Origin: a virus | Lineage: Duplodnaviria; Caudoviricetes | Strand: one strand, 5' to 3' | Length of the DNA stretch: 64,000 bases | Virus record (IMG/VR): IMGVR_UViG_3300025638_000003 | Coordinates: 1 to 64,000 of that record | Made by a program: the position numbers and the translations under genes | Part shown: one piece after another, positions 1 to 64,000 of the stretch | How the letters are laid out: each line of letters starts with the position of its first letter | How positions within the stretch are numbered: the stretch's first letter is position 1 | The notes under the pieces: model-generated | What the model was told of the DNA's origin: nothing | The model's input: only the letters and a program-made list of their open reading frames with translations | The model's database searches: none

Positions 1-189
1 TGCCCGTTAATATAATAATGATTTTGGAATGATTCCAAAATATATATATTGACTTTCCAGTTCAATAAGAACTGGGGAACGGCGGGAACCGCCGTCTAAG
101 CCAACTGCCTTGACGTAAGACAAATTCTTAGCGGAATTTGCAGTTGATTGGGTTGGAAATCCATTCGCTTTAGCGGATGGGTAGTTCAT
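1..189 (+). mobile_element. Non-autonomous IS200/IS605-family element (MITE/PATE), copy 1, left end outside window
   Basis: Matches 16450-16638 with 2 mismatches; ends in subterminal hairpin CCATTCGCTTTAGCGGATGG followed by GTAGTTCAT, typical of IS605/tnpB right ends. Confidence 0.75.
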
Positions 190-238
190 AACTTTTGGGT
201 ATAACGCCCAATTTTAAAACCTAACAAAAGGAAAATAA

Positions 239-838
239 ATGAAGAAATTCACTAAAATGATGATTGGAGTGTCTGCGGCAGTATTGGTTGCTATGACGAC
301 TTTGGCTGCTGACACCACCGTTAAGGCCGCAGGTAATCCTGTAGCTGTCGAAACTGCAAAGGTAAAATCTGATTCTCTATTTAATGAAGGAGAATGGGGA
401 TTGACTCTTTCAACTGGATACGATCTAGGAGAATCCAAAGCTGTTAATGGAAAACATCTATTTGGACATCCCTATACGTATAATCTCACCGTTGGAGCAT
501 TCTACTTCCCGTGGAAGTATGTCGGCGCTGAGGTCAACGTTCCATTTTATCAAACCAAGGGTGTATGTGTGGACGAAGTACAAGCCGGAATTTTGTTGAG
601 AGTGCCTTTGGCCAAAGAAGCCCCGGTGTTTAGAAATATAGCTCCATATGTTGGAATAGGTGGGGTATATAATTGGCAAGACAATAAAGATTGGGCGTAT
701 ATTGGGAAAGCAGGAATTGAAGCCCGCTATAATAAGAAATGGGGAATTTACGCCGAGTGCCAATATCGTAATTATGAGTTGAAGAATTGGGATCAAGGTG
801 CAGTTTCGCTTCAAGGCGGTCTGCGACTGGTATTCTAA
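239..838 (+). CDS. Outer-membrane beta-barrel protein (8-stranded OMP-like) with signal peptide
   Basis: N-terminal signal peptide, amphipathic aromatic strands (APYVGIGGVY, GIEARYNKKWGIYAE), C-terminal GGLRLVF BAM-type signal ending in Phe. Confidence 0.75.
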   Translation: MKKFTKMMIGVSAAVLVAMTTLAADTTVKAAGNPVAVETAKVKSDSLFNEGEWGLTLSTGYDLGESKAVNGKHLFGHPYTYNLTVGAFYFPWKYVGAEVNVPFYQTKGVCVDEVQAGILLRVPLAKEAPVFRNIAPYVGIGGVYNWQDNKDWAYIGKAGIEARYNKKWGIYAECQYRNYELKNWDQGAVSLQGGLRLVF

Positions 839-887
839 TTTTGCGGAGAAATACCGTAAATGGTGGAGGGTAATCTAACGCCCCCAG

Positions 888-926
888 ACGGGTGGAAGCC
901 GGAACAAAGTTTCCACCCGTTCTTAT
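888..926 (+). terminator. Stem-loop, probable intrinsic terminator
   Basis: ACGGGTGGAA...TTCCACCCGT followed by TCTTATT. Confidence 0.45.
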
Positions 927-948
927 TAATAAATCTATAATAAGTGTT

Positions 949-1515
949 ATGAAAAAATTAAGTGTTATTTTATTTTCGTTGGCAGTATTAAATTGTATTG
1001 CTCAAAACAATTCTGAAAAAGTCAAATTAGAATGGGCCATGCCCAATGATAATACGGTTACAGGATACGTATTATATTATAAGAATATTACTAATGTTAA
1101 TTATCTTTCTACAAATATTGCAGGCAAATTTACTACTAATGCGGTCCTTTATATTGCGCCTACCGAATTATTTGAAGCGTATGTTACGGCAAAAAATTCC
1201 GAAGGATTAGAAAGTGACCCTTCCAATAAAATCCGGATGCAAAATATTTGGGTTAATGGTGCAGAAATGAGTACTCCTATTGTGCTGAAGGATAAGGGAA
1301 GTACAAATTTTCCTGGATTTTTATTTACGGGAGGAATAACCAATGGTAATATAACTGGTGTGCCTCCAAATTTAAATTACATGGCTACAAATACAATTGG
1401 AAAGGATACTATTATTTATCGGTCGCCCGAAAAATATGCGAATCAATTTATTACGAATTATTATACTTTAATTCGTGCAATGAATTATCCGCCAATTCTT
1501 TCTTTATCTGAATGA
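949..1515 (+). CDS. Secreted fibronectin type III domain protein
   Basis: Signal peptide MKKLSVILFSLAVLNCIA; FN3 motifs VKLEW..., GYVLYY, YVTAKNSEGLESDPSN. Confidence 0.7.
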   Translation: MKKLSVILFSLAVLNCIAQNNSEKVKLEWAMPNDNTVTGYVLYYKNITNVNYLSTNIAGKFTTNAVLYIAPTELFEAYVTAKNSEGLESDPSNKIRMQNIWVNGAEMSTPIVLKDKGSTNFPGFLFTGGITNGNITGVPPNLNYMATNTIGKDTIIYRSPEKYANQFITNYYTLIRAMNYPPILSLSE

Positions 1516-1808
1516 AATCGGAACATATTTTTTGTGAATTATGTAAAATGCACACCCGTACCCGGGGACATCATCTGATTCCCCGGTGTAAGGGTGGAAA
1601 AGATATAGCATATATTTGCGAGACGTGTGAATCTTATATTCATAAAACTTGGTCGCATAATGAACTGCGGGATACTTACAATAATTTAGAAACTATTTTA
1701 CAGAATGCCGGATTTCAAAAATTCTTAAAGTGGAGAGTTAAACAATCTGCAACGACATTATTTAAATCTCGAACTGGAAAATATAGAAATAAAAATAAAT
1801 ATTCATAA
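1512..1808 (+). CDS. HNH endonuclease family protein
   Basis: CELC...HHLIPRCKGG...ICETC zinc/HNH signature. Confidence 0.7.
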   Translation: MKSEHIFCELCKMHTRTRGHHLIPRCKGGKDIAYICETCESYIHKTWSHNELRDTYNNLETILQNAGFQKFLKWRVKQSATTLFKSRTGKYRNKNKYS

Positions 1809-1810
1809 TT

Positions 1811-2173
1811 ATGAGAGTTATTCGAGTTATTGATAGAGAAATTAATAAGTGTTATCACCAGTGTCCATATTTTGGTGGAGATGTAGAAGTAATGATATGC
1901 GATCATCCTGACGCTGAGGATAAAGGATATATCATAACATATCCAGATTGTATGAATGGATTTCCGGCCAAATGTCCCTTAATAGAAATAGAAAATATGA
2001 AAACAAAGAAAAATGCTCAAGTAAGATTAAAATTTGAAAGTTTATGGCGAGATCATTTTCGTCATTTGCCACCTTTAGATTCTATGAATATTCTTAAAAT
2101 TGAAAAACTTAAAGAATTTACATGGGAAATATATAAACAGGGATATAATTTTGGTTTGGATAAAGACTCTTAA
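1811..2173 (+). CDS. Hypothetical protein (Cys-rich N-terminus)
   Basis: ORF in gene run; CYHQCPY...CPL motif. Confidence 0.55.
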   Translation: MRVIRVIDREINKCYHQCPYFGGDVEVMICDHPDAEDKGYIITYPDCMNGFPAKCPLIEIENMKTKKNAQVRLKFESLWRDHFRHLPPLDSMNILKIEKLKEFTWEIYKQGYNFGLDKDS

Positions 2174-2196
2174 ATAACTGATGATGATTTTTGGAC

Positions 2197-2224
2197 TTGA
2201 CAATTTATCCTGACGTGATATAAT
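2197..2224 (+). promoter_or_regulatory. Sigma70-type promoter upstream of first tRNA cluster
   Basis: TTGACA-16nt-TATAAT with extended -10 TG. Confidence 0.75.
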
Positions 2225-2279
2225 GTCTTCCATAAAATTTGAGATGTTTTCTTAAATTCGTTCTATTTATAGATTGAAG

Positions 2280-2353
2280 GGCTGTTTAGTATAATAGTAG
2301 TACGTTGGTTTCATAAGCCGAAAGCACTGGGGCGGAACCAGTAACAGCTACCA
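2280..2353 (+). tRNA. tRNA-Met/Ile2 (CAT), non-canonical T-loop GGCGGAA
   Basis: GGCTGTT/AACAGCT acceptor, TTCATAA loop, ACTGG/CCAGT T-stem, CCA end. Confidence 0.8.
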
Positions 2354-2358
2354 ATTTT

Positions 2359-2432
2359 GCGGGTGTGGTGTAATGGTAGCCCACCACCTTGCCAAGGTGA
2401 AAGTGAGGGTTCGATTCCCTTCACCCGCTCCA
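2359..2432 (+). tRNA. tRNA-Gly (GCC)
   Basis: GCGGGTG/CACCCGC acceptor, TTGCCAA loop, TTCGATT, TCCA. Confidence 0.95.
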
Positions 2433-2444
2433 TTTAATAGGTAA

Positions 2445-2519
2445 GCACATGTAGCCTAGAGGTCAGGCAGAACCCTTCCAAGGTTCCTTACGCTGGTTCG
2501 AATCCAGTCATGTGCTCCA
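2445..2519 (+). tRNA. tRNA-Gly (TCC)
   Basis: GCACATG/CATGTGC acceptor, CTTCCAA loop, TCCA. Confidence 0.95.
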
Positions 2520-2520
2520 A

Positions 2521-2610
2521 ATCAAACAAAAGATTCCACTTCAAAATATAGAATATGCCGAAGAAAAATATGGAAAGGGATTAGAAAAATTATACGAAAA
2601 AAAGTCTTGA
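2521..2610 (+). pseudogene. C-terminal remnant of a gene, possibly a homing endonuclease
   Basis: Start-less reading frame IKQKIPLQNIEYAEEKYGKGLEKLYEKKS* directly after a tRNA CCA. Confidence 0.35.
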
Positions 2611-2738
2611 CCTTTTATGTGTGAAATGATAGAATGTTAGCAAGAATGAAATATTGGCATAATATGATAACAGTATAATAATTTTTAAAAATAGTTTTAT
2701 CTGTTATTTTTATAAATTCGCATATATTTATTTTTGAT

Positions 2739-2812
2739 GCCGGATTGATGTAATGGCAGCCTGCTACTTTGGTACAGTAGAAGTTCGAGTTCGATTCTCG
2801 GATCCGGCTCCA
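2739..2812 (+). tRNA. tRNA-Thr (GGT)
   Basis: GCCGGAT/ATCCGGC acceptor, CTACT-TTGGTAC-AGTAG anticodon arm. Confidence 0.9.
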
Positions 2813-2813
2813 T

Positions 2814-2905
2814 CGCACTGTAATGTAAAGAGCATCGTCGGTCTTATAAGCCGAAGCGCACCAGATAAGTGCCGAGTCTCGGGGCAGTACCGGGCAGTGC
2901 GACCA
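2814..2905 (+). tRNA. Atypical tRNA with TAT anticodon (Ile) and long variable arm
   Basis: CGCACTG/CAGTGCG acceptor + ACCA; TCGGT-CTTATAA-GCCGA; GCAC/GTGC V-arm; T-loop GGCAGTA. Confidence 0.8.
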
Positions 2906-2910
2906 ATTTT

Positions 2911-3204
2911 ATGAGAAAAATATTAGTTATATCTGTATTGCTATTGACCATTATTGGTTGTAAACCTTCGGGTTGTAAACCAAAAGAGGTATATACAGAA
3001 AATAAATCTGATATAATTGTAACAAATGTTTTGGGACATAAATTTAGATTTATTTCACCAGAAATACCAAATGCAGATGGTACAGCAAGAGCAGAATTAT
3101 GGGAACGAATTGATCCGTTGGATACAAATCGTTGGTACACTCGGTCATTAAGTTCGCAAATTAGAACAAATGATGTTCCCATTTTTCATTCATTTCCGAG
3201 ATGA
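2911..3204 (+). CDS. Putative lipoprotein
   Basis: MRKILVISVLLLTIIGC lipobox; start moved to the ATG downstream of the tRNA. Confidence 0.65.
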   Translation: MRKILVISVLLLTIIGCKPSGCKPKEVYTENKSDIIVTNVLGHKFRFISPEIPNADGTARAELWERIDPLDTNRWYTRSLSSQIRTNDVPIFHSFPR

Positions 3205-3213
3205 ATGAATAAT

Positions 3214-3298
3214 GCCACTGTGGATAAGGGAAATTGGAACAACCGACTGACTCAAGATCAGTTATCCTTTGCACGTTCGAATCGGGTCAGTGGCACCA
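3214..3298 (+). tRNA. tRNA-Leu (CAA), aberrant enlarged D region
   Basis: GCCACTG/CAGTGGC acceptor, ACTGA-CTCAAGA-TCAGT, TTCGAAT, ACCA. Confidence 0.75.
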
Positions 3299-3304
3299 AT
3301 TTAT

Positions 3305-3380
3305 TGCAGGATAGAGTTCTGGTGAACTCAGATGTTTCATAAGCATCTCTAGCTTGGTTCGATTCCAAGTCCTGCAACCA
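3305..3380 (+). tRNA. tRNA-Met (CAT), possibly initiator-type
   Basis: TGCAGGA/TCCTGCA acceptor, TTCATAA loop, ACCA. Confidence 0.9.
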
Positions 3381-3384
3381 ATTT

Positions 3385-3459
3385 GCCGGTGAAGCATAAA
3401 TGGTGATGCGCAGGTCTTGTAAACCTGAGAATCCGGTTCGATTCCGGGCACCGGCTCCA
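3385..3459 (+). tRNA. tRNA-Thr (TGT)
   Basis: GCCGGTG/CACCGGC, CTTGTAA loop. Confidence 0.95.
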
Positions 3460-3474
3460 TAATTAACGAAAATT

Positions 3475-3548
3475 GCCACATTCGTATAACGGAATTATGC
3501 ATCTTTCGTAAAGATGAGACGGGGGTTCGACTCCCTCATGTGGCTCCA
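3475..3548 (+). tRNA. tRNA-Thr (CGT)
   Basis: GCCACAT/ATGTGGC, CATCT-TTCGTAA-AGATG. Confidence 0.95.
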
Positions 3549-3552
3549 ATTT

Positions 3553-3619
3553 TACTCGTTAGCTTAATGGCAAAGCATCGGAATTTTCCGAGATATTGGC
3601 TCTAATCCAATACGAGTAA
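3553..3619 (+). ncRNA. tRNA-like RNA lacking an anticodon loop and CCA
   Basis: TACTCGT/ACGAGTA acceptor, normal D-arm (TAGCTTAATGGCAAAGCA), TCGGA-ATTT-TCCGA, T-arm ATTGG-CTCTAAT-CCAAT. Confidence 0.65.
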
Positions 3620-3622
3620 ATT

Positions 3623-3698
3623 GTCCCGGTGGCCGACTGGGGAAGGCGGCTCTCTGCAAAAGAGCATTAGGTGGGTTCGATTCCCACCCGGGACTCCA
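3623..3698 (+). tRNA. tRNA-Cys (GCA)
   Basis: GTCCCGG/CCGGGAC, CTGCAAA loop, TCCA. Confidence 0.95.
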
Positions 3699-3759
3699 TT
3701 ATTCTTCTAAATATTTTTTCTATTTTTTTAATATTTCAATATTATACTTATTAGTATAT

Positions 3760-5040
3760 ATGAATAATGACATAGCAGTTATATCGACATTTTTCAATCC
3801 TCTAAAATATAAAAATCGTTATGAAAATTACTTAAAATTTCAGGATTTTATATATGAATGTGGATTAAAAGATCATTTTTATGTATCGGAAGTATTATAT
3901 AAAAATGATGAACCATTTATCAATCATAAAAATATATTAAGATTTAAAACTGAAGATATTTTATGGCATAAAGAACGAGCGTTAAATTTAACTGTAAAAA
4001 CTCTTCCAAAACAATATACTAAAGTTGTCTGGGTTGACACTGATATAATTTGGTCCAATATAAATTGGTGGAAAGAAGTTAGTAAATTATTAGAAGAATA
4101 TAATATAATTCAACCATTTGCTTATTGTAAATTTTTAAATTCCCATTTTAATTTGGATCACACTCAAATGTCCATATTTCATAGATTATTCCGAATAAAT
4201 AATGGATTGCCAACGTTTCATGCTATTCATTATGGTGGAACAATGGCTTATAATAGAAAATATTTTGAATGCGTTGAACTTTATGATAAAGATATAATTG
4301 GAGGAGGGGATTTTATATCAAATATATCGATATTAAAAATGCCTATAGATGAAAATGTTCAAGCGTTTGATCCTGAATTAGATTCATATATTGAAAAATC
4401 GGGTAAATATTTAGAAAACAAATATCATTATTTAGATGATTCAGTTTATCATCTTTATCATGGTCAGCTTCATGATCGTCAATATATAAAGAGATATTCT
4501 ATTCTTAAAAATTATATTTTTAATGATATGTGTGAAAAGGATGATAATGGGTTATATAAGTTTAAGTCAACTGTTTCACAAAAAATAAAATCACAATTTT
4601 TAGATTATTTTAAAACTAAAAATGAGGATTTAATACAATTTATTGTTTCTTTAAGTAAGTCATATAATATTGAAAGAAGTTCAAATGGAAATTTCAAATG
4701 GATTTCGGCTGAAAATATATATGAATTATATAATTTAAAAAGTATTAAATTAAAAGTTAGTCGAATGGGGAATTCTAATACCTCTCCATATTTAAATGTT
4801 ATATGTAATGGAAACTTTAAACATTATTCGCTAGATTTAAATAAAGATACTGAAATCATTATTCCTGTTTCTGATAAAAAAGAAGTATCTAAACTTATTC
4901 TTTTAGGAAAAGGATTTGTACCTGCCGAAATAGATTTAAACAGTCGGGATTTTCGCCAATTATCTTATGCAATTAAAAAAGTAGAAATTTTACAACAAAA
5001 TAAAACAGAATATGAAAATTATTTATTAGAAAATTTTTAA
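3760..5040 (+). CDS. GT-A fold glycosyltransferase, paralog 1
   Basis: WHKERALN, WVDTD (DxD), GGGD, HLYHG motifs; C-terminal beta-rich domain. Confidence 0.7.
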   Translation: MNNDIAVISTFFNPLKYKNRYENYLKFQDFIYECGLKDHFYVSEVLYKNDEPFINHKNILRFKTEDILWHKERALNLTVKTLPKQYTKVVWVDTDIIWSNINWWKEVSKLLEEYNIIQPFAYCKFLNSHFNLDHTQMSIFHRLFRINNGLPTFHAIHYGGTMAYNRKYFECVELYDKDIIGGGDFISNISILKMPIDENVQAFDPELDSYIEKSGKYLENKYHYLDDSVYHLYHGQLHDRQYIKRYSILKNYIFNDMCEKDDNGLYKFKSTVSQKIKSQFLDYFKTKNEDLIQFIVSLSKSYNIERSSNGNFKWISAENIYELYNLKSIKLKVSRMGNSNTSPYLNVICNGNFKHYSLDLNKDTEIIIPVSDKKEVSKLILLGKGFVPAEIDLNSRDFRQLSYAIKKVEILQQNKTEYENYLLENF

Positions 5041-5044
5041 TATT

Positions 5045-6316
5045 ATGAATAATGACATAGCAGTTATATCGACATTTTTCAATCCTTTAAAATATAAAAA
5101 TCGTTATGAAAATTACTTAAAATTTCAGAATTTTATATATGACTGCGGATTAAAAGATCATTTTTATGTATCGGAATTATTGTATAATAATGAAGAACCG
5201 TTTATTAATCATGAAAATGTAATCAGATTTAAAATGGAAGATATATTTTGGCATAAAGAACGAGCTTTAAATTTAACTGCAAAAATACTTCCAAAACAAT
5301 ATTCCAAAGTTATCTGGGTTGATGCCGATATGATTTGGTTCAATAAGAATTGGTGGAAAGAAGTAAGTAAATTATTGGATGAATATAATGTAGTTCAACC
5401 ATATTCAAGCTGTCAATATTTACGATCTAATTTTAGTACTGAAAGAAAAACTAATTCGGTATTATTTTATATATGTCAAAATAATTTTAATGAAAAGGGA
5501 TTGGTAGGTGGAGCGATGGCCTATAAACGGGAATTTTTTGACACGATTGGATTATATGATCGGGCAATAATGGGTGGCGGAGATATAGTATCTATTATGC
5601 CCATATTAAAAACTACTATTCCAACAAAATATGCATATTTTGATTTAAAATTGAATGAATATTTAGAAAAAGCAACTCAGTATATAAATAACCGATATTA
5701 TTACTTAGATGAATTAATTTGTCATTTATATCATGGACGAATATTTGATCGGGGGTATAAAGATCGATATAAAATGAATGAAAATTTAACATTTGATGAT
5801 TTATGTGAAGTTGGAGAAAGCGGATTGTATAAATTTAAATCAAATGTTACAAAGATTGTAAAATTTAATTATATTAAATATTTTGAAGATAGGAATGAAG
5901 ATTGGGAGCAACTAATTTATCCATTAAATAAAAGATATATGATTGAAAAAAATATAGATGGATCATTATATAAATGGTATGCCCCAACAAGTGTATTTGA
6001 ATTGAAGAATATAAAAAGTATTAAACTACAAATTGATAGACGAGGAAATCCATATACTTCTCCATATTTAAATGTCATAGTTAATGAAAAATTTAAGCAA
6101 TTTGCATTAAATTTAGAAAATATTACCGAAATCATTATTCCTATATCTGAAGTGGAGCAAACATCTAAACTTGTTTTATTAGGAAGAGAATTTATACCTT
6201 CACGTACCTCTTTAAATAGTAATGATAATCGTTATTTATCTTATATAATTAATAAATGTTGGATATTGCCAAATGGAAAAATAAATTATGAAGAATACCC
6301 AATAGAAAATTTTTAA
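5045..6316 (+). CDS. GT-A fold glycosyltransferase, paralog 2
   Basis: Tandem paralog; WVDAD, GGGD, HLYHG. Confidence 0.7.
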   Translation: MNNDIAVISTFFNPLKYKNRYENYLKFQNFIYDCGLKDHFYVSELLYNNEEPFINHENVIRFKMEDIFWHKERALNLTAKILPKQYSKVIWVDADMIWFNKNWWKEVSKLLDEYNVVQPYSSCQYLRSNFSTERKTNSVLFYICQNNFNEKGLVGGAMAYKREFFDTIGLYDRAIMGGGDIVSIMPILKTTIPTKYAYFDLKLNEYLEKATQYINNRYYYLDELICHLYHGRIFDRGYKDRYKMNENLTFDDLCEVGESGLYKFKSNVTKIVKFNYIKYFEDRNEDWEQLIYPLNKRYMIEKNIDGSLYKWYAPTSVFELKNIKSIKLQIDRRGNPYTSPYLNVIVNEKFKQFALNLENITEIIIPISEVEQTSKLVLLGREFIPSRTSLNSNDNRYLSYIINKCWILPNGKINYEEYPIENF

Positions 6317-6318
6317 AT

Positions 6319-7602
6319 ATGAATAATGACATAGCAGTTATATCAACATTTTTTAATCCTCTAAAATATAAAAATCGATATGAAACTTATTTAAGATTTC
6401 AAGACTTTATATATGACTGCGGATTAAAAGATCATTTCTATATTTCTGAATTGTTATATGATGAAGAAGAGCCATTTATTAAACATGAAAATGTAATTAG
6501 ATTTAAAGTTAAAGATATATTTTGGCATAAAGAACGGGCTTTAAATTTAACTGCAAAAATACTTCCAAAACAATATTCTAAAATTATCTGGGTTGATGCA
6601 GACGTAATTTGGTTCAGTAAGAATTGGTGGAAAAAAGTAAGTAAATTGTTGGATGAATATAATATAATTCAACCATATTCTCATTGTCAAAATTTAAATA
6701 AAAATTTTAGTTTAGATAGAAAATATAAATCACAAATTTATAGTGTAATATTTTATAATAAAAATACATCAAAACAAATGGAATATGGTGCCCCGGGTGG
6801 TTCTATGGCTTATAAGCGGGAGTTTTTTGAAAATATAGGTCTTTATGATAGATGTATAGTTGGCGGGGGAGATTATAAATCAATTTATTCTATATTTGGT
6901 TTGGAATTACCAATGCGAGATAAATCATTTGATTTTAAAATAAATGAATATGCGAATATTATCAAAAAATATATTGGAAATAAATATTATTATTTAGATG
7001 AAATAATGTATCATTTATATCATGGAAGAAAATTTGAACGACAATATTCAAAAAGGTATCAATTAATTAAAAATTTTAATTTTTATGATTTATGTGAAGA
7101 AGATGAAAATGGGTTATATAAATTTAAATCTACAGTTACAAATGAATTGAAATTGAAATTTATTAATTATTTTAAAAATCGCAACGAAGACTGGGAACCA
7201 TTAATAATTCCATTGTATAAACCGTACTTGGTAGAGCACAGTAAAAATAATATATTTAAATGGATGCCTCCCGAATGTGAATATGAATTACATAATATAA
7301 AAAGTATTAAATTACAAATTTGTCGAATGGGAAATGCTCTCACTACTCCATATTTGAATGTTATATCTAATGGAAAGTTTAAACAATATTTATTGAATTT
7401 AGATAAAGATACAGAAATTGTTATTCCTATTTCTGAAAAAAAAGGAATATTCAAACTTATTCTTATAGGAAAGGGATTTATACCAGAAAAAGTTTTTATT
7501 AATAATTCGGATGTAAGAAAATTATCTTATGTAATTAACAATGTTAAAATTTTACAACATGATAAAGAAGAATTTGAAGATTATCCGGTAGATGCAATGT
7601 AA
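6319..7602 (+). CDS. GT-A fold glycosyltransferase, paralog 3
   Basis: Tandem paralog; WVDAD, GGGD, HLYHG. Confidence 0.7.
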   Translation: MNNDIAVISTFFNPLKYKNRYETYLRFQDFIYDCGLKDHFYISELLYDEEEPFIKHENVIRFKVKDIFWHKERALNLTAKILPKQYSKIIWVDADVIWFSKNWWKKVSKLLDEYNIIQPYSHCQNLNKNFSLDRKYKSQIYSVIFYNKNTSKQMEYGAPGGSMAYKREFFENIGLYDRCIVGGGDYKSIYSIFGLELPMRDKSFDFKINEYANIIKKYIGNKYYYLDEIMYHLYHGRKFERQYSKRYQLIKNFNFYDLCEEDENGLYKFKSTVTNELKLKFINYFKNRNEDWEPLIIPLYKPYLVEHSKNNIFKWMPPECEYELHNIKSIKLQICRMGNALTTPYLNVISNGKFKQYLLNLDKDTEIVIPISEKKGIFKLILIGKGFIPEKVFINNSDVRKLSYVINNVKILQHDKEEFEDYPVDAM

Positions 7603-7621
7603 GAGTTGAAATATTAAAATG

Positions 7622-7790
7622 GGAGTTGACATTTGTGAAAAGTCTGATATAATGAGAGGCGAAAATTGAAATGCCAAAGAAAAATTGAAAAAAAAAAATC
7701 GAAAAAGAGTTGACATTGATTAAAAGTCTGGTATAATGGTTGGCGAAAATTGAAATACCAAAGAAAATTGGTAAAAAACAAAAATTGAAC
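7622..7790 (+). promoter_or_regulatory. Tandemly duplicated sigma70 promoters (~84-bp unit)
   Basis: GAGTTGACATT...AAAGTCTG(A/G)TATAATG...GGCGAAAATTGAAAT(G/A)CCAAAGAAAA repeated; -35 at 7626 and 7710. Confidence 0.8.
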
Positions 7791-7807
7791 ACTATTTATC
7801 TGGTAGT

Positions 7808-7912
7808 ATGAGAAATCGATTACAAAAACGGAATAGAGCCGAGGGCGATTGGACGCTCAATAGTAAGAGTGTCTCCATTTATAATCGTCCAGAAGGGAGG
7901 CTCTCGACGTGA
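7808..7912 (+). CDS. Putative 34-aa leader peptide MRNRLQKRNRAEGDWTLNSKSVSIYNRPEGRLST
   Basis: ATG..TGA after promoters, overlaps mutually exclusive hairpins preceding a terminator. Confidence 0.6.
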   Translation: MRNRLQKRNRAEGDWTLNSKSVSIYNRPEGRLST

Positions 7913-7968
7913 TGTAATACGATACATGCCGTCAATGAGAGCCGAACCAAAAAAGGTTCGGTTTTTTT
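7835..7968 (+). promoter_or_regulatory. Transcription attenuator (1:2, 2:3 antiterminator, 3:4 terminator)
   Basis: AGAGCC(7835)/GGCTCT(7899); GGCTCTCGACG/CGTC-AAT-GAGAGCC; AGCCGAACC/GGTTCGGTT + U-tract. Confidence 0.65.
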
Positions 7969-8174
7969 GTTGACAAAAAACTGGATTTGTGGCAAAATGG
8001 ATTTGTGGCAAAATTTGGATGGGTTTTAATGGTGCTGAGTTTTCCCGGAAAAAGCACCCGTAGAAGAGTTCCGTGAGATCGGATATAGCGGAGCGGCAAA
8101 TATAGCTCCAACTCTGGTCAGTGCAGGGATGTGCTGGCTACCAACGAAGGTGAAAAAACTCAATGGGATGTAAT

Positions 8175-8252
8175 GGAAGCGAAGCTCATAAGGATGAGCA
8201 CCCGGCTTTTAACCGGGTGGCAGGTTGGGTTCGAATCCCCCCGCTTCCACCA
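8175..8252 (+). tRNA. tRNA-Lys (TTT)
   Basis: GGAAGCG/CGCTTCC, CCCGG-CTTTTAA-CCGGG, ACCA. Confidence 0.9.
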
Positions 8253-8254
8253 AC

Positions 8255-8325
8255 AGGAGGTCCGCTGGGCGGTACGAGGTCTCCAAAACCTTGTTTGACA
8301 GGTTCGATTCCTGTACCTTCTGCCA
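8255..8325 (+). tRNA. tRNA-Trp (CCA), shortened D-arm
   Basis: AGGAGGT/ACCTTCT, CTCCAAA loop, GCCA; D-arm CCGC-TGG-GCGG. Confidence 0.85.
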
Positions 8326-8502
8326 ATTTAGATAGAAAAAATGAATTTATTTATACTATTTATTTATAAAGATTAGAATTTAAAGATTATAGTACTGCAT
8401 TAAGTTTCGCTAAAAAAACAGCAGAAGAAATGTTAAAGGATGCGGATCTTGATATGTAATAAATACAACAATTTCTATTAAATTTTAATATATTTATATG
8501 AC

Positions 8503-9810
8503 ATGAATATATACCAATTATTAAAAGAATCAAAGCAGTTGTTGAATCAATCGGTTCAATTAAATCTTGACACTACTCAATTAATTTCGGAGGCTCTTGA
8601 ATTAGAATTGCACGAGGATTTATTAGTTGTTGTTTCTAATGAAGAAGATCGAAGAAAAGCTTCTCAAGAAACTTTTCGAAATAAAAGTGCGTTATATGCG
8701 GCTGGATTCAGATGGAATTCTGGAATAAATGCTTGGGTAATTGATAAATCCGAATTTAATCGTGTAAAGCCGATTATAATGAAAATAAATCAATCGGCAA
8801 AAAATCAGCTTGCAGATAGAGCAAATGAACTTTTAGATAAAATACAAAATACATCTGATTTGCGATCACATTCTCCTGGACTTTCTCGTAAAGAAGAGTT
8901 GAGTGTAATGATTGAAAAGTTCGTTGAAGATTTAACTACTGCTATAGATGACGTTAAGGCGTCTGAAACTTTTAGAAAATATTTGGAATTTGGTCTGCGA
9001 TTTCGTTCTTATAGTTGGTATAATACGATGCTTATTTGGATGCAAAGACCTAGTGCAACAAAAGTGGCTGGATTTAAACAGTGGCAAGATAAGTTTTACA
9101 GACGAGTTAAAAAAGGAGCTAAAGGAATTACTATTTTAGCACCAATGATTTCAAAGAAAAAAGAAGAACCCGACGAAGATGGAATAGATTCGACCGATTT
9201 AGATCCCGTTAAAAAAGAAAAAGAATATAAGCAAATACGATTTATGGCGGTAACTGTATTTGACATTTCTGATACTGAACCCATAGACGAGCGGGGAGAA
9301 GTTCCCGAAGAACCTAATTGGAAAGGAAGCAATGATCCCAATGAAAAGGCGGATGAAGTATATGAATGTGCTGCTGAATTGGCCGATAATATGGGAATTA
9401 AACTTGAAACGGGTGATGCAAAGGGTTCTGAAATGGGGTGGGCTAAAGGAGATCATATAAATATTACTAGCAATATTGCCGGAGTAAATCGTGCAGCAAC
9501 ACTCATTCATGAAATTGCTCATGAATTATTACATTTTAAGAAATCCTCCCCGTTTTATGTTGGTGATGTAGATGATGTACGATTGACCAGAGAAGTTGCT
9601 GAATTACAAGCAGAAACGGTTTCTTATATTGTAATTCGATATTATGAATTGCCCGCAGAGCATCATGCGACATATTTAGCTTTTTGGAAAGGTAATAAAG
9701 ATGCTATTTCTAAAAACATAACACATATTCGTAAAGCTGCGGATTTTATTATTAAAGAAATAGATAAAATTCAAGAATATCGTAAAAAGGAAGCCGGGCC
9801 AGATTTATAA
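8503..9810 (+). CDS. ArdC-like ssDNA-binding domain fused to ImmA/IrrE-like zincin metallopeptidase
   Basis: YSWYNTMLIWMQRPSATKVAGFKQW...RRVKKGAKGITILAP (ArdC-N/DUF1738-like); HEIAH and ELQAE (HExxH + E). Confidence 0.8.
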   Translation: MNIYQLLKESKQLLNQSVQLNLDTTQLISEALELELHEDLLVVVSNEEDRRKASQETFRNKSALYAAGFRWNSGINAWVIDKSEFNRVKPIIMKINQSAKNQLADRANELLDKIQNTSDLRSHSPGLSRKEELSVMIEKFVEDLTTAIDDVKASETFRKYLEFGLRFRSYSWYNTMLIWMQRPSATKVAGFKQWQDKFYRRVKKGAKGITILAPMISKKKEEPDEDGIDSTDLDPVKKEKEYKQIRFMAVTVFDISDTEPIDERGEVPEEPNWKGSNDPNEKADEVYECAAELADNMGIKLETGDAKGSEMGWAKGDHINITSNIAGVNRAATLIHEIAHELLHFKKSSPFYVGDVDDVRLTREVAELQAETVSYIVIRYYELPAEHHATYLAFWKGNKDAISKNITHIRKAADFIIKEIDKIQEYRKKEAGPDL

Positions 9811-9811
9811 T

Positions 9812-9886
9812 GGTGGGTATATCATAATGGTAATGTCTCCGACTGTGACTCGGATTATACGGGTTCGATTCCCGTTACTCACCCCA
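9812..9886 (+). tRNA. tRNA-His (GTG) with encoded G-1
   Basis: TCCGA-CTGTGAC-TCGGA; ends CACCCCA. Confidence 0.95.
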
Positions 9887-9894
9887 ATTTCAAT

Positions 9895-9971
9895 GCGCCG
9901 AAAGCTACAGTGGACCGGCACCCGGCTCTTACCCGGATATGGTTGGGTTTCAACTACCCATCGGCGCACCA
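9895..9971 (+). tRNA. tRNA-Lys (CTT)
   Basis: GCGCCGA/TCGGCGC, CTCTTAC loop, ACCA. Confidence 0.85.
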
Positions 9972-9977
9972 TTTTTA

Positions 9978-10087
9978 TTAATAGATAAGGTGAAGACGTT
10001 CAATTAGTGTAATGGATAGCACCCCGGCCCTAATATGCCGGTAGAGCGGTTCGATTCCGCAGGACGAAGTAGTAAGTTATTTATTAA
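9978..10087 (+). ncRNA. tRNA-like domain embedded in a long closing stem (no CCA)
   Basis: D-arm GTGT-AATGGATA-GCAC, CCGGC-8nt-GCCGG, GCGG-TTCGATT-CCGC; outer TTAATAGATAA/TTATTTATTAA. Confidence 0.55.
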
Positions 10088-10205
10088 GACCCTGATAGAC
10101 GGTGTGTACAGCCGGAACGACGTGAAATCCAGTAATAACAATTTTAGATGCTAACAGCAATATTCTAATCTATATTATGATAGACTCAAAAATGCATCTA
10201 GTTTC

Positions 10206-10284
10206 CAGCGTGTCGCCTAGCCTGGCAATGGCACTTGTTTCGGGGACAAGCATAACGTGGGTTCGAATCCCACCACGCTGACCA
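10206..10284 (+). tRNA. tRNA-Pro (CGG)
   Basis: CAGCGTG/CACGCTG, TTCGGGG loop. Confidence 0.95.
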
Positions 10285-10289
10285 CTTTT

Positions 10290-10370
10290 GGAGGCGAGGG
10301 CAAAGTAGTCGAGCCGCAACCCTGTCACGGTTGAGAATTTTAGCGGGTGCGAGTCCCGTCGTCTCCGCCA
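10290..10370 (+). tRNA. tRNA-Asp (GTC)
   Basis: GGAGGCG/CGTCTCC, CTGTCAC loop, GCCA. Confidence 0.9.
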
Positions 10371-10372
10371 AT

Positions 10373-10446
10373 GGCCCATTAAGTAAATGGCATACTATCC
10401 TCCTGATAAGGGGAAATCCCTGGTTCGATTCCAGGATGGGCTACCA
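10373..10446 (+). tRNA. tRNA-Ile (GAT)
   Basis: GGCCCAT/ATGGGCT, CTGATAA loop. Confidence 0.95.
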
Positions 10447-10453
10447 ATTTTAC

Positions 10454-10528
10454 GCTGCGCTGGTGAAATGAATATCACACAACCCTGCGAAGGTTGAGTT
10501 CCGGGTTTGATTCCCGGGTGCAGTACCA
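10454..10528 (+). tRNA. tRNA-Arg (GCG)
   Basis: CAACC-CTGCGAA-GGTTG anticodon arm, ACCA. Confidence 0.9.
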
Positions 10529-10533
10529 TATTC

Positions 10534-10610
10534 GCTCCCATAGACCAATTGGAAGAGTCAACAGACTTAAAATCTGTGTGTTGCGGGTTCGAATCCCGCT
10601 GGGAGTACCA
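10534..10610 (+). tRNA. tRNA-Leu (TAA), short variable loop
   Basis: GCTCCCA/TGGGAGT, ACAGA-CTTAAAA-TCTGT. Confidence 0.9.
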
Positions 10611-10614
10611 ATTT

Positions 10615-10701
10615 GGGCGTGTCGCATAGTGGCAATTGCAGGAGACTGTAAATCTCCCGGCCTAACGGCCTTCGTAGGTTCGAGTCCTACCATGCCCACC
10701 A
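10615..10701 (+). tRNA. tRNA-Tyr (GTA)
   Basis: CTGTAAA loop, long V-arm GGCC/GGCC, ACCA. Confidence 0.95.
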
Positions 10702-10744
10702 CTTTAATATATATTTTTATGTAAACGTTGAATATTTATATTAT

Positions 10745-11077
10745 ATGTTAATGAATGAGATTAAAGATTTAATTAAAGAAGAATTGATACAATATATCAT
10801 TAAAGAATCAAAGATGGAATTGAATCATCTTAAAAATAACATTTCGAATTCGACTATAACTGGAAAATCGTGGAATAAGTTAATTGATCAATTGGGAGAT
10901 GTTATTAATGAAATTAAAGATTTTAATTCTCAATATTCCAGTCCCATACATGGGCCCTTGCCCAATACTTCTACGGCTCTATTAAAAGCAAAAGAAATAA
11001 TTTCTATTTTACAAGAAATAAAACCAGTTATAATTGGAATGGATTCTATTGAACGAAAAGAAAATTCAATATATTAA
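10745..11077 (+). CDS. Hypothetical protein (possible internal head protein)
   Basis: Preceded by TATTTAT; N-terminal IKDLIKEE/IIKES motif. Confidence 0.6.
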   Translation: MLMNEIKDLIKEELIQYIIKESKMELNHLKNNISNSTITGKSWNKLIDQLGDVINEIKDFNSQYSSPIHGPLPNTSTALLKAKEIISILQEIKPVIIGMDSIERKENSIY

Positions 11078-11088
11078 AATAATTTTAT

Positions 11089-11163
11089 TCCGGGGTAGAT
11101 CAATGGTGGATCGTCTGACTGTTAATCAGAAGGTTGCAGGTTCAAGTCCTGCCCTCGGAGCCA
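11089..11163 (+). tRNA. tRNA-Asn (GTT)
   Basis: TCCGGGG/CTCGGA, CTGTTAA loop, GCCA. Confidence 0.95.
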
Positions 11164-11186
11164 ATTTTAAAACGTTATAAAAAGTT

Positions 11187-11333
11187 ATGAAAAGTAAACT
11201 TAAAATGTTGCGATGGGTAAATTTTGTCAGTAAAGTTCTATCATTATCTTTTAAAAATAAGGAAATAATGGATTTAGATTCAAGATTGGATTCAATTGAG
11301 AATCGAGGAAAAGTCCCTTATTATGATTATTAG
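11187..11333 (+). CDS. Small hypothetical protein (48 aa)
   Basis: ATG..TAG ORF followed by terminator. Confidence 0.4.
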   Translation: MKSKLKMLRWVNFVSKVLSLSFKNKEIMDLDSRLDSIENRGKVPYYDY

Positions 11334-11337
11334 CATC

Positions 11338-11368
11338 CGTGAGGGATTTAATTCCCTCACGAGTTTTT
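11338..11368 (+). terminator. Intrinsic terminator
   Basis: CGTGAGGGA-TTTAAT-TCCCTCACG + AGTTTTT. Confidence 0.75.
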
Positions 11369-11410
11369 ATTAAAACCTATATATTTATTATATAAAATGA
11401 TTGATTTTAT

Positions 11411-12058
11411 ATGATAAAGTTAAAACAATTACTTAGGGAATTCCAAGAAAGGAAGGAATTATACCATGCAACTACTCGGAAAGCAGCAAATGGCATTATA
11501 AATAGAGGGACTGATATAAGTTTAGCAGGAAAACATTATGGTGGTGCGGGAAGAGATCAGGGATCGGGATTTTATTTTTTTACAAATAAAGGCGATGCTA
11601 TAAAACAAGCAGAAGATTTTGATGGAGAAGTTATTTTAGTATTTAATCAAAAAATTTCAGTTGAAGATTTTGATGTTGATTATGAAGTTGAGGAGAAATC
11701 TTGTAAAAAGTTTTTATTAAAACATTTGGAATTTGTTAAAAAACATGCTGAAGCATTGGGGATAAAAGAAGTTCGTCCAAAAAATCATTTTGCAGGACCA
11801 GTGCTTATATTAAGAGTACCCGATAATCCTCGGGCTATGAGGGCTATGAATTTGAGTGTAACGGGATCCATGAGTTCATATTATGCAACCATCATATCAA
11901 TTATGTTTCGAACTTTGGAAAGAATAAATAAAGGATTATTTTTAAAATTTAAAAAAGAATTTTTATTTGATGCTGTGGCTATTAAATACATTGGAGAAAA
12001 ACCTTTATTTCCTATTAGAGTTGAAGATCTTAAAGGTAATATTATTTTAAGACTTTAA
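11411..12058 (+). CDS. Putative ADP-ribosyltransferase (H-Y-E/PARP-like clade)
   Basis: ELYHAT...II..G and QGSGFYFFT motifs; N-terminal MIKLKQLLRE. Confidence 0.55.
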   Translation: MIKLKQLLREFQERKELYHATTRKAANGIINRGTDISLAGKHYGGAGRDQGSGFYFFTNKGDAIKQAEDFDGEVILVFNQKISVEDFDVDYEVEEKSCKKFLLKHLEFVKKHAEALGIKEVRPKNHFAGPVLILRVPDNPRAMRAMNLSVTGSMSSYYATIISIMFRTLERINKGLFLKFKKEFLFDAVAIKYIGEKPLFPIRVEDLKGNIILRL

Positions 12059-12065
12059 ATTTTTA

Positions 12066-12152
12066 GCATCCGTGGTGTAAATGGATAACACACTTGGCTT
12101 CGAACCAAGAGACGACTCGCTTGTGGGGGTTCAAATCCTCCCGGATGCACCA
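12066..12152 (+). tRNA. tRNA-Arg (TCG) with extended variable region
   Basis: GCATCCG/CGGATGC, CTTGG-CTTCGAA-CCAAG, 15-nt variable region. Confidence 0.85.
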
Positions 12153-12154
12153 TT

Positions 12155-12232
12155 CCCGTCTGGGCAGGTGGGGTCATATTGCGCTAGTCTGAAGAACTAG
12201 AGAACTCCGTTCGACTCGGAGAGACGGGACCA
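12155..12232 (+). tRNA. tRNA-Phe (GAA)
   Basis: CCCGTCT/AGACGGG, CTAGT-CTGAAGA-ACTAG. Confidence 0.9.
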
Positions 12233-12247
12233 ATTTCAAAATGTTAC

Positions 12248-12275
12248 TTGACATTTATTTAAATCTTGGTATAAT
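12248..12275 (+). promoter_or_regulatory. Sigma70-type promoter
   Basis: TTGACA-16nt-TATAAT with TG extension. Confidence 0.75.
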
Positions 12276-12296
12276 GTCTAGTAAAATTAAAGTAAT

Positions 12297-12521
12297 ATGA
12301 AGTTGACGTTGAAATTTCAAGACCAAGATTTTGAAACCTTGCGTAAATTTGATTCGGCGGTGAAACGCCAATTGGGACCCAATGTTTATGTGGGGACAGA
12401 TTATTTGTGTTTTTACTTTGATTTCCCCAAGAAACTTTCGGAGAGGCTTCGGCCTCATGCGCCAAAAGGCGAATTGGAAGTAACTTTGGAATCTTCGGTT
12501 CCAGATGCAAGAAAGAATTAG
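12297..12521 (+). CDS. Hypothetical protein
   Basis: ORF directly after promoter. Confidence 0.6.
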   Translation: MKLTLKFQDQDFETLRKFDSAVKRQLGPNVYVGTDYLCFYFDFPKKLSERLRPHAPKGELEVTLESSVPDARKN

Positions 12522-12526
12522 ATTTT

Positions 12527-12893
12527 GTGAGGGGTAAGTTGTCTAACCCCGAACGGTGACAACAAAGCATGTGAGACATGCTGCTATGGTGGATAAAGAA
12601 ATGGACATCCTAGAGGCACCACCCCGTATAGGATATGATGGGTAGTTTTGTTCCGGAAAGGGACATATTGCGCAAACCGCATTTTCTTTCCCCATCCAGA
12701 GAAATGCGGGTATTAATTTATCTCAATGAATTGTATAAGTAATAATATTGCTTTACGGGTTGAGAAGGTTATATAAACAACACACCACAATAACGGGTTC
12801 GAAACCGGACGATAATGTGTTGGGTGAGAGCATGGAATCTTACTTATAATCCCAATTTCCATGAATTGAGAAGCAATTGCTTATCTCAACCCT
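12527..12893 (+). ncRNA. Large unidentified structured RNA with multiple pseudoknots
   Basis: ORF-free, GC-elevated; four loop-to-distal complementarities and a T-loop-like GGTTCGAAACC. Confidence 0.6.
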
Positions 12894-12895
12894 TT

Positions 12896-12973
12896 CAGCG
12901 TGTCGCCTAGCCCGGCATGGCACTTGCATGGGGTGCAAGAATAACGTGGGTTCGAATCCCACCACGCTGACCA
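12896..12973 (+). tRNA. tRNA-Pro (GGG)
   Basis: CAGCGTG/CACGCTG, CTTGC-ATGGGGT-GCAAG; close paralog of tRNA-Pro(CGG). Confidence 0.95.
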
Positions 12974-12980
12974 ATCTCAA

Positions 12981-13096
12981 CAACTATTAAATAGTGCCAA
13001 TTGAAGCGACACGAAGTAGAAAGGAAAAGTTGATAGTTGGAAGTTATATTGGCAAAGCCTGAAAGGTGTCATTCTACGTTCTTTGTCAATATAATT
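12981..13096 (+). ncRNA. Two-hairpin RNA with complementary (kissing) loops
   Basis: Stems CAACTATTAA/TTGATAGTTG and GTTATATTGGCAAAG/CTTTGTCAATATAAT; loops GACAC/GTGTC and GTAGAA/TTCTAC. Confidence 0.55.
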
Positions 13097-13173
13097 GGCA
13101 CCGTGGCCCAACAGGAAGAGGCGGCTGACTTAGGATCAGTAGGTTGGGGGTTCGAATCCCTCCGGTGCTACCA
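13097..13173 (+). tRNA. tRNA-Leu (TAG), short variable loop
   Basis: GGCACCG/CGGTGCT, CTTAGGA loop. Confidence 0.9.
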
Positions 13174-13203
13174 CTTTATAAATACTCAAATGAAAGATTA
13201 AAA

Positions 13204-13698
13204 ATGATAACTAAAGTTATAGCTGATGTATTAAAATACCCATGTAATGCAATATGCCATCAGGCAAATTGTTTTCATACAATGGGTTCGGGGGTAGCCC
13301 TTCAAATTAAGAAAAAATATCCCGAGGCTTATGAAGCCGATATTAAACATGGAAAAAAGGGAGATCGATTAAGATTAGGAAGTATGTCGGTAGCCCAAGC
13401 TAAAGATGGAAAATATATTTATAATGTATATGGCCAATATGAATATGGAACCCATAAAAGACAAACTAATTATGAAGCTTTATATACTGGATTAGAATTA
13501 GTTAAATCTCATGCTTTGGATCACGATATAAAAGATTTAGCCGTACCTTATTATATGAGCAGTGCTTTGGCCGGAGGAAATTGGATAATAGTAGAATCAA
13601 TGTTTCGTGCTTTATTTGAATATTCTACTATTAACATAATAGTTTGTGAATATAGACCTATGCATTATTGGTCTGCTGATGAAATGAAGAAAAATTAA
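13204..13698 (+). CDS. Macro domain protein (ADP-ribose binding/hydrolase)
   Basis: AICHQANCFHTMGSGVALQIKKKYP, YNVYGQ, ALAGGNW motifs. Confidence 0.85.
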   Translation: MITKVIADVLKYPCNAICHQANCFHTMGSGVALQIKKKYPEAYEADIKHGKKGDRLRLGSMSVAQAKDGKYIYNVYGQYEYGTHKRQTNYEALYTGLELVKSHALDHDIKDLAVPYYMSSALAGGNWIIVESMFRALFEYSTINIIVCEYRPMHYWSADEMKKN

Positions 13699-13703
13699 AT
13701 AAC

Positions 13704-13778
13704 GGCCCTATCGTCTAATAGAAGGATATATGCCTTTCAAGCATAAGATCGTGAGTGCGATACTCCGTAGGGCTGCCA
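13704..13778 (+). tRNA. tRNA-Glu (TTC)
   Basis: GGCCCTA/TAGGGCT, TATGC-CTTTCAA-GCATA; irregular T-arm. Confidence 0.8.
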
Positions 13779-13782
13779 CTTT

Positions 13783-14148
13783 ATGCGAAAATGGATTAAA
13801 CAAAAACAAGGTACAAAAAATTGTGGGGCGATAGCTATTGCCGTTATTGCGAAGGTTTCCTTGAAAAAAGCCATTGAAGCGTGCGGTACAGAAGGGCCAA
13901 TGAATACTAAAGATTTAGTTAGAGGTATTCGTAAATTGGGTTATACTTGTCCGGATCATTGTAAAAGAAAACGTCCAGAATTAGGAATTGGTCATCTTAC
14001 ATATACTGCTAATAAGAAAAATCGAAGACATTGGGTAGCTATTGATGGAAACAAAATATATGATGGGTTTCATGGAAAACCTGATGGTACTGTAGATTGG
14101 AATAAAGAATGGAAATTAACTTCGTATTTACCTGTGAAAAAAATTTAA
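13783..14148 (+). CDS. C39-like papain-fold cysteine peptidase
   Basis: IKQ...NCGAIAIA and HWVAID..IYD catalytic C/H/D pattern. Confidence 0.6.
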   Translation: MRKWIKQKQGTKNCGAIAIAVIAKVSLKKAIEACGTEGPMNTKDLVRGIRKLGYTCPDHCKRKRPELGIGHLTYTANKKNRRHWVAIDGNKIYDGFHGKPDGTVDWNKEWKLTSYLPVKKI

Positions 14149-14224
14149 GGGCGGCTGGTGAAATCGAAAATCATGCAAGTCTTCTAAACTTGAGTTCCCG
14201 GTTTGAATCCGGGGCTGCCTGCCA
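14149..14224 (+). tRNA. tRNA-Arg (TCT)
   Basis: CAAGT-CTTCTAA-ACTTG, GCCA. Confidence 0.9.
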
Positions 14225-14247
14225 TATATAATAAAATTAATTTTAAT

Positions 14248-14771
14248 ATGAACAAATTTCCATTATTAGATTTAGAAATAAGAAAATTTTTAGAAAATGT
14301 CATTGAAAAAGGACCCAGGCCCTTTAATATATTTGAATATGGTTCGGGAGGTTCTACGATTTGGTATGGTAAAAAAATATAGGCAAAATTATATCGTTGG
14401 AACATGATATAGAATGGTATAATGAAGTAAAAAAAGAAATTATAAATCTTCCAGTAGAATTATATTATCGTCCACCAATTAAATCTAAAATTATAACTCA
14501 TAGTTCTGTACTTCCAAATAATGATTTTAGTTCATATATTAATTTTATATCGGAACTTGATAAAAAATATAATTTGATAATTGTAGATGGTCGGGCGAGG
14601 GTTTTATGTTTTCAAAAGTCATTAAAATATGTAAATTTGGGAGGACATATTATATTGCATGATTCTGAACGAGAAGAATATAGTATATGTTGGAAAATGG
14701 CTACAAGAAATAGATTTAAAATTTGGGAAATTTTAGAAAAAAGAAATACGTTGATTTGTCAAAAGTATTAA
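14248..14771 (+). pseudogene. Class I SAM-dependent methyltransferase split by a frameshift at an A7 run (14371-14377)
   Basis: Frame 1 MNKFP...FEYGSGGSTIWY; frame 2 ...ISLEHDIEW...IVDGRAR...HDSER; one extra A restores a single ORF. Confidence 0.75.
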
Positions 14772-14774
14772 TAT

Positions 14775-14850
14775 GCTCTCATAGCTTAAATGGAAAAGTG
14801 CCACGGTCCTAACGTGGAAGATATAGGTTCAAGTCCTATTGAGAGTACCA
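14775..14850 (+). tRNA. tRNA-Arg (CCT)
   Basis: CCACG-GTCCTAA-CGTGG, ACCA. Confidence 0.9.
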
Positions 14851-14851
14851 T

Positions 14852-14925
14852 TCCCGTTTAGTGTAACGGTAGCATAACAGGCTTTGAACCTGTCGGTCCA
14901 CGTTCGAATCGTGGAGCGGGAGCCA
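14852..14925 (+). tRNA. tRNA-Gln (TTG)
   Basis: ACAGG-CTTTGAA-CCTGT, GCCA. Confidence 0.95.
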
Positions 14926-15057
14926 TTTTAAAATAAATAATATTTTATATATGACATAATATATATAAAAGAAGACCAAGTGGTTTTCGATATTTACGCC
15001 TTGAGTGAGGGTAAATATTTTAATTGACTAAATGTAATTAAAAAAGAAAGGAAATAT

Positions 15058-15528
15058 ATGTTACCAGTAAAATTTAGATTATTTGACTCTCCATTTGTTG
15101 ATCGAGATGAATTTCTCACTCCATTTTCAACTATGTTTGATACCTTATATAATGACATGTTTAAAGACTTTAATAAGGATTTTTTTGAAAAGGGTACTTA
15201 TCCAAAAGTTGATGTGCGGGATGAATCGGATTGTATAATTATAGAAGCCGAGGTTCCTGGATTAACAAAAGATCAAATTAAAGTGGAAATAGATGGAACA
15301 TCTCTACGTATTAAAGGTGAAAAAAAGAAAGTCGATGAAACAAAATCCAAAACGTATTTACATAAAGAATTAAAACATTCTGCGTTTTGTCGTTCTTTTA
15401 CAATTGGAAAGAATATCAAAATGGAAGATATTTCTTCCAAATTTGAAAATGGAGTTCTCGAAATTGTTTTGCCAAAAATTAAACCGGAAGGAAAGCCGAA
15501 AACGGTAAGACAAATTGAAATTAAGTAA
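15058..15528 (+). CDS. Small heat-shock protein (Hsp20/alpha-crystallin)
   Basis: YPKVDV...EAEVPGL...FCRSF...FENGVLEIVLPK. Confidence 0.95.
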   Translation: MLPVKFRLFDSPFVDRDEFLTPFSTMFDTLYNDMFKDFNKDFFEKGTYPKVDVRDESDCIIIEAEVPGLTKDQIKVEIDGTSLRIKGEKKKVDETKSKTYLHKELKHSAFCRSFTIGKNIKMEDISSKFENGVLEIVLPKIKPEGKPKTVRQIEIK

Positions 15529-15577
15529 TACTTGACAAATCTTCAAGTATCTGCTACACTGTGGCCGATACTTGATT

Positions 15578-15665
15578 GGTGGGTTGGCAGAGCGGACGAA
15601 TGCATCCGACTTGAAATCGGAAGTGGGCAACACCACCGGAGGTTCGAATCCTTCACCCACCGCCA
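15578..15665 (+). tRNA. tRNA-Ser (TGA)
   Basis: CTTGAAA loop, long V-arm, GCCA. Confidence 0.95.
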
Positions 15666-15667
15666 AT

Positions 15668-15742
15668 GCAAGATTAGCTCAGTGGAAGAGCACCTCGCTT
15701 ACACCGAGGGGGTCGAAGGTTCAAATCCTTCATCTTGCACCA
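15668..15742 (+). tRNA. tRNA-Val (TAC)
   Basis: CCTCG-CTTACAC-CGAGG. Confidence 0.95.
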
Positions 15743-15747
15743 TTTTT

Positions 15748-15835
15748 GGAGGGGTGCTAGAGTGGTAATAGGCCGGACTGCTAATCCGGTGCCCCGGTTA
15801 AACGGGCGGGAGTTCGATCCTCCCCCCCTCCGCCA
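15748..15835 (+). tRNA. tRNA-Ser (GCT)
   Basis: CCGGA-CTGCTAA-TCCGG, long V-arm, GCCA. Confidence 0.95.
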
Positions 15836-15851
15836 TATGTAACATATAACT

Positions 15852-16130
15852 ATGATAAACTGCCCAAGATGTGGTAAGAAGAAATATGGGTATCATACCT
15901 TAGATTATTCTATGCGCCGGGCAGGTTGTTATGCGTGTGGATATGGATTTGAACATGACAAATCTCAACATTTTGAGTGCCAAGGGAAAACTCAATATGC
16001 ATCAAAAAATAAAGCGATGACCGAAATTCATCGCATAATTGAAGATTCATGTGGGGGAGAAGGAAAAGAACTACGGCCATATAAATGTAAATATTGTAAT
16101 TATTGGCACTTAACTTCTAAAAAAATATGA
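15852..16130 (+). CDS. Zinc-finger hypothetical protein
   Basis: CPRC, CYAC, YKCKYCNYWHLTS motifs. Confidence 0.65.
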   Translation: MINCPRCGKKKYGYHTLDYSMRRAGCYACGYGFEHDKSQHFECQGKTQYASKNKAMTEIHRIIEDSCGGEGKELRPYKCKYCNYWHLTSKKI

Positions 16131-16312
16131 TTATAAAAATACTTGTTTATATATTGCTCGGATTAATTTGGTCTTTACTTTTTTCAGTAATAGATCCCAA
16201 AAGATATATGCATATAATGGAATCAAGATTATATTTAATTTTAAATATTTTAATATGGCCATTAAGTATAATACTTCTTTTAATTATTTATTTTAATGAA
16301 ATGGGAAATTAG
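16127..16312 (+). CDS. Small membrane protein
   Basis: Two hydrophobic helices; stop overlaps tRNA-Val 5' end. Confidence 0.55.
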   Translation: MIIKILVYILLGLIWSLLFSVIDPKRYMHIMESRLYLILNILIWPLSIILLLIIYFNEMGN

Positions 16313-16376
16313 GCTAGTGGTAAACTGCAAGAATGACACTCTTGATTCAATGGTTCGATTCCATTATTTCCCACCA
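16303..16376 (+). tRNA. tRNA-Val (GAC)
   Basis: GGGAAAT/ATTTCCC, CAAGA-ATGACAC-TCTTG. Confidence 0.9.
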
Positions 16377-16403
16377 AGTTTGGAAAAATTAAATACTATT
16401 TAT

Positions 16404-16638
16404 CTTTGGTGCGGGAAGAAAACCCGCCTGCTTTAGCGGGTGGGATGAATGCCCGTTAATATAATAATGATTTTGGAATGATTCCAAAATATATATATTG
16501 ACTTTCCAGTTCAATAAGAACTGGGGAACGGCGGGAACCGCCGTCTAAGCCAACTGCCTTGACGTAAGACAAATTCCTAGCGGAATTTGCAGTTGATTGG
16601 GTTGGAAACCCATTCGCTTTAGCGGATGGGTAGTTCAT
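16404..16638 (+). mobile_element. Non-autonomous IS200/IS605-family element (235 bp), complete copy 2
   Basis: Follows TTTAT; left hairpin CCCGCCTGC-TTTA-GCGGGTGGG, right hairpin CCCATTCGC-TTTA-GCGGATGGG then TAGTTCAT; no TSD or transposase. Confidence 0.8.
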
Positions 16639-16646
16639 GAAATGTT

Positions 16647-16901
16647 ATGAGCAAATTAAATGGATTTCGAAAAAAATTAAAATTAGATCGGGTATTGATT
16701 GCCGAGCAGGTTGCGCATGAAAAAACAATTAAAGAGGGAAAAAGTATAATAAAGGAATGTTGTGAAAAAGACGCCGAATTCGCTCGAAAAATTTCTGAAA
16801 TTACTGGAGAAAATTGCACGGAAGAAACCAAAAACCCGAATCTCCAAGCCTCGTTCACGGAACAAAATGAAGAATCTCAGTCCAAAGAAAAAGAAACCTA
16901 A
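16647..16901 (+). CDS. Hypothetical protein
   Basis: ORF immediately after element. Confidence 0.55.
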   Translation: MSKLNGFRKKLKLDRVLIAEQVAHEKTIKEGKSIIKECCEKDAEFARKISEITGENCTEETKNPNLQASFTEQNEESQSKEKET

Positions 16902-16909
16902 TAAGAAGT

Positions 16910-16986
16910 CAGGGTGTAGCACAGCCCGGTAGTGCGCTTGCCTTGGGCGCAAGAGGTCGGGAGTTCGAATCTCCCCACCCTGACCA
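16910..16986 (+). tRNA. tRNA-Pro (TGG)
   Basis: CAGGGTG/CACCCTG, CTTGGGC loop. Confidence 0.95.
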
Positions 16987-16993
16987 TTAAATT

Positions 16994-17467
16994 ATGAATA
17001 GAGAAGAAAAATTAAAAAAAATTATTGATCAATTAAAAGAAGATGGAATAAATATTGAACCTTCTTTAAAAATTGAAGAAGTGAATATTGAAAAACCAAT
17101 AAAAATAGACGTAAATATTAATGCGTTATGTATTTCTTTTGTAGTTATTAGTGGTTATATGGAAGAATTAAAAAAATCTGGAATTATAGATGAACAATTT
17201 ACTACAATTCATGATTCTGGCAAAAAAATTATTTCGGTGAGTGAAAAATTTAATTGGACTCCTACCGATGAAGAAATTAAAGCTTTTATTTTAGGAGTTT
17301 TGGAAGAAAGTGTACCCGAAAAACAAATTTTTTATTTATGTACTCTTAAACAATATAGAGATGATAAAGAAGGATTATTAAAAAAGTTTAAAAAAGAAGA
17401 GATTCGAGAAATAGAAAATACTGATAAACAATGCTGCTGTGGTGGAATGGCAGACACGCAAGTTTGA
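16994..17467 (+). CDS. Hypothetical protein (3' end runs into tRNA-Leu)
   Basis: 157-aa ORF. Confidence 0.6.
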   Translation: MNREEKLKKIIDQLKEDGINIEPSLKIEEVNIEKPIKIDVNINALCISFVVISGYMEELKKSGIIDEQFTTIHDSGKKIISVSEKFNWTPTDEEIKAFILGVLEESVPEKQIFYLCTLKQYRDDKEGLLKKFKKEEIREIENTDKQCCCGGMADTQV

Positions 17468-17518
17468 GGTACTTGTGCTTTTAAGAGCTTGGAGGTTCGA
17501 GTCCTCTCAGCAGCACCA
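17433..17518 (+). tRNA. tRNA-Leu (GAG)
   Basis: GCTGCTG/CAGCAGC, TTGAGGT loop, long V-arm. Confidence 0.95.
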
Positions 17519-17532
17519 ATAAAAAGGATATT

Positions 17533-17979
17533 ATGATAAAAATAATTACTTCAATGTTAGAAGATAATAGTGGAGGTATTTCTACTATTAGAGTATGTTT
17601 ATTGTTGTGGTTAATAATTCTGGGGTTTAATATGACTTATGGAACTATTACCGAAAAACCATTCCCTATTACAGGAGAATTAGTTGCTTTAACATCATGT
17701 GTATTTGGAGCAAAAGCAATTCAAAGATTTGGTGAGAAAGGTGAAGAAGAAGCGGCGATTGCGTCAAATAATTTAAATACGGGGGACGTTAGAATATCGC
17801 AACTTCCTCTAACTGTGAGTGTGCAAGGATCGGTTCCAGTGAGTGGAATGGTGCCAATTTCGGCCAATCCTTCGGTGCCAACTGTAATTCCAATGACTCC
17901 AGTTGTACCTGAGCCGCAACCAGTTCCAAATCCTCGGGAACCCGAGCCGTGGGGTCCCGGACAAGTAGCTGCGCCTTAA
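17533..17979 (+). CDS. Membrane protein with Pro-rich tail, possible holin-like
   Basis: Two TM segments after GGISTIR; KAIQRFGEK; Pro/Val-rich C-terminus. Confidence 0.5.
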   Translation: MIKIITSMLEDNSGGISTIRVCLLLWLIILGFNMTYGTITEKPFPITGELVALTSCVFGAKAIQRFGEKGEEEAAIASNNLNTGDVRISQLPLTVSVQGSVPVSGMVPISANPSVPTVIPMTPVVPEPQPVPNPREPEPWGPGQVAAP

Positions 17980-17981
17980 AC

Positions 17982-18029
17982 TTGACATTTAAAACTAATG
18001 TGATATAATTTTACATGATCTTTGAAAAT
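17982..18029 (+). promoter_or_regulatory. Sigma70 promoter followed by boxA-like TGATCTTTGAAAA
   Basis: TTGACA-16nt-TATAAT (TG extended) then boxA-like motif before rnpB. Confidence 0.7.
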
Positions 18030-18031
18030 TA

Positions 18032-18267
18032 TTTAGGCGACTTAGACGCTGAATATGGTTAAGCCCATATTTAGAGGAAGTTCGATACTACCAAACCTAA
18101 TGTGGGAGAAAATATTTCATTGACCACAGAAGTAGCAATCCTAAATGTCCGAGGGTGTCGGTTTCCCATTGACGACTGGTTGGAGCAGCAACTATTAGCA
18201 CGTTGCCACAATTTTTATTGTGAGATAAATGTCTAAGATAATACAGAATATCGGCTATTTGCCTAAA
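18032..18267 (+). ncRNA. rnpB: Compact RNase P RNA (rnpB-like), ~236 nt
   Basis: P1 TTTAGGCGA/TTGCCTAAA, P2 CTTAGAC/GTCTAAG, P3, CR-I GAGGAAGTTCGATAC pairing (P4) with CR-V ACAGAATATCGGCTA, CR-II-like CACAGAAG, GAGATAAATG. Confidence 0.8.
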
Positions 18268-18273
18268 GAATTT

Positions 18274-18361
18274 CGGATAGACGCCCATAAGGTAGGTGCC
18301 GAAAGGGCTGCGTAGGTGACGCTAAAACAACAATGTCGTTTCGTTGTTCACCGTCTATCCG
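18274..18361 (+). ncRNA. Unidentified small structured RNA
   Basis: Perfect 10-bp closing stem CGGATAGACG/CGTCTATCCG with internal GAAA hairpin and AACAAC/GTTGTT. Confidence 0.5.
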
Positions 18362-18375
18362 TCAATTTAATAGAT

Positions 18376-18451
18376 GGGGTTATCGTTCAATTTAGTAGGA
18401 TAGGAAATTCGCAATTTTCAGATCTGTGTGCAATTCACAGTAACTCCACCA
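18376..18451 (+). tRNA. tRNA-Ala (CGC)
   Basis: GGGGTTA/TAACTCC with G3:U70, TTCGCAA loop. Confidence 0.85.
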
Positions 18452-18502
18452 TTTTCAAAATAACTGCACTCTTTTTCGTTCGTCTCCACTATTTATTGTT
18501 GT

Positions 18503-19335
18503 ATGAAAATGACAACAATAGTTTGTGCTAATTGTAAAAAAAGTGTGAAAAACCAACAAAGGAAATAACTCGTCAACGTAAACAAGGACGATTAAAATTT
18601 TATTGTTCATTATCATGTTCGTCGTCGAATACACAAATTACAACACACAAAATAATATCAAAATGTTTATGGTGTAAAAATGATTTTTATACTACAACGC
18701 ATAAAAATCATCGAAAATGCTGTAGTAAACTTTGTGCTTATAAATATTCAAGATCATTTGTTAATCCGCAAAAAATTTCAACGTCATTAAAAGAATACAA
18801 TAAACTTCATCCCCGCCATAAAATATATCCTATAGAAAAAACTTTTATATGTACAATATGTAAATTATCATTTATAAAAACTATAAGATCACAATTTGAA
18901 ACATATAAAACATGTGGAGATACATGTTATAGAAAACTTGTAAGTCAATGGACTCGTAATAATCCTAATTGTGGGGGGAAACTTGGATATAGAAGATTTT
19001 TATATAAAGGATATAAAATGGATTCCCGGTGGGAAGTTGAACTGGCAAAATGGATGGACAATCGGAAAATAAAATGGAATAGAAATAAAAAGCGATATAT
19101 GTTTTGGTGGATTGATGAAAATGGAAATAGACGAAAATATTTTCCCGATTTTTATCTTCCTGATTATAAAGTGTATCTTGATCCAAAAAATGCATATTAT
19201 TTAAAACGAGATCTTCCAAAATTACAATATGTAATAAACACGTACAATATTATATTATTTTATGGAAATGTTGAAGATATAAAAAATTCTATTGACAAAC
19301 TATGGAAAAATGTTATAATTAAGGATGTAAATTAA
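18503..19335 (+). pseudogene. Zn-ribbon repeat + PD-(D/E)xK homing-endonuclease-like gene, frameshifted at A7 (18536-18542)
   Basis: Joined translation is a full-length paralog of 20938-21729 (FYCSLSC, NPNCGG, MDSRWE, YFPDFYLPDY, LDPKN). Confidence 0.75.
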
Positions 19336-19348
19336 ATAAAATTAAATT

Positions 19349-19948
19349 ATGGAAAATATAGGACTTTCAGAAAAAATAATATCATTATTAAATAAAACAT
19401 TGGGAATGCAAAGTTTGGCCCAAATAATACATATCTGTCATTATGTGCTTGAAACAGAACCTCTCGGAGGAGTTATAGTTGAATTTGGATGTTATGCCGG
19501 AGACACCGCAAAAGTCATTACAGAATTAACAAATCGACCTGTACATGTATATGATAGTTTTCAAGGACTTCCCGATCACAATGGATATATGCAAATGCCA
19601 AAGAAAATTTTAATAGAAAATTTTAAATATGATCGGGTAAAATTGCCACATATACATGAAGGATGGTTTAATGAATTAAAACCCGAAGAAGTACCGGATC
19701 AAATATCATTTGCTCATTTGGATGGAGATTTATATGAAAGTATAAAAGATTCTCTTTTTCTTGTATATGACAAAATGATTAAAGATGGAATTATTTTAAT
19801 AGACGATTATGACCATCCTAGATTTCCAGGCGTACGTAAAGCAGTTAATGAATTCATGATAAATAAACCTGAAGAAATTAGATTTCTCAATGAAATTCCA
19901 CATGAAGTAATAGCAATTGGATCTAAAGCTTATATTAAAAAATTATAG
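19349..19948 (+). CDS. TylF/MycF/NovP-family O-methyltransferase
   Basis: VEFGCYAG, YDSFQGLP, GWF, AHLDGDLYES, IDDY motifs. Confidence 0.85.
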   Translation: MENIGLSEKIISLLNKTLGMQSLAQIIHICHYVLETEPLGGVIVEFGCYAGDTAKVITELTNRPVHVYDSFQGLPDHNGYMQMPKKILIENFKYDRVKLPHIHEGWFNELKPEEVPDQISFAHLDGDLYESIKDSLFLVYDKMIKDGIILIDDYDHPRFPGVRKAVNEFMINKPEEIRFLNEIPHEVIAIGSKAYIKKL

Positions 19949-19970
19949 TTAATATATTTTACGGTTATAT

Positions 19971-20615
19971 ATGAAAATTAGGATTTATTCCTTATTGATT
20001 TTTTTGGTTTCATTTAATATTCTGTCGCAAACTCGGACAGTTACTACTACAAATTTATATTCCATACGATTTATTAATAATGAACAATATACAAATATAA
20101 TGTGCATTTGTAATTTCGGAGAAGTAATTAAAATCAATGAGTTTTTTCAGGGCGGAGATATTGGGGCACATCAAACCACTAAACATTGGATGGAAAATCG
20201 AACAATTATTACATTTGATTTAGATAATATACCGCTTGCAATTTCAAATAAAATGATTTCTAAAGCAACTTTAATTTTGGCATTGCAAAATCAACAAAAC
20301 GGATTGCCAGGATCAAAAATAGATATACATATTTTTCATGATAAAAATTTAATAACTACAAATTATTGGGCCGAGGGAATATATTATTCAAGTTTTTTTG
20401 ATGTGCCTAATGTACAGGAAATTGATATAACGGGAGCAGTAAAGTCGGCAAAACAAAACAATAATTCAATTTTAGGATTGCGAATGTCAACCGAATTGTA
20501 TAATTTTAGTTGTATATTTATTAATCCATATTGGAAGACTAATAAAATTTCAATGGTATTAGATTATTCTCCTGCTAATATTCCTCAAAAACCTAAATAT
20601 TTAAAATCAATTTAA
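19971..20615 (+). CDS. Secreted protein, DNRLRE-like beta-sandwich
   Basis: Signal peptide; RTIITFDL..IP..ISKATLIL; DITGAVK. Confidence 0.5.
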   Translation: MKIRIYSLLIFLVSFNILSQTRTVTTTNLYSIRFINNEQYTNIMCICNFGEVIKINEFFQGGDIGAHQTTKHWMENRTIITFDLDNIPLAISNKMISKATLILALQNQQNGLPGSKIDIHIFHDKNLITTNYWAEGIYYSSFFDVPNVQEIDITGAVKSAKQNNNSILGLRMSTELYNFSCIFINPYWKTNKISMVLDYSPANIPQKPKYLKSI

Positions 20616-20678
20616 GAATTTGCTTGACATTTTTTGAATTTCCATTATACTTATAGTCGTATAATAAATGATCTTTAT

Positions 20679-20750
20679 TGCGGGGGAGTGTGATGGTGCA
20701 CGACAGTTTCATAAGCTGTAGGACCAGTTCGATTCTGGCGACCGCAACCA
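20679..20750 (+). tRNA. tRNA-Met (CAT), irregular acceptor/T junction
   Basis: ACAGT-TTCATAA-GCTGT, TTCGATT, GCAACCA; mismatches in acceptor. Confidence 0.65.
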
Positions 20751-20814
20751 ATTTCATCTGGAAGTGATGGCAGAAAAATGTCTGACTCAATGTAGGCATC
20801 TCGTCATTTTTAAT

Positions 20815-20888
20815 GGGGCCGTAGTATAACGGTAGTACGGGACATTTGCAATGTTCAGGTAGGTGTTCGACTCACCCCGGCTCCACCA
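20815..20888 (+). tRNA. tRNA-Ala (TGC)
   Basis: GGGGCCG/CGGCTCC with G3:U70, TTTGCAA loop. Confidence 0.95.
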
Positions 20889-20937
20889 TTCTTCAAGTAT
20901 TCCAATTCATTTCTGTTTCTCTCCACTATTTATTGGT

Positions 20938-21729
20938 GTGAAAACCATACCAATAACTTGTCGGAAATGCAATGCTTCATTCAAGATTAAATCTTCGGAA
21001 TATAATCGGCAACTTCGAAACGGAAGAGATTATTTTTTCTGTTCTTTATCTTGTGCCCAATCTTATAATAAAACCACTACGTTTAGGATAGTATCTACAT
21101 GTGTATGGTGTAAACGAGATTTTGAAACATCTACTCATAAAAAAGCAAGACGATGTTGCTCGTTAGATTGTGCTCATAAATATTCTCAATCGAAAGTTGA
21201 TCCTGAAACTCATAGACTTTCTTTACAACGAAAAAAACATTTTCCAAAAGAAAAACAATTTATTTGTGTAATTTGTCACAGAGCGTTTATAAAAACTGTA
21301 CTTTCCGATTCTAAACATTTTCAAGTATGTTCTCCGATATGCTGCAATGAACTACTTCGACAAAAAGCCATATCCAACCCAAATTGCGGCGGCGAAACCG
21401 GATATCGACACTACAAGTATCGGGACGTGTGGATGGATTCGGCATGGGAAGTAAATTTGGCAAAATGGATGGATGATAATGGAATTTATTGGGAGCGCAG
21501 TAGAAAGCGTCATATGTTTTGGTGGACGGATGATGACGGTCAAAAACGACGATATTATCCAGATTTCTATCTACCGGATTATGATGTCTATCTTGACCCC
21601 AAAAACAAATACCGAATGAAAATGGACGAATACAAATTGACAAAAGTTGTAAATGAAAATGGAATTCATCTCATTTGGGGAGAAATAGAGAATGTGAAAA
21701 AAGAAATTGACACTTTGCGTAGAATGTGA
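20938..21729 (+). CDS. Zn-ribbon repeat + PD-(D/E)xK free-standing homing-endonuclease-like protein
   Basis: GTG start after TATTTAT; CxxC...CSxxC repeats; MDSAWE...YYPDFYLPDYDVYLDPKN. Confidence 0.75.
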   Translation: MKTIPITCRKCNASFKIKSSEYNRQLRNGRDYFFCSLSCAQSYNKTTTFRIVSTCVWCKRDFETSTHKKARRCCSLDCAHKYSQSKVDPETHRLSLQRKKHFPKEKQFICVICHRAFIKTVLSDSKHFQVCSPICCNELLRQKAISNPNCGGETGYRHYKYRDVWMDSAWEVNLAKWMDDNGIYWERSRKRHMFWWTDDDGQKRRYYPDFYLPDYDVYLDPKNKYRMKMDEYKLTKVVNENGIHLIWGEIENVKKEIDTLRRM

Positions 21730-21779
21730 TATATGTATGGGAGTAATGACACTCCGAGGGCACTTCCCTTGAGTTCATT

Positions 21780-21853
21780 GGGGTTATCGTATAATGGTAG
21801 TACATGTGAATGGCATTCACAAAGTTGGGGTTCGACTCCCCATAACTCCACCA
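21780..21853 (+). tRNA. tRNA-Ala (GGC)
   Basis: GGGGTTA/TAACTCC, TGTGA-ATGGCAT-TCACA. Confidence 0.95.
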
Positions 21854-21859
21854 GTTAAT

Positions 21860-22534
21860 ATGAAAATTAAAATTGTAACTTTAAGTGATAAAAATCGTAA
21901 AGAAATAAGTGATGTTACATTTCCAACGTTAGAAAAATTTTCTATTAATACTGGGATTGAATTAACACGACATACATCTCTTATAGATCCATCAATACAT
22001 GCAAAATGGAATAAATTTTTATCTTTGAAATTGGAAATAGAAAAATATGACTGGATAATATGGATGGATTCAGATATATCAATTATAAATAAAAATTTTG
22101 ATTTAAAAAATTATTTATCTACATTTGATAAAAGGACAAACTTTTTAATTTCAATGGATTGTAATGGGCCATGTACAGGGTGTTTTGCATTGAGAAATTG
22201 TGAATGGTCTTATAATTTTATAAATACTGTTCTATTTTTAAAAAATACATGTGATATTAAAGAAGTGCCCCAAAATCGCACCGAATCTGATCAGGGATGT
22301 GTTCGGGTGTTAATAAAAAACTTTTCGAATATATCAAATTATGTGGAATATATACCAGAACATTTAATTCAAAATCCAAGAAGTGTATTTAATCCTGATG
22401 CATTTGCGATGCATTTTTGGTATGAATTAAGAGATAGAAATAGAATTATAGATTGTGCAACAGATATTGATAATGGTATATGGACGGAAGAACAATTAAA
22501 AAGTAAACAAAAAAATACAATTGTTGTAATGTAA
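21860..22534 (+). CDS. GT34-like (GMA12/MNN10 family) glycosyltransferase
   Basis: WNK...YDWIIWMDSD...SMDCNGPCTGCF.LRN..WS...DQ. Confidence 0.75.
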   Translation: MKIKIVTLSDKNRKEISDVTFPTLEKFSINTGIELTRHTSLIDPSIHAKWNKFLSLKLEIEKYDWIIWMDSDISIINKNFDLKNYLSTFDKRTNFLISMDCNGPCTGCFALRNCEWSYNFINTVLFLKNTCDIKEVPQNRTESDQGCVRVLIKNFSNISNYVEYIPEHLIQNPRSVFNPDAFAMHFWYELRDRNRIIDCATDIDNGIWTEEQLKSKQKNTIVVM

Positions 22535-22589
22535 TAAATTCTCAATATATTTATCATCGGAATCATGATATGATTTAAGAAATAAAATT

Positions 22590-22776
22590 TCTTTGACATA
22601 GCAGATAGACCGATGATTAAATACCCCATAGTGTGTGACACATGGGAATAAGCGTGGAAAAGAAGTAAATATTTAAATATATTGAAGACCATGACAGGTT
22701 TCTCGGCCTAAAGCGAAGATAGCGATGACTGCGAAAAGGTCTAGGTATTAACTATCATAAGTTACTATGTCAAAGA
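22590..22776 (+). ncRNA. Unidentified ~187-nt structured RNA
   Basis: 12-bp terminal stem TCTTTGACATAG/CTATGTCAAAGA; TAGACC/GGTCTA, AATACC/GGTATT, CCCAT..ATGGG hairpin; abuts tRNA-Ser. Confidence 0.55.
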
Positions 22777-22778
22777 TC

Positions 22779-22867
22779 GGTGGGGTGGCTGAGTTGGTTT
22801 AAGGCACTTGTTTGGAAGACAAGCGTGCCCAAAAGCACCGTGGGTTCGAATCCCACCCCCACCGCCA
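22779..22867 (+). tRNA. tRNA-Ser (GGA)
   Basis: CTTGT-TTGGAAG-ACAAG, long V-arm, GCCA. Confidence 0.95.
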
Positions 22868-22888
22868 ATTTAGAAAGTATATATTATT

Positions 22889-23107
22889 ATGAAAGCAAAA
22901 CGTTTAGGTGATTTACAGCGAGTTATTAATCAAAATCCGCATTGGGCGGCGTTGAAAGAATATAATCATATTCGAGTGCAATTTCCTAATGGAAAAGAAA
23001 AACATTTATTATTTACGGATAAAGAAATTCAACGGGCTATAGACCGAGCCAATAAGAATCCGGAAGATCTGCCCAAAGTATCATGGGTCAGAGATTTCTT
23101 TGATTGA
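22889..23107 (+). CDS. Hypothetical phage protein
   Basis: 72-aa ORF, LLFTDKEIQRAIDRANKNPED. Confidence 0.65.
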   Translation: MKAKRLGDLQRVINQNPHWAALKEYNHIRVQFPNGKEKHLLFTDKEIQRAIDRANKNPEDLPKVSWVRDFFD

Positions 23108-23113
23108 TAAACA

Positions 23114-23200
23114 GGATGGTTAACCGGGCGGGGACCCGGGGCCGACTCGAAATCGGCACGCACCTCAGAGTGTGGGGATCGAGACCTCAGCCATCCGCCA
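23114..23200 (+). tRNA. tRNA-Ser (CGA), likely 8/4 fold
   Basis: GGATGGTT/AGCCATCC, 5-bp D-stem, GCCGA-CTCGAAA-TCGGC, T-loop ATCGAGA, GCCA. Confidence 0.85.
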
Positions 23201-23206
23201 TTTTCA

Positions 23207-23572
23207 ATGAAAAAACAGTTAATATTTATATTTATATTTTTCTTTGTATTGATTGCAAAAACTGAAAATGTACGGTTTAATGTACAATATGAAGGAAATA
23301 CTAACGAAACTGCCGGATTTGCCATTTATTATGGCCCGGCATCTCGCCAATATACCAATCATCAAATAGTAAAAAATTCTACTAATATCACTATCACGAA
23401 TCTACCATCCAATTCTTCGTTTTATTTATCTGGACGATCTATCAGGTTTGACGGATTGGAGTCGGATTTAGGAAACGAATTATTTATAACAACCACACCT
23501 ATTATAACCAATCAATTACCAAGTGCAGTGAAAGATTTTCGGCTTTCTCACGTTTATATGAATATTTATTAA
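23207..23572 (+). CDS. Secreted FN3-domain protein
   Basis: Signal peptide; GFAIYYGPASRQYTN...GLESDLGNE. Confidence 0.7.
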   Translation: MKKQLIFIFIFFFVLIAKTENVRFNVQYEGNTNETAGFAIYYGPASRQYTNHQIVKNSTNITITNLPSNSSFYLSGRSIRFDGLESDLGNELFITTTPIITNQLPSAVKDFRLSHVYMNIY

Positions 23573-23573
23573 T

Positions 23574-23927
23574 ATGAAAAAATTTATTGCATCAATTTTA
23601 CTTTTGGGTAGCTTATTTATTGCCATACCTCAAACGGTATCGTACGACGCCCTGTTTACATGGACTCAAAATCCACCGGAAGAATTAGTAATGGGATATA
23701 GAATTGAATATATTAAATCTCCAGTAGTAACAAACTGGACATATTTAACATATGTTAATTCGGCTACAAATGCAGTAACAATTAAAGGATTGCAACCGGG
23801 GTTTTTATATCAATTTAGAGCATTTGCTGTAAATGCCGTTGGAATAGGAACAAATGAATCAAATATTATTCTTTTGCCAGAATCCATTCCTTCGGCAGTT
23901 AGCAATTTTGTAAATGCTCCGAAATAA
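23574..23927 (+). CDS. Secreted FN3-domain protein
   Basis: Signal peptide; FTW...GYRIEY...GLQPGFLYQFRAFAVNAVG. Confidence 0.8.
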   Translation: MKKFIASILLLGSLFIAIPQTVSYDALFTWTQNPPEELVMGYRIEYIKSPVVTNWTYLTYVNSATNAVTIKGLQPGFLYQFRAFAVNAVGIGTNESNIILLPESIPSAVSNFVNAPK

Positions 23928-23930
23928 TTC

Positions 23931-23959
23931 TTGACATCCCCAAAGACGTATGTTAAAAT
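23931..23959 (+). promoter_or_regulatory. Sigma70-type promoter
   Basis: TTGACA...TGTTAAAAT. Confidence 0.6.
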
Positions 23960-23992
23960 TGTATCCGTAACATGATATAAAATTAATAAGTT

Positions 23993-24274
23993 ATGAATGC
24001 AGAAATAGGAATTTGGTTTTTAGTCGTTGGATTATTCTTCCCTCGAATTGCATTGTTTTTTTGGTGGTGGGCTGGAAATTTACCCGCTAATACCACGCCC
24101 TTTGCATTTGATGTAATTAGTGCAATTATATTACCTCGGTTCCTTATTCTCATGTATATTTTCGAGAATCAAGGATATTCGGAATGGTTTTTTATTCATT
24201 TCATATTTCTAATTCTATCTATATGGACATCAATGAGTGCTAATAGATTATATGGAAAACATGGAAGGGATTAA
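23993..24274 (+). CDS. Small membrane protein
   Basis: Three hydrophobic segments with repeated FPR/LPR. Confidence 0.65.
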   Translation: MNAEIGIWFLVVGLFFPRIALFFWWWAGNLPANTTPFAFDVISAIILPRFLILMYIFENQGYSEWFFIHFIFLILSIWTSMSANRLYGKHGRD

Positions 24275-24298
24275 ATCTTTAAAAATTACAAAGTAAAT

Positions 24299-24553
24299 AT
24301 GGAAGATTCTATATTTGTAAAATGCACTTGTCATTGTAGTGTTGCCGAATTTAAATATGTAAAAGAAGAGGACGCCCTAGAAATTTCTATATGGGCTTCT
24401 CATCCGGGAAAAATTCTTTCTCATGAAGAACGAGTTCGATGGTGTAATCATATAATGGAAACTGGCGATCCCTGGGCAGATTATGCCATCGTAAATAAAG
24501 AAGATGCCAAGCGGATTGCCGAGTATATAGAAAAACATATAACCTCATCATAA
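24299..24553 (+). CDS. Hypothetical protein
   Basis: 84-aa ORF in gene run. Confidence 0.6.
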   Translation: MEDSIFVKCTCHCSVAEFKYVKEEDALEISIWASHPGKILSHEERVRWCNHIMETGDPWADYAIVNKEDAKRIAEYIEKHITSS

Positions 24554-24554
24554 T

Positions 24555-24827
24555 ATGGGAAAAAAACGAAAAAAGTCCAACGTAAAAGAAATGGAAATTA
24601 TGGAAGATCTTCAACCAGAAATTACTGTTGAAGAAGGAACGAAAAAAGATGTAAAATATGTTGTGGTAAGAGAGGGGCATAGAGTATCAGATAAAGAATA
24701 TGATTCGGCAACGGACCCTGTATGTATAGAAGAAGTAAATTTTTGGACTAAAGTTGCTAAAAATCATTCATATGGTGAAAAGGTGGAAGTAGTACCATAT
24801 GATTCAAAAAAGCATAGAGTTTGGTAA
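24555..24827 (+). CDS. Hypothetical protein
   Basis: 90-aa ORF. Confidence 0.65.
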   Translation: MGKKRKKSNVKEMEIMEDLQPEITVEEGTKKDVKYVVVREGHRVSDKEYDSATDPVCIEEVNFWTKVAKNHSYGEKVEVVPYDSKKHRVW

Positions 24828-24876
24828 TTTAAGGAGGATTCGTATAGTAAGGTGATGAAATAATACTATATGAGAG

Positions 24877-24909
24877 AATGGGCGTCATTTATTGACGCCC
24901 ATTTTTTTT
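24877..24909 (+). terminator. Intrinsic terminator
   Basis: AATGGGCGTCA-TTTAT-TGACGCCCATT + T-run. Confidence 0.85.
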
Positions 24910-24976
24910 GTGCACAATACTTATAAGTATAGGTATGTTAATTTATGCTTTATTTATAGATTTTTTCTTGATATTT

Positions 24977-25363
24977 ATGAATATGGTCAAGAAAAGGAAA
25001 CGGGCTTCTTTAAAACTAGAAAACGAAAGATATATTGTTCCTTCATCAAATGAAGAAATGAAAACTTTCGTGGGTAAATTTAAAATAGATATGATGGAAC
25101 ATGTAGTTTCATCAATTAAATTTGCTGTCGAAAACAAACTCCCTATAGTCGAAGTATTTCAATTTAAAAATTCTCCCTTTGTCGTTACAATTACCGAAAA
25201 AGAATTTGATGTTAATTTACGACATATAATAAGTTATTATCGGGAGAACGAAATTTATGAGTTATGTCCACGCATAGAACAATTACGTGAAATTATCAAA
25301 CAAAAAACGAATGAAAAAGAAAGTCCAGAAAATAACGAAGGATTTAATAATTCACCCCAATGA
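24977..25363 (+). CDS. Hypothetical protein
   Basis: ORF with ..YRENEIYELC motif. Confidence 0.6.
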   Translation: MNMVKKRKRASLKLENERYIVPSSNEEMKTFVGKFKIDMMEHVVSSIKFAVENKLPIVEVFQFKNSPFVVTITEKEFDVNLRHIISYYRENEIYELCPRIEQLREIIKQKTNEKESPENNEGFNNSPQ

Positions 25364-26108
25364 AATTAAAACTGATCATAGTCCCATTATTCCACAGAGA
25401 AATAAATTAAAAGCCACATTAAAAATTTTTCAAAGAGAACTAACTGAAACTCAAAAAAAATTTTTAAAATTGGCCGAAGATAAATCTACAAAAATTATAT
25501 TTGTTTCCGGTCCTGCGGGAACGAGTAAAACTTATCTTTCGGTATTACATGCTCTTAAAATGATCAACGAAAAAAAAGTAAGTGATTTAATTTATATAAG
25601 AAGTGCCGTAGAAAGTGCTGATTCTAAATTAGGATTTTTACCTGGAGAAGCCAATGAAAAATTGGCACCATATATTCAACCTCTTTTAGATAAATTGTCG
25701 GAGTTATTGCCCAAAGAAGATATAGACTTATTATTAAAGGAAGAACGGGTATCCGGAGTACCTGTAGGATTTTTAAGAGGATTAAATTGGAACGCTAAAG
25801 TTATAATCGGGGATGAAGCTCAAAATATGTCTTACAAAGAACTTTTTACACTTATTACACGAATTGGGGAATTTTCAAAAGTATTTATATTAGGAGATCC
25901 AGAGCAAAGTGATATTAACGGAAAAACGGGATTTATGAAGATGTTAAGTCATTTTGATGACGAAGAAAGCCGTCAAAATGGAATACATGTATTTCGTTTT
26001 ACCGAAGAAGATATTGTTAGAAGCGGATTAGTACAATTTATAATAAAAAAAGTACGTAGCGAAATAATTAAAATAAATCAAATAAACAATAAAATAAAAC
26101 GGCTCTGA
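25311..26108 (+). CDS. phoH: PhoH family ATPase
   Basis: GPAGTSKT, LGFLPG, FLRGL, DEAQN, GDPEQSD, DIVRSG. Confidence 0.95.
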   Translation: MKKKVQKITKDLIIHPNEIKTDHSPIIPQRNKLKATLKIFQRELTETQKKFLKLAEDKSTKIIFVSGPAGTSKTYLSVLHALKMINEKKVSDLIYIRSAVESADSKLGFLPGEANEKLAPYIQPLLDKLSELLPKEDIDLLLKEERVSGVPVGFLRGLNWNAKVIIGDEAQNMSYKELFTLITRIGEFSKVFILGDPEQSDINGKTGFMKMLSHFDDEESRQNGIHVFRFTEEDIVRSGLVQFIIKKVRSEIIKINQINNKIKRL

Positions 26109-26130
26109 GATTCTATATATATAGGATATT

Positions 26131-27855
26131 ATGGCAAATAAACGCATTTCACAATTAGCAGAAATCCATGCGGAAGATTTAAGCAAGGATGATCTATTGT
26201 TATTATCCGATGTTTCGGAACATGAATCTAAAAAGTTAAAATTAACAGATTTGGGGTCATTCTTATTAGATGAAGTTAATACAGGTTCTTTATATGGAAC
26301 CGCAAGTTGGGCACACATGGCAGTATATGCTTTAGGAGCGCCCATTCCAAAAAAAGTTGATTCTTCTTCTATTTCTGATTATTCATTGTATTCAAAAAAT
26401 GCAAAAAATGCTGAAACGGCCAGTTCATCATCTTATGCATTAAGTAGCTCTTATTCAATAACATCTTCTTATGCTTTAGTAGCCGAAACGTATTTAGCAT
26501 TTTCGGCAGCATTTGCCGATTATGCGAAAACTGCATCGTATCTAAGATACACTGGAATACCTAATGGAACGGCTTCATACGCTTTTACGGCGTCATTAAC
26601 AAAAGGAACTTCTTCTTATGCATTTACTTCATCTTTTTCAGAATCTTCTTCATATTCGGAGTCTTCTTCATATTCTGATTATTCGACATATGCAACATAT
26701 GCCGATAATTTTACAGGAGAACTTCCTACTCCAACAGAAGCATTGAGGGCATTATTGGCAGACAATGCTACGGAAGCTGATCATGCGCAAGAATCCGAAA
26801 CGGCATCTTATTTAAAATATCAAGGAATACCTAATGGAACAGCTTCATATGCTATGGCTGTTAAACAAAATTATGATATTTTATATAATCATGGAATATA
26901 TTTAGCACATACACATTCTAAAGGTAGAACTCAATTAGATAAAGTTTCTATTTCTTCTCCTCGTGGAATGGGAGTAAGAACGGGATTTGATACTGCTGGT
27001 ACAGTTATTATTCCTTGTTCTTCATCGAATTATTTTACATGTTCCATTGAATTACTGGCAACAAACAAGTGGAGTGGCGTGACGACGGAATTAGATTCGT
27101 CTCCTCTTGAAGCTTCATTATGGATTAATGAGGATACAGGAACAATTAGTGTGCCGTTTAAATTAATGGGAGAAATGATGGCAACTGGAAGTTTAATGGT
27201 ATATGTAACTACATCGAACGGTGCTATTATACATCCAGATCGCATAGGAAGATTTAATATTTATAGCAATTCTCCTGAAATCCAAGTGGAACCAGATGTG
27301 GAAATGAGTTTACAGGTTCTTAATCAAAGTGAATCTCCTATTCAATTTTTATATGAATCTAATGGATCATGGGTTACTGGGTATGATTATCAATGTTATA
27401 ATGTTAGAGAAACAGTGACGAAAATAAATTTAAATAATTTATTTGTTTCAAAGGTAAAATATGCTTGGTTAATGCCAAATTTAATAGAATTTAGCGCAGA
27501 AAACGATCTGTATTTAACTGATGTAGGAGGAATGCCCCAATCTTTAATTTCGATGTCTATTATAAATAGTAAAATAGATGAATTGGCTCCTTTTCCAAAA
27601 ACATTAGAATATTTTAAGTGTAATAATAATACATTTTTAAATTCTATTCCGGCTTTACCAGAAACTATAATTTATATGAATATTGCAAATTGTAATATTT
27701 CTAAATTTAATATTGAAAGCATTCTTTATCAATTAATTGAAGCGGGGTTGAACAATGGATATGTTAATGTAATTGGTAATACCAATACTTATACTGCGCA
27801 AACTGATACGTATATTTCAACTTTACAAGGCCGAGGATGGACTTGCATAACTTAA
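26131..27855 (+). CDS. Virion/tail-fibre-like protein with (T/S)ASYA repeats and LRR-like C-terminus
   Basis: MANKRISQL N-terminus; many ASYA repeats; LPETIIYMNIANC. Confidence 0.6.
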   Translation: MANKRISQLAEIHAEDLSKDDLLLLSDVSEHESKKLKLTDLGSFLLDEVNTGSLYGTASWAHMAVYALGAPIPKKVDSSSISDYSLYSKNAKNAETASSSSYALSSSYSITSSYALVAETYLAFSAAFADYAKTASYLRYTGIPNGTASYAFTASLTKGTSSYAFTSSFSESSSYSESSSYSDYSTYATYADNFTGELPTPTEALRALLADNATEADHAQESETASYLKYQGIPNGTASYAMAVKQNYDILYNHGIYLAHTHSKGRTQLDKVSISSPRGMGVRTGFDTAGTVIIPCSSSNYFTCSIELLATNKWSGVTTELDSSPLEASLWINEDTGTISVPFKLMGEMMATGSLMVYVTTSNGAIIHPDRIGRFNIYSNSPEIQVEPDVEMSLQVLNQSESPIQFLYESNGSWVTGYDYQCYNVRETVTKINLNNLFVSKVKYAWLMPNLIEFSAENDLYLTDVGGMPQSLISMSIINSKIDELAPFPKTLEYFKCNNNTFLNSIPALPETIIYMNIANCNISKFNIESILYQLIEAGLNNGYVNVIGNTNTYTAQTDTYISTLQGRGWTCIT

Positions 27856-27866
27856 TGTTTTGACTT

Positions 27867-30800
27867 ATGGATGATAGAATTAAAATTAGTGAATTAAACG
27901 AATTTCCAATAAATGAAGATCCATTGCAAGGAGAAGATTTTCTTCCAATGGTTAATAGTAGTTCAATGACGACTTATCGTATTGGTGTTGAAGAACTTGG
28001 CGAAGCTATTACTGCAATGAATCCTCCACCTACTGAAGCATTATGGGCAGATCATGCTGAAAGCGCATCATTTGCTTCTCAATCTTTAACTGCTTCTTTA
28101 GCGGATTATGCCAAAGTAGCCGGAAATGTAAATACGACAGGAAGCATACATTATTATACGAAATGGACAAAACATAAAGAACCCGGTCCTAATGGTTGTT
28201 TAAGTGTAGATAGTGGATTATACCATTCACATAGTTATGAAGGAACTCCATCTAATGAACCTCCGGTTGAATTTAAAAGACCGGGAAGTTCAATTGTAAT
28301 AGTTGGTTCATTTAATCCAAATGATGTTTCGAATACTAAGCGAGAAGATTTCAAATCTTACGGCTATTGGAATTATCGGCAAAATTTTCCTAAAGGTGTT
28401 CCAAGAGGTACAGCACGTGGACTTTTTACTGAGCATCCTATTGTATCTCCTTGGGGGGCACTTACTGATCAATCAACATGGATATTTGTAACGGGAAGTT
28501 ATCCATTAGTAGATCCTGAAACTAACAAGGTATCTGTCGAAGATGAGTGGTTATTAGAACGCCCAGATTGTCAAACTTATTATTGGTCGGGAAGTTCCGA
28601 TACGGAAAATGTTATTGGATCGGGCATGTATGAAATAGGAAGAGAACCCAATGCTATTGCTAATGCATTTAATGGAAAATGGGTTAGAATAGCAGCAATA
28701 AGCAATCGTGAACCAGTGGTTTCGGATCATTCGGCGTATGGTGAAGCTTATACTCCTTGGGGAGGGTTTTTCGGAAGAGTTCGAATAGAACTGACTACAG
28801 GTAATACAGGAACTAATATTTCTCATGTAGTTGACATGGATATACATAGTGGACCGCATTCGGGAGGGGATTCTGTTCGAGTATTACATTCGAGTATATA
28901 CAATGGAATGCTTATTCGCAAATTGAGACTTTCAAGATGGACTAATATTTTAGATGTACCTCCGAGTGAATATACATATACTGATCCTGCTAAGTCTTTA
29001 GATATTTTCGTAGATAATTTAGATGAGCGTGATAATTATTTACGGATAACTCTTCAATCGTGGGGTGGCGTTCGTTTTCTTAGACAACCAAATATAGGTC
29101 CTCCACCATTATATGATACTGGAAGTGCTAATCTTAATCCTCCTCCTAACATGTGTTCGTATTTGATATTCCCAGCTAATCCTGGATACTATTCTACGCT
29201 GGGAGATAAACAGGGAGACGCTCGGCAAGGAATGGGGGCACAACCATATATGTTTCTTGGGAAAAAAATAATAATGGATCCTAATAGAAACTTAATTACT
29301 GAAAGTGGTTGGAAAAATGACGAACCTATTGAGACATATAAACCATATTCTTTGTGGGTAAGTGGAACTATTTCTACACATAAATATTATGCCGAAGACG
29401 ATGAGGGAAAAAGTGGACAAATGTTAACATATGATCCAATACAATCTCAGTGGAGATTGTGGACTGCTAAGGGAGGAATTTTAATTAATTCGGCATCATC
29501 GGTAGATTCTCCAATGGAATTAACGCCGAAAGATACTGTGGCCGTTGGTACTATTATGGCTTATGCCGGAACGACGGCACCTTTGAATTGGTTAGAATGC
29601 GATGGCCAAGTTTTAGAAACTAAAAGTTATTATGATTTATATGACGCAATTAAAGTACCCCCCGGAAGAAATTCAAATGCATGGTATGGTTATCTTTGTG
29701 ATAAGAATGGAAATAGAACTTTAAGTGGAAAATATTTTAAACTTCCTGATTTAAGAGGATTCTTTTTGCGAGGATTAAATACTACAACAGTAGGAGATAT
29801 TTATCGAGATGAAAATAGACCATTTGCATCCGGGCAATCTGCTAGTTTAGGAAATCATTATCATGGTGTTGGAAATTTTGTCGACGGAACGGGTAATACC
29901 AATGATTTTTATTTAATTTCACGTTCATGGGTTTCTACTACTAACGTATATACGGGAAGATATGTACCTATAAAAAGTAATACGTGGGGGGGAAGACAAT
30001 TGCAGCAAGGAACGAGTATCGGTGGAAACTATGATTATAAATCTTGGCCCATAGCAACAGCACATCCTGAAGCATTTAACGGGCAATTATATCCTAGAAA
30101 TGTGGCAATGATGTATATCATTAAATATAGTTCCGCCGTTGATTACGCTAATGCAAATACCCCATTACAGGGAGATGTTGGAGGAACAATAAATTCTAGT
30201 GTAGTAACTAAATTGCGTGGAAAATCTATTTCGACAACTGCTCCGACGGATGATCAGGTTTTAATGTATAATGCGGGAAGTGCTCAATGGGAACCTAAAA
30301 ATCTTCCAAATATAGGAGCCGCAGTAGGAAATGGGAAATCATATATTGTAGCAAATCCTGGAGGTGCATTTGTTTCTCACGATGGAACGTATTTATATGT
30401 ATTTACACATGATGAACTTCGAAAGAAAACTAATTTAACGAGAATTCATATGGTAACAAATGAAGTTAAATTTATAACTTCATTAGATTTAGATACTAAT
30501 ATATTAAGTCGAGATATAGGATGTAAATTGTATAAAGTAACTTATGATAATACTAATCCATATAAAGTTTTATATACAAGATATGATGGATTTTATCAAC
30601 TTAATTTACATGATCATTCAATAGAGAAAATACATGATCTTGAAGATTTAAGTCGACAACTTCCGTGTTCTCATAGTGTTGATGGAAGCAACAAGATTGA
30701 TAGAACATGGTTCTTGAATTTAACGTATGGGGTTGCAACCGATGTTGGTACTTTTCCACGCACAAAATATACTTCTATTTATTATTCGGCAGGAGCATGG

Positions 30801-31244
30801 ATAAAAAATGAGAATGTTCCCTCAATAGATTTTGCGAAATTTACCAACAATGACGATAATATTGAATTTAAACAATTTTATAATTCATTTCCCGAATTAG
30901 AACCAGATGATGATGATGGAAGTCGTTCTTATGTTTTTGGGTTTGATTATAATATTATTACTCATAAATATTATTTAATTGATAATACCTATGGATATTT
31001 ACACATTTTCAATAATTCAAAAGATAACTTCGTAGAAGGATGGGTAAATGATAAATTTACTTATGAAAAGACCTTAGCCATTCCAAATGTTGGAAGTGGG
31101 GATTGGTCAACAGATAGAAAAGAAGAAAAATATGTTATAGATATAAACCCCGATACAGGAGATGAACGAGGAATTATCTATTATCGTTCAGCCAATACGG
31201 GATCTCATGGAGTAGTTGGTTATGTAAATTGGCCGGGGACATAA
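27867..31244 (+). CDS. Tail fibre protein with phage tail collar domain
   Basis: VGTIMAYAGTTAPLNWLECDG...FKLPDLRGFFLRG...PRNVAMMYIIKY. Confidence 0.85.
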   Translation: MDDRIKISELNEFPINEDPLQGEDFLPMVNSSSMTTYRIGVEELGEAITAMNPPPTEALWADHAESASFASQSLTASLADYAKVAGNVNTTGSIHYYTKWTKHKEPGPNGCLSVDSGLYHSHSYEGTPSNEPPVEFKRPGSSIVIVGSFNPNDVSNTKREDFKSYGYWNYRQNFPKGVPRGTARGLFTEHPIVSPWGALTDQSTWIFVTGSYPLVDPETNKVSVEDEWLLERPDCQTYYWSGSSDTENVIGSGMYEIGREPNAIANAFNGKWVRIAAISNREPVVSDHSAYGEAYTPWGGFFGRVRIELTTGNTGTNISHVVDMDIHSGPHSGGDSVRVLHSSIYNGMLIRKLRLSRWTNILDVPPSEYTYTDPAKSLDIFVDNLDERDNYLRITLQSWGGVRFLRQPNIGPPPLYDTGSANLNPPPNMCSYLIFPANPGYYSTLGDKQGDARQGMGAQPYMFLGKKIIMDPNRNLITESGWKNDEPIETYKPYSLWVSGTISTHKYYAEDDEGKSGQMLTYDPIQSQWRLWTAKGGILINSASSVDSPMELTPKDTVAVGTIMAYAGTTAPLNWLECDGQVLETKSYYDLYDAIKVPPGRNSNAWYGYLCDKNGNRTLSGKYFKLPDLRGFFLRGLNTTTVGDIYRDENRPFASGQSASLGNHYHGVGNFVDGTGNTNDFYLISRSWVSTTNVYTGRYVPIKSNTWGGRQLQQGTSIGGNYDYKSWPIATAHPEAFNGQLYPRNVAMMYIIKYSSAVDYANANTPLQGDVGGTINSSVVTKLRGKSISTTAPTDDQVLMYNAGSAQWEPKNLPNIGAAVGNGKSYIVANPGGAFVSHDGTYLYVFTHDELRKKTNLTRIHMVTNEVKFITSLDLDTNILSRDIGCKLYKVTYDNTNPYKVLYTRYDGFYQLNLHDHSIEKIHDLEDLSRQLPCSHSVDGSNKIDRTWFLNLTYGVATDVGTFPRTKYTSIYYSAGAWIKNENVPSIDFAKFTNNDDNIEFKQFYNSFPELEPDDDDGSRSYVFGFDYNIITHKYYLIDNTYGYLHIFNNSKDNFVEGWVNDKFTYEKTLAIPNVGSGDWSTDRKEEKYVIDINPDTGDERGIIYYRSANTGSHGVVGYVNWPGT

Positions 31245-31261
31245 TTATATTTATAAATTAT

Positions 31262-32353
31262 ATGAAAGATCAAATTATTGACCGAATTATTCGGTTTGAC
31301 AAATTATTAGGTATAACTGCTCTTAGCATTGCTTTTGCGGCAGCATTTTTTTCTGTATATGGTATTGCTACACTTTTTGCGGGCGCATTTACTTTTGCTG
31401 CATTCATGGCTTCAACTTTAGAAGTTGGAAAAATAGTATCAGTAATATTTTTGTACCGTTATTGGAAAAAAACACAGGGATTTCTTAAAACATATCTCGG
31501 AATTGCTGTTTTTGTATTAATGTTAATAACCTCGTTAGGAATTTTTGGATATTTGTCGGCAGCGTATCAAAAATCGGCAATTGAATTTAAAGAAGCCCAA
31601 GAAAAAATAGTAGTTGTTGAATCTAAAAAAGTATATTTGAATGAGAAAATTGAACAATCTAAGGCTAGAATTAAAACTCTTAATGATATGCGAGTTATGC
31701 AAGAAAGTCGTATGTCAGAAGCTTTAACTAATGCTTTTTTAATTAGAAATCCGATACAATTAAAACAAATACAAGAACAAACGGCGGAATTAATTAAATC
31801 TGCTGATTCGGATATTAGGGCCGAAAATGAAAACATACAACAAACAATGAATGAAATTGTTGCTATAAATCAACAAGTAACAGATATGAAATTTTCGGCG
31901 GCAGGGAAAAAGGATATACGAACATTTCAATTTGTAGCGGACCAATTTGGCACAACTTTAGATAAAGTGGCTAAGTATTTTATTTTAATAATTATTTTTG
32001 TATTTGATCCTTTAGCTATATCTTTAATTTTAGCTTATAATGTAGCAACTTATAAAAGAATAGAAGACAAAGATAATATTCCTGTTCCAGTTATAAAATC
32101 GGGAGAAAAATCGGAACTATCTTCTAAAGAACCTATGAAAGAAACTATAAAACCTATTTTAGATAATAAACCGGAAGAAATCATAAAAAATCCTACGGAA
32201 GAAAATCAAAGTAAATTTAAAAAAATAGTTAATTTAATTAAATCTCCGGAAATTGTACAAGAAAAAAAGAAGTCCGGATTAAAGACATCTGATAAAAAAA
32301 CTCATAAATATCATGATCCTTATGGGAAGGGACCGAGACAACCTTGGTTATAA
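31262..32353 (+). CDS. Conserved jumbo-phage membrane/coiled-coil protein
   Basis: AAFFSVYG..LEVGK..ITSLGIFGYLS..IIFVFDPLA. Confidence 0.75.
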   Translation: MKDQIIDRIIRFDKLLGITALSIAFAAAFFSVYGIATLFAGAFTFAAFMASTLEVGKIVSVIFLYRYWKKTQGFLKTYLGIAVFVLMLITSLGIFGYLSAAYQKSAIEFKEAQEKIVVVESKKVYLNEKIEQSKARIKTLNDMRVMQESRMSEALTNAFLIRNPIQLKQIQEQTAELIKSADSDIRAENENIQQTMNEIVAINQQVTDMKFSAAGKKDIRTFQFVADQFGTTLDKVAKYFILIIIFVFDPLAISLILAYNVATYKRIEDKDNIPVPVIKSGEKSELSSKEPMKETIKPILDNKPEEIIKNPTEENQSKFKKIVNLIKSPEIVQEKKKSGLKTSDKKTHKYHDPYGKGPRQPWL

Positions 32354-32487
32354 AAATGAATATAATAAGTTGACAATACGTTAATTATAGTATATTCTAT
32401 TTGCATAAAAATGAAGAAATTTAACATCTTTCATAAAAAGTTTTATATATATGCGTCAGAAATTTAATAAACTATTAGTAAAATACT

Positions 32488-32625
32488 ATGGATCAATCTG
32501 ATATAATATATGTAATGGAAATTTTGAAAGATGCAATCGATGAAAAAGATTGGGATAAAGTAGAAGAAGCAAATGAAACTCTAAAAGAATTTTTAGACTC
32601 GGATGAGTTTCATTTGGAAGAATAG
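32488..32625 (+). CDS. Small acidic hypothetical protein (45 aa)
   Basis: MDQSDIIYVMEILKDAIDEKDWDKVEE... Confidence 0.5.
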   Translation: MDQSDIIYVMEILKDAIDEKDWDKVEEANETLKEFLDSDEFHLEE

Positions 32626-32630
32626 ATATT

Positions 32631-32921
32631 ATGATTACATTTATTTTGATTACGGGCTTAATTATTTCCTTTATAATTAATATTATTTTATTTGTACTAA
32701 TTAAACGACTTATTAAAAAAATCGATATTTATGAAGAATGGATATTAGATTTTCAAACCGATGTTATATCGACATTGGAACAAATGCGTGAAATAGATCG
32801 GCAAGGTACTTTTGCTACATCTATGAATGAAAAGGGAATATTTGAGTCGGATGATCAAGTAGGTAATATTTTTAAGGAATTATTGGCTCTAGTCGAAAAA
32901 CTAGAACAAAGGATTCAATGA
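32631..32921 (+). CDS. Membrane-anchored hypothetical protein
   Basis: N-terminal TM; FESDDQVG motif. Confidence 0.7.
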   Translation: MITFILITGLIISFIINIILFVLIKRLIKKIDIYEEWILDFQTDVISTLEQMREIDRQGTFATSMNEKGIFESDDQVGNIFKELLALVEKLEQRIQ

Positions 32922-33979
32922 AAAAGAAAAATAAAGTTGCAACAAAAATACATTTAAAAAAGAAGCCCATTCGAAAAAAATATATAAAGGTAATTCGAAA
33001 AATTAAAAATAAATGGCGAGAAACTAAAAAAAAGGTATTGCCCAAACCAAAACCGAAGCCGAAGCCTAAGACAAGACCTAAATTAAAGCCGAAGACGGGG
33101 GAGAATAGAATTCTTAATTCAAAAATAAAATCAAATTCAAAGAATATTAAATCTAAAAATAAATCTTTGCAGTTGATTCCCGTTTCTCATGATCTTGTAA
33201 TAACAATACCAGAATCCGTCCCCGAAAAACGCACGAGAAAGAGAAGAAGTAAAAATTCGGCCCGTATGTATTTTACTCAAGAAACAGAAGATGCAATTAT
33301 TGAATATAATAATACTGAAGATTTAGAATTAAGAGAGAAAATATTTCAAGAAAAGATATTACATCCATTTCAAAAACTGGTAGAAAATGTATTTAATACA
33401 TTTAAATTTTCTTATTTTGAAACGGGTCCTTTAGATGTACAAAAAGAATGTTTAACCCATTTAGTGGCAAATATGCATAAGTTTGACCCCTCTCGTAAAA
33501 GTAAGACGGATCCAGATAAAAAGACAAAAGCTTTTGCTTATTTTTCAATTATAGCTAAACATTATTTAATATTATTAAATAATACTAATTATAAAAAATT
33601 TAATCAAAACCTTGAAATAAGTGAGGAAAGAGAGGAAAATACAATTCAATTACAAATGGATGATAAATATTATGCACAACAAGAAATGTCGGATTTTATT
33701 AGATTAATGGTAGAATTTTGGGAAAAAAACGCCGAAAAAGTATTTACAAAACAGAGAGATTTAAATATAGCGAATGCAGTAATAGAATTATTCCGCAATT
33801 CGGATCGGGCTGAAGCATTTAATAAAAAAGCTTTATATTTGTATATTAGAGACATGGCTTCATGTAAAACTCAACAAATAACTAAAGTTATAAATCGAAT
33901 GAAACAATATCATGATAATATTCAAAAGTCTTATATTGAAAATGGATACGTAAATACGGATCGGAATTCTATAATTTAA
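32918..33979 (+). CDS. Putative late-transcription sigma factor (T4 gp55-like) with basic N-terminal extension
   Basis: MYFTQETEDAIIEYN...MHKFDP...KAFAYFSIIAKHYLI...FNKKALYLYIR. Confidence 0.7.
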   Translation: MKKKNKVATKIHLKKKPIRKKYIKVIRKIKNKWRETKKKVLPKPKPKPKPKTRPKLKPKTGENRILNSKIKSNSKNIKSKNKSLQLIPVSHDLVITIPESVPEKRTRKRRSKNSARMYFTQETEDAIIEYNNTEDLELREKIFQEKILHPFQKLVENVFNTFKFSYFETGPLDVQKECLTHLVANMHKFDPSRKSKTDPDKKTKAFAYFSIIAKHYLILLNNTNYKKFNQNLEISEEREENTIQLQMDDKYYAQQEMSDFIRLMVEFWEKNAEKVFTKQRDLNIANAVIELFRNSDRAEAFNKKALYLYIRDMASCKTQQITKVINRMKQYHDNIQKSYIENGYVNTDRNSII

Positions 33980-34023
33980 TTTTCTTTAAAGAAGAATAAG
34001 TAATAATAACTATTTATGTGCAT

Positions 34024-34410
34024 ATGGCAAATGTTAATTTTGAAATTTATGATGGGAAAACATTTAAAGATTTATGTAAAGAAGTAGTTTTACGTTCCCA
34101 AAGTAAAAAAGATCAACTAGATACGTTAATTTCTGATATTCGAAGTCAAATTACGCAGCCTAATGACTTACAAGTTTTTATACCAAGAATTAAAGAATTA
34201 TTGGAAATAGGGGTTAAAAATGACGAACAATTGATTAAATTGGCCGCAGTTTTACAAAGGCTAGAATCGGCTCAAATTGAAGCTACGGGGGGCGAACCTA
34301 CAGGATTAACAGATGCCGAGAAGGAGCAATTAATGAAAGCTAAATTGCGAGAATTAGAAGATTTAAAAGAAATTAAAAAAGAAATAGATAAACCAATTGA
34401 TGTAAAATGA
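34024..34410 (+). CDS. Conserved hypothetical protein
   Basis: GVKNDEQLIKLAAVLQR...LTDAEKEQL. Confidence 0.7.
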   Translation: MANVNFEIYDGKTFKDLCKEVVLRSQSKKDQLDTLISDIRSQITQPNDLQVFIPRIKELLEIGVKNDEQLIKLAAVLQRLESAQIEATGGEPTGLTDAEKEQLMKAKLRELEDLKEIKKEIDKPIDVK

Positions 34411-34411
34411 T

Positions 34412-35983
34412 ATGGCATACTGGAAAGGAATACCTAAAGATGTACGGAAATTAGATAGTTTTGGATTATCTACCAGCACAAGTAATATATCTATTACTCC
34501 TGGGGAATTTTATGAATTAGAATTAGCAGTAGTATTAGATATTATATTGGATGAAAAACATCCTATGATAAAAGAAGGAGAATTTCCTCATTCTCGTATA
34601 GATGTTAATAGATGGCCTGCGGATGTAGAAGATAAAGAGCCCAAAGATACTGATGTAGATTATACTTGGATTGGACGGGCTTTAGTTAGACCACTACAAA
34701 CTGAAAAATCAACTGATAAAGATGAATTATTATGGGCATTTCCTTTGGAATCTAATATTTCCGAATATCCATTAATAAATGAATTGGTTGTTTTATATCG
34801 ATTAGGTGAAAAGGTTTATTACTCTCGTAAATTAAATTATCAAAATTGGCAAAATAATAATCTTGATTTTGCAATAGAAGGAGAAACGTCTGGGAAAGAC
34901 AATAAAATTTTATTTACGGATGAAATATTAACGGGGAGTAAAGAATCTCTAACTAATCATAAGGGGAATACAGGATTTCATGGATATGCGGGGCAATATT
35001 TTGTGGCTAATAATAAAATACGGGCAGTTAAAAGACGAGAGGGAGATTTACATATAGAAAGCCGATTTGGGCAAAATATTATTTTTAGAGCATATGATAG
35101 GAACCGTAAAAATGATATAGGATATGATAAATATCCGGATTATAAAGATTCGGGAAATCCTATGATTATTGTGCGTAACCGGCAACGAAAAATTCTAAAG
35201 GCCGGAGAAAAATTAACATTAAATCATAGTCCCAATCCGGCAACAGTTATTGGAACGGTACATGAAAAGAATGTGGGGGGATATGTTGAAGAAAATATTA
35301 ATCATGACGGCACTTCAATATACATTACTAGCGGTTTAACTATAAGTGATTGGGTTACGACGTGTTTTAAAAGAATGTTTAGTGATGTTAAAGGGGAAGA
35401 AGTTGGTGCTTTTAAAGGGAAAAGTGATTTTAAATATCCAATATTAAATGGGGATCAGATTGTAATTAATACAGACCGTTTAATTTTTTCTTCCCGGTAT
35501 GGTGAAACGTTTCATTATTCTAAAAAGAGATATGCCATAGTTACGGATAATGAATATACTGTTGATGCTCATGAACAAATGGTACTGACTACTCACCAAA
35601 AAATAGTATTAAATTCTCCCGCAATTTATTTGGGAGAATACGATAAAACCGACGAACCCGTTTTATTAGGACAAACTACAGTTAATTGGTTATATGAATT
35701 ATGTAACTGGTTATTAAAACATACTCATTGGTATATACATTCCCACACACATGCAGGGAAAGAATCTCCGTCTCAAACTCAATTACCTGTACAAGTTCAA
35801 TCTCTCATTGCTTTAAGAGATAAATTACATACTTTAATGAGCCGTAGGGTATATGTAACAGGAGGAGGATTTGCTCCTGGTCAAAATGGAGCCGAAATTG
35901 AAGAAGGAAAACCTCCTGTAAAAATTAATGTCTGGAGCGGAACAGGAGTTCCGGGAGGATTTAGGGGAAAAAATCATAGATAA
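34412..35983 (+). CDS. Baseplate hub/spike protein (gp5-like)
   Basis: YPLINELV, EGDLHIESRFGQNI, GDQIVINTDRLIF, EPVLLG, His-rich tip HTHWYIHSHTH. Confidence 0.7.
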   Translation: MAYWKGIPKDVRKLDSFGLSTSTSNISITPGEFYELELAVVLDIILDEKHPMIKEGEFPHSRIDVNRWPADVEDKEPKDTDVDYTWIGRALVRPLQTEKSTDKDELLWAFPLESNISEYPLINELVVLYRLGEKVYYSRKLNYQNWQNNNLDFAIEGETSGKDNKILFTDEILTGSKESLTNHKGNTGFHGYAGQYFVANNKIRAVKRREGDLHIESRFGQNIIFRAYDRNRKNDIGYDKYPDYKDSGNPMIIVRNRQRKILKAGEKLTLNHSPNPATVIGTVHEKNVGGYVEENINHDGTSIYITSGLTISDWVTTCFKRMFSDVKGEEVGAFKGKSDFKYPILNGDQIVINTDRLIFSSRYGETFHYSKKRYAIVTDNEYTVDAHEQMVLTTHQKIVLNSPAIYLGEYDKTDEPVLLGQTTVNWLYELCNWLLKHTHWYIHSHTHAGKESPSQTQLPVQVQSLIALRDKLHTLMSRRVYVTGGGFAPGQNGAEIEEGKPPVKINVWSGTGVPGGFRGKNHR

Positions 35984-36022
35984 AGTTAATACATAATAAC
36001 ATTATAAAATATATTTATAAAT

Positions 36023-36754
36023 ATGAAGAAAGAAGAATTCAATAAACTTACACAAATAATTGAATTATTAGTACGTAAAGAAGTTCAAAAAGAGCTTAAA
36101 GCCCAGCTTCCTGCTTTGATTTCTGAAGAAATCCATAATATAGTGGAAAATTTACAAAAATCGCCTGATTCTTCAATAATTAATGAAACAATACAGAATA
36201 CAAATAGTGAAGAAAATTTTGAATTATCTATGCGGGAGTTATTTGCCGGAGTGAATCCGATGGGAATAAATGAATTAAATTCGTCGAATATATCAAAATC
36301 TTCTCCGAAACGTTATACAAACAATCCTATTATAAATCAAATTTTAAATGAAACGACTTCCGATTTAAGACAAAGAGAGCGGATGGTTGGTGGGGCGGCG
36401 CAATTGGGAGGGTATTCTCCATCAGTAGCAATGGCAGCGTCCAATATTCCTCAAATATCTATGACTGGTCCCGGAGAAATGATGGATGATAATGAAATAC
36501 CTTCTTTATCAAAAATGCCAACAATGCCTACAGCGGGTTCTGATGGAATGAAAAATATACAAATTTCTCGTCCACCAGATTTAGTTGAAGGACAAGAAAG
36601 TACATATGCTCCATTAGAATCTTTACCCGAGGGGGTATCAGCATTAGATGTTGCTCGTCAAGTTCCATTAGCCGATCCAGTGGCCAGAGCGTTAACTCGA
36701 AATTATTCGGCAGTAATGAAAAAAATAGATGAAAAAAAGAATTTTGTAAAGTAA
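36023..36754 (+). CDS. Conserved hypothetical virion-associated protein
   Basis: NQILNET...ALTRNYSAVMKKID. Confidence 0.65.
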   Translation: MKKEEFNKLTQIIELLVRKEVQKELKAQLPALISEEIHNIVENLQKSPDSSIINETIQNTNSEENFELSMRELFAGVNPMGINELNSSNISKSSPKRYTNNPIINQILNETTSDLRQRERMVGGAAQLGGYSPSVAMAASNIPQISMTGPGEMMDDNEIPSLSKMPTMPTAGSDGMKNIQISRPPDLVEGQESTYAPLESLPEGVSALDVARQVPLADPVARALTRNYSAVMKKIDEKKNFVK

Positions 36755-36755
36755 T

Positions 36756-37187
36756 ATGAATTTAACCAATATTTCCACTATGTCTAATCCAATTGGAATT
36801 TTACTTCCTTTTCGTCGAGGGAAAGTGGGATATTTTGATCAATCGGTTGATACTTTCACGGCATATCGCATGAATATTATTAATTTAATTAGAACTAAAC
36901 CGGGTGAAAGAAGAATGAATCCAACATTTGGATGTCATTTATGGAATGTAATATTTGAACAAAATGATCAATTTATTATTGAAAAAATAAGCCGGATTAT
37001 TGAAGAAGATATTGCACAATGGATTCCCGGAGTAGGTGTATCTAATGTCGAAGTTAAATATTTTGATGATGATAAAACTATAGATCATCGAGATACTTAT
37101 AAATTATATATAGCAGTACATTTTATAATAAATTCTATAAATTATGAGGATATGGTAGAAATTGTACTTAATACTGGAAAAATTTAA
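36756..37187 (+). CDS. Baseplate wedge subunit gp25-like (GPW/gp25)
   Basis: NLIRTKPGERRMNPTFGCHL. Confidence 0.9.
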   Translation: MNLTNISTMSNPIGILLPFRRGKVGYFDQSVDTFTAYRMNIINLIRTKPGERRMNPTFGCHLWNVIFEQNDQFIIEKISRIIEEDIAQWIPGVGVSNVEVKYFDDDKTIDHRDTYKLYIAVHFIINSINYEDMVEIVLNTGKI

Positions 37188-37189
37188 TT

Positions 37190-39169
37190 ATGGCTAATAC
37201 AATACAAAAAGATTTTTCTCCAAATAGTAAAGATGTTCGGTATCTTAATAGAGATTTTTCTCAATTTCGAGAATCATTAATTAATTTTTCTAAAACGTAT
37301 TTTCCTCATACATATAAAGATTTTTCTCCCGCTTCTCCCGGAATGATGTTTATTGAACAGGTGGCATATGTTGGAGATGTTTTAAGTTATTATACTGATT
37401 ATGCCTTTAAAGAGGGGCAAATGTTTTCGGCTACGGAAAGAAAAAATATAGTTTCTTTAGCCTCTCAAATGGGATATAAAATCAAACCGGCAAGAGCAGC
37501 AATTGGTGAAATTACTTTAATGCAATTATGTCCGGCGGCAGATGATGGAATGGGAAATTATTTCCCCGATCCAGATTACATGTTAATAATTAAAGAAAAT
37601 TCTCAATTTTCAACGAATGAGAATGCTTATTTTATTTTAAATTCTGTAGTTGATTTTTCTATTAATACGGCTGCATCTCCCCGAAAAGAGGAAATATATT
37701 CTCGCAATCCAGATGGAACCCCATTATTTTTCTTATTAACTAAAAAGGGATCGGTTAGTGCTGGACAAATTTATACTAAAGAAGTAGTTGTTGGATCTCC
37801 TTCTCCATATTTTACTGTTAAATTGGGAGAAAAAAATGTACTTTCTATTTTGAGTATTGTGGACTCAGATGATAATAATTGGTATGAAACGGAATATTTG
37901 GCACAAGAATTAGTACCCATTTCAGTGCCTAATATTGATCAATATGAAGGTTCATTGTCTCAATATAGAGATTCAGTTCCATATATTTTAAAATATTTAA
38001 AAACGTCCCGTCGATTTGTTGTTAATGTAGATGAAGAAAATTACACTTATATTCAATTTGGGGCGGGAATAAGTGGAACGAGCGATGAAATTGTTACATT
38101 TGATTCTAATTTACTTGGAGTGGGGTTGGTTAACTCTTCCAGAGTTAATATTCCGCTAGATCCGAGCAATTTTCTTAGTAATGAAAATTATGGCATGGCA
38201 CCTCAAAACACTGTATTGACTATTACATATTTAATAGGTGGCGGATTAAATAGTAATTGTCAAAGTGATGAAATAAAAAATGTAGCTTCAGTATTATTTG
38301 ATAATCCATCCGAAGGACTTCTTCCGGAACAAGTCGAATTATTAAATACTGTCAAAAATTCATTACAAGTAACCAATATGGAACCTGTGGTTGGGGGGAA
38401 AGATGCCGAAACAAATGAAGAAATTAAATTAAATGCAATGGCTCATTTTGCATCTCAAAATCGTGCCGTAACTCAAAATGATTATTTAGTAAGAATCTAT
38501 TCTCTTCCTCCTCAATTTGGATCAATTGCCAAAGCGCAAATTGTATCGGATTCTAATTTAAATATAGGGATAAATAAAATTTTAGATGGGGTTATTGATT
38601 CAAATAATAATGGATCTGTTATTGATAATAGAGTTAATAATTATTTCAGGAAAGTATCATATGATATAACAAATCCTTTTGCTATTAATGTCTATATATT
38701 ATCATATGATTCTCAAAAACGTCTTATTAAACCAAATAAAGCATTAATAAAAAATCTTATTACATATCTTAAACAATATCGTATAATTACCGATGGAATT
38801 AATATTATCGATGGATATATTATAAATATTGGGGTTGAGTTTTCTATTACAGTATATAAAGGATATAATAAAAAAGATGTTTTATTAAGTTGTATAAAAA
38901 CCGTTCAAAATTTCTTTAATATAGATAAATGGAACTTTTCTCAACCTATTAATTTAAGCCAATTACAATTAGAAATTGCTAAAGTAAATGGAGTTCAATC
39001 TGTAGTTAATGTTAAAATTACAAATAAAACATCGTTAGATGGAGATTATTCGCCTGTGGAATATGATATAAAAGCTGCTACTAAAAATGGTATAATTTAT
39101 CCTTCTGTAGATCCTTCAGTTTTTGAAGTTAAATTCCCCAGTTCCGATATAATAGGCGCTTGTTTATAA
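37190..39169 (+). CDS. Baseplate wedge subunit gp6-like
   Basis: YLNRDF..YFP..DFS.ASPGMMFIE..AYVGDVLSYY; QNRAVTQNDY. Confidence 0.9.
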   Translation: MANTIQKDFSPNSKDVRYLNRDFSQFRESLINFSKTYFPHTYKDFSPASPGMMFIEQVAYVGDVLSYYTDYAFKEGQMFSATERKNIVSLASQMGYKIKPARAAIGEITLMQLCPAADDGMGNYFPDPDYMLIIKENSQFSTNENAYFILNSVVDFSINTAASPRKEEIYSRNPDGTPLFFLLTKKGSVSAGQIYTKEVVVGSPSPYFTVKLGEKNVLSILSIVDSDDNNWYETEYLAQELVPISVPNIDQYEGSLSQYRDSVPYILKYLKTSRRFVVNVDEENYTYIQFGAGISGTSDEIVTFDSNLLGVGLVNSSRVNIPLDPSNFLSNENYGMAPQNTVLTITYLIGGGLNSNCQSDEIKNVASVLFDNPSEGLLPEQVELLNTVKNSLQVTNMEPVVGGKDAETNEEIKLNAMAHFASQNRAVTQNDYLVRIYSLPPQFGSIAKAQIVSDSNLNIGINKILDGVIDSNNNGSVIDNRVNNYFRKVSYDITNPFAINVYILSYDSQKRLIKPNKALIKNLITYLKQYRIITDGINIIDGYIINIGVEFSITVYKGYNKKDVLLSCIKTVQNFFNIDKWNFSQPINLSQLQLEIAKVNGVQSVVNVKITNKTSLDGDYSPVEYDIKAATKNGIIYPSVDPSVFEVKFPSSDIIGACL

Positions 39170-39226
39170 TTTTAGAATATAAAAATAATCCCGGAATTTC
39201 TCTCATTTTTTCATATTTATAGATAT

Positions 39227-39745
39227 ATGATTCGGCTAAAGTCTTTATTGAGAGAAAGTGGAGATGGGATAATAGATAAATTTATTTCTATACTTCCAAA
39301 ATATGGCCTCGAATTTCATGATCCGGCAAGGTCAGAACATGCATTTAGAAGACATGGCTATATTTATCCTACAATTACAGATAAAGATCATACAATTAAA
39401 GTAGCATTAGATCGAACTGATATATATGTGTATAAAGGCCGTGTTTGGCTTGGAGATCCGAGCCAACCATTAAAACATGGGTATGTTATGCAAGCAATGG
39501 TAACAAATCCCGAATATAGGAATAAAGGAAAGGCCAAAGAAATATTAAAAGCAATTACGGCGGCAGCAGATGAAGCCGGTTTAATATTAAAATTAGAACC
39601 GGCTCCTATGATAGATTTAATGAATTCTAAAGAAAAGCGAAAAATAACTACGACATTTTTAAAAAATTTGTATGGTAAACATGGATTTAAATTGGAACCA
39701 GAAGGTAATATTATGACTAGAATTCCAGCAGATAAAGGAATATAA
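39227..39745 (+). CDS. GNAT-family acetyltransferase
   Basis: VTNPEYRNKGKAKEIL...LYGKHGF; N-terminal MIRLKSLLRE. Confidence 0.75.
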   Translation: MIRLKSLLRESGDGIIDKFISILPKYGLEFHDPARSEHAFRRHGYIYPTITDKDHTIKVALDRTDIYVYKGRVWLGDPSQPLKHGYVMQAMVTNPEYRNKGKAKEILKAITAAADEAGLILKLEPAPMIDLMNSKEKRKITTTFLKNLYGKHGFKLEPEGNIMTRIPADKGI

Positions 39746-39747
39746 TT

Positions 39748-42261
39748 ATGCATCATTTTATTTATCCCGAAAAAGATACTTTTATAACTAATCATCAAGG
39801 ATTAGAAAAGAAAAATTTTGGTCTCGACGAAATTTTACAGGTGGGCACCATTAATTCTCCCAGACCATATCTCAGTGAAACCAAAGAATATTTTTATAAA
39901 AATGAAATTTTAACTGGGAGAGTAGAATCTTTTACAGGAAATTTTGAAGGTTCTTTCTATGGAGAGGCTTTATTTGCTACGGGATCGATAATTGGAGAAA
40001 ATTTATCATTTACTTCTTCATATTTTAAAGGAATTATAGATAGTGTACCAGTAGAAATAAGTGGTAATATAGAGGGAAGTGAAATTTCAGGAATGATTAG
40101 TGGATCAATTATTGCACCTGATTTTATCGAAAAATTTGATGGAGAACTTGTAAGAATTAACGGATGTTTACAAGGAACTGGTTCGGGAGTTGATGTTCGA
40201 ACAGAAAAAAACTGGAAAGTAGTAAATTCTCAATATGTATATCGTTCATTATTAAAATTTAATTTAAATAAAATATCCGAATCAATAGCTAATGGTGAAA
40301 TAACAGATCCTAAATTTTATTTGAATATAAAAATATGTAATGAATTTCAACTTCCACTTGAATATACAATTTATGCTTCTCCTATTAGTAAAGATTGGGA
40401 TAAAGGAATAGGTTATTTATCGGATGGAGGATCCGATAGAGGTGCAAATTGGATATATCGAGATAAAAACGATGGTATTAAGTGGAATGATACTATTTTA
40501 ACCGGACCTAAATCTGCTATAAATTTTATAGACAATCCCGAATTACTTCCAGTTGTATTTGGCTATGGCGGAGGAACGTGGCATTTAGAAGATACATGTA
40601 AGCAGGACTTTTCGCAACAATCGGCTGATGTACGAATGGATGTAACGCCAATTGTCATGAAATGGATTAGTGGAGAAATTCCTAATTATGGGTTTATTGT
40701 ATATTGTTCCGATGAATTAGTTGGAACGGCATATGGTTTCATGCTGAAATTTTTCAGTAAAAATACTAATACAATTTATTCTCCATATTTGGATGTAGCA
40801 TGGAATGATGCTACATTTGTTACAGGAAGTATTACGACGGGAAATGTAGAAATTAAAACGGATGGTCCGTGGATTTCGGCATCAATTTCTTCGGGTTCAT
40901 CCATCAATGGAGAATTTAGTGGAAATTTCACGGGAAGTTCGATTTTTACTATTACTAAAAATTATCTAACGGCTAGTAATTATTTATTTCAAGATGAATT
41001 AGTACAAGAATTTACGGGAAGTTTTACTGGATCATTTTATACCGATGCGCAAGTTTCGGGAACAATTACCGGAAGTGATTTAACATTTACGGTAGATTAT
41101 TTTAGTGGTTCTATAGATGAAACTAAAGACATCATTGAAACGATGGGTGGAGTTTCGGGAATTGATATAGATGGTGTAGTTGAGGGAAATTTATATTCTG
41201 AATTACCATTTGGAGAATATGAAGGATTATTAACAAGTTCCGCCACTTTCTTATCGGGATATGGCACTGGATATTATTTAGATCCAGTTTATAATAGATT
41301 TTGTGGATTTATTTTAGCTACAGGATCTTCGGGAAATATTATCGATTCTCCAGTAATTGGAGAAGCGTGTGGAATAATAACTATAAGTCAATCGGTTATA
41401 ACGGGGTCTTGTGGGAAAACCTTTGATGCAAATTTAGTAACGGGTTCTTTTATAGATGGTGTATATAGTGGTAGTAATTTTACGGCGTATTACGTTAATA
41501 ATCAATTAATGAGTGCATCTTTAACTGGTCGATGGACCGAGGCAGCTATTTTAGGTACAAATATAAATATTCCCATTCCTTCTGGATTTGAACCATATGC
41601 TTTGGCGTATATACATGGAAAATATGTAAAAGGAACGGCATTGGGAATTTATACTATTTCCGGATCTGAAAGTGCAAGCTTTGTTGGAAAATTTACCGAA
41701 GGTGCTCAGGCAGGAGTAGAATTAAATTTACAACTTAATGGAAGTATATATACCTCTAGTTATTCATATACAAGTAGCGTTGAATTAATTACTAATAAAT
41801 TTAACAATCTTGATACAAGCGGGCAATTTTCTATAAATTTACAAAATTTACAGCCTGTATATAGGTCGGGAGATATAATAAAAATATTTGTATTTGGGCG
41901 GAAAAAATTTCCTCATAAATCATTTGGTCGATCTCCACAACAAGAACAATATACTATTCCTGAAATATTGCCCCGCACTTCATTTTATGCAATAAAAGAC
42001 AATCAAACCGATGAAATTGTTATTCCGGCAGATAATTATACTCAAATAAGTTGTGAATATCCCGGAGGGAATTATTTTTATTTGGATACTACGGGATTAC
42101 CACAAGAAAGATATTATCGTGTTTTAATTCAAGTTAGTGATGAAAATAACACTTATACAATAGATACAGGTAAAATTTTTAAAATTGTTCGGGGAGGTTC
42201 TACGGCGGAATCGACTTATCCTCCGGCAGGAGCGCCCGAGATAATGGTAATACAATTATAA
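39748..42261 (+). CDS. Virion structural protein with (F)TGS-rich repeat insertions
   Basis: FIYPEKDT..GLDEILQ..RSLLKF..KFFSKNTNTIYSP..GLPQERYY. Confidence 0.7.
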   Translation: MHHFIYPEKDTFITNHQGLEKKNFGLDEILQVGTINSPRPYLSETKEYFYKNEILTGRVESFTGNFEGSFYGEALFATGSIIGENLSFTSSYFKGIIDSVPVEISGNIEGSEISGMISGSIIAPDFIEKFDGELVRINGCLQGTGSGVDVRTEKNWKVVNSQYVYRSLLKFNLNKISESIANGEITDPKFYLNIKICNEFQLPLEYTIYASPISKDWDKGIGYLSDGGSDRGANWIYRDKNDGIKWNDTILTGPKSAINFIDNPELLPVVFGYGGGTWHLEDTCKQDFSQQSADVRMDVTPIVMKWISGEIPNYGFIVYCSDELVGTAYGFMLKFFSKNTNTIYSPYLDVAWNDATFVTGSITTGNVEIKTDGPWISASISSGSSINGEFSGNFTGSSIFTITKNYLTASNYLFQDELVQEFTGSFTGSFYTDAQVSGTITGSDLTFTVDYFSGSIDETKDIIETMGGVSGIDIDGVVEGNLYSELPFGEYEGLLTSSATFLSGYGTGYYLDPVYNRFCGFILATGSSGNIIDSPVIGEACGIITISQSVITGSCGKTFDANLVTGSFIDGVYSGSNFTAYYVNNQLMSASLTGRWTEAAILGTNINIPIPSGFEPYALAYIHGKYVKGTALGIYTISGSESASFVGKFTEGAQAGVELNLQLNGSIYTSSYSYTSSVELITNKFNNLDTSGQFSINLQNLQPVYRSGDIIKIFVFGRKKFPHKSFGRSPQQEQYTIPEILPRTSFYAIKDNQTDEIVIPADNYTQISCEYPGGNYFYLDTTGLPQERYYRVLIQVSDENNTYTIDTGKIFKIVRGGSTAESTYPPAGAPEIMVIQL

Positions 42262-42262
42262 T

Positions 42263-42733
42263 ATGAATAATTTTTCTCAAGACATTTATGAATTTAAAAA
42301 GAATGGAACTTATACCTATAAGTTTGATAATTCTGGAAATGCAATTTTTAATGAAAAATCTAGCAAATTTTCTCATGTTTATTTATCCATTCCACTAAGT
42401 AATCCGGTGATGGATGAAAATAAAATAAATAAATTTTATAATGTAGAATTTGAGGAATTTATTCCGGTCACTTCTTCAATAAAAGAAGAGTCCATAGCAA
42501 TGAGTGTATTTACTCAACAAATGGAAATATTAAAGGAAGAAAACGAATCTTTAAAAACTAAACTCGATTCGGCCATATTAGCTAGCGAATCTAATAGATC
42601 TGTTGCTGATCAAATGGCAATTAAACAAACTATATTAGGACTTAGAATAGCATTGGGTGAAGGAAGAGTGGAAAGTGATTTTTCAGAAGATTTTCCATAT
42701 ACACCTTTAAAACACAACGAATATACCAGATAA
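42263..42733 (+). CDS. Hypothetical structural protein
   Basis: Coupled ORF in structural operon. Confidence 0.65.
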   Translation: MNNFSQDIYEFKKNGTYTYKFDNSGNAIFNEKSSKFSHVYLSIPLSNPVMDENKINKFYNVEFEEFIPVTSSIKEESIAMSVFTQQMEILKEENESLKTKLDSAILASESNRSVADQMAIKQTILGLRIALGEGRVESDFSEDFPYTPLKHNEYTR

Positions 42734-42734
42734 T

Positions 42735-45700
42735 ATGATATTTTCTTCATATCAATTAATAAGTGAAAATTCTACCAGTTTAAATACGGGATCGTATTTA
42801 ACACAAACAGAACATTTAATGTTTGTGAACGAAAATAAACCAGATATTTGGTATGGGGTTTCGGAACGGGATGCTATAGAATTAGGAGTTTGGAGTAGAA
42901 ATAAAAAACTATTAAATTGGAGTACAATATATCAAAATAAAGAATATGTCCCTGTCACTCTTTCTTATACTGATCCTTTAAATTTTCCAGTTACATATTC
43001 TTATAATGAATTAAATTCGGAATTCGTTTTTTATCGGCATGAAAAAATTCTAGTTAATCCCATTGAACAACTTTCATCCTCTTTTAATATTTTATCTGGT
43101 AGTTATTTTTTAACTTATAATTTCATTCGGGAAATGGCAGGAAATGAAAATTCGCCATTAGTTATTAAAGATATTTCTCCATCTCGAAAAGAAATTAAAT
43201 TAATACCGATGGGCAATTCTACATTGGCATATGATGCATATTGCCATAAAAAAGTATTGATTTCAGATATATCGCCTTTATATATTAATTCTATTAAAAA
43301 TTGTCCATATGATGAAATTTATTCGCAATTATTAGAAAATTTCCCTGAAGAAATTAATACTATAAGAAATGTTTTTTTCTTAACATCGGAAGATTCTATA
43401 ATACAATTTTTTAAAAATTTATATGAAGATCAGTGGATATATAATTCATCATTAGAATCGGCTATAGATTTTAATTTAAAATCAGATATTATTCGATTAC
43501 AAGGAATTAAAACATATTTTATAAATTTCTTATTACAAAATTCATCAAAAATAATTGGATTTGAAGAATTAGATGATTATTTTAAAGGATATGTTTCGGC
43601 TTCTATAGAGCGAAAATTTTCAATGTTGGGGGCTAATCCGATTCAGCCATATATAAATGCTAAAACGGCGGTTTATGATTTTTTTGTTAAATATTTTTAT
43701 TCTCCAATTTCAAAAAAATTGGCTAAAGAATATAATAACAAATATTATTTTCCATTTAAAAATGCACTAAATTTTGGAAATAATAGATTGCTTCCTATTA
43801 TTAATAATGGGTTTATAGATGAACGAGAATCGCCCGAAGACCCCCTAACATTAATTATTAAATTACAATCGGAACTTCCTATTGATATTAATATTCAATC
43901 TAATTGTTGGGTATCTAATATTTCATTATCCCCTTACATTGTCAGTGCTATTTTAAAATTTTCTGATTTTGAAGATACATATAAAATAGGTGCTCCTAAT
44001 TTTTCTATTCAAATTCCAGATATTAGTCTTACCAATACTAATTTAAAATATACCGAAGACGATTTACGTGAAGAACATCTAATATCTCGAGAATTAGTTG
44101 TTAGTAAAAATATTCAAGACCTTTCAATTGATTATACCGATTTTAAAAATTTTGTTGTATTTTCTTCGGCAGAAATGCGATTGAAAATATTCAAAAATAA
44201 AATGATTAATATTTCAAGATTAAATTCTGCTATAGAAATTTTAAACATAAAAAATAATGAGTTTATTGTATCAAGTGGCAGCAATTATCCGTATTATGAA
44301 CATGAATATAAAAGTATTCAAAATCAATTAGATGAATTTATTAATACATTTGATGGGTATGAATCCTATTTGTATGACAAAGGATTTTTTAAATATGAAA
44401 ATAAATCTTTTATTAGCGCCAGTTATATTAAAGATTTGGAATCCGAGGCTGTTCATTATGATAAATTAAATCGAGATAGTTTTATAAACAATTGTCCAGA
44501 ATATATTTTATCTGATTCGGAAAATGATGAATATATCGTTTTTCTAACAATGATCGGACATTTTTTTGATAATATTTATATTTACATTTCTAATTTGCCA
44601 TCAGAAAAAAAAGTTGGAAATAATGAATCGGAAGAATTTACTCGACGAATAGCAGATTATATTTTACAAGCATTTGGATGGAATATAGATGATACTTTAG
44701 AGCAATCAAATGTTTTGAATAATTATTTATCGTCAAATGAATTAAAAGAATTAAATCGTTTATCCGCCGAAGAAAGATTAAAAATTATAAGAAATAGATT
44801 ACTTGTTAACCTTCCTCAGATTTATAAAACAAAAGGTACAGAAGAAGCAATTAAAATTATTTTATCTTGTTATGGAATTCCATCTTCATTATTAAGTGTT
44901 AGAGAATATGGAGGAATAAATTATCTTTCGGAAAATGCTTCTTATACTACATATGAGCGGGTTTATTTAAGACAGTGGAGTACTGCATCTCAATACGATA
45001 CTTATTATTTATCTAATCCACCTGGAATGCGAACGTGTTTATTCAAATTTAGTATGGACAATGCTAAATTATATACTAAAAATAATGAATATATATTAAT
45101 GGGAGGATTTGATAACTCAAATATAGAAAATACGGATGAATTGGCAACGGGAAAATGGTCGGTTGGATTTATTCGTACATATAAACCAAATAGTGGAAAA
45201 TTATTTTTCCGGATTGGAACAAAAAATTCTCCAATTTTCAAAATATATAGCCCAGAATTTCCGATGTTTAATGGTAGCATATATAGTGTTATGTTACGAC
45301 GAAATATGCCCGATGATGGGTTTGAATATACGGAAAATGATTTGTCCGTTCCATCAAAATTTGATTTATATGTGCAACAAAATGATTCGGGAAATAAAAT
45401 ATTACATTTAACTTCTAGTGGTATCTGTTATGATACGGCATCCAATCATTGGTTCAGTGGTGAAGGAAATATTCGAATTGGTGGATGGTTTACTTATTGG
45501 AATCGGGGAGGATACGATGGATGTTTTGATAAATTACAAACATGGTTTTCGGCATTAACAGATCAAGATTTTGAAAATTATGTTAATAATATAAACTCCT
45601 ATGTATTTAGTGGTGCGGATCCACATAAAAATTTAATTTTTCGAATGCATTATGATTATCCTGTAAATCAACGTCAGCAATTAGTTAATGGTGAATGGAC

Positions 45701-47696
45701 AGGAATTTGGAAAAATGGAAATCCATATTTTTCCGATGGCTCGGAAGATCGACTTGAAAAATTATATGGGATACACGGAATAAATGTAGATTACATGATA
45801 AATTCGGGAAGTTGGGCCGGAGCGCAAGAATTAATACCCGATAAATGTTCTCCAACGGGGTTTGTATCTCAATCCTGTTATCCGTGGCAATTCAAAGTGA
45901 TTGATTATCCGAGTACTTGGAATGTATCTAAATATGGCCCTAATAAATTTAGAAATGAAAAAATTAATTATGTATCACAATCAGTTGAAGCTAGATTTGA
46001 TCATTTAAATAGATCAACAAATACATTAAATTATAATATTGCTCCCGATTCCAATCAAATCGGAATTTTTGTTGATCCACAAGATTTTAAAAACCGGGAT
46101 ATAGTTCGTTATTTAGGAAATTGTGATTTAATGGATTCAATAGGAGATCCGGCAAATCAATTTGAATCTGAATATTCCTCATTAAAATTATTACGAAAAC
46201 AATATTCAGATCTATATATGCCTTCAAGTGGAAGTAAAACCTTATTCAATGAATTATTAACTTTATATAAACTTTATTTTAATAAATCAATATTTGAAGC
46301 AATTAAAAATGTAATTCCTGCTAGAGCTAAACCCCTTATTGGAGTTCTAATTGAGCCGTCAATCTTAGAGCGGCCCAAATATCAGCTTAAAAAAATGGAC
46401 AGTGAAATTAATATAAGCTCCTCTTTATTTTTAGAAACCCCCACATCTACATATTATGGTAGTAAAGAGAAGCTTGTAAATATTTCTGCATTTAATGCAG
46501 AAATGGAGCATTCAACATCTATTGTTGCATCGCATGTAGCATTGCCTTTACGAGATTTTCCGGCTAATTTTGGTGGGAACTATATTAGAGATTTTACAGA
46601 TCCATATACTATGGGGCACTTTGCTGGGGGTATTTTATCTCAAGAAGAATTGGAATCGTTAATATTATTACCATATGTTTCTTTCATAGGAAATCCTAGA
46701 TCGGGATATGCTCCATTAGATGTACAATTTAATAGTCAATATTTAAATGCTCAAGAATTTAAATGGGTATTTGGCGATGAAGATAAATATATTAGTGTTC
46801 CACGACTTTTTCCTATAGACCCCAATTTGAAACATTCCACTAATCCAAGATATATATATGAATTTGCCGGAACATATAATGTGTCTTTAACCGCATATAA
46901 TGGTACTATTTTAAGTGGATTCCACAATACTGCTACTAAAAATGCTTATATTAGAGTAAATGAACCGGAAATTATTCCTTCCTTTGAACTGTATGATAAA
47001 AAAGATATGGTAGTCATAACCGAAGCGATTGCTGATAAAACCGAAGTAAAATTTAAAAATTTTAGTGTGGTAAACGCCAATCCCAATTTTCCAGTGGTAT
47101 ATAAATGGGAATTTGGAAATGGCGAAACAAAAACAGTAGAAGTAATACCAGGAGGACCTGTTGATGAAGATGAATATTCTCCGGTATATGTATATCCGGA
47201 AAAAGGAACTTATACTGCTAAATTAACAATTACTTCGGGAAGATATAGTAAATCAACAACTAAAAATATTAATGTACTTATGGCGGATGTTGATTGTGGA
47301 GGTTTATTGCAAGTTTCGGGTGGAGTGCGAACCTGGGGGAATCCTTATGAAAAGATAATAGATCTTGGTACGGATACAGGAGAGGTGTGGATGCGATATG
47401 ATTCTTACAACATTCCAGATAGATTTATATTAGAATGGGATGGTGAAGAAAAAATTGATACTGGTTGGGTGGGAGATTACGGAAATTCCATAAATGCTAC
47501 GAAATATATTGATGCATTAAAAGACCATGATCCTAGTTTGACTATAAGTGGAATAGGTCAGGGAACAATAAGCTTTAACAAAAATAAACGAGAACCAATT
47601 GTTGCTAAACTTATAGTGCATTGTCCTCTATTTACAACAGGATGGAGAGTAAAAATTGGGTGCCCAGGAAAAGGAGTGCCCTCAGAATTTGTATGA
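42735..47696 (+). CDS. Large virion/baseplate protein with PKD domains
   Basis: DISPSRKE, NFVVFSSAE, NLPQIYKTKGT; C-terminal PKD repeats (GYAPLDVQF..WVFGD..GTYNVSLT). Confidence 0.75.
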   Translation: MIFSSYQLISENSTSLNTGSYLTQTEHLMFVNENKPDIWYGVSERDAIELGVWSRNKKLLNWSTIYQNKEYVPVTLSYTDPLNFPVTYSYNELNSEFVFYRHEKILVNPIEQLSSSFNILSGSYFLTYNFIREMAGNENSPLVIKDISPSRKEIKLIPMGNSTLAYDAYCHKKVLISDISPLYINSIKNCPYDEIYSQLLENFPEEINTIRNVFFLTSEDSIIQFFKNLYEDQWIYNSSLESAIDFNLKSDIIRLQGIKTYFINFLLQNSSKIIGFEELDDYFKGYVSASIERKFSMLGANPIQPYINAKTAVYDFFVKYFYSPISKKLAKEYNNKYYFPFKNALNFGNNRLLPIINNGFIDERESPEDPLTLIIKLQSELPIDINIQSNCWVSNISLSPYIVSAILKFSDFEDTYKIGAPNFSIQIPDISLTNTNLKYTEDDLREEHLISRELVVSKNIQDLSIDYTDFKNFVVFSSAEMRLKIFKNKMINISRLNSAIEILNIKNNEFIVSSGSNYPYYEHEYKSIQNQLDEFINTFDGYESYLYDKGFFKYENKSFISASYIKDLESEAVHYDKLNRDSFINNCPEYILSDSENDEYIVFLTMIGHFFDNIYIYISNLPSEKKVGNNESEEFTRRIADYILQAFGWNIDDTLEQSNVLNNYLSSNELKELNRLSAEERLKIIRNRLLVNLPQIYKTKGTEEAIKIILSCYGIPSSLLSVREYGGINYLSENASYTTYERVYLRQWSTASQYDTYYLSNPPGMRTCLFKFSMDNAKLYTKNNEYILMGGFDNSNIENTDELATGKWSVGFIRTYKPNSGKLFFRIGTKNSPIFKIYSPEFPMFNGSIYSVMLRRNMPDDGFEYTENDLSVPSKFDLYVQQNDSGNKILHLTSSGICYDTASNHWFSGEGNIRIGGWFTYWNRGGYDGCFDKLQTWFSALTDQDFENYVNNINSYVFSGADPHKNLIFRMHYDYPVNQRQQLVNGEWTGIWKNGNPYFSDGSEDRLEKLYGIHGINVDYMINSGSWAGAQELIPDKCSPTGFVSQSCYPWQFKVIDYPSTWNVSKYGPNKFRNEKINYVSQSVEARFDHLNRSTNTLNYNIAPDSNQIGIFVDPQDFKNRDIVRYLGNCDLMDSIGDPANQFESEYSSLKLLRKQYSDLYMPSSGSKTLFNELLTLYKLYFNKSIFEAIKNVIPARAKPLIGVLIEPSILERPKYQLKKMDSEINISSSLFLETPTSTYYGSKEKLVNISAFNAEMEHSTSIVASHVALPLRDFPANFGGNYIRDFTDPYTMGHFAGGILSQEELESLILLPYVSFIGNPRSGYAPLDVQFNSQYLNAQEFKWVFGDEDKYISVPRLFPIDPNLKHSTNPRYIYEFAGTYNVSLTAYNGTILSGFHNTATKNAYIRVNEPEIIPSFELYDKKDMVVITEAIADKTEVKFKNFSVVNANPNFPVVYKWEFGNGETKTVEVIPGGPVDEDEYSPVYVYPEKGTYTAKLTITSGRYSKSTTKNINVLMADVDCGGLLQVSGGVRTWGNPYEKIIDLGTDTGEVWMRYDSYNIPDRFILEWDGEEKIDTGWVGDYGNSINATKYIDALKDHDPSLTISGIGQGTISFNKNKREPIVAKLIVHCPLFTTGWRVKIGCPGKGVPSEFV

Positions 47697-48589
47697 ACGG
47701 AGAAATATTTTTTAACATGATCGAGAGACAACATCCGTTGTCTGGAAGCTCTTCATTTTTAATGAAACGGTGGAAAAAATATACCATTTATACTAAAGAA
47801 GGGCCGTATGTAAAAACTAGATATTTAAAAAGTGGATCTTATGGTTGGACCGGAAAAGAAAATACAATTGTTGATGCAAATACAGATATAGCATATAACC
47901 GAACCAACGATAGACAAAACGGTGTTTATTATGAAGAACCCAGTAATATATTGGATAATAAATACCAAACGGGATCCGTATGGTTGTATGATTATGTAGT
48001 AGTAAGTCAAGATTTTTATTATAAATACGTATATACTGAATCGGTGGAAAATCAAGATCCTTCGGTTGAGGATGATTATGTGGAGGGAAGCAATCCTCCT
48101 TTATGGAAACATGAAGCGGGAACGTGGAAAAACAGTCCCAATTCTATATATAGTAATTATATTGGGTATAAAACAAAAACCGGCAATAATTATATTTATC
48201 CTATTAATACATTTTTAACTGCTGCATATGGAAGACGGGTTTATGGATATGTAGAGGGATTTAAAGAAGATGACGAAGAATATACTCAAAGAATGAAAAC
48301 GCCCCGATTTTCGTCCGATGAATGTTATTTTGAAATAATTAAGGGGTATCCCCGAAACCATTATTCGCATAAAAGACATTTATTTTCTTTATATTCTTAT
48401 AATACAATAGGAAAATTACGTAAAAATTATGATGGTACTATATCATTTGAAGAGGGGGTATATATAAGAAATCAACAAACAACAAAAACCACAGTCGGAC
48501 AAGATAGTTTGGAAGATGGAACCCCACCAGTTCAATCTTTCCAAGTCGGAAATTTGAAATATGTTCAGACGGATAATGTAATTAATTAA
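47693..48589 (+). CDS. Hypothetical structural protein
   Basis: ATG overlapping previous stop. Confidence 0.65.
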   Translation: MNGEIFFNMIERQHPLSGSSSFLMKRWKKYTIYTKEGPYVKTRYLKSGSYGWTGKENTIVDANTDIAYNRTNDRQNGVYYEEPSNILDNKYQTGSVWLYDYVVVSQDFYYKYVYTESVENQDPSVEDDYVEGSNPPLWKHEAGTWKNSPNSIYSNYIGYKTKTGNNYIYPINTFLTAAYGRRVYGYVEGFKEDDEEYTQRMKTPRFSSDECYFEIIKGYPRNHYSHKRHLFSLYSYNTIGKLRKNYDGTISFEEGVYIRNQQTTKTTVGQDSLEDGTPPVQSFQVGNLKYVQTDNVIN

Positions 48590-48641
48590 TAAAAAATCGA
48601 TTTGGAATAATACTTATAGAATAGAACAATTATAAAGAAAT

Positions 48642-49280
48642 ATGGCCTTTATTGACAATCAATCTATTACTGTTGACGCAACTTTAACCAAAAAGGGAAG
48701 AGAGTTGCTAGCAAAACATGGAAATTTAAATATTACTTCCTTTGCATTGGCTGATGATGAGATAGATTATAGATTATATAATCCTAATCATCCAAATGGA
48801 AGTGCATTTTATGACATTGCCATTAGAAATACTCCTATATTTGAGCCATTAACGGACGAAACACAAGTGATGAAATATAAGCTTGTTACTTTAAATCAAG
48901 GAGTTACAGCAATACCAGTAATTTCTATTGCACAAGATAAAATTTTAGTTACAAAAAATTATACTGGAGATATTTTAATTTCACCATCAACTAATCCGGC
49001 ATATAATTTACAGGCGGGATATACTGCTATTTTAGGAAATAAGAATGTTGGTTCATTAATTGTACAACAATCAAATGCCATTAATGTAGTATCAAATACA
49101 GTTCCTACTTTTGCCGGAGATATTAATACAACTAGCGCTCAGGTTGTAGTAGGAAACAGTTTTCGGTTTATTCCTAATAGCAGTTTAGGAAAAACAACAA
49201 CTACAAATTTAACTATAGTAGGCAATGAATCGGGAGGAAGTATATCTATTGAAGTAACTGTCACTGTACCAACGCAATAA
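48642..49280 (+). CDS. Conserved virion structural protein
   Basis: VDATLTKKGRELLA..ITSFALADDEIDY. Confidence 0.75.
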   Translation: MAFIDNQSITVDATLTKKGRELLAKHGNLNITSFALADDEIDYRLYNPNHPNGSAFYDIAIRNTPIFEPLTDETQVMKYKLVTLNQGVTAIPVISIAQDKILVTKNYTGDILISPSTNPAYNLQAGYTAILGNKNVGSLIVQQSNAINVVSNTVPTFAGDINTTSAQVVVGNSFRFIPNSSLGKTTTTNLTIVGNESGGSISIEVTVTVPTQ

Positions 49281-49284
49281 TTTT

Positions 49285-50448
49285 ATGATATTTAAAAAAT
49301 TTAATCCTGAACAAGATATTGTAGCCGGGCGGACAACCCGGGTTGCCAGTGGGTTTTGGCCTAATGGACTTACTAATTGGAGCCAGAGTTACATAGTAGA
49401 TGATTTTTGGACGTTGACTGGTTCTAATACGCCGTCCCCTTCATATGGAACGTCTTATTACGATGTACGCCGCACTATGTATTACACCAATGTTTATCCG
49501 GCGGTATCATATCGTAATAATTCAGATCCATATTTTTGTATAACGTATGGTCATATTGGAGGAGATGCTGGTAGTGGATCATGGGAACGAGAAGTGGAAA
49601 GCATTAAAGCAAATCCTACAAAAGTTATTTATACTCAATATAAAAATCTTCTATTAAGAAGTGGCGATGCGGACGTATTTAAAATGCGGGATGGTGAACG
49701 GTTAATCGAGGCTCCTGATATTTGGGTAATTGATTTCTCGTCATATAAAATGAAAGATCGCATTGATGAAGGATTATTAGAATTTTCATTAAGTGGTTCG
49801 GGAAATAAAATGTTGACTCTTATTGATGATTCAATTTATACTTCAAAAAATCAAAATGAATATCAAATAATTCAAGGAAGTTTAGATGATCCTCCAGAAA
49901 CAGCAACTTATGAAGGACTAGGATTATTTTATCCGGCCAATGGTATTATTGTGCTTAATGCTAGTCGGGTGGCAGAACATTTAGGAATAAATAATGGGGA
50001 AGGTATTGGATATGGAATTGGAGACGGTCCTGTAGTCCCACATGGATTGTGGTCATATCGTCCTGGAAAAACTAATGATGGATTTTTTACAGATAGTATT
50101 GGATATACTTTCAATCATCGAACTTTATTTATATCTATGCTTCTAGCACAACGAACAATGAAAGTCCGTAAAAGTGAATATGTGCCGGCTCGTCATTATT
50201 TTGTTCGTGTAATGAATCGGGATTTTAATTATAGTAATAATCCGACATATATTTATGATGGTACAGACGGAATTCATGCAAAAGGAACTATTTATAATAC
50301 GGATTTTATCAACGATCCAAAAACATATATTACTTCTGTAGGGTTGTATAATGAAAATAATGAACTTGTAGCCGTGGCTAAATTAAGCCGTCCAGCTATG
50401 AAATCATTTGATCAAGAGTTATTAATTAAAGTTAGATTGGATTTTTAA
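49285..50448 (+). CDS. Conserved virion/baseplate protein
   Basis: FNYSNNPT..YITSVGLYNENNELVAVAKLSRP..KVRLDF. Confidence 0.75.
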   Translation: MIFKKFNPEQDIVAGRTTRVASGFWPNGLTNWSQSYIVDDFWTLTGSNTPSPSYGTSYYDVRRTMYYTNVYPAVSYRNNSDPYFCITYGHIGGDAGSGSWEREVESIKANPTKVIYTQYKNLLLRSGDADVFKMRDGERLIEAPDIWVIDFSSYKMKDRIDEGLLEFSLSGSGNKMLTLIDDSIYTSKNQNEYQIIQGSLDDPPETATYEGLGLFYPANGIIVLNASRVAEHLGINNGEGIGYGIGDGPVVPHGLWSYRPGKTNDGFFTDSIGYTFNHRTLFISMLLAQRTMKVRKSEYVPARHYFVRVMNRDFNYSNNPTYIYDGTDGIHAKGTIYNTDFINDPKTYITSVGLYNENNELVAVAKLSRPAMKSFDQELLIKVRLDF

Positions 50449-50543
50449 TTATATTCCATTTTTCTAATAAAACGTTTCCTGCGAATAGGAAAACTTTTAC
50501 TTTATTTATTGGTTACTACATATTTATATTATAGAAAAATAAT

Positions 50544-51263
50544 ATGATTAAACAATTAAACCAATCAGATATTACAGTAACTCCATTTAATGCTATTAAA
50601 GAATGGAACCTTAAAAATGTTGATTCGGAAGATTTGATATTATTAGAAGAATTGGTTGATGGTTCTCCTATTCCTGATACATTTGTTGCAGTAGATTATA
50701 TTGATTATACTTTCGGTAATATTCCCATTTGGAATTCTTCCTGTAATATTTTGGTGGACCAACAGGACTTAGACAAAGTAACATTTGAACATGGAAAAGA
50801 AGAAATAGGAATATCTAAAAAATTTAGTATAAATGGACCTAAAAATCGAAACGGTTCTTATAAATCTTTAATTTATAATCAAATATATAATACATTTTAT
50901 AATGAATATAACAATCCAACTCAAATTTTTGGAATGGAAAATTTTGATTTTCCATTAAGCAAAACAAATCGATATTTAACGGATGAATTTAGAGTCTTTA
51001 GTATTCCTAATACTATTTTTGGAGATAAAATAGTAGAAGGAAGTGTTACATTTAATGATACTAATTTAGACGATATAGTACATATTTTTGATGATTCGAG
51101 GGGAAATCTTATTGCGTCTAAAAATTTATTTTCTAAATCTCAGGAATTGCGCCCAATGAAAAATATAATAATAGAAGGAGATGAAACTGCTGACCATGAA
51201 TGTCCTTTACCGGCGGGAATTCCCCCAGTAGGAAATATTACTATTGAATCAATGCAATTATAA
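50544..51263 (+). CDS. Virion structural protein
   Basis: SIPNTIFGDKIVEGSV..DDSRGNL. Confidence 0.65.
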   Translation: MIKQLNQSDITVTPFNAIKEWNLKNVDSEDLILLEELVDGSPIPDTFVAVDYIDYTFGNIPIWNSSCNILVDQQDLDKVTFEHGKEEIGISKKFSINGPKNRNGSYKSLIYNQIYNTFYNEYNNPTQIFGMENFDFPLSKTNRYLTDEFRVFSIPNTIFGDKIVEGSVTFNDTNLDDIVHIFDDSRGNLIASKNLFSKSQELRPMKNIIIEGDETADHECPLPAGIPPVGNITIESMQL

Positions 51264-51265
51264 AT

Positions 51266-52213
51266 ATGAATACACAATCACTTGTTAGCTGGAATTATAA
51301 TTTACACGATCATAAAGGGTATATTCTTGAACGATCTATGGATTTAGGAAGTACGTGGGAAGAAATTTTAAATTGTCCCAAATCTATTACTACTTATACC
51401 GATGAAAATTTGTGGTGGAATGATGAGCCGTGGTATCGGGTAAGAACATATAATGATTATGGAATGGGACCAATGAGTGAAATTTCAAAATTAGTAATTC
51501 AGAGTCCTTCTATAGAAACTCCGGTTTTATCTGGCGAACAAGTTGCTCCTTATACTACAAATGTAATGTTAGAATGGGAATTTAATGGATCTCCCGGGGG
51601 GAATACAGTTTCATATTCTTTGGAGAGATCGTTAGATGGCGGAAATACATGGAATCAACAATGGGATGTAGATAAAGAAGAAATTGCATTTTTAGATGAT
51701 ACATTAACTGAAATTTTGCCATTTAATGTTTCATATAGAATTAAAGCTGCAATGGATTTTGGATTGAACAGCGAATATAGTAATATTGTTACAATTAATA
51801 TGGAAGATGCTCCTGAAGAACCATCATTAGAAGTTCCAGATGTAACTGCTGAACTCCCACATTTTTATATAGAATGGAATTTTACACAATTAGAAAGCGG
51901 CGAAATAGCGGATTTTAATGAAGTTGAATCAATTCAAGCGCCGGATCCGGTTTCTAATACATCACAATATGAATTTATAATTAACAGTCATGATCTTCCA
52001 TTAGCAATTGAAAGTATAACTGTAGATGGTGCAAATTTTGAACAACCTGAAAATCCCGATTTTCCATATAATATGGAAGATGGACCGTTATCATTATTTA
52101 TTTCAAGTTCAAGTGATACTTCGGGGGAAAAAACGGGTACATTAACAATAACTCCAACAGTTGGAGAACCGTATATATTACAATTAAAAGCAACTTATCC
52201 TGAACTCGAATAA
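51266..52213 (+). CDS. FN3/Ig-like domain virion protein
   Basis: Two FN3-like repeats (W..Y.LERS.D.G.TW; YRVRTYN). Confidence 0.65.
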   Translation: MNTQSLVSWNYNLHDHKGYILERSMDLGSTWEEILNCPKSITTYTDENLWWNDEPWYRVRTYNDYGMGPMSEISKLVIQSPSIETPVLSGEQVAPYTTNVMLEWEFNGSPGGNTVSYSLERSLDGGNTWNQQWDVDKEEIAFLDDTLTEILPFNVSYRIKAAMDFGLNSEYSNIVTINMEDAPEEPSLEVPDVTAELPHFYIEWNFTQLESGEIADFNEVESIQAPDPVSNTSQYEFIINSHDLPLAIESITVDGANFEQPENPDFPYNMEDGPLSLFISSSSDTSGEKTGTLTITPTVGEPYILQLKATYPELE

Positions 52214-52229
52214 AATTAGAAAATAATTT

Positions 52230-55200
52230 ATGTATGTTAAAGTACAAAATGAAAATTATGGATATTCCGTAGCAACATATGGAAACTATGTGGCGGTTTC
52301 TAATCCTTCTACTTTGAGATACGATCCGGAAAATGAAGAGCGGTTATGTACGGGTTCAATAGATTATTTTCGTTATAATAAAAATACGGATGAACATGAT
52401 CATATAGCAACTTTATATCAACCATATGAAGAATTGGCGGTAATTCTTTCCCGAGAACATCCTACCCCCGAATATGATCGTTGGGACTTGATGACTGAAA
52501 AAAATGTCGAATATAAATTTCCACGATCAAAAAGCATAGAAATAGATAAAAATGATTACACTAAATCATTGGAAGATTCATTTGGTTACTCTATAGACAT
52601 GTACAATAAGAATTTGATAGTAGGGTCCCCTTATTTTTATCAAGCGGTAAAAACATATGCATATTCCCTTACTTCTTCTATTGCTACAGCCCTAATATAT
52701 GACTTGGGAATTACAGAAACCCCAGATTCCGACTCTGAATCAAATTGTTTAATTTACAAATTATATGATCCCGATCTAGGAGGCGAAGAATGGAATTCTG
52801 AATCCTTCGGAAAATCCGTTTCCATAAATGGTGCTTGGGCGGCAGTGGGGTCTCCTAGTATTAGTGGATCTACGGGGATGGTATATTTGTACCAAGCTCA
52901 ACCTACAACTAGCTATGTTGAAGGGAAACCTCATACTGTAGTTACATGGTCATTATTTAAAAAATTGGAACCTCCCAATCCAGAGCCCGGAATGGAATTT
53001 GGATATTCATTAAAATTAAATAAATGTACAAGTTCTTTGAGTAATAGTTTAGTTGTGGGGTGTGGAAATCTTTCACATCAAAAAGCATATTATTTTGAAT
53101 ATATAAATGAAGCATGGACACAATCACATGTTTTTGTTCCGGACAAAACGATTCAACCCATGACATTTGCTCCATATTTGCCCTGGGATGAAACTCCAGT
53201 TATGAATGAATCCAATGGGTTTGGTTCGGCAGTATCTTTATATAATGACACAGTTATTATTGGTGCTCCATATGATCGTATTTTTTATGAATACAGTGGC
53301 TCAAAATTATATCAACAAGGTGCTACTTATATTTTTGAAAGATGCCCCCACCCAGACGATGAAATTTACGAATATCCTCGGTTTCCCAATGATCAAATAA
53401 GATGGAATACTCCAAATTCAACGGCAAAAAGTATTTTTAATTTTTCGGCCTCATTCGCAGGAAATGAAACAAAACCTCATGCTCTTATAAATATAAATAA
53501 TAAAATATATGGGGGGGGATGGGATGGAAAATTATTCGTATTTAACGATCCAGATAATAATTTGACGGACCAAACGTGGTCTGATTGTATCGTTGATGGA
53601 TGGATAAGCCAAGTAACATATTCTGAAGGAACAAAATATTTGTATTTTATAACCACTGTAACTAGAAATGATGCAATAAGTGGAAAAAAGGGGTATATAA
53701 TTAAAGTTAATCCTAACAATATAAACGAACAAGAAATTATTTTTACTTGGACCCCAGGAACGGCATCTATAGGAGGAACAGTACCCGAGGCTATTCCTCC
53801 CATTGCTTCTGATAATTCTTATTTATATACTATGTTAAGAAGCAATTATAAAACGACTATTTATAAATTAGATATTACAAATGGTAATGTAATTAAAAGT
53901 GTTGTTGTTTCTACATCGTCTGATCATCTTATTAATCCGGCAATGCATGGAGGGGGAGTTTTTTCTCCCGATGGAAAATGGATATATTTTTGTGGAGGAG
54001 GGTATGTATATAAAATAAATACAGATACATTAGAGTATAGTTCTGTTAAAGTACAATTTTTTTATGGAATAGCCGATTCCGAAATAAAATGGGAATGGGA
54101 TCCCTCAACAGAAGAATTTAAGGGTTATTGGGCTGATGTTGCATTAGTAGATGACATGGCCTACTTGGATGGATATATTTATGTAGTTGCCGATCAATCG
54201 GGAAATGCTTTTCCAGGAGGTCTATTTAAAATTAATGCAGAAACTTTAGAAAATGTTGGATATATACAATACGAAATTAATGATGGAGTAATAAATTATG
54301 ATCGATATATGGATATTGGAGGTTATCCACTTCCATATGGCTCATGGGGGGTATTTTCCGATTCAACAAATTTGTATTTATTAATGGGAACTACAAATGA
54401 AATTTTTGTTTATCCCGATGGCGATTTGGATTCGGGGCCCGTTAGGTATCCAATTATTGGTAAACCAAATGAATTAGCATTTACGAAAGCGGGAAATATA
54501 GTTTACACTACATTTTCATCTCCAATTAAAGCTTATTCCTATAAATTACCATTTAAATATAATATAACTTATCCATCATTATTTAAACAAGTTCTTAAAA
54601 CATATGGAAATGAAAAGGTTTTAAAAAACAATCGAATGGGATGGTCAGTGGATATACATGGAAATTATGCGGTTTCGGGGATTCCTAAAGTAAATGTAGA
54701 AACTCTGGATTCATGTTATATAGAAGGTACACTTGAACAATTACATTTTTGTGACAGTAATTATGAAAATCTTTTCAGTGGTCAAACATTGCTTTTGGGG
54801 AAAAATACGTCTTCTTTAAATTGGGAAATTATTAATATTTATCAAAAGAAGAAAAAATATTTGTCTCCCTATCGAAGTTATGGATTTGATGTCGCCGTTG
54901 CTAATAAATCAATAGTGGTTGGAGCGCCAATGGTTCTAGTAGATAGCAATCGAGATTTTAATATATATACTACACATAGTAATAATACCGATTTAGATGA
55001 TATATCTGGAAAATCTTATATTTATAATTTTCACAATTTTCGTCCAGAATTCCATGTAGGAAATGTTTTTTACCGAAATGGAAAAATCATTATTATGACT
55101 TCGGGTTCTATGTTTGAAGGTTTATTTTTAGATCCGGTAAATACATATGGTTATGAATATAATTTAAATTTCAAGGGACAACATACAATTTTTGAAAAAC

Positions 55201-55901
55201 AAATTGTTTGTACTGTAAATCCCGGCGAATTTAATGTTAGTACTAATCCTACAGCTATAATAAGAAATTTTTCGGTTTTAGATATTAATAAAAATGGAAA
55301 AGTTGATTTTCAAGATGTTGATGTAATTTTAAGATATATGAAATATAAACACTCATCTTTTGTTGGGGAAGAAATATCAACCGATTGGAGTTCTTCAATA
55401 ATAATTGAAGAAGATGAAAAAAGTTTACTTAAATGGTATCAACAAAACTATAATTTATATGGAACAGATGATTTGTCTGAAAAATGTATTTTAAAATGGG
55501 AGACTGAAGATGTAACAATGCAAGAAATTTTAGATTTTAATGAGGATAATAAAATAGATAACCAAGACATGAATATTTTATGGAAATATTTTTCCAATCG
55601 CTTAACTCAAGAAAATTATGCTAAATATATAACCCCTGCATGTAAGAGAAAAATTTTTAGTGATATAATTGATCATATGAATAAATTGACACTAAAAAAT
55701 CAAATTCCATACATAAATCCAGATTTTTTCCAATATGAAAAAATGGTAGCAATTGATAAAACGGGTTCGTTTTTAGCTCCAATGGCAACAACAATTGGAT
55801 TATATAATGGATTAGATTTGGTGGCGGTGGCAAAATTAGGAAATCCTATTAAAATTACGCCCGAACTTCCAATAAATTTTGTGATTAAAATGGACTTTTA
55901 A
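52230..55901 (+). CDS. Large virion protein: FG-GAP propeller, second propeller insert, EF-hand/dockerin-like pair
   Basis: FGYSI..VGSP repeats; DINKNGKVDFQD and DFNEDNKIDNQD; C-terminal IGLYN..LVAVAKL. Confidence 0.7.
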   Translation: MYVKVQNENYGYSVATYGNYVAVSNPSTLRYDPENEERLCTGSIDYFRYNKNTDEHDHIATLYQPYEELAVILSREHPTPEYDRWDLMTEKNVEYKFPRSKSIEIDKNDYTKSLEDSFGYSIDMYNKNLIVGSPYFYQAVKTYAYSLTSSIATALIYDLGITETPDSDSESNCLIYKLYDPDLGGEEWNSESFGKSVSINGAWAAVGSPSISGSTGMVYLYQAQPTTSYVEGKPHTVVTWSLFKKLEPPNPEPGMEFGYSLKLNKCTSSLSNSLVVGCGNLSHQKAYYFEYINEAWTQSHVFVPDKTIQPMTFAPYLPWDETPVMNESNGFGSAVSLYNDTVIIGAPYDRIFYEYSGSKLYQQGATYIFERCPHPDDEIYEYPRFPNDQIRWNTPNSTAKSIFNFSASFAGNETKPHALININNKIYGGGWDGKLFVFNDPDNNLTDQTWSDCIVDGWISQVTYSEGTKYLYFITTVTRNDAISGKKGYIIKVNPNNINEQEIIFTWTPGTASIGGTVPEAIPPIASDNSYLYTMLRSNYKTTIYKLDITNGNVIKSVVVSTSSDHLINPAMHGGGVFSPDGKWIYFCGGGYVYKINTDTLEYSSVKVQFFYGIADSEIKWEWDPSTEEFKGYWADVALVDDMAYLDGYIYVVADQSGNAFPGGLFKINAETLENVGYIQYEINDGVINYDRYMDIGGYPLPYGSWGVFSDSTNLYLLMGTTNEIFVYPDGDLDSGPVRYPIIGKPNELAFTKAGNIVYTTFSSPIKAYSYKLPFKYNITYPSLFKQVLKTYGNEKVLKNNRMGWSVDIHGNYAVSGIPKVNVETLDSCYIEGTLEQLHFCDSNYENLFSGQTLLLGKNTSSLNWEIINIYQKKKKYLSPYRSYGFDVAVANKSIVVGAPMVLVDSNRDFNIYTTHSNNTDLDDISGKSYIYNFHNFRPEFHVGNVFYRNGKIIIMTSGSMFEGLFLDPVNTYGYEYNLNFKGQHTIFEKQIVCTVNPGEFNVSTNPTAIIRNFSVLDINKNGKVDFQDVDVILRYMKYKHSSFVGEEISTDWSSSIIIEEDEKSLLKWYQQNYNLYGTDDLSEKCILKWETEDVTMQEILDFNEDNKIDNQDMNILWKYFSNRLTQENYAKYITPACKRKIFSDIIDHMNKLTLKNQIPYINPDFFQYEKMVAIDKTGSFLAPMATTIGLYNGLDLVAVAKLGNPIKITPELPINFVIKMDF

Positions 55902-55927
55902 TTATATTTATATAAAAGGAATAAATT

Positions 55928-56407
55928 ATGCCTGAACCAAATGTAAGAAACTCATTGGACATTAACCTAGACGGAAGGTTTCACTACCAACGTGCGGGTG
56001 GTGCATTTGATGTTAAAGAAACATTAGAAGGACCGCACGTGGAAGTACCGGCAGGTAAAATGATTGATGCTTCAAGTGCCCAGGGGCAAGAATTTCAAAC
56101 TAGAAATGGGTTTGAGACTAAAATCCCAAAACTCGAATCTCGTTTTAAAGTTGTTGAATCTGGGGGTACTCAAGGAGTATCAGAATATGGACTTCCCGAT
56201 GGATCGGATGTTGCGGGGCGTGTTATAGATGCATCTAGCGCCAATGGTCAAGCATTCCAAAACCCCAACGGATTTGAAGTTAAGGTGCCAATGTTAGAAT
56301 CCAGATTACTTATGGTTCAAACCGGAGGTCAAGCAGGAATTTCACGGTTCGTGAGAGGTTTAGATAGTCGCCGGTATGGACACGCCGTTCCATTTCACCA
56401 AACGTAA
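55928..56407 (+). CDS. Hypothetical protein with internal tandem repeat
   Basis: AG.(M/V)IDASSA.GQ.FQ..NGFE.K.P.LESR repeated twice. Confidence 0.65.
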   Translation: MPEPNVRNSLDINLDGRFHYQRAGGAFDVKETLEGPHVEVPAGKMIDASSAQGQEFQTRNGFETKIPKLESRFKVVESGGTQGVSEYGLPDGSDVAGRVIDASSANGQAFQNPNGFEVKVPMLESRLLMVQTGGQAGISRFVRGLDSRRYGHAVPFHQT

Positions 56408-56424
56408 CTTATTTAATTACATGT

Positions 56425-56468
56425 TGCTTCGCTTTACTATATATTAGTATAAGTGAAGCATTTTTTTT
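56425..56468 (+). terminator. Intrinsic terminator ending the structural operon
   Basis: TGCTTCGCTT...AAGTGAAGCA + T8. Confidence 0.8.
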
Positions 56469-56480
56469 GTACTTTTAATT

Positions 56481-56981
56481 ATGGTTTTAGGATTTGATGC
56501 ATCAACAACGTGTGCAGGATGGGCAATATATGATGGAAAAGATATTGTTGATGCAGGATTTATCGATATATCTAAAATAAACTCAAATAAAGAAAAATCA
56601 TTACATATTATTTCTATTATAGATCAATCTTCTTATATTTCTGAAGTTAAACAAATAAATTTAGAGGCAGCGCTATTAGGATTTAAATTTGGAAGAACAA
56701 ATCAACAAACAATTATTAAATTAATACGTTTTAATGCAGTCTTTGAATACATTATATCAGAACACTGGAAAATTCCTGTGAATTTAATTGGGGCTTCAAC
56801 GGCTCGCAAAAAGGTTTTTGGAAAGGCCCGAATTACGGGAATGAATGGAAAAGAATTTGTTCGTAAACAAATTGATGAATTGTTTCCACAATTACATAAA
56901 TTTGATAAAATAAATAGTCGGGGAAATCCCGACAGTAAAAATGGAGATATGTATGATGCCATGATTACGTCAATGGCGTGA
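56481..56981 (+). CDS. RuvC-like Holliday junction resolvase
   Basis: VLGFDASTTCAGW, LE, ARKK, DMYDA. Confidence 0.8.
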   Translation: MVLGFDASTTCAGWAIYDGKDIVDAGFIDISKINSNKEKSLHIISIIDQSSYISEVKQINLEAALLGFKFGRTNQQTIIKLIRFNAVFEYIISEHWKIPVNLIGASTARKKVFGKARITGMNGKEFVRKQIDELFPQLHKFDKINSRGNPDSKNGDMYDAMITSMA

Positions 56982-56992
56982 TATTTATTAGT

Positions 56993-57205
56993 ATGAAAAA
57001 GATTACAATAACGTGCGATAGGTGTGGAAAAATTGTAAATGTTACAATTGGTATTTGTTCTGGCACTGGTGCAGTTATTACAGAAGGTTATTATATAGTT
57101 GATGAAGGTAATTGGCAAGAATTCCAAAGAGATGATGAAGAACAGATATGTAATGATTGCATGCATTCTGACCCAAAGTACCAAAGTCTATTTAAAATTC
57201 CATGA
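56993..57205 (+). CDS. Small zinc-ribbon protein
   Basis: CDRC...CNDC. Confidence 0.6.
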   Translation: MKKITITCDRCGKIVNVTIGICSGTGAVITEGYYIVDEGNWQEFQRDDEEQICNDCMHSDPKYQSLFKIP

Positions 57206-57522
57206 AATCGGGCTATCTTTATATTATTACAAATCCCGCTCATGAGGGATGGGTGAAGGTTGGCGTTACGTCGGATATTAAATCTCGCCTTCGTACCTAT
57301 CAGACTTCAGATCCTTCTAGGAGATATAAAGTAGAATATTATATACATCATCCTGATGTTTATGCCGCAGAAAAACAAGTAAAAGAATTAATGGAACCAT
57401 TTGCATTACAAATAAAAAATGAATGGTATGAAATTCCTATTCACATGGCTATTCCTCGGCTAGATGAGACGTTAGAAAATGTTGATAATTCTTTCTTGAA
57501 AGAAGAAATTAAAATAAGTTGA
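57202..57522 (+). CDS. T5orf172/GIY-YIG family protein
   Basis: GYLYII..VKVGVT...RL..YQT..P...E...EW. Confidence 0.8.
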   Translation: MKSGYLYIITNPAHEGWVKVGVTSDIKSRLRTYQTSDPSRRYKVEYYIHHPDVYAAEKQVKELMEPFALQIKNEWYEIPIHMAIPRLDETLENVDNSFLKEEIKIS

Positions 57523-57553
57523 AAATTTCTTCAATTTCTGGTAAATTGTTCAA

Positions 57554-58513
57554 ATGTTAATTCAATATGAACTTGTATCTATCTTCAACGATTTGTTGGG
57601 GCAGCAGGCTCGCCTGCGAAAAGGTGGAGAACAAGCTACATATCATTGTCCATTTTGTCCAGATAAAAATCCAACTACTAAAAAATTAGAAATTGCTATT
57701 TCTGGACCAAAAGTTGGATATTTCCATTGTTGGAGATGTAATACTAAGGGGCGAACGTTTGGAAGTTTATTAAAAAAGTTAAATGCTTCAAGTCATTACC
57801 GGGAAGCCATTTTTAAATTAACGGGGGATTTACGGCTTTTACGGAAAAAAACAATAATAAAAGATGATTCACAGGTTCAGTTACCTCCTGAATTTCATCC
57901 TTTATATTTGCCAAGAAAATCTCCCGAATATAAAAATGCCTTGGCATATTTAATAAGAAGAAGATTGACAGCTAGCGATATTTACAGGTATAATATAGGA
58001 TATTGTGAAGATGGGGAATATGAAAGATATATTATAATTCCTTCATATGACGCCAAGGGAAAATTAAATTTTTTCATTGGTCGTAAGTATTACAATAATT
58101 CCTTGATTGCATATAAAAAGCCAAATATACCGATGGGAAAAGTGGTGGGATTTGAATCACTTATTAATTGGAATGAACCTATAAATTTGGTAGAAGGAGT
58201 TTTTGATGCATTTGCTGTAAGAAATAATGCCATACCATTATTTGGAAAATATTTGACCAAGGGAATTCGTAGTGCATTAGTTCAAAATAAAGTAAAACGA
58301 ATAAATTTGATTTTGGATTCAGATGCAAAAGAAGATGTTATTAAAGACTATTTACGTATAAAAAGAGATATGACGCATGATGTTGAATTGTGTGTCATTA
58401 AATTACCGGGAAAAGATCCTTCGGAATTAGGATTTAAAGCAACGCACAAATACATACGGAATGCGAAACCCTTTACAGAATTAGATTTAGCTAGAGAAAT
58501 GTTACAAATATGA
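57554..58513 (+). CDS. DNA primase (Zn finger + TOPRIM)
   Basis: CPFC...HCWRC; LVEGVFDA; LDSDA; KDPS. Confidence 0.9.
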   Translation: MLIQYELVSIFNDLLGQQARLRKGGEQATYHCPFCPDKNPTTKKLEIAISGPKVGYFHCWRCNTKGRTFGSLLKKLNASSHYREAIFKLTGDLRLLRKKTIIKDDSQVQLPPEFHPLYLPRKSPEYKNALAYLIRRRLTASDIYRYNIGYCEDGEYERYIIIPSYDAKGKLNFFIGRKYYNNSLIAYKKPNIPMGKVVGFESLINWNEPINLVEGVFDAFAVRNNAIPLFGKYLTKGIRSALVQNKVKRINLILDSDAKEDVIKDYLRIKRDMTHDVELCVIKLPGKDPSELGFKATHKYIRNAKPFTELDLAREMLQI

Positions 58514-61500
58514 TAACAAAATTAAAAACTAATATCTCAAAGTTTACTCATGTATTTCATATTGCTGATATACAAGTCAGACTAAATTCACGCATTGAAG
58601 AATATAAAGAAGTATTTGAAATATTATATTCGGAAATAGAAAATTCTCCACCAAATACTGTAGTAGCCATAGTAGGAGATATTTTTCATTCAAAGTGTGA
58701 TCTATCCCCCGAGTGCGTAGATATGACTGTTGATTTATTTACACGAATATCAGAATTGCGACCTTTAGTTATTGTCTCGGGAAATCATGATGCCATGCTT
58801 TCCAATAAAAGTAGATTGGATAGTTTGACCCCAATTGTTAAAGCACTAAAAAATCCTAATATCTATTATTTGCGAAAAACGGGATTATATGGGATAGGAA
58901 ATATACTGTTTAATAACATGAGTATATTTGATTCTCCTGATAAATACATTAAGGGAAAAGATATACCCGAAGTTTATAGAAACCAATATGAGCATATTAT
59001 AGCTTTATTTCATGGTCCGGTAGATCAAGCAGTTTTAGATACTGGATATACAATAACTAATCCGGCAGTTATGCCTCCAATGTTTGATGACCATCATTTA
59101 GCTTTATTAGGAGATATACATAAACGACAAGACATACAAGAATATTCTTATGAAGAAAATAAACCATTTATTCATTATGTGGGTTCATTAATACAACAAA
59201 ATCATGGAGAATCATTAGAAGAACATGGATATTCGTTGTGGGATTTATCTACATATACATATACATTCAAAGAAATCCCCAATAATTATGGATATTTTAC
59301 TATTGATATAGTTAAAGGAAAGCTTAGTACGGATTTGGAAAAAATGCCCGCCAAAGTTCGATTGCGTGTTAATTGCCACGAAACTGTTGCTACAGAAGTT
59401 AAACAAGTTATATCTGATCTAAGGACGAAAGCGGATATTATAGATATTTCTTACGAGAGGATCGAACCGGATACAAACAAGTTAACAACGAATAATATTA
59501 GTAAACATATTGTTTTAACAAAATTGACCGATGTTAAACATCAAAACGAGTTAATTAAAAAATATATTACGGAAACTCTTAAAATTGAAGATGGAGATAA
59601 ACTAAAACACGTTTTAAAAATCAATAAAGAAATAAATAAATTGATTGATGGTGAAGGATTGCCAAAAAGTTACTTGTGGAAACCAATTCGGTTCGAGTTT
59701 GACAATATGTTTACCTATGGCGAAGGTAATGTTATTGATTTTACTAAAATGAATGGAGTATATGGAATTTTTGGACCAAATCGAATTGGAAAATCAAGTA
59801 TTTTGTCTGCTCTTACATTTTGCTTATTTGATAAATTTGACCGGGGATATAAGGGTTCTCATGTTCTCAATTCGCAAAAAACTTCGTTCCGATGTAAACT
59901 CGAATTTGAATTGTTGGGGACAAAATATTATATTGAACGTAAGGGTGAGGCAGGAAGGAATGGAAATGTAAAAGTATCGGTAAGGTTCTGGAAATTCGAA
60001 AATGGAGAAGAAATAGAATTGCACGGAGAGGACCGTAGAGATACAAATGAAATTATCCGTTTACATGTTGGAACTTATGAAGATTTTATTCTGACTGCCG
60101 CCTCAATTCAATCTGCCAAAAATTTAACTTCGTTCATTGATATGGGAAATAGTGAGCGGAAAGATTTGCTTGTTAAATTTATTGGTCTTAATGTATTTGA
60201 TAAATTACATGACAAGGGAAATGAAAAATATAGGGAAATTTCTGCAATTCTTAAATCGCATAATGATAGGGATTACGGAGAAGAATTAAAACAATGTAAT
60301 GAATCTTTAGAACAGATTAAAACACTATTTGAAGTTCGAGAAAAATTAGTTAATGAATTACAAGAAAAAATTTCAACCATAAATGAAAAAATAATTAAAG
60401 AAACTTCTAACTATATTAAACTAGAAGAAATATCATCTTCAAGTTTAGAAGAATTACAAGAAAGATTAGAAAAATCTAAGAATACACTAGAAAAAAAGAA
60501 AGATGAAGTTGATAAAAATAAAGAAAAAATAAATAAATTACAATCAGAAATTGAAAAGATTACCGAAAAAATTAATAAAGTAAATTCTAATTTGATGGAG
60601 AGTTATAAAAAATATAAATCGTTATCTAATCAAATACAGAAATTTAAAGGTGAAATGGATCTTAAAAAGGCGGAAATTAAAGTAAAATTAGAAAAAGTAG
60701 AAAAGCTTAAAACACATAGATATAATCGCCAATGTAAATTTTGTGTAGAAAATCCGTTTGTCCAAGATGCATATAAAGCCAGAGATGAATTGGAAGATGA
60801 TAAAGTTGAAGTAAATAAAATGATGCAGAAATGGGATGAATTACAATCGCAATTAAAAGAATATGAATGGGCCGAAACTGCGTACGAAGAACATGCTAAT
60901 TTATTATCATCCAAGAATAATTTAAAAGATACCCATTCTGAATTATCACAAAAGGATACTAAATTATCCAACGAATTGAAAAATATTGAATTGTTAATTA
61001 AAAAGAATGAAGAAGAAATTGAAATATATAAAAGAAATGAAGAATCTATTAAATCTAATGTAAAAGTTAAAAATAAAATAAACAAATTAAATTTGGAATT
61101 ATCTCAGATTAAAATTGATTTAAAGAATGCCAATGGAGCATTGTTGGAAGTATCGAATAAAAAGGGTCAATGTGAATCTGAAATTAAAAAATTGACCGGA
61201 TTATTAGAAGAAGTTAAAGGGTTGGAGCAAGATGTCGAATCATATAAATATTATTTATCGGCAGTAAGTCGTGATGGAATTCCTTATCAAGTAATTTGCT
61301 CAACAGTTCCGGAGATTGAAAAAGAGGTAAATTCTATTCTTAGTCAAGTAGTTGATTTTACTGTGCAATTCGAAACCGATGGGAAAAACATTGTCCCATA
61401 TATTACGTATGATTATGGAAGATGGCCGATTGAATTGTCATCTGGATTTGAAAGATTTGTAGCTTCAATAGTTATACGTGTAGCTTTAATGAATATTTCT

Positions 61501-61713
61501 AATTTATCAAAGCCCAATTTTATTTCTATTGATGAAGGATTTGGAACGTTAGATCCTGATAATTTGGCATCGATGGCTTCATTTCTTACATTTTTGAAAA
61601 ATAATTTTGATTTTGTGCTAATTATTTCACATTTATTTGAATTAAAAGATGCAGTGGATGCGATGATAGAAATAACCCGCAGCGGGAATTTTAGTCAGGT
61701 TAAATATGAGTAA
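58510..61713 (+). CDS. Fused SbcD(Mre11/gp47)-SbcC(Rad50/gp46) nuclease-ATPase
   Basis: HIADIQ, GD, GNHD, GDIH phosphoesterase motifs; GPNRIGKS Walker A; CKFC hook; SSGFE, IDEGFG. Confidence 0.9.
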   Translation: MITKLKTNISKFTHVFHIADIQVRLNSRIEEYKEVFEILYSEIENSPPNTVVAIVGDIFHSKCDLSPECVDMTVDLFTRISELRPLVIVSGNHDAMLSNKSRLDSLTPIVKALKNPNIYYLRKTGLYGIGNILFNNMSIFDSPDKYIKGKDIPEVYRNQYEHIIALFHGPVDQAVLDTGYTITNPAVMPPMFDDHHLALLGDIHKRQDIQEYSYEENKPFIHYVGSLIQQNHGESLEEHGYSLWDLSTYTYTFKEIPNNYGYFTIDIVKGKLSTDLEKMPAKVRLRVNCHETVATEVKQVISDLRTKADIIDISYERIEPDTNKLTTNNISKHIVLTKLTDVKHQNELIKKYITETLKIEDGDKLKHVLKINKEINKLIDGEGLPKSYLWKPIRFEFDNMFTYGEGNVIDFTKMNGVYGIFGPNRIGKSSILSALTFCLFDKFDRGYKGSHVLNSQKTSFRCKLEFELLGTKYYIERKGEAGRNGNVKVSVRFWKFENGEEIELHGEDRRDTNEIIRLHVGTYEDFILTAASIQSAKNLTSFIDMGNSERKDLLVKFIGLNVFDKLHDKGNEKYREISAILKSHNDRDYGEELKQCNESLEQIKTLFEVREKLVNELQEKISTINEKIIKETSNYIKLEEISSSSLEELQERLEKSKNTLEKKKDEVDKNKEKINKLQSEIEKITEKINKVNSNLMESYKKYKSLSNQIQKFKGEMDLKKAEIKVKLEKVEKLKTHRYNRQCKFCVENPFVQDAYKARDELEDDKVEVNKMMQKWDELQSQLKEYEWAETAYEEHANLLSSKNNLKDTHSELSQKDTKLSNELKNIELLIKKNEEEIEIYKRNEESIKSNVKVKNKINKLNLELSQIKIDLKNANGALLEVSNKKGQCESEIKKLTGLLEEVKGLEQDVESYKYYLSAVSRDGIPYQVICSTVPEIEKEVNSILSQVVDFTVQFETDGKNIVPYITYDYGRWPIELSSGFERFVASIVIRVALMNISNLSKPNFISIDEGFGTLDPDNLASMASFLTFLKNNFDFVLIISHLFELKDAVDAMIEITRSGNFSQVKYE

Positions 61714-62680
61714 CATTGAACTTAATAAAATTTATGTAGAAGATTGCCTTGATACAATGGCAAAAATGGAAGAAGATATGATTGATTTAGTTGTCACTTC
61801 TCCTCCATATGATAATTTGAGAAAATATAATGGGTATTCTTTTGATTTTGAATCGATTGCCTGCCAGTTATATCGAGTCATGAAGCCGGGCGGAGTGATA
61901 GTATGGGTGGTTGGAGATTCAATAGACAAAAATGGATCGGAAAGCCTTACTTCATTCAAACAAGCAATTTATTTTAAAGAATGTGGGTTCAATATTCATG
62001 ATACAATGTTATATAAAAAAGCCGGAATGAGGTTTCCCGAACGAAGAAGATATGCTCAGATTTTTGAGTATATGTTTGTTATTTCAAAGGGTTCACCTAA
62101 AACTGTAAATATAATTAAAGATCGTCCTAACCGCTGGGCGGGTCATACAAATTGGGGTAGAAATTCGACCCGAGATAATGAAGGGAACTTGATTAGAGAG
62201 AGAAAGAAGAAAGATGGAACGGTAGAAAAATTGAAAGATTGTAAACGATATAAAAAATGGGGTTCCAGAACAAATATATGGGAGTACGCCAATGGATATG
62301 GATTTGGGACAAAGGATACAAAAATAGCATATAAACACCCGGCGACATTCCCCGAACAATTGGTGGAAGATCATATTATTACTTGGACCGAAGAGGGGGA
62401 TATTGTCTATGACCCATTTATGGGAAGTGGAACTACAGCTAAAATGGCAATTTTAACTAATAGAAAATATATTGGAAGTGAAATTAGCCAAGAATATGTA
62501 GATGGCGCATTGCATAGAATATCTAATTTAGTTGCGGGTTCACGTCTTCCAATTATACAGGCAGAGGCCGAAAAAAGATTAAAAGAAGAAGAAGAACACC
62601 TTAAAATGGTTGAAGAGTCGGAGAAAAAATTTTCACTTCAGGGAAAAAAGTGGCAGCCTAAACAGCCCGAAAAGGTTTAA
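61706..62680 (+). CDS. DNA N4-cytosine/N6-adenine methyltransferase (beta class)
   Basis: VTSPPY, HPATFP, DPFMGSGTT. Confidence 0.9.
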   Translation: MSNIELNKIYVEDCLDTMAKMEEDMIDLVVTSPPYDNLRKYNGYSFDFESIACQLYRVMKPGGVIVWVVGDSIDKNGSESLTSFKQAIYFKECGFNIHDTMLYKKAGMRFPERRRYAQIFEYMFVISKGSPKTVNIIKDRPNRWAGHTNWGRNSTRDNEGNLIRERKKKDGTVEKLKDCKRYKKWGSRTNIWEYANGYGFGTKDTKIAYKHPATFPEQLVEDHIITWTEEGDIVYDPFMGSGTTAKMAILTNRKYIGSEISQEYVDGALHRISNLVAGSRLPIIQAEAEKRLKEEEEHLKMVEESEKKFSLQGKKWQPKQPEKV

Positions 62681-62719
62681 ACTTTAATATGTATATAGGG
62701 TATTTTATCCTATATACAT

Positions 62720-64000
62720 ATGGCAATACAATTACTTTCAAATTTAGGAAAACGAGGAGTTGATCATCAATTGTTCACCATGCAGGTGGATATTGATGAT
62801 ACTGCTTTTTTATCCAAATACTTTGATGTTGTAGAATTCGAACCTATATTTACTGCGGGAAAAAATTCGTTTTCATTTAATGGAAGCAGTCTATTAAAAG
62901 ATGGAGCCGAAATTAAAGTACAATGTATTGATTCTAATGGAAATATTTTATATTTAGATTATCCTAAAAGTAGTACACAATATACTGATGTAGCTAGATT
63001 CGTTGTAGCTATTCATATCTATAATGAAACATATAATGGTGCGGGAAAAATAGCATTGGTAGGAATTACAACAAAAAATGAAATTGTACGATGGATAGGA
63101 AATATTACAATTGATAAAACGTTACAAAATATATCTAAAACTCGATTTCAAACAAAGCCTATTATTGAAGCCCGGTCTTTATTATATAATGTAATTTCTA
63201 ATGACGTGGCTCAAACAGTAAATAAAGTTATAAATTTTAATGGTACGTGCTATTCTAATGCAATAATTCCACAAAAAGATACGATTCGTAAATCTATTAA
63301 TCCTAAGAAAAGCGGTGTTGACTATCGTTTAACTTTTATTCCAAATAATAGTGATGATGTTCTTCCACACTTATATCCTACTAAATCTTTTAATACGCAA
63401 ATGGAAGGGAAAACAATTGATATTGAAACTCAACTTATACAAACTCCATTTTCGTATAAAGAAATGCAATCTTATAATACTGAAACATTTAAGATTAAAA
63501 AGGTATTAAATAGTACTACGGTACAATTAGATCGAGCTTTTTTTATTACTGCGGGTAAGGATCAAGTAGTAACAAATATAAATATAGCAAATTTTAATGT
63601 GTCATATAAATGGGTGTCATATAATACTGCTTCATATGATTATAACAAATACACCGATCCGGGAGGTAATGTTACATACCAAAAAGAGTCATATGCTGAA
63701 GTTACGTATCGAAATCTCGGAACTTTTACAGGACTTGTATCTCGGCACAAAGTATATCGGAAGAGCATGTTATATCCTGGAGATTTTCAATTGTTTATTG
63801 ATGAACCGATAGGAGCAACTAATTTATTAGTGGACCCAATAACTCCAAATAAAAGTTATAATCTTATAGGGGAATTTTATAATCAATGGCATATTAATAA
63901 ATATTGGTGTACCAGTTCTAATAGTATTGAATTATTGCATTCGGTTTTTCCAAATATTAATTCAATGACAATTAAAAATGTCGAGGGAAATTTTAATACT
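62720..64000 (+). CDS. Large putative structural protein, truncated by window end
   Basis: ATG after hairpin; frame MAIQLLSNLGKRG...FTAGKNSFSFNGS appears to run off the end. Confidence 0.65.
   Translation, partial: MAIQLLSNLGKRGVDHQLFTMQVDIDDTAFLSKYFDVVEFEPIFTAGKNSFSFNGSSLLKDGAEIKVQCIDSNGNILYLDYPKSSTQYTDVARFVVAIHIYNETYNGAGKIALVGITTKNEIVRWIGNITIDKTLQNISKTRFQTKPIIEARSLLYNVISNDVAQTVNKVINFNGTCYSNAIIPQKDTIRKSINPKKSGVDYRLTFIPNNSDDVLPHLYPTKSFNTQMEGKTIDIETQLIQTPFSYKEMQSYNTETFKIKKVLNSTTVQLDRAFFITAGKDQVVTNINIANFNVSYKWVSYNTASYDYNKYTDPGGNVTYQKESYAEVTYRNLGTFTGLVSRHKVYRKSMLYPGDFQLFIDEPIGATNLLVDPITPNKSYNLIGEFYNQWHINKYWCTSSNSIELLHSVFPNINSMTIKNVEGNFNT

What the first reader, a model, noticed from the sequence alone, without database searches (positions are those of the whole stretch)
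7793..7968. Codon-sampling leader-peptide attenuator that may switch on the phage tRNA cluster when host tRNAs are depleted
Seen: after tandem promoters lies a 34-codon uORF (7808-7912) using 27 different codons, including five of the six Arg codons (AGA, CGA, CGG, CGT, AGG); four Arg codons fall in the first ten. It overlaps a 1:2/2:3/3:4 switch. Segment 1 AGAGCC (7835-7840, extended by GGGCGATT/AATCGTCC) pairs with segment 2 GGCTCT (7899-7904). Segment 2 GGCTCTCGACG alternatively pairs with CGTC-AAT-GAGAGCC (7930-7943), which disrupts the terminator AGCCGAACC/GGTTCGGTT+U-tract (7940-7968). The stop codon sits just after segment 2. Established: this is the trp/his attenuator geometry, where early stalling gives readthrough and completed translation gives termination. 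Inference: the regulated cargo is tRNA genes, not amino-acid biosynthesis, so it would be a general tRNA-pool sensor, for example against host anticodon nucleases. Caveat: a TTGACA-containing possible promoter at 7970 could bypass it.
Basis: partly seen in the sequence, partly recalled or inferred. Interest (0 to 1): 0.9.

Follow-up and report, generated by a model that had tools for sequence, protein, structure and literature searches.

The report
Leader-ORF attenuator before phage tRNA genes
A 34-codon reading frame ends on an RNA hairpin that competes with a transcription stop signal, just upstream of a giant phage's lysine and tryptophan tRNA genes. Twelve related phages keep this layout, so it probably lets transcription run on when ribosomes are slow, a control known for amino-acid genes that I could not find published for tRNA genes.

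Summary
The features are at the stated coordinates: two consensus promoters, a 34-codon ORF (7808-7912), a strong hairpin, an alternative helix (7899-7909 with 7930-7943) and a terminator (7940-7968). An RNA model built here found the element in 12 phage lineages, none of them selected by ORF.

All 12 have:
- a sigma-70 promoter;
- an ATG ORF of 33-44 codons;
- a stop codon (TGA, TAA or TAG) 6-16 nt into or just past the 5' strand of the antiterminator;
- an antiterminator that covaries and competes with the terminator;
- downstream, a conserved unknown RNA followed by tRNA-Lys, usually with tRNA-Trp.

Four of five indels in the ORF are multiples of three. The ORF frame, and only that frame, encodes unusually many different amino acids. 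dN/dS is about 1.

The best reading (0.55) is a translation-sensing attenuator that works like trpL.

Not supported:
- the Arg-codon pattern, which is not conserved;
- the window's own codon diversity, which is ordinary.

The link to tRNA nucleases is untested. A promoter-like site at 7970 may bypass the switch in this phage. Earlier notes of this scan describe similar designs on other phage DNA. I found no publication.

The parts
7626..7653 (+). Promoter P1, TTGACA-16-TATAAT with an upstream TG
   Evidence: 12/12 match. First copy of the 84-nt tandem duplication 7623-7698 / 7707-7782.
7710..7737 (+). Promoter P2, TTGACA-16-TATAAT with an upstream TG. The inferred start is near 7744, which gives an A-rich 5' UTR of about 64 nt.
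   Evidence: 12/12 match. Every homologue has a promoter of this type in the same place (sequences). The start site is inferred.
7808..7912 (+). Leader ORF, 34 codons plus TGA
   Evidence: An ORF of 33-44 codons is kept in 12/12 lineages. Four of five indels are multiples of 3. dN/dS is about 1. Amino-acid diversity is raised in this frame only.
7835..7840 (+). It can pair with 7899-7904 in this phage.
   Evidence: Part of the minimum-energy fold of the window. Not conserved across the family.
7843..7890 (+). Hairpin A inside the ORF: 8 + 8 bp, an apical loop and a 3' bulge
   Evidence: -19.5 kcal/mol. Compensatory changes at two pairs (U-A/C-G/A-U and G.U/U-A/A-U). Remodelled in L106 and absent in clade II.
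7899..7909 (+). Segment 2, the 5' strand of antiterminator hairpin B. It covers the last ORF codons, and the stop codon 7910-7912 follows directly.
7930..7943 (+). Segment 3, the 3' strand of hairpin B. Its last 4 nt (7940-7943) are also the base of the terminator stem.
   Evidence: B is -20.8 kcal/mol. Compensatory changes at three pairs in clade I (L106). In clade II segment 2 is a 7-10-nt copy of the terminator's 3' arm and changes with it.
7940..7968 (+). Intrinsic terminator T: stem 7940-7948/7955-7963, loop A6, U run 7962-7968
   Evidence: -13.3 kcal/mol, or -16.5 when extended. Only a 5-bp remnant (-4.9) is left when B is formed. The homologous hairpins are called as terminators in relatives.
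7970..7998 (+). Promoter-like site (TTGACA-17-CAAAAT with TG), a possible bypass promoter. It overlaps a 16-nt tandem repeat, 7983-7998 / 7999-8014.
   Evidence: 10/12 match; repeat. The -35 is present only in the window and L040; other lineages have GTTGTA or GTTGTT there.
8015..8174 (+). Conserved downstream RNA of unknown function; it starts about 47 nt after the terminator
   Evidence: 95% identical to L040. Shared blocks with L061 and, for short motifs, with clade II. No Rfam match. Present in contigs of four RNA libraries.
8175..8252 (+). tRNA-Lys (UUU)
   Evidence: A tRNA-Lys is in the first tRNA group after the element in 12/12 lineages.
8255..8325 (+). tRNA-Trp (CCA)
   Evidence: A called tRNA-Trp is in the first tRNA group after the element in 8 of 12 lineages.
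11338..11361 (+). Next terminator-like hairpin on the + strand, the possible end of the unit gated by T
   Evidence: No site of 11/12 or better lies between 7998 and 12248 on the + strand; one 10/12 site sits at 11296.

Best explanation
A translation-sensing transcription attenuator. Host RNA polymerase starts at P1 or P2 and transcribes a short ORF whose last codons form the 5' strand of hairpin B (7899-7943). B holds the bottom four pairs of terminator T (7940-7968).

If a ribosome reaches the stop codon (7910-7912) in step with the polymerase, it covers 7899-7909. B cannot form, T forms, and transcription ends at about 7968. If the ribosome is late, stalled or absent, B forms first. T is then reduced to a 5-bp remnant, and the polymerase runs on into the conserved RNA at 8015-8174, tRNA-Lys(UUU), tRNA-Trp and possibly further, to about 11361. 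Output therefore rises when decoding is slow.

Shown here: the elements, the two alternative folds, and their conservation and covariation. Also shown: the ORF is conserved and always ends on segment 2.

Inferred: that the ORF is translated, that ribosome position decides between B and T, and what is sensed.
For: 1. Homologues came from an RNA model, a DNA pattern or gene neighbourhood, never from an ORF search. They are the window, L040, L090, L050, L045, L043, L061 and L106 (clade I) and L055, L048, L057 and L059 (clade II).
2. All 12 carry an ATG ORF of 33-44 codons. Its stop lies 6-16 nt after the first base of segment 2, and all three stop codons are used.
3. In-frame indels: +3, +3, +12 and +6. 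The single -2 lies at codon 30 and moves the stop 5 nt.
4. Shuffling the variable columns leaves the frame open in only 8-23% of trials per lineage.
5. Hairpin B covaries (C-G to U-A, U-A to C-G; C-G to G-C in L106), with 3 non-pairs in 42 cells over six lineages (L106). In clade II segment 2 copies the terminator's 3' arm and differs between L055 and L059 exactly as the terminator does.
6. In 12/12 lineages a transcript cut in the T loop folds into B. B (-14 to -24 kcal/mol) and T (-12.5 to -22) are of similar strength.
7. The ORF frame encodes 17-20 different amino acids. This is above shuffles in 12/12 lineages (mean z +1.66), while the two other frames are not (z -0.55 and -0.51).
8. In clade II the terminator tail runs straight into the conserved downstream RNA. 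No promoter-like site was scanned or seen by eye between them, so that RNA should need read-through.
9. This phage's genes mostly lack Shine-Dalgarno sequences, so the absence of one before 7808 is no objection.
Against: - There is no direct evidence that the ORF is translated.
- dN/dS is about 1, and the best-conserved bases are stem bases. An RNA-only constraint explains much of the sequence conservation.
- The 12 lineages are related, so the ORF and diversity statistics overstate independence.
- In the window itself neither codon nor amino-acid diversity stands out (P = 0.32).
- There is no run of regulatory codons and no enrichment of Lys, Asn or Trp codons.
- The 1:2 helix that shuts off a classical attenuator without translation is not conserved. 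An untranslated leader would therefore read through by default in most lineages.
- Promoter-like sites lie downstream of T in the window (7970, 10/12) and, in L043 and L055, just before the tRNAs. The tRNAs may therefore not depend on read-through.
Confidence: 0.55

Rival explanations
1. A terminator/antiterminator leader that responds to something other than the ribosome. A protein, a small molecule or an RNA such as a tRNA would bind hairpin A or the 5' region and tip the balance between B and T. The ORF would be incidental.
For: Hairpin A is the best-conserved part in clade I and covaries. dN/dS is about 1. The B/T switch itself is well supported and needs no ribosome in principle.
Against: Hairpin A is remodelled in L106 and missing in clade II, yet the ORF and the placing of its stop are kept there. 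Indels keep the frame. The excess of amino-acid diversity is specific to the ORF frame. There is no match to any Rfam riboswitch or T-box model.
Confidence: 0.2
2. A stand-alone gene, either a 34-residue protein or a small RNA, with its own promoters and terminator. The downstream RNA and tRNAs are made from the 7970 promoter, and the B/T overlap only shapes or stabilises the 3' end.
For: It has two perfect promoters and a strong terminator. A promoter-like site sits at 7970. Contigs from four RNA libraries cover 7974-8311. Short peptide motifs recur in relatives.
Against: dN/dS is about 1 and there is no Pfam match, so a folded functional protein is unlikely. Segment 2 tracks the terminator arm across clades, which a plain 3' end does not need. 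The element is always followed by the same downstream RNA and tRNA-Lys. In clade II no promoter was detected between T and that RNA. The TTGACA at 7970 is specific to the window lineage. One RNA contig starts at 7974, upstream of the start expected from that promoter.
Confidence: 0.17
3. A nascent-peptide arrest leader. Conserved residues of the peptide stall the ribosome in response to a metabolite, and the stalled ribosome sets the choice between B and T.
For: Two short residue motifs recur in most relatives, one near the N-terminus containing Trp and one near the C-terminus containing Arg-Pro. From memory they recall the TnaC leader; this is a lead, not a test.
Against: The window and L040 have lost the N-terminal motif (UGG became CGG or CCG). 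The C-terminal motif coincides with a conserved stem strand. Spacing differs between lineages. dN/dS is about 1.
Confidence: 0.05

Closest known systems
Leader-peptide (ribosome-mediated) transcription attenuators of enterobacterial amino-acid operons (trpL, hisL, pheL, thrL, leuL, ilv leaders)
   Same: A short ORF near the promoter, an intrinsic terminator, and an antiterminator that excludes it. The stop codon is placed so that a terminating ribosome masks the antiterminator's 5' strand. Slow decoding would give read-through.
   Different: The cargo is a non-coding RNA plus tRNA genes of a phage, not biosynthetic enzymes. There is no run of cognate regulatory codons; instead the leader is unusually diverse (17-20 amino acids). 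The anti-antiterminator (1:2) is not conserved. There is no Rfam leader match (best hit Thr_leader, E = 1.2).
pheM leader of the pheST operon (attenuation of an aminoacyl-tRNA synthetase operon; from my own knowledge)
   Same: Leader-peptide attenuation applied to a component of the translation apparatus, giving feedback on decoding capacity.
   Different: pheM senses Phe codons only and controls a protein operon. Here no single amino acid stands out, and the products are RNAs.
T-box riboswitches
   Same: A terminator/antiterminator leader that reports on the state of the tRNA pool.
   Different: T-boxes bind an uncharged tRNA directly through a specifier loop and a T-box bulge and need no ORF. 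No T-box match was found here, and here the ORF is the conserved feature.
Leader-ORF attenuators before phage tRNA operons noted earlier in this scan (e1-4038560, e1-4047519, e1-5402593 and others; AI notes on other genomes)
   Same: A short ORF plus a terminator/antiterminator before phage tRNA genes. One note describes a near-copy of the terminator's 3' arm as a built-in antiterminator, as in clade II here. Another describes a leader with all 20 amino acids, as in L106 and L057 here.
   Different: They are on different phages with no sequence similarity found. Several of those leaders are said to mirror the downstream tRNAs' codons, which this family does not. Here a conserved unknown RNA sits between the terminator and the tRNAs.

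Membership tests
Ribosome-mediated leader-peptide transcription attenuators (trpL class) | Short ORF starting close to the promoter, upstream of the regulated genes | tested here: met
   ORF 7808-7912. ORFs of 33-44 codons in 12/12 lineages.
Ribosome-mediated leader-peptide transcription attenuators (trpL class) | Intrinsic terminator between the leader ORF and the downstream genes | tested here: met
   7940-7968, -13.3 kcal/mol plus U7. Called as a terminator in relatives.
Ribosome-mediated leader-peptide transcription attenuators (trpL class) | Antiterminator helix that is mutually exclusive with the terminator | tested here: met
   7899-7909 pairs with 7930-7943. Covariation. B forms in truncated transcripts of 12/12 lineages. 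Clade II segment 2 is a copy of the terminator arm.
Ribosome-mediated leader-peptide transcription attenuators (trpL class) | Stop codon placed so that a terminating ribosome covers the antiterminator's 5' strand | tested here: met
   The stop is 6-16 nt after the first base of segment 2 in 12/12 lineages. The ribosome footprint is taken from general knowledge.
Ribosome-mediated leader-peptide transcription attenuators (trpL class) | Anti-antiterminator (1:2) helix overlapping the ORF, which gives termination when the leader is not translated | tested here: not met
   Present in the window, L040 and L045 only. 8 non-pairs in 36 cells, no compensatory change, and no response to the changed segment 2 of L061.
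Ribosome-mediated leader-peptide transcription attenuators (trpL class) | Run of regulatory codons cognate to the regulated product | tested here: not met
   No runs. Lys, Asn and Trp codons are not enriched (P = 0.07-0.68). The early Arg codons of the window are not conserved.
Ribosome-mediated leader-peptide transcription attenuators (trpL class) | The ORF is translated and read-through responds to ribosome stalling | not testable with these tools
   Needs Ribo-seq, toeprinting or reporter assays.
Rfam leader and riboswitch families (Trp/His/Thr/Leu leaders, T-box and others) | Match to the curated covariance model at or near its gathering score | tested here: not met
   No hit on 7744-7968 with an E-value below 1. 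Best in a relative is Thr_leader at 17.9 bits against a cutoff of 55.
Stand-alone small-protein gene | Purifying selection on the amino-acid sequence, or a recognisable domain | tested here: not met
   dN/dS is 0.7-1.8 in clade I. No Pfam match at E up to 10.

The most novel reading that the evidence does not exclude
The leader is a broad decoding-speed gauge. It is a 33-44-codon frame kept to contain nearly every amino acid, so a shortage of almost any charged tRNA delays the ribosome. That flips the switch and turns on phage tRNA-Lys(UUU), tRNA-Trp, a conserved unknown RNA and perhaps the next seven tRNA genes. It would be an inducible answer to tRNA depletion, for instance by host anticodon nucleases. 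tRNA-Lys is the target of PARIS, and phage T5 escapes PARIS with its own tRNA-Lys (PMC11464382).
Probability: 0.22. Interest if true: 0.9.

Novelty: new variant of a known kind. Interest (0 to 1): 0.7.

Why it matters
Phage tRNA genes are usually treated as constitutive helpers for codon usage or as decoys against tRNA-cleaving defences. A conserved switch that couples their transcription to ribosome speed would mean that large phages measure decoding capacity and correct it on demand. It would also extend leader-peptide attenuation from amino-acid supply to tRNA supply. The family gives 12 natural variants with compensatory changes, which makes the idea directly testable with reporter constructs. 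It also flags a conserved RNA of unknown function as the first product released by the switch.

Tried and rejected
- **Sequence searches with no relative.** blastn against GenBank phages matched only tRNAs. A 16-mer from hairpin A gave 21 chance hits in IMG/VR. The search for related loci with the two flanking proteins found nothing. The closest IMG/VR relatives by primase gave only chance blast matches; one 19-nt match lies in a coding region. A 20-mer scan of metagenome contigs returned only the same phage.
- **Pattern scans.** A hairpin-A pattern in IMG/VR found only G001. A terminator-based pattern found L090 and L106 in IMG/VR, but most of its 47 hits are unrelated terminators. L062 is a gene end, not a member. 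Its 120 hits in bacterial genomes were not pursued.
- **Peptide searches.** Pfam found nothing for the peptide, and a remembered likeness to ribosomal protein L34 got no support. A protein search with the clade II peptide found only itself and one neighbour.
- **RNA libraries.** Contigs from four metatranscriptomes cover 7974-8311, and none covers 7744-7968. Missing cover is not evidence. These contigs cannot show ends, strand or a single transcript.
- **Codon patterns.** Whether Lys and Trp codons sit next to each other in the leader: 7 of 12 lineages, but only two or three independent cases, so not significant by my estimate. Whether the leader mirrors the nine tRNAs up to 11361: about a third of the codons, not above my rough expectation.
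- **Downstream RNA.** No Rfam hit. Its structure score is modest (z = -2.1) and there are few compensatory pairs in three sequences.
- **Not used.** Structure prediction, complex prediction, atlas searches and the representative-protein search. A search by peptide would select for ORFs and bias the test.

Full report
**Setting.** The window is the first 64 kb of a 101.8-kb IMG/VR virus record rated 29% complete. It looks like a large myovirus: it has a baseplate wedge protein, a Hoc-like protein, a primase and an SbcCD-like protein. It carries 33 ARAGORN-called tRNA genes between 2.3 and 22.9 kb. Near-identical DNA occurs in 14 sludge and digester metagenome runs. Its genes mostly lack Shine-Dalgarno sequences and have A/T-rich start regions. 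The tRNA region holds perfect sigma-70 promoters, 7 against 0.24 expected.

**The observation.**
- Two 12/12 promoters lie at 7626 and 7710, inside an 84-nt duplication.
- The ORF runs from 7808 to 7912.
- The fold is very stable (-66.7 kcal/mol, z = -6.5).
- In the minimum-energy fold 7835-7840 pairs with 7899-7904 around hairpin A (7843-7890), and a terminator hairpin follows at 7940-7963 with seven U.
Transcripts that end before the terminator's 3' arm fold into 2:3 by themselves.
- Hairpin B (7899-7943) is -20.8 kcal/mol and the terminator is -13.3. With B formed only a 5-bp remnant (-4.9) remains.
- No Rfam family matches.

**Finding relatives.** Searches by DNA similarity and with the flanking proteins failed at first. 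A protein search with the downstream ArdC-like gene, followed by contig look-ups, gave a relative, L040/L041. In it, window 7807-8372 aligns at 90% identity, while the flanking protein genes barely align as DNA. The element is therefore under strong constraint.

Within it, the changes in stems are wobble-compatible and most other changes fall in loops. The ORF stays open but with five amino-acid replacements against one silent change. Two of the four early Arg codons are lost.

A covariance model built from the two sequences found full-length matches in L050 (= G001), L045 and L043. A second model added L061, L090 and L106. It also gave weak but syntenic matches in L055, L048 and L057. L059 was then recognised by position and design. 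None of these was found through its ORF.

**What is conserved.** All 12 lineages have the following.
- A sigma-70 promoter (and the sequences read).
- An ATG ORF of 33-44 codons.
- A stop codon 6-16 nt after the first base of segment 2, with TGA, TAA and TAG all used.
- A segment 2/segment 3 helix that overlaps the terminator.
- A terminator with a U-run.

The helix covaries. Three of its seven outer pairs show changes on both sides, and there are 3 non-pairs in 42 cells over six lineages. L106 adds a further change from C-G to G-C.

In clade II segment 2 is a 7-10-nt copy of the terminator's 3' arm. It differs between L055 and L059 just as their terminators differ. In 12/12 lineages a transcript cut in the terminator loop folds into B, and B and T are of similar strength. 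Hairpin A also covaries, but it is remodelled in L106 and absent in clade II.

It has 8 non-pairs in 36 cells, no compensatory change, and no response when segment 2 changes in L061.

**Is the ORF read?**
- Indels inside the frame are +3, +3, +12 and +6. One -2 at codon 30 shifts the stop by 5 nt.
- Shuffling the variable columns keeps the frame open in only 8-23% of trials per lineage.
- dN/dS is about 1. The peptide as such is not conserved, which is what a leader whose translation matters would show. It is also what a non-coding RNA would show.
- The frame-specific signal is the strongest argument. The ORF frame encodes 17-20 different amino acids, all 20 in L106 (33 codons) and in L057. 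It is above shuffles in 12/12 lineages (mean z +1.66), whereas the two other frames lie slightly below.
- These lineages are related, so the nominal P values (about 1e-4 to 1e-5) are too small. The window alone is not significant (P = 0.32).

**What is controlled.** Behind the terminator lies a conserved RNA (8015-8174) of unknown kind (no Rfam hit). After it come tRNA-Lys(UUU) and tRNA-Trp.

A tRNA-Lys is in the first tRNA group after the element in all 12 lineages. It is Lys(UUU) in ten and Lys(CUU) in L045 and L061. A called tRNA-Trp is in that group in 8 of 12, and L055 carries an uncalled Trp-like sequence at that place.

In clade II the terminator tail runs directly into this RNA. The scan of L055 and my reading of the other three sequences show no promoter-like site between them. 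In the window the next terminator-like site on the + strand is at 11338. Read-through could therefore also reach the ArdC-like gene and seven more tRNA genes.

Some observations argue against strict dependence on the switch. The window and L040 have a promoter-like site at 7970. L043 and L055 have one just before the tRNAs.

Contigs from four RNA libraries cover 7974-8311. One starts at 7974, upstream of the start expected from the 7970 site. Contigs cannot show ends or single transcripts.

**Mechanism and rivals.**
- Best reading (0.55): a ribosome that reaches the stop codon masks segment 2, so T forms. A late or stalled ribosome lets B form, and the polymerase reads through.
- Rival (0.2): the same switch driven by another effector.
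- Rival (0.17): an independent small gene whose terminator happens to be bistable.
- Rival (0.05): a nascent-peptide arrest leader.

It works like trpL-type attenuators but fails two of their defining features, the regulatory codon run and a conserved 1:2 helix. I therefore do not file it as a member.

**Novelty.** Four full-text searches found no description of leader-peptide attenuation of tRNA genes. Earlier AI notes of this scan report similar designs in other phages. They gave me the idea of testing amino-acid diversity. They are not independent evidence. The link to tRNA-cleaving defences rests only on the identity of the cargo. tRNA-Lys is cleaved by PARIS and replaced by a T5 tRNA (PMC11464382).

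Noticed in passing
window 8015-8174; also L040 2376-2541, L061 15030-15150, L055 12005-12235, L048 4466-4676, L106 5545-5800: A conserved non-coding RNA follows the terminator in most lineages checked, with shared blocks such as UUGGAUGGGU and CUACCAACGAA. It has no Rfam match and only a modest structure score (z = -2.1). It is present in contigs from four RNA libraries. Function unknown.
   Followed up: partly
L040 1755-2190 (= L041 5358-5793): The closest relative has an insertion of about 430 nt between the promoter and the leader ATG. It carries three hairpins with CUUUAG loops and looks like a small mobile element. The same contig holds IS200/IS605-type Y1 transposase and TnpB genes.
   Followed up: no
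window 7983-8014: An exact 16-nt tandem duplication (GGATTTGTGGCAAAAT, two copies) doubles the putative -10 of the 7970 promoter-like site. L040 has one copy.
   Followed up: partly
window 3272-3303, 10345-10373, 20724-20755, 23176-23217: T-arm/acceptor-like ends that fall in the tRNA repeat families but were not called by ARAGORN. They are possibly further unusual tRNAs or tRNA-like RNAs.
   Followed up: no
window 1-189 and 16450-16638: A 189-nt direct repeat at 99% identity, 16.4 kb apart.
   Followed up: no
window 3760-7602: Three tandem paralogous genes of about 425 codons with near-identical 5' ends and no Pfam match. L040 has only one copy before the element.
   Followed up: no
L055 13081-13157; L048 8810-8885; L057 16888-16963: Relatives carry a tRNA with a four-base anticodon (uaca) and tRNAs with anticodon UCA that ARAGORN labels SeC. 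These are possible frameshift or opal suppressors.
   Followed up: no
window, starts of about 36 long ORFs: Most genes lack a Shine-Dalgarno sequence and have A/T-rich start regions, while the promoters are canonical TTGACA/TATAAT. This is an unusual combination that may help to place the unknown host.
   Followed up: partly
L055 12180-12265; L057 12110-12150; L059 12370-12400: Just before the first tRNA of clade II, a promoter-like TTGAC box overlaps a short hairpin (GUG-GAGAGA-CAC type). The hairpin occurs twice in L055.
   Followed up: no

Follow-up and report, generated by a model that had tools for sequence, protein, structure and literature searches.

An ORF-free interval in a phage tRNA array

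The DNA analysed here (hereafter, the window) is a 64,000-nt stretch from the start of a 101.8-kb IMG/VR virus record (IMGVR_UViG_3300025638_000003). From 2.3 to 22.9 kb, its + strand carries 33 tRNA genes located by ARAGORN. Within this array, a promoter is followed by an ORF for a conserved 74-aa protein ("ORF74"), by an interval at 12527-12893 that is the subject of this study, and by a tRNA-Pro gene (Table 1). By the CheckV estimate, the source record is 29% complete, so that the full genome would measure roughly 350 kb. Even the nearest cultured phages are distant, with 30-37% protein identity over <40% of one large protein, and a BLAST search of the DNA against 50,697 phage records returned zero matches.

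Table 1. Positions of the promoter, genes, RNAs and structural elements discussed in the text (window coordinates unless a relative is named).
Feature	Position	Strand	Details
Sigma-70-type promoter	12248-12275	+	TTGACA, 16 nt, TATAAT, with TG; 12/12 consensus match
ORF74	12297-12521	+	conserved 74-aa protein; 36 homologues, 62-75% identity
RNA A (predicted)	12527 to ~12715	+	~190 nt, three pseudoknots; nine members
RNA A, PK1	12531-12563	+	P1 GGGGT 12531-35/ACCCC 12546-50; loop GTTGTC 12538-43 pairs with GACAAC 12558-63
RNA A, hairpin P2	12566-12582	+	AGCATGT/ACATGCT
RNA A, PK2	12588-12634	+	P3 GGTGG 12588-92/CCACC 12619-23; loop ATCCTA 12607-12 pairs with TAGGAT 12629-34
RNA A, PK3	12637-12709	+	GATGGG 12637-42 pairs with CCCATC 12691-96 in the 8-nt P6 loop
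RNA A, hairpin P5	12649-54/12660-65	+	loop GGAAA (family GGNAA); between the PK3 arms
RNA A, long hairpin P6	12677-89/12698-12709	+	hosts the PK3 loop
Spacer	12716-12756	+	A+T-rich; contains TATAAGTAA (12734-42), the upstream PK4 arm
RNA B (predicted)	12757-12892	+	136 nt, multi-stem; ten members
RNA B, closing stem P1	12757-65/12884-92	+	GGGTTGAGA/TCTCAACCC
RNA B, P2	12778-12822	+	CAACACA/TGTGTTG; best-aligned part of the R2 match
RNA B, hairpin P2b	12795-12806	+	GGTTCGAAACC
RNA B, hairpin P3	12831-12863	+	CATGGAA/TTCCATG; 19-nt loop with palindrome TTATAA (12844-49)
RNA B, hairpin P4	12871-12882	+	AAGC-AATT-GCTT, palindromic tetraloop
tRNA-Pro(GGG)	12896-12973	+	ARAGORN; Rfam tRNA 50.2 bits
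TATGGNTAAGTCNNTAAACC-type element	L009 ~12390-12540; L053 ~3820-3980; L128 ~12850-12895	- in L009	

A first-pass annotation had described 12527-12893 as one large, ORF-free RNA of ~365 nt with a chain of four pseudoknots. All 19 of the motifs that it named lie where it placed them, and the + strand of the interval contains no ORF longer than 35 aa. The G+C content is 41%, vs 32% window-wide. The + strand folds with -110.1 kcal/mol (z = -3.85), a value equalled by 0 of 100 shuffles, and the - strand gives z = -2.2 vs shuffles. Scanning the whole window with Rfam 15 at gathering thresholds matched tRNAs alone, and a scan of 12230-13100 at E<=10 returned only the tRNA-Pro and four chance-level matches (13-17 bits), i.e., no catalogued family even at this permissive cutoff. 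Together with the covariation described below, the ORF, fold and Rfam searches support the view that the interval is noncoding, structured, pseudoknotted and outside catalogued families.

The promoter at 12248 is the sole strong match upstream of ORF74 and of the two predicted RNAs, which we refer to as RNA A and RNA B. The window contains no promoter-like site between the two RNAs and no terminator-like site on the + strand through 13400. ORF74 belongs to a family of 72-87-aa proteins that we saw solely inside phage tRNA arrays. It has no Pfam family, its AlphaFold model reaches a pLDDT of 70 and Foldseek gave no match at E<=0.001; we therefore rejected a recognisable RNA-binding fold. Readthrough or frameshifting at its stop codon was likewise rejected, given a second stop two codons on and neither a conserved slippery site nor a downstream frame.

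Further elements surround this group of genes. Upstream lie a 215-aa ORF (11411-12058; no Pfam match) and a tRNA-Arg(TCG) gene (12066-12152; 60.4 bits with Rfam tRNA) of 87 nt that carries a long extra arm, an unusual trait for an arginine tRNA. Downstream, a third structured element (12974-13096), flagged separately in the first pass, fills the gap from tRNA-Pro to tRNA-Leu; it is closed by the stem GTGCCAATT/AATTGGCAC, whose last base directly precedes tRNA-Leu, and a promoter-like GTGTCA-18-TATAAT (13066-13095) lies inside it. Just past tRNA-Leu, 13204-13698 encodes a macro-domain protein (Pfam PF01661, E = 3.7e-10).

Two separate predicted RNAs with conserved folds

Relatives were found using ORF74 as a handle, by fetching contigs that encode its homologues, and more members were sought by scanning IMG/VR and JGI metagenomes for exact patterns taken from conserved RNA segments. 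Matches to these patterns were mostly due to chance and were filtered out by covariance models or inspection. The resulting families are small, with 9 members for RNA A (the window, L002, L009, L013, L028, L046, L053, L055 and L068, all of them uncultured huge-phage contigs) and 10 for RNA B. Sequence identity of members to the window is 57-68%, and between members it reaches 92%; because of this close relatedness, some of the covariation counts given below do not represent independent events. Compensatory changes were found in both RNAs.

The covariance model of RNA A, R1, scores its nine members at 154-222 bits and finds the RNA as a single copy per phage record. Neither the phage record nor a related phage, complete at 354 kb, yielded further copies or paralogues, and of 49 pattern matches in representative bacterial and archaeal genomes, R1 confirmed 0. 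With the helix register set by hand in each sequence, 415 of 427 helix cells were canonical (97.2%), and double changes occurred at 23 of the 49 helix positions. When the 3' letters were dealt anew among the sequences, 1000 such permutations averaged 85.9% canonical cells and never exceeded 88.5%, while compensatory positions averaged 10.2 and peaked at 16. Sliding the helix partners by 1-3 nt left only 41-45% canonical. The predicted fold of RNA A is conserved through compensatory changes, with at least one double change in every pseudoknot helix, and its G-U pairs place it on the + strand. Three of the four proposed pseudoknots, PK1, PK2 and PK3, are kept along with their host stems via such changes in the eight relatives.

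The helices vary as follows. P1 is an 8-bp stem in relatives, where 6 of 8 positions covary, and the PK1 loop helix GTTGTC/GACAAC becomes GTGGTC/GACCAC in L053. Hairpin P2 has compensatory changes at 3 of 6 positions (e.g., CCCG/CGGG in L013 and ACACG/CGTGT in L055). The large loop of P3, a stem that can also be given as GGTGGA/TCCACT, pairs just downstream to form PK2, whose loop helix occurs in four versions (TCCTA/TAGGA, ACCGA/TCGGT, CCCGA/TCGGG and CTCTC/GAGAG), with compensatory changes at 4 of 5 positions. In PK3, GATGGG/CCCATC is replaced by AGTGGG/CCCACT in L055, and P5, P6a and P6b all covary. RNA A would represent a compact triple-pseudoknot fold, adding to the few natural examples known.

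RNA B measures 136 nt in the window and 150-180 nt in relatives. RNAalifold, run on six relatives, predicted a closing stem P1, a P2 with an inner P2b, and then P3, P4 and P5, and 18 of the 40 pairs in total show compensatory change; the predicted fold of RNA B, too, is conserved through compensatory changes. A covariance model built without the window or L013 (R2) matches 12755-12894 of the window full-length, with 28.4 bits and E = 1.2e-4 in 152 kb, and also detects L013 and L125. Within the window match, the P1/P2 half aligns well and the remainder loosely or poorly. The GGGTTGAGA/TCTCAACCC stem noted in the first pass is conserved, but closes this second RNA, and the GGTTCGAAACC hairpin that had been called T-loop-like turned out to be P2b, an ordinary hairpin whose loop differs in relatives and does not resemble a T-loop. 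The internal-loop motifs ACAATA and ACGATA, which flank P2b, are conserved in relatives. A loop that does resemble a T-loop is found elsewhere: in L013, L054, L125 and L128, the last hairpin of RNA B, P5, is GGTTCAACTCC, with a 7-nt T-loop-like loop. In these four relatives, the T-arm-like P5 lies directly against the 3' strand of P1, so that the two resemble the acceptor/T-arm minihelix of a tRNA. In RNA B generally, the 5' and 3' ends pair like a tRNA acceptor stem. The position of P5 next to the P1 3' strand suggests that RNA B may descend from a tRNA gene and might be processable by tRNA-processing enzymes.

That the interval comprises two separate predicted RNAs, and not one large RNA, is evident from the gene order in relatives. 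In five of them (L002, L009, L028, L053 and L068), the order is ORF74, RNA A, tRNA-Lys(CTT), promoter, RNA B and tRNA-Pro(CGG). The promoter between the two RNAs has the form TTGACA-N16/17-TAnnAT (TTGACA-17-TACGAT in L002; a 12/12 match in L053) and in L002 and L053 ends ~10 nt before RNA B. Each RNA also occurs alone: L046 has RNA A with no RNA B downstream and a tRNA-Pro 47 nt further on, L055 has RNA A alone in the DNA examined, and L054 and L125 have RNA B without RNA A. We name RNA A and RNA B separately because of this interposed tRNA-Lys and promoter and because each occurs alone; the first-pass caveat that the interval may hold two RNAs was correct. The window itself has neither the tRNA-Lys(CTT) nor the internal promoter between the two halves, so that both RNAs would here be read from the promoter at 12248.

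The first-pass reading, in which the fourth pseudoknot ties the halves into a single ~365-nt RNA, draws on this missing internal promoter, on the missing terminator-like site between the halves, and on PK4 itself, where the 9-nt TATAAGTAA (12734-42) can pair with TTACTTATA in the P3 loop at 12840-48. PK4 is, however, the only link that joins the two halves, and it is not conserved: the 9-nt complement occurs in the window alone, and no relative has an equivalent. It lacks a counterpart because its upstream arm sits in the spacer, which in relatives is filled by the tRNA-Lys and the promoter. An A+T-rich 9-nt match within ~370 nt is, by a rough estimate, only borderline unlikely by chance. A search for other complementarity between the two RNAs yielded a 7-nt match between the P1 loop of RNA A and the P3 loop of RNA B, present in just L053 and L068 and rejected as not conserved. 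Since relatives interpose a tRNA gene and a promoter and contain either half without the other, we consider a single large RNA very improbable.

Palindromic loops in RNA B

The P3 loop of RNA B contains a palindrome of at least 6 nt in 10 of 10 members. These palindromes, of 6-8 nt, come in six versions: TTATAA (in the window), CTTAAG, CTATAG, TCATGA, CTCATGAG and TCTAGA. The joint probability of such palindromes arising by chance, calculated for random loops matched in length and composition, is ~1.5e-6. In two comparisons, L002 vs L068 and L028 vs L053, the loops are identical except for a double change from CTTAAG to CTATAG. Palindromes are not confined to P3: a palindromic tetraloop (CATG, GTAC, CCGG or AATT) caps P4 in 7 of 10 members, and the P2b loops often carry 4-nt palindromes.

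Since adjacent self-complementary bases cannot pair inside one loop, these palindromes point to pairing between two molecules, and since the P3 palindrome changes in sequence yet stays self-complementary, two copies of RNA B can be predicted to kiss. Kretsch and co-workers took palindrome-to-palindrome covariation as support for the view that OLE and GOLLD form symmetric kissing loops between molecules (10.1101/2024.12.08.627333). RNA B displays the palindrome-preserving covariation of self-assembling RNAs of the GOLLD/ROOL/OLE type, a likeness that is functional and does not imply homology. Cofolding predicted an RNA B dimer to be 10.6-16.9 kcal/mol more stable than two monomers, a figure for which no control was run, and the window's own UUAUAA kissing duplex is predicted to be weak (-2.0 kcal/mol). 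The palindromic hairpins could, on the other hand, reflect quasi-palindrome correction at the DNA level or a protein site. On balance, symmetric self-association via the P3 loop, and perhaps via P4, appears to be the most likely mode of action of RNA B, a view that we hold tentatively and with somewhat less than even confidence.

A more extended reading would have RNA B, made with the phage tRNAs, associate with itself via P3, P4 and possibly P2b, i.e., two to three palindromic loops. The product would be a symmetric dimer or some larger assembly of RNA only, akin to the GOLLD and ROOL cages in miniature. In this reading, the translation or tRNA-processing machinery would be the target of RNA A, as a new triple-pseudoknot class in its own right. 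We regard this reading as a whole as a doubtful proposition. It predicts that the palindromic loops bring about dimerisation and that altering one palindrome half should abolish the dimer. If true, the range of RNA self-assembly would extend from ornate RNAs of 600-800 nt down to a tRNA-like scaffold of ~150 nt, and RNA self-assemblies would be tied more firmly to phage tRNA biology.

Possible roles and relation to known RNAs

Our preferred explanation, which we consider probable, is that the interval holds two independent structured ncRNA genes that sit among the tRNA genes of an uncultured huge phage. Both predicted RNAs have conserved folds, are separable, lie on the strand of the tRNAs and belong to no catalogued family. 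Both would be transcribed along with the tRNAs, in the window from the promoter at 12248, and in relatives RNA B would have its own promoter, heading a tRNA-Pro/tRNA-Leu unit. RNase P cleavage at the downstream tRNA would then release the two RNAs. The gap from RNA B to tRNA-Pro is 3 nt in the window and 8-20 nt in most relatives, and in six relatives tRNA-Lys directly adjoins RNA A, a layout that is consistent with the earlier suggestion of a 3' end defined by RNase P. Once released, the RNAs would persist as stable trans-acting RNAs, like T4 rnaC and rnaD, with two copies of RNA B kissing through the palindromic loop and RNA A serving as a compact, nuclease-resistant scaffold that would be recognised by a protein or by the translation machinery. 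For RNA A, this role as a free trans-acting scaffold is plausible, and we would put it at a little below an even chance.

The constant place of RNA A suggests a different role, that of an untranslated element acting in cis at the 3' end of the ORF74 mRNA, whose pseudoknot block might shield a 3' end made by RNase P or tune the termination or translation of ORF74. RNA A begins 3-9 nt past the ORF74 stop codon in 9 of 9 members, whereas its downstream neighbour changes (tRNA-Lys six times, and an HNH gene, tRNA-Pro and RNA B), and, being single-copy per record, it is never found away from ORF74. Moreover, L051, L066 and L067, which lack RNA A, have a tRNA gene 1-2 nt after the ORF74 stop, so that RNase P cleavage would leave an mRNA that ends at the stop codon. 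The weight of this constant position is, however, reduced by probable shared descent and by the tight packing of the arrays: the ORF74 copies that adjoin RNA A have sequence signatures in common, so that linkage may be plain shared descent, and gaps of no more than a few nucleotides between genes are the rule throughout these arrays. ORF74 also lacks RNA A in at least nine loci (L011, L012, L051, L054, L066, L067, L069, L121 and L125), a simple hairpin would suffice against exonucleases, and there is neither a conserved slippery site nor an open frame past the ORF74 stop. We judge a cis-acting role unlikely. A new self-cleaving ribozyme or ligand-sensing riboswitch ahead of tRNA genes would account for the compact multi-pseudoknot fold of RNA A, its invariant junction nucleotides, its position directly upstream of a tRNA and its lack of a known family. 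Yet no expression platform, terminator or start-site-sequestering helix lies downstream, the downstream neighbour varies, and there is no resemblance to known ribozyme cores at E<=10 (nor did YrlA or any ribozyme or riboswitch family of Rfam match at this cutoff), which makes such an identity improbable.

A last alternative holds that the RNAs are very divergent forms of tmRNA, RNase P RNA, the Y RNA-like YrlA or T4 rnaC/rnaD, or else decaying, functionless tRNA pseudogenes. tmRNA combines a row of H-type pseudoknots with an acceptor stem and T-arm that enclose a large insert, and tmRNA genes are known in large phages. The pseudoknot run of RNA A recalls tmRNA PK2-PK4, the closing stem of RNA B is acceptor-like, and its four relatives with the T-arm-like GGTTCAACTCC add to the likeness, as does T4 rnaC, which likewise ends in a T-arm-like hairpin. 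Here, however, pseudoknots and tRNA-like ends are found on two separate RNAs. ARAGORN found no tmRNA in the window, and Rfam found none in the stretch at E<=10, where YrlA and the RNase P families, with their conserved regions CR-I and CR-V that form P4, were also without match. The closing stem of RNA B has G3-C70 in place of G3-U70, and its end reads CCC and then T or A, so that no CCA is encoded. There is no conserved tag frame: three-frame translations of nine RNA B members have no peptide in common, and what follows PK1 in RNA A forms a covarying hairpin that shows no codon-like conservation. An unfiltered search of T4 70.7-71.4 kb with R1 and R2 gave only fragments of <=9.4 bits and no full-length match to rnaC or rnaD. 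Strong covariation in both RNAs argues against pseudogenes. We consider this group of identities extremely improbable.

RNA A and RNA B, which we prefer to view as two independent phage ncRNAs, have their nearest counterparts in two small stable RNAs of T4, rnaC (139 nt, also called species 1) and rnaD (119 nt, species 2), ncRNAs that lie on the tRNA strand within a phage tRNA cluster and, according to the T4 annotation, adjoin a homing-endonuclease gene. The 3' T-arm-like hairpin of rnaC resembles that of RNA B in four relatives, but rnaC and rnaD have no sequence or structure similarity to RNA A and RNA B, and we know of no report of a multi-pseudoknot fold or palindromic loop in either. GOLLD and ROOL, which the first-pass annotation had cited as large ornate RNAs of phage tRNA clusters, are pseudoknotted phage or prophage RNAs often found near tRNA islands, and RNA B has the same palindrome signature. 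To our knowledge, none of rnaC, rnaD, GOLLD and ROOL has an assigned function. RNA A (~190 nt) and RNA B (136 nt) are much smaller than GOLLD or ROOL. No Rfam match to GOLLD, ROOL or OLE was found in the stretch at E<=10. GOLLD, ROOL and OLE are three to six times larger, by lengths taken in part from 10.1101/2024.12.08.627333. The same work describes them as homo-oligomers held by kissing loops, whereas oligomerisation of RNA B is predicted from sequence only.

A type III toxin-antitoxin system of the ToxI kind was rejected, as the sequence shows no tandem repeat of the ~36-nt kind and the neighbour, where a ToxN-like endoribonuclease gene would be expected, is a 74-aa ORF without Pfam family. 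The tobamovirus upstream pseudoknot domain and the dicistrovirus IGR IRES are modules of ~190 nt with three pseudoknots each. In tobamoviruses, the module lies between the stop codon and a tRNA-shaped 3' end, matching the order ORF74, RNA A and tRNA-Lys. These elements belong to eukaryotic RNA viruses and have no sequence relation to RNA A; furthermore, the phage arrays have a genuine tRNA gene at this place, whose tRNA should be removed by RNase P, and there is no downstream ORF that would need an IRES. Candidate structured RNAs in IMG/VR number 8,495 in the study by Fremin and co-workers (PMC10690425), and short self-assembling RNAs have a general precedent (10.64898/2026.07.01.735769). Neither the RNA A nor the RNA B motif is described in the literature that we found on structured RNAs of phages and IMG/VR, on GOLLD, ROOL and OLE, and on short self-assembling RNAs. 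Two small uncatalogued families would join T4 rnaC/rnaD, GOLLD and ROOL among the RNAs of phage tRNA islands, and both RNAs are short enough for direct probing, mutation-and-rescue and structure determination.

Some observations concern the wider arrays. The candidate "minimal RNase P RNA" of the first-pass annotation (18032-18267) had no Rfam match at E<=10 in a scan of 17900-18400, and an ARAGORN tmRNA call in L009 (3517-3892, - strand) looks like tRNA-Ala(GGC) and tRNA-Ala(TGC) read as one. Relatives carry another conserved noncoding element after RNA B or tRNA-Pro, TATGGNTAAGTCNNTAAACC ... GGGCGTGTCTTGCTTG.TCGGTTGTATGT, which is absent from the window (Table 1). L051 (~3990-4110) and L067 (3339-3420), from phages without RNA A and RNA B, have a different conserved noncoding segment, TATGGGCCGTA.TCTGAAACACTCGACAGGAGTTTGGAGTTCGTG..., before tRNA-Pro. 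In L013, a small ORF with zinc-finger and HNH-like Cys/His motifs (3419-3826) lies between RNA A and tRNA-Lys, and the L051 and L054 arrays also contain HNH-type genes, just as the T4 tRNA cluster contains segB.

Follow-up and report, generated by a model that had tools for sequence, protein, structure and literature searches.

RNase P RNA is a universal cellular ribozyme that trims newly made tRNAs. CR-II and CR-III of the RNA recognise the T-loop, the GGU of L15 is the site for the tRNA 3′-CCA, and the P6 pseudoknot, in which J5/7 pairs with the P17 loop, is the hallmark that sets type A apart from type B. Natural RNase P RNAs in which most of the specificity domain (S-domain) is absent have been described from archaea, i.e., the type T RNAs of the Thermoproteaceae, which had been missed by existing models (PMC3579882). 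Among engineered RNAs, the catalytic domain (C-domain) of the E. coli RNA without its S-domain (Eco CP RPR) retains activity whether or not C5 is present, relies on a P6-like interaction, and can do without P18, and C-domain-only RNAs cleave model hairpin substrates (PMC5839562). No published description of a virus-encoded RNase P RNA was found in the literature: RNase P is unmentioned in the huge-phage paper covering LR756501.1 and LR756508.1, and neither a survey of 10,006 candidate structured viral RNAs nor a paper on mycobacterial ncRNAs reports a virus-encoded RNase P RNA.

The RNA described here is encoded by an uncultured wastewater phage, of which near-identical DNA was detected in metagenomes of activated sludge, wastewater, and anaerobic digesters (about ten studies). 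The stretch analysed (hereafter the window) comprises the first 64 kb (64,000 nucleotides) of a 101.8-kb IMG/VR virus record (IMGVR_UViG_3300025638_000003), whose estimated completeness of ~29% makes a source phage of ~350 kb probable. Using ARAGORN, 33 tRNA genes were predicted in the window, all on the + strand and located between 2.3 and 22.9 kb, and the RNase P-like element sits inside this cluster. The region between its promoter and the following tRNA-Ala(CGC) gene comprises ~360 nt without a plausible open reading frame. Eight large open reading frames yielded tail and nuclease-type domains only when compared with Pfam. No IMG/VR relatives were found for the open reading frame upstream of the element, the element region had no match in GenBank phages (blastn), and the element was absent from Microcystis phage Mel-JY01, the nearest cultured relative as judged by an SbcCD-like protein.

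Consensus and structure were taken from E. coli rnpB (L193:2217-2593, minus strand; 318.6 bits with RF00010) as the reference. The core of the phage RNA, from P1 to P1, spans 18032..18267 on the + strand (236 nt), as do all elements given below, and all of its helices covary. It is closed by P1 (18032-39/18260-67) and P2 (18041-46/18232-37), with the P3 hairpin (18051-58/18065-72) directly 5′ of CR-I, an arrangement that is a type A feature. CR-I and the 5′ strand of P4 (18074..18087) read GAGGAAG-U-UCGAUA with U18081 bulged, and P4 is formed by 18079-80 and 18082-87 with 18249-56. The segment from P5 to P5 (18088..18135) stands at the position of the specificity domain; P5 itself (18088-91/18132-35) encloses the P6 5′ strand, P7 (18102-05/18124-27), and a 4-bp stub hairpin. 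The P6 5′ strand (18093-97) forms a pseudoknot with its 3′ strand in the P17 loop (18160-64). The following part (18136..18184) consists of J5/15 CAA (18136-38), P15 (18139-41/18182-84), P16, and P17, with an internal loop after P15 formed by 5′ UAAAU and 3′ UGGUU (the 3′ side of L15, 18177-81), and this layout matches the RF00010 consensus GCAA-ggcc-AAAUAG...GGGUa-ggcc. Two hairpins (18188-92/18202-06 and 18207-12/18217-22, together 18188..18222) occupy the P18/P19 position, the second of which has a GAAA loop in many relatives. The 3′ end of the core (18222..18257) is made up of J18/2 (CR-IV) GAGAUAAAUG, the P2 3′ strand, J2/4-CR-V ACAGAA, and the P4 3′ strand UAUCGGCUA.

Much of this layout had been proposed in the initial annotation, which placed GAGGAAGTTCGATAC at 18074-18088, ACAGAATATCGGCTA at 18243-18257, and GAGATAAATG at 18222-18231; these coordinates were exact. 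The P1, P2, and P3 helices that it drew were recovered in the minimum free energy fold of 18032-18268 (z = -3.2) and were borne out by covariation, as was the pairing of CR-I with CR-V in P4 (see below). Two of its motif assignments turned out to be the wrong elements: CACAGAAG (18125-32), read as CR-II, consists of the 3′ strand of P7 followed by a variable linker, and GGAGCAGC (18182-89), read as P5′/J5/15, of the 3′ strand of P15 and the first bases of the hairpin after it. GUAGCAA (18132-38) corresponds to J5/15 instead.

Compared with type A RNase P RNA (RF00010, E. coli M1), the phage RNA keeps the order P1-P2-P3, CR-I/P4, P5, P6, P7, and likewise, in the 3′ part, J5/15 CAA, P15-L15(GGU)-P16-P17, a 3′ hairpin that often carries a GNRA loop, J18/2 AGAUAAAUG, and CR-V ACAGAA. 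The P6 hallmark of type A is present, with 98.2% of alignment cells paired. Columns that are invariant in the phage family are upper-case nucleotides of the Rfam consensus and fall within the best-conserved blocks of that consensus and of M1, in the same order and the same helical context. Phage and bacterial sequences read, respectively, GAGGAAGUUC and GAGGAAAGUCC in CR-I, GAGAUAAAUG and AGAUGAAUG in J18/2, ACAGAA..GGCUA and ACAGAA..GGCUUA in CR-V, and UAAAU / UGGUU and AAAUAG / GGGUA in L15. Since CR-I and CR-V each lack one nucleotide relative to type A, with the bulged pyrimidine kept, the phage P4 is without one A-U pair at its base. Further differences concern size (a core of 236 nt in the window phage versus 377 nt in E. 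coli), the presence of two hairpins where E. coli has P18 alone, the lack of P8-P14 and of CR-II/III, and the coding location, the phage RNA being encoded by phages inside tRNA arrays, whereas type A is encoded by cells.

The significant covariance-model match expected under the initial annotation failed for the window copy: no Rfam RNase P model matched the window at its gathering threshold or at E ≤ 10 (all 4227 families scanned). The same was true of the loci of 14 relatives (E ≤ 10), and RF00010 had no match in the whole 101.8-kb record (G000). In the reverse direction, the covariance model built from the phage family (R1) was searched against a 5-kb E. coli locus and had its best match inside rnpB; this match was weak (6.3 bits, E 0.07) and aligned J18/2, P2′, and CR-V in register. 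Of 15 related phage records searched with RF00010, 11 had no match at the element; one of them, G009, had a single match (12 bits, E 0.017), which lay elsewhere. Four members of the family bridge to the bacterial model. RF00010 matched the 484-kb phage LR756508.1 at 76010-76235 (49 bits, E 8e-15; R1 match at 76028-76219), the record of L168 at 40544-40793 (62 bits, E 3e-20; R1 40563-40776), the record of L101 at 77412-77668 (52 bits, E 1.5e-16; R1 77428-77653), and the record of L179 at 64798-65058 (47 bits, E 1.3e-14; R1 64814-65035). With R1, these bridging members scored 78-146 bits, compared to 186.7 bits for the window. The alignment of LR756508.1 to RF00010 was global (model positions 1-367), skipping the S-domain (~79-213) and P18, and the LR756508.1 element aligned full-length to R1. 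As RF00010 matches four members of the same family at E ≤ 1e-14, the window element is homologous to RNase P RNA by transitivity, i.e., it is a homologue of bacterial type-A RNase P RNA. Its initial identification as a phage-encoded RNase P RNA is supported by covariation in the family, the correspondence of its elements to RF00010 and M1, the four bridging members, and RNA contigs. The best family members (47-62 bits) remain below the Rfam gathering threshold of 100 bits, so that the RNAs of the family would escape annotation.

The family comprises at least 55 distinct IMG/VR sequences as well as two published huge-phage genomes in which R1 found the element, LR756501.1 (735 kb, 162 bits) and LR756508.1, both deposited without its annotation. 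IMG/VR was first scanned with the exact CR-I 16-mer, which retrieved nine loci with the whole element and with P3 differing by compensating changes. Most of the 85 exact 16-mer matches were rejected, being located in unrelated coding sequence of phages from one metagenome. A second scan with the J18/2 and CR-V motifs, in which four P4 bases were left free, retrieved at least 115 loci, and 64 of the matches listed carried GAGGAAGUUC 144-325 nt upstream. The four bases after GAGGAAGUUC complement the four free P4 bases in more than 15 different sequence pairs, which establishes the long-range P4 pseudoknot. Among the matches listed, the spacing from CR-I to CR-V was 180-360 nt in fifty unique members, with the window (184 nt) among the smallest. 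In cellular genomes (one per species for 185,579 prokaryote species), the family motif pair, which fits about half of the phage members, gave only three chance matches, all inside coding sequence.

The helix assignments of the window were mapped onto a MAFFT alignment of 30 members (A1) and then onto an alignment of 65 sequences (A3, 55 distinct) built with R1. In A3, 90.2% of the cells formed standard pairs, compared to 33-46% when the 3′ partners were slid by 1-3 columns, and the covariation score was 0.608 versus 0.165 in shuffles, none of 500 of which reached 0.608; A1 gave the same picture. Per helix, the percentage of paired cells in A3 was 99.1% for P4, 98.1% for P5, 98.2% for P6, 96.3% for P7, 100% for P15, 87% for P16, 86.5% for P17, and 91% and 95% for the two 3′ hairpins, which had many changes on both sides. 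Covariation was found at all eight pairs of P3; four pairs of P4 (more than 15 distinct distal sequences) and all five pairs of P6 changed on both sides. Both pseudoknots are absent from the R1 structure, and the pairing in P4 and P6 was thus not fitted by the alignment. The occurrence of P1 and P2 was judged by a positional test at the expected sites, with cross-member permutation as control: 43 of 50 members had P2 in place (29 distinct helices; 12% in the permutation), and 21 of 46 had a contiguous P1 of 6 bp or more (12% in the permutation), with a maximum of 18 bp. CR-I GAGGAAGUUC was invariant in 30 of 30 members, and GA.AAAUG, ACA.AA, and GGCUA were invariant in the family. The structure of the element is far beyond chance, and covariation supports every helix of the type-A catalytic domain.

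The genomic neighbourhood is shared by many members as well. Among the matches listed, 40 of the 50 unique loci carry tRNA genes, which invariably share the strand of the element, and ten have tmRNA; in relatives, too, the element is repeatedly found between tRNA-Leu(GAG) and tRNA-Ala(CGC), in this order. tmRNA genes adjoin the element within a few kb in L069, L075, L087, L089, L092, L098, L122, L126, L132, L150, and L166, so these phages cluster tRNAs, tmRNA, and RNase P RNA; some of the neighbouring tmRNAs score 100-160 bits with RF00023. Additional observations in the relatives were tRNAs with a CUA (amber-reading) anticodon, labelled Pyl by ARAGORN (L087:10182-10256(-) and L132:336-410(+)), and a tRNA with a four-base anticodon (aggg; L137:6676-6770(+)), which may point to suppression or recoding by tRNAs. 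According to R1, a second and weaker copy of the element is present in each of two huge phages (L139:1894-2064(-), 52 bits; LR756508.1 437730-437870(+), 20 bits), and four element-bearing records (G003, G006, G008, and G009, i.e., L107, L168, L179, and L133) are classed as ‘provirus’ in IMG/VR.

At the position of the S-domain, the window phage retains no more than ~26 nt between the two strands of P7, consisting of GGGAG, a short hairpin, and (C)GUUAAnA. Larger members have long idiosyncratic inserts at this position, in which no CR-II/CR-III-like sequence was seen. The reduced specificity domain suggested in the initial annotation hence proved to be a ~26-nt stub without CR-II/III. Archaeal type T RNAs (RF02357; PMC3579882) are likewise natural RNase P RNAs minus most of the S-domain and invisible to existing Rfam models, but they differ in having archaeal-type core features and archaeal proteins, whereas the phage RNA has a bacterial type-A core; RF02357 had no match on the window, and the S-domain reductions of the two are independent. 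The engineered Eco CP RPR (PMC5839562) resembles the phage RNA in being a C-domain without an S-domain, but is a laboratory construct of reduced efficiency, whereas the phage RNAs are natural, conserved, and expressed.

A sigma-70-type promoter with a 12/12 match and an extended -10, TTGACA-16-(TG)TATAAT, is located at 17982..18009 (+), in agreement with the promoter of its own that had been ascribed to the element. Between promoter and P1 lies the leader motif GATCTTTGAAAA (18017..18028, +), which we take to resemble the rrn boxA. At least 13 members of the family share (A/T)TCTTTGA a short way 5′ of P1, and the boxA-like site of the initial annotation is retained as a putative boxA. Another 12/12 sigma-70 promoter with an extended -10 was found at 19292-19319, inside the 3′ end of the open reading frame 19018-19335.

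About half of the sampled words of 17900-18500 were contained in six metatranscriptome runs from five studies, and RNA contigs of four of these runs (X15, X16, X17, and X19) were compared with 17400-18900. Contigs covered 18022-18362 in X15 (341 nt, 0 mismatches), 18025-18363 in X16 (wrapping, with 18363 joined to 18025), 18060-18362 in X19, and 18141-18452 in X17, the last continuing through tRNA-Ala. In these four runs, no RNA contigs were found over 17808-18011 or downstream of 18452. Contigs thus start 13-16 nt downstream of the promoter; since those of three studies end at 18362/3 and two begin at 18022/5, just past the promoter, they point to accumulation of the element as a stable RNA of ~340 nt (18022..18363, +), although contigs cannot prove ends or levels. 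Expression of the RNA was thereby confirmed over 18022-18363, with the flanks uncovered. The size of ~236 nt given in the initial annotation holds for the P1-to-P1 core and not for the stable RNA, which is ~340 nt because a 3′ tRNA-like domain co-assembles with the core. X15 also contains a contig of a second, L181-like family member. In X16, one RNA contig of 369 nt rejoins 18363 to 18025 (‘goes back 339’, depth 17), as expected of a circular or tandemly joined 339-nt RNA; the joint was observed in this single run, and an artefact of library preparation or assembly could account for it. The downstream tRNA-Ala(CGC) gene (18376..18451, +; ARAGORN and Rfam) is crossed by the X17 contig and is probably co-transcribed with the core. 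This tRNA has an odd T-loop (UGCAAUU vs UUCRAAU), one of only three non-canonical ones among the 33 tRNAs.

The 3′ tRNA-like domain (18274..18363, +) is conserved and folds separately from the core, with a 10-bp closing stem (18274-83/18352-61), and is present in the same RNA contigs. It is characterised by a conserved first arm, a GGUGA/UCACC helix, and a covarying closing stem, and had no match in Rfam or by ARAGORN. At least six members possess it, i.e., the window and L038:2147-2229, L169:1513-1602, L153:190-282, L177:5680-5770, and L144:11074-11152 (all on the - strand). In these relatives it starts at a G+1 preceded by U-1 and ends with ..CUC-A-CCA, similar to a tRNA acceptor, and in the window the end has degenerated (C+1 and U-CAA). 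The domain is missing from most family members, and others have a genuine tRNA-Ala at its position, directly after P1. It could direct processing, mimic a substrate in tethered form, stabilise the RNA, or stand in for the contacts of the S-domain.

With regard to possible substrates, all 33 tRNAs of the window encode CCA and 24 have U at -1. In the RNA, P15 follows GCAA, and its 3′ strand is preceded by a conserved GGUU, forming a predicted CCA site, and, as far as can be read from the sequences, the encoded CCA and U-1 of the tRNAs fit the retained L15 GGU and J5/15 adenosines. The loss of T-loop recognition had initially been linked to many non-canonical T-loops in the phage tRNAs; this is not supported, as 30 of the 33 tRNAs have canonical GTTCRA T-loops, and the link to the loss of the S-domain fails on the same count. 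An rnpA gene, found missing from the window already in the initial annotation, was also absent (PF00825) from G000 and from five related genomes of 390-735 kb, three of which are 98-100% complete according to CheckV; the 735-kb genome was reported as circularised in the huge-phage paper. As no phage rnpA was found, any protein partner must be that of the host.

Taken together, the architecture of the catalytic domain is intact and strongly constrained, and the RNA is transcribed and associated with tRNA arrays. We assign a probability of roughly 70% to the reading that the element is a phage type-A RNase P RNA, its S-domain cut to a stub, that cleaves the 5′ leaders of phage pre-tRNAs together with host RnpA. 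The strong promoter of the element would give rise to one transcript comprising the core, the tRNA-like 3′ domain, and probably tRNA-Ala(CGC), and this transcript would fold into a C-domain-only ribozyme. Host RnpA could be recruited via the conserved surface of P3, J18/2, and CR-V, L15 would bind the 3′-CCA of the tRNA, and the ribozyme would then cleave the 5′ leaders of the CCA-bearing phage pre-tRNAs. Capacity for processing the tRNAs of the large array may thereby be increased, or that of the host enzyme replaced. The P6-dependent activity of the isolated E. coli C-domain (PMC5839562), together with the 98% conservation of P6 here, makes such a C-domain ribozyme plausible; judged from the sequence features, tRNA 5′ maturation is the most likely role of the phage RNA.

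An active core might instead have been retargeted to act mainly on substrates other than pre-tRNAs, e.g., hairpin-plus-CCA and tRNA-like RNAs (including the attached 3′ domain), precursors of phage tmRNA, or specific mRNAs. The absence of the T-loop-reading elements is consistent with such a change, as are the tRNA-like domain (U-1/G+1, A-CCA) directly after P1 in several members, where others have a true tRNA, the tmRNA genes near ten loci, and the activity of C-domain-only RNAs on model hairpin substrates (PMC5839562). We nevertheless regard retargeting as unlikely, given that most members are without the 3′ domain and that the simplest substrates are the canonical tRNAs, with encoded CCA and U-1, in whose arrays the element sits.

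Somewhat more doubtful is a role as a catalytically dead decoy that titrates host RnpA or pre-tRNA, or diverts a host defence directed at, or triggered by, RNase P or tRNAs. The RNA appears abundant, its CR-I is one nucleotide off the universal consensus, and host RnpA would be the partner in the absence of a phage rnpA, all of which would suit a decoy; yet selection also maintains features that a protein sponge could do without, namely P6, the adenosines of J5/15, the GGU of L15, and the geometry of P4 including the bulged pyrimidine, and a phage with an investment of at least 33 tRNA genes would itself suffer if tRNA maturation were blocked. That the element is an unrelated structured phage RNA with a chance resemblance to RNase P RNA, as the missing Rfam match of the window copy and the weak reverse match on E. 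coli rnpB might suggest, is effectively excluded by the bridging members, whose global RF00010 alignments (E ≤ 1e-14 in all four) lie exactly at the element, and is further opposed by ~25 invariant nucleotides that fit CR-I, CR-IV, and CR-V in the right helical context and by two pseudoknots with the topology of type A.

Beyond tRNA 5′ maturation by the window copy, we lean slightly towards the broader view that large phages encode active RNase P ribozymes as a distinct S-domain-less class of type A, some of them fused to a tRNA-like domain and maybe circular, which would be the first viral and the smallest natural bacterial-type RNase P RNAs. Within such a class, the tRNA-like 3′ domain could be a built-in substrate, a processing signal, or a substitute for the lost S-domain. 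If the RNAs are active, they would expose a blind spot of the Rfam models, as was the case with archaeal type T, and the about 55 variants would represent natural minimal RNase P RNAs from which the needs of a catalytic domain without an S-domain can be studied. To the tRNAs, tmRNA, and translation factors that large phages bring along, the ribozyme for tRNA maturation would then be added, which would widen the possible independence of a phage from its host.
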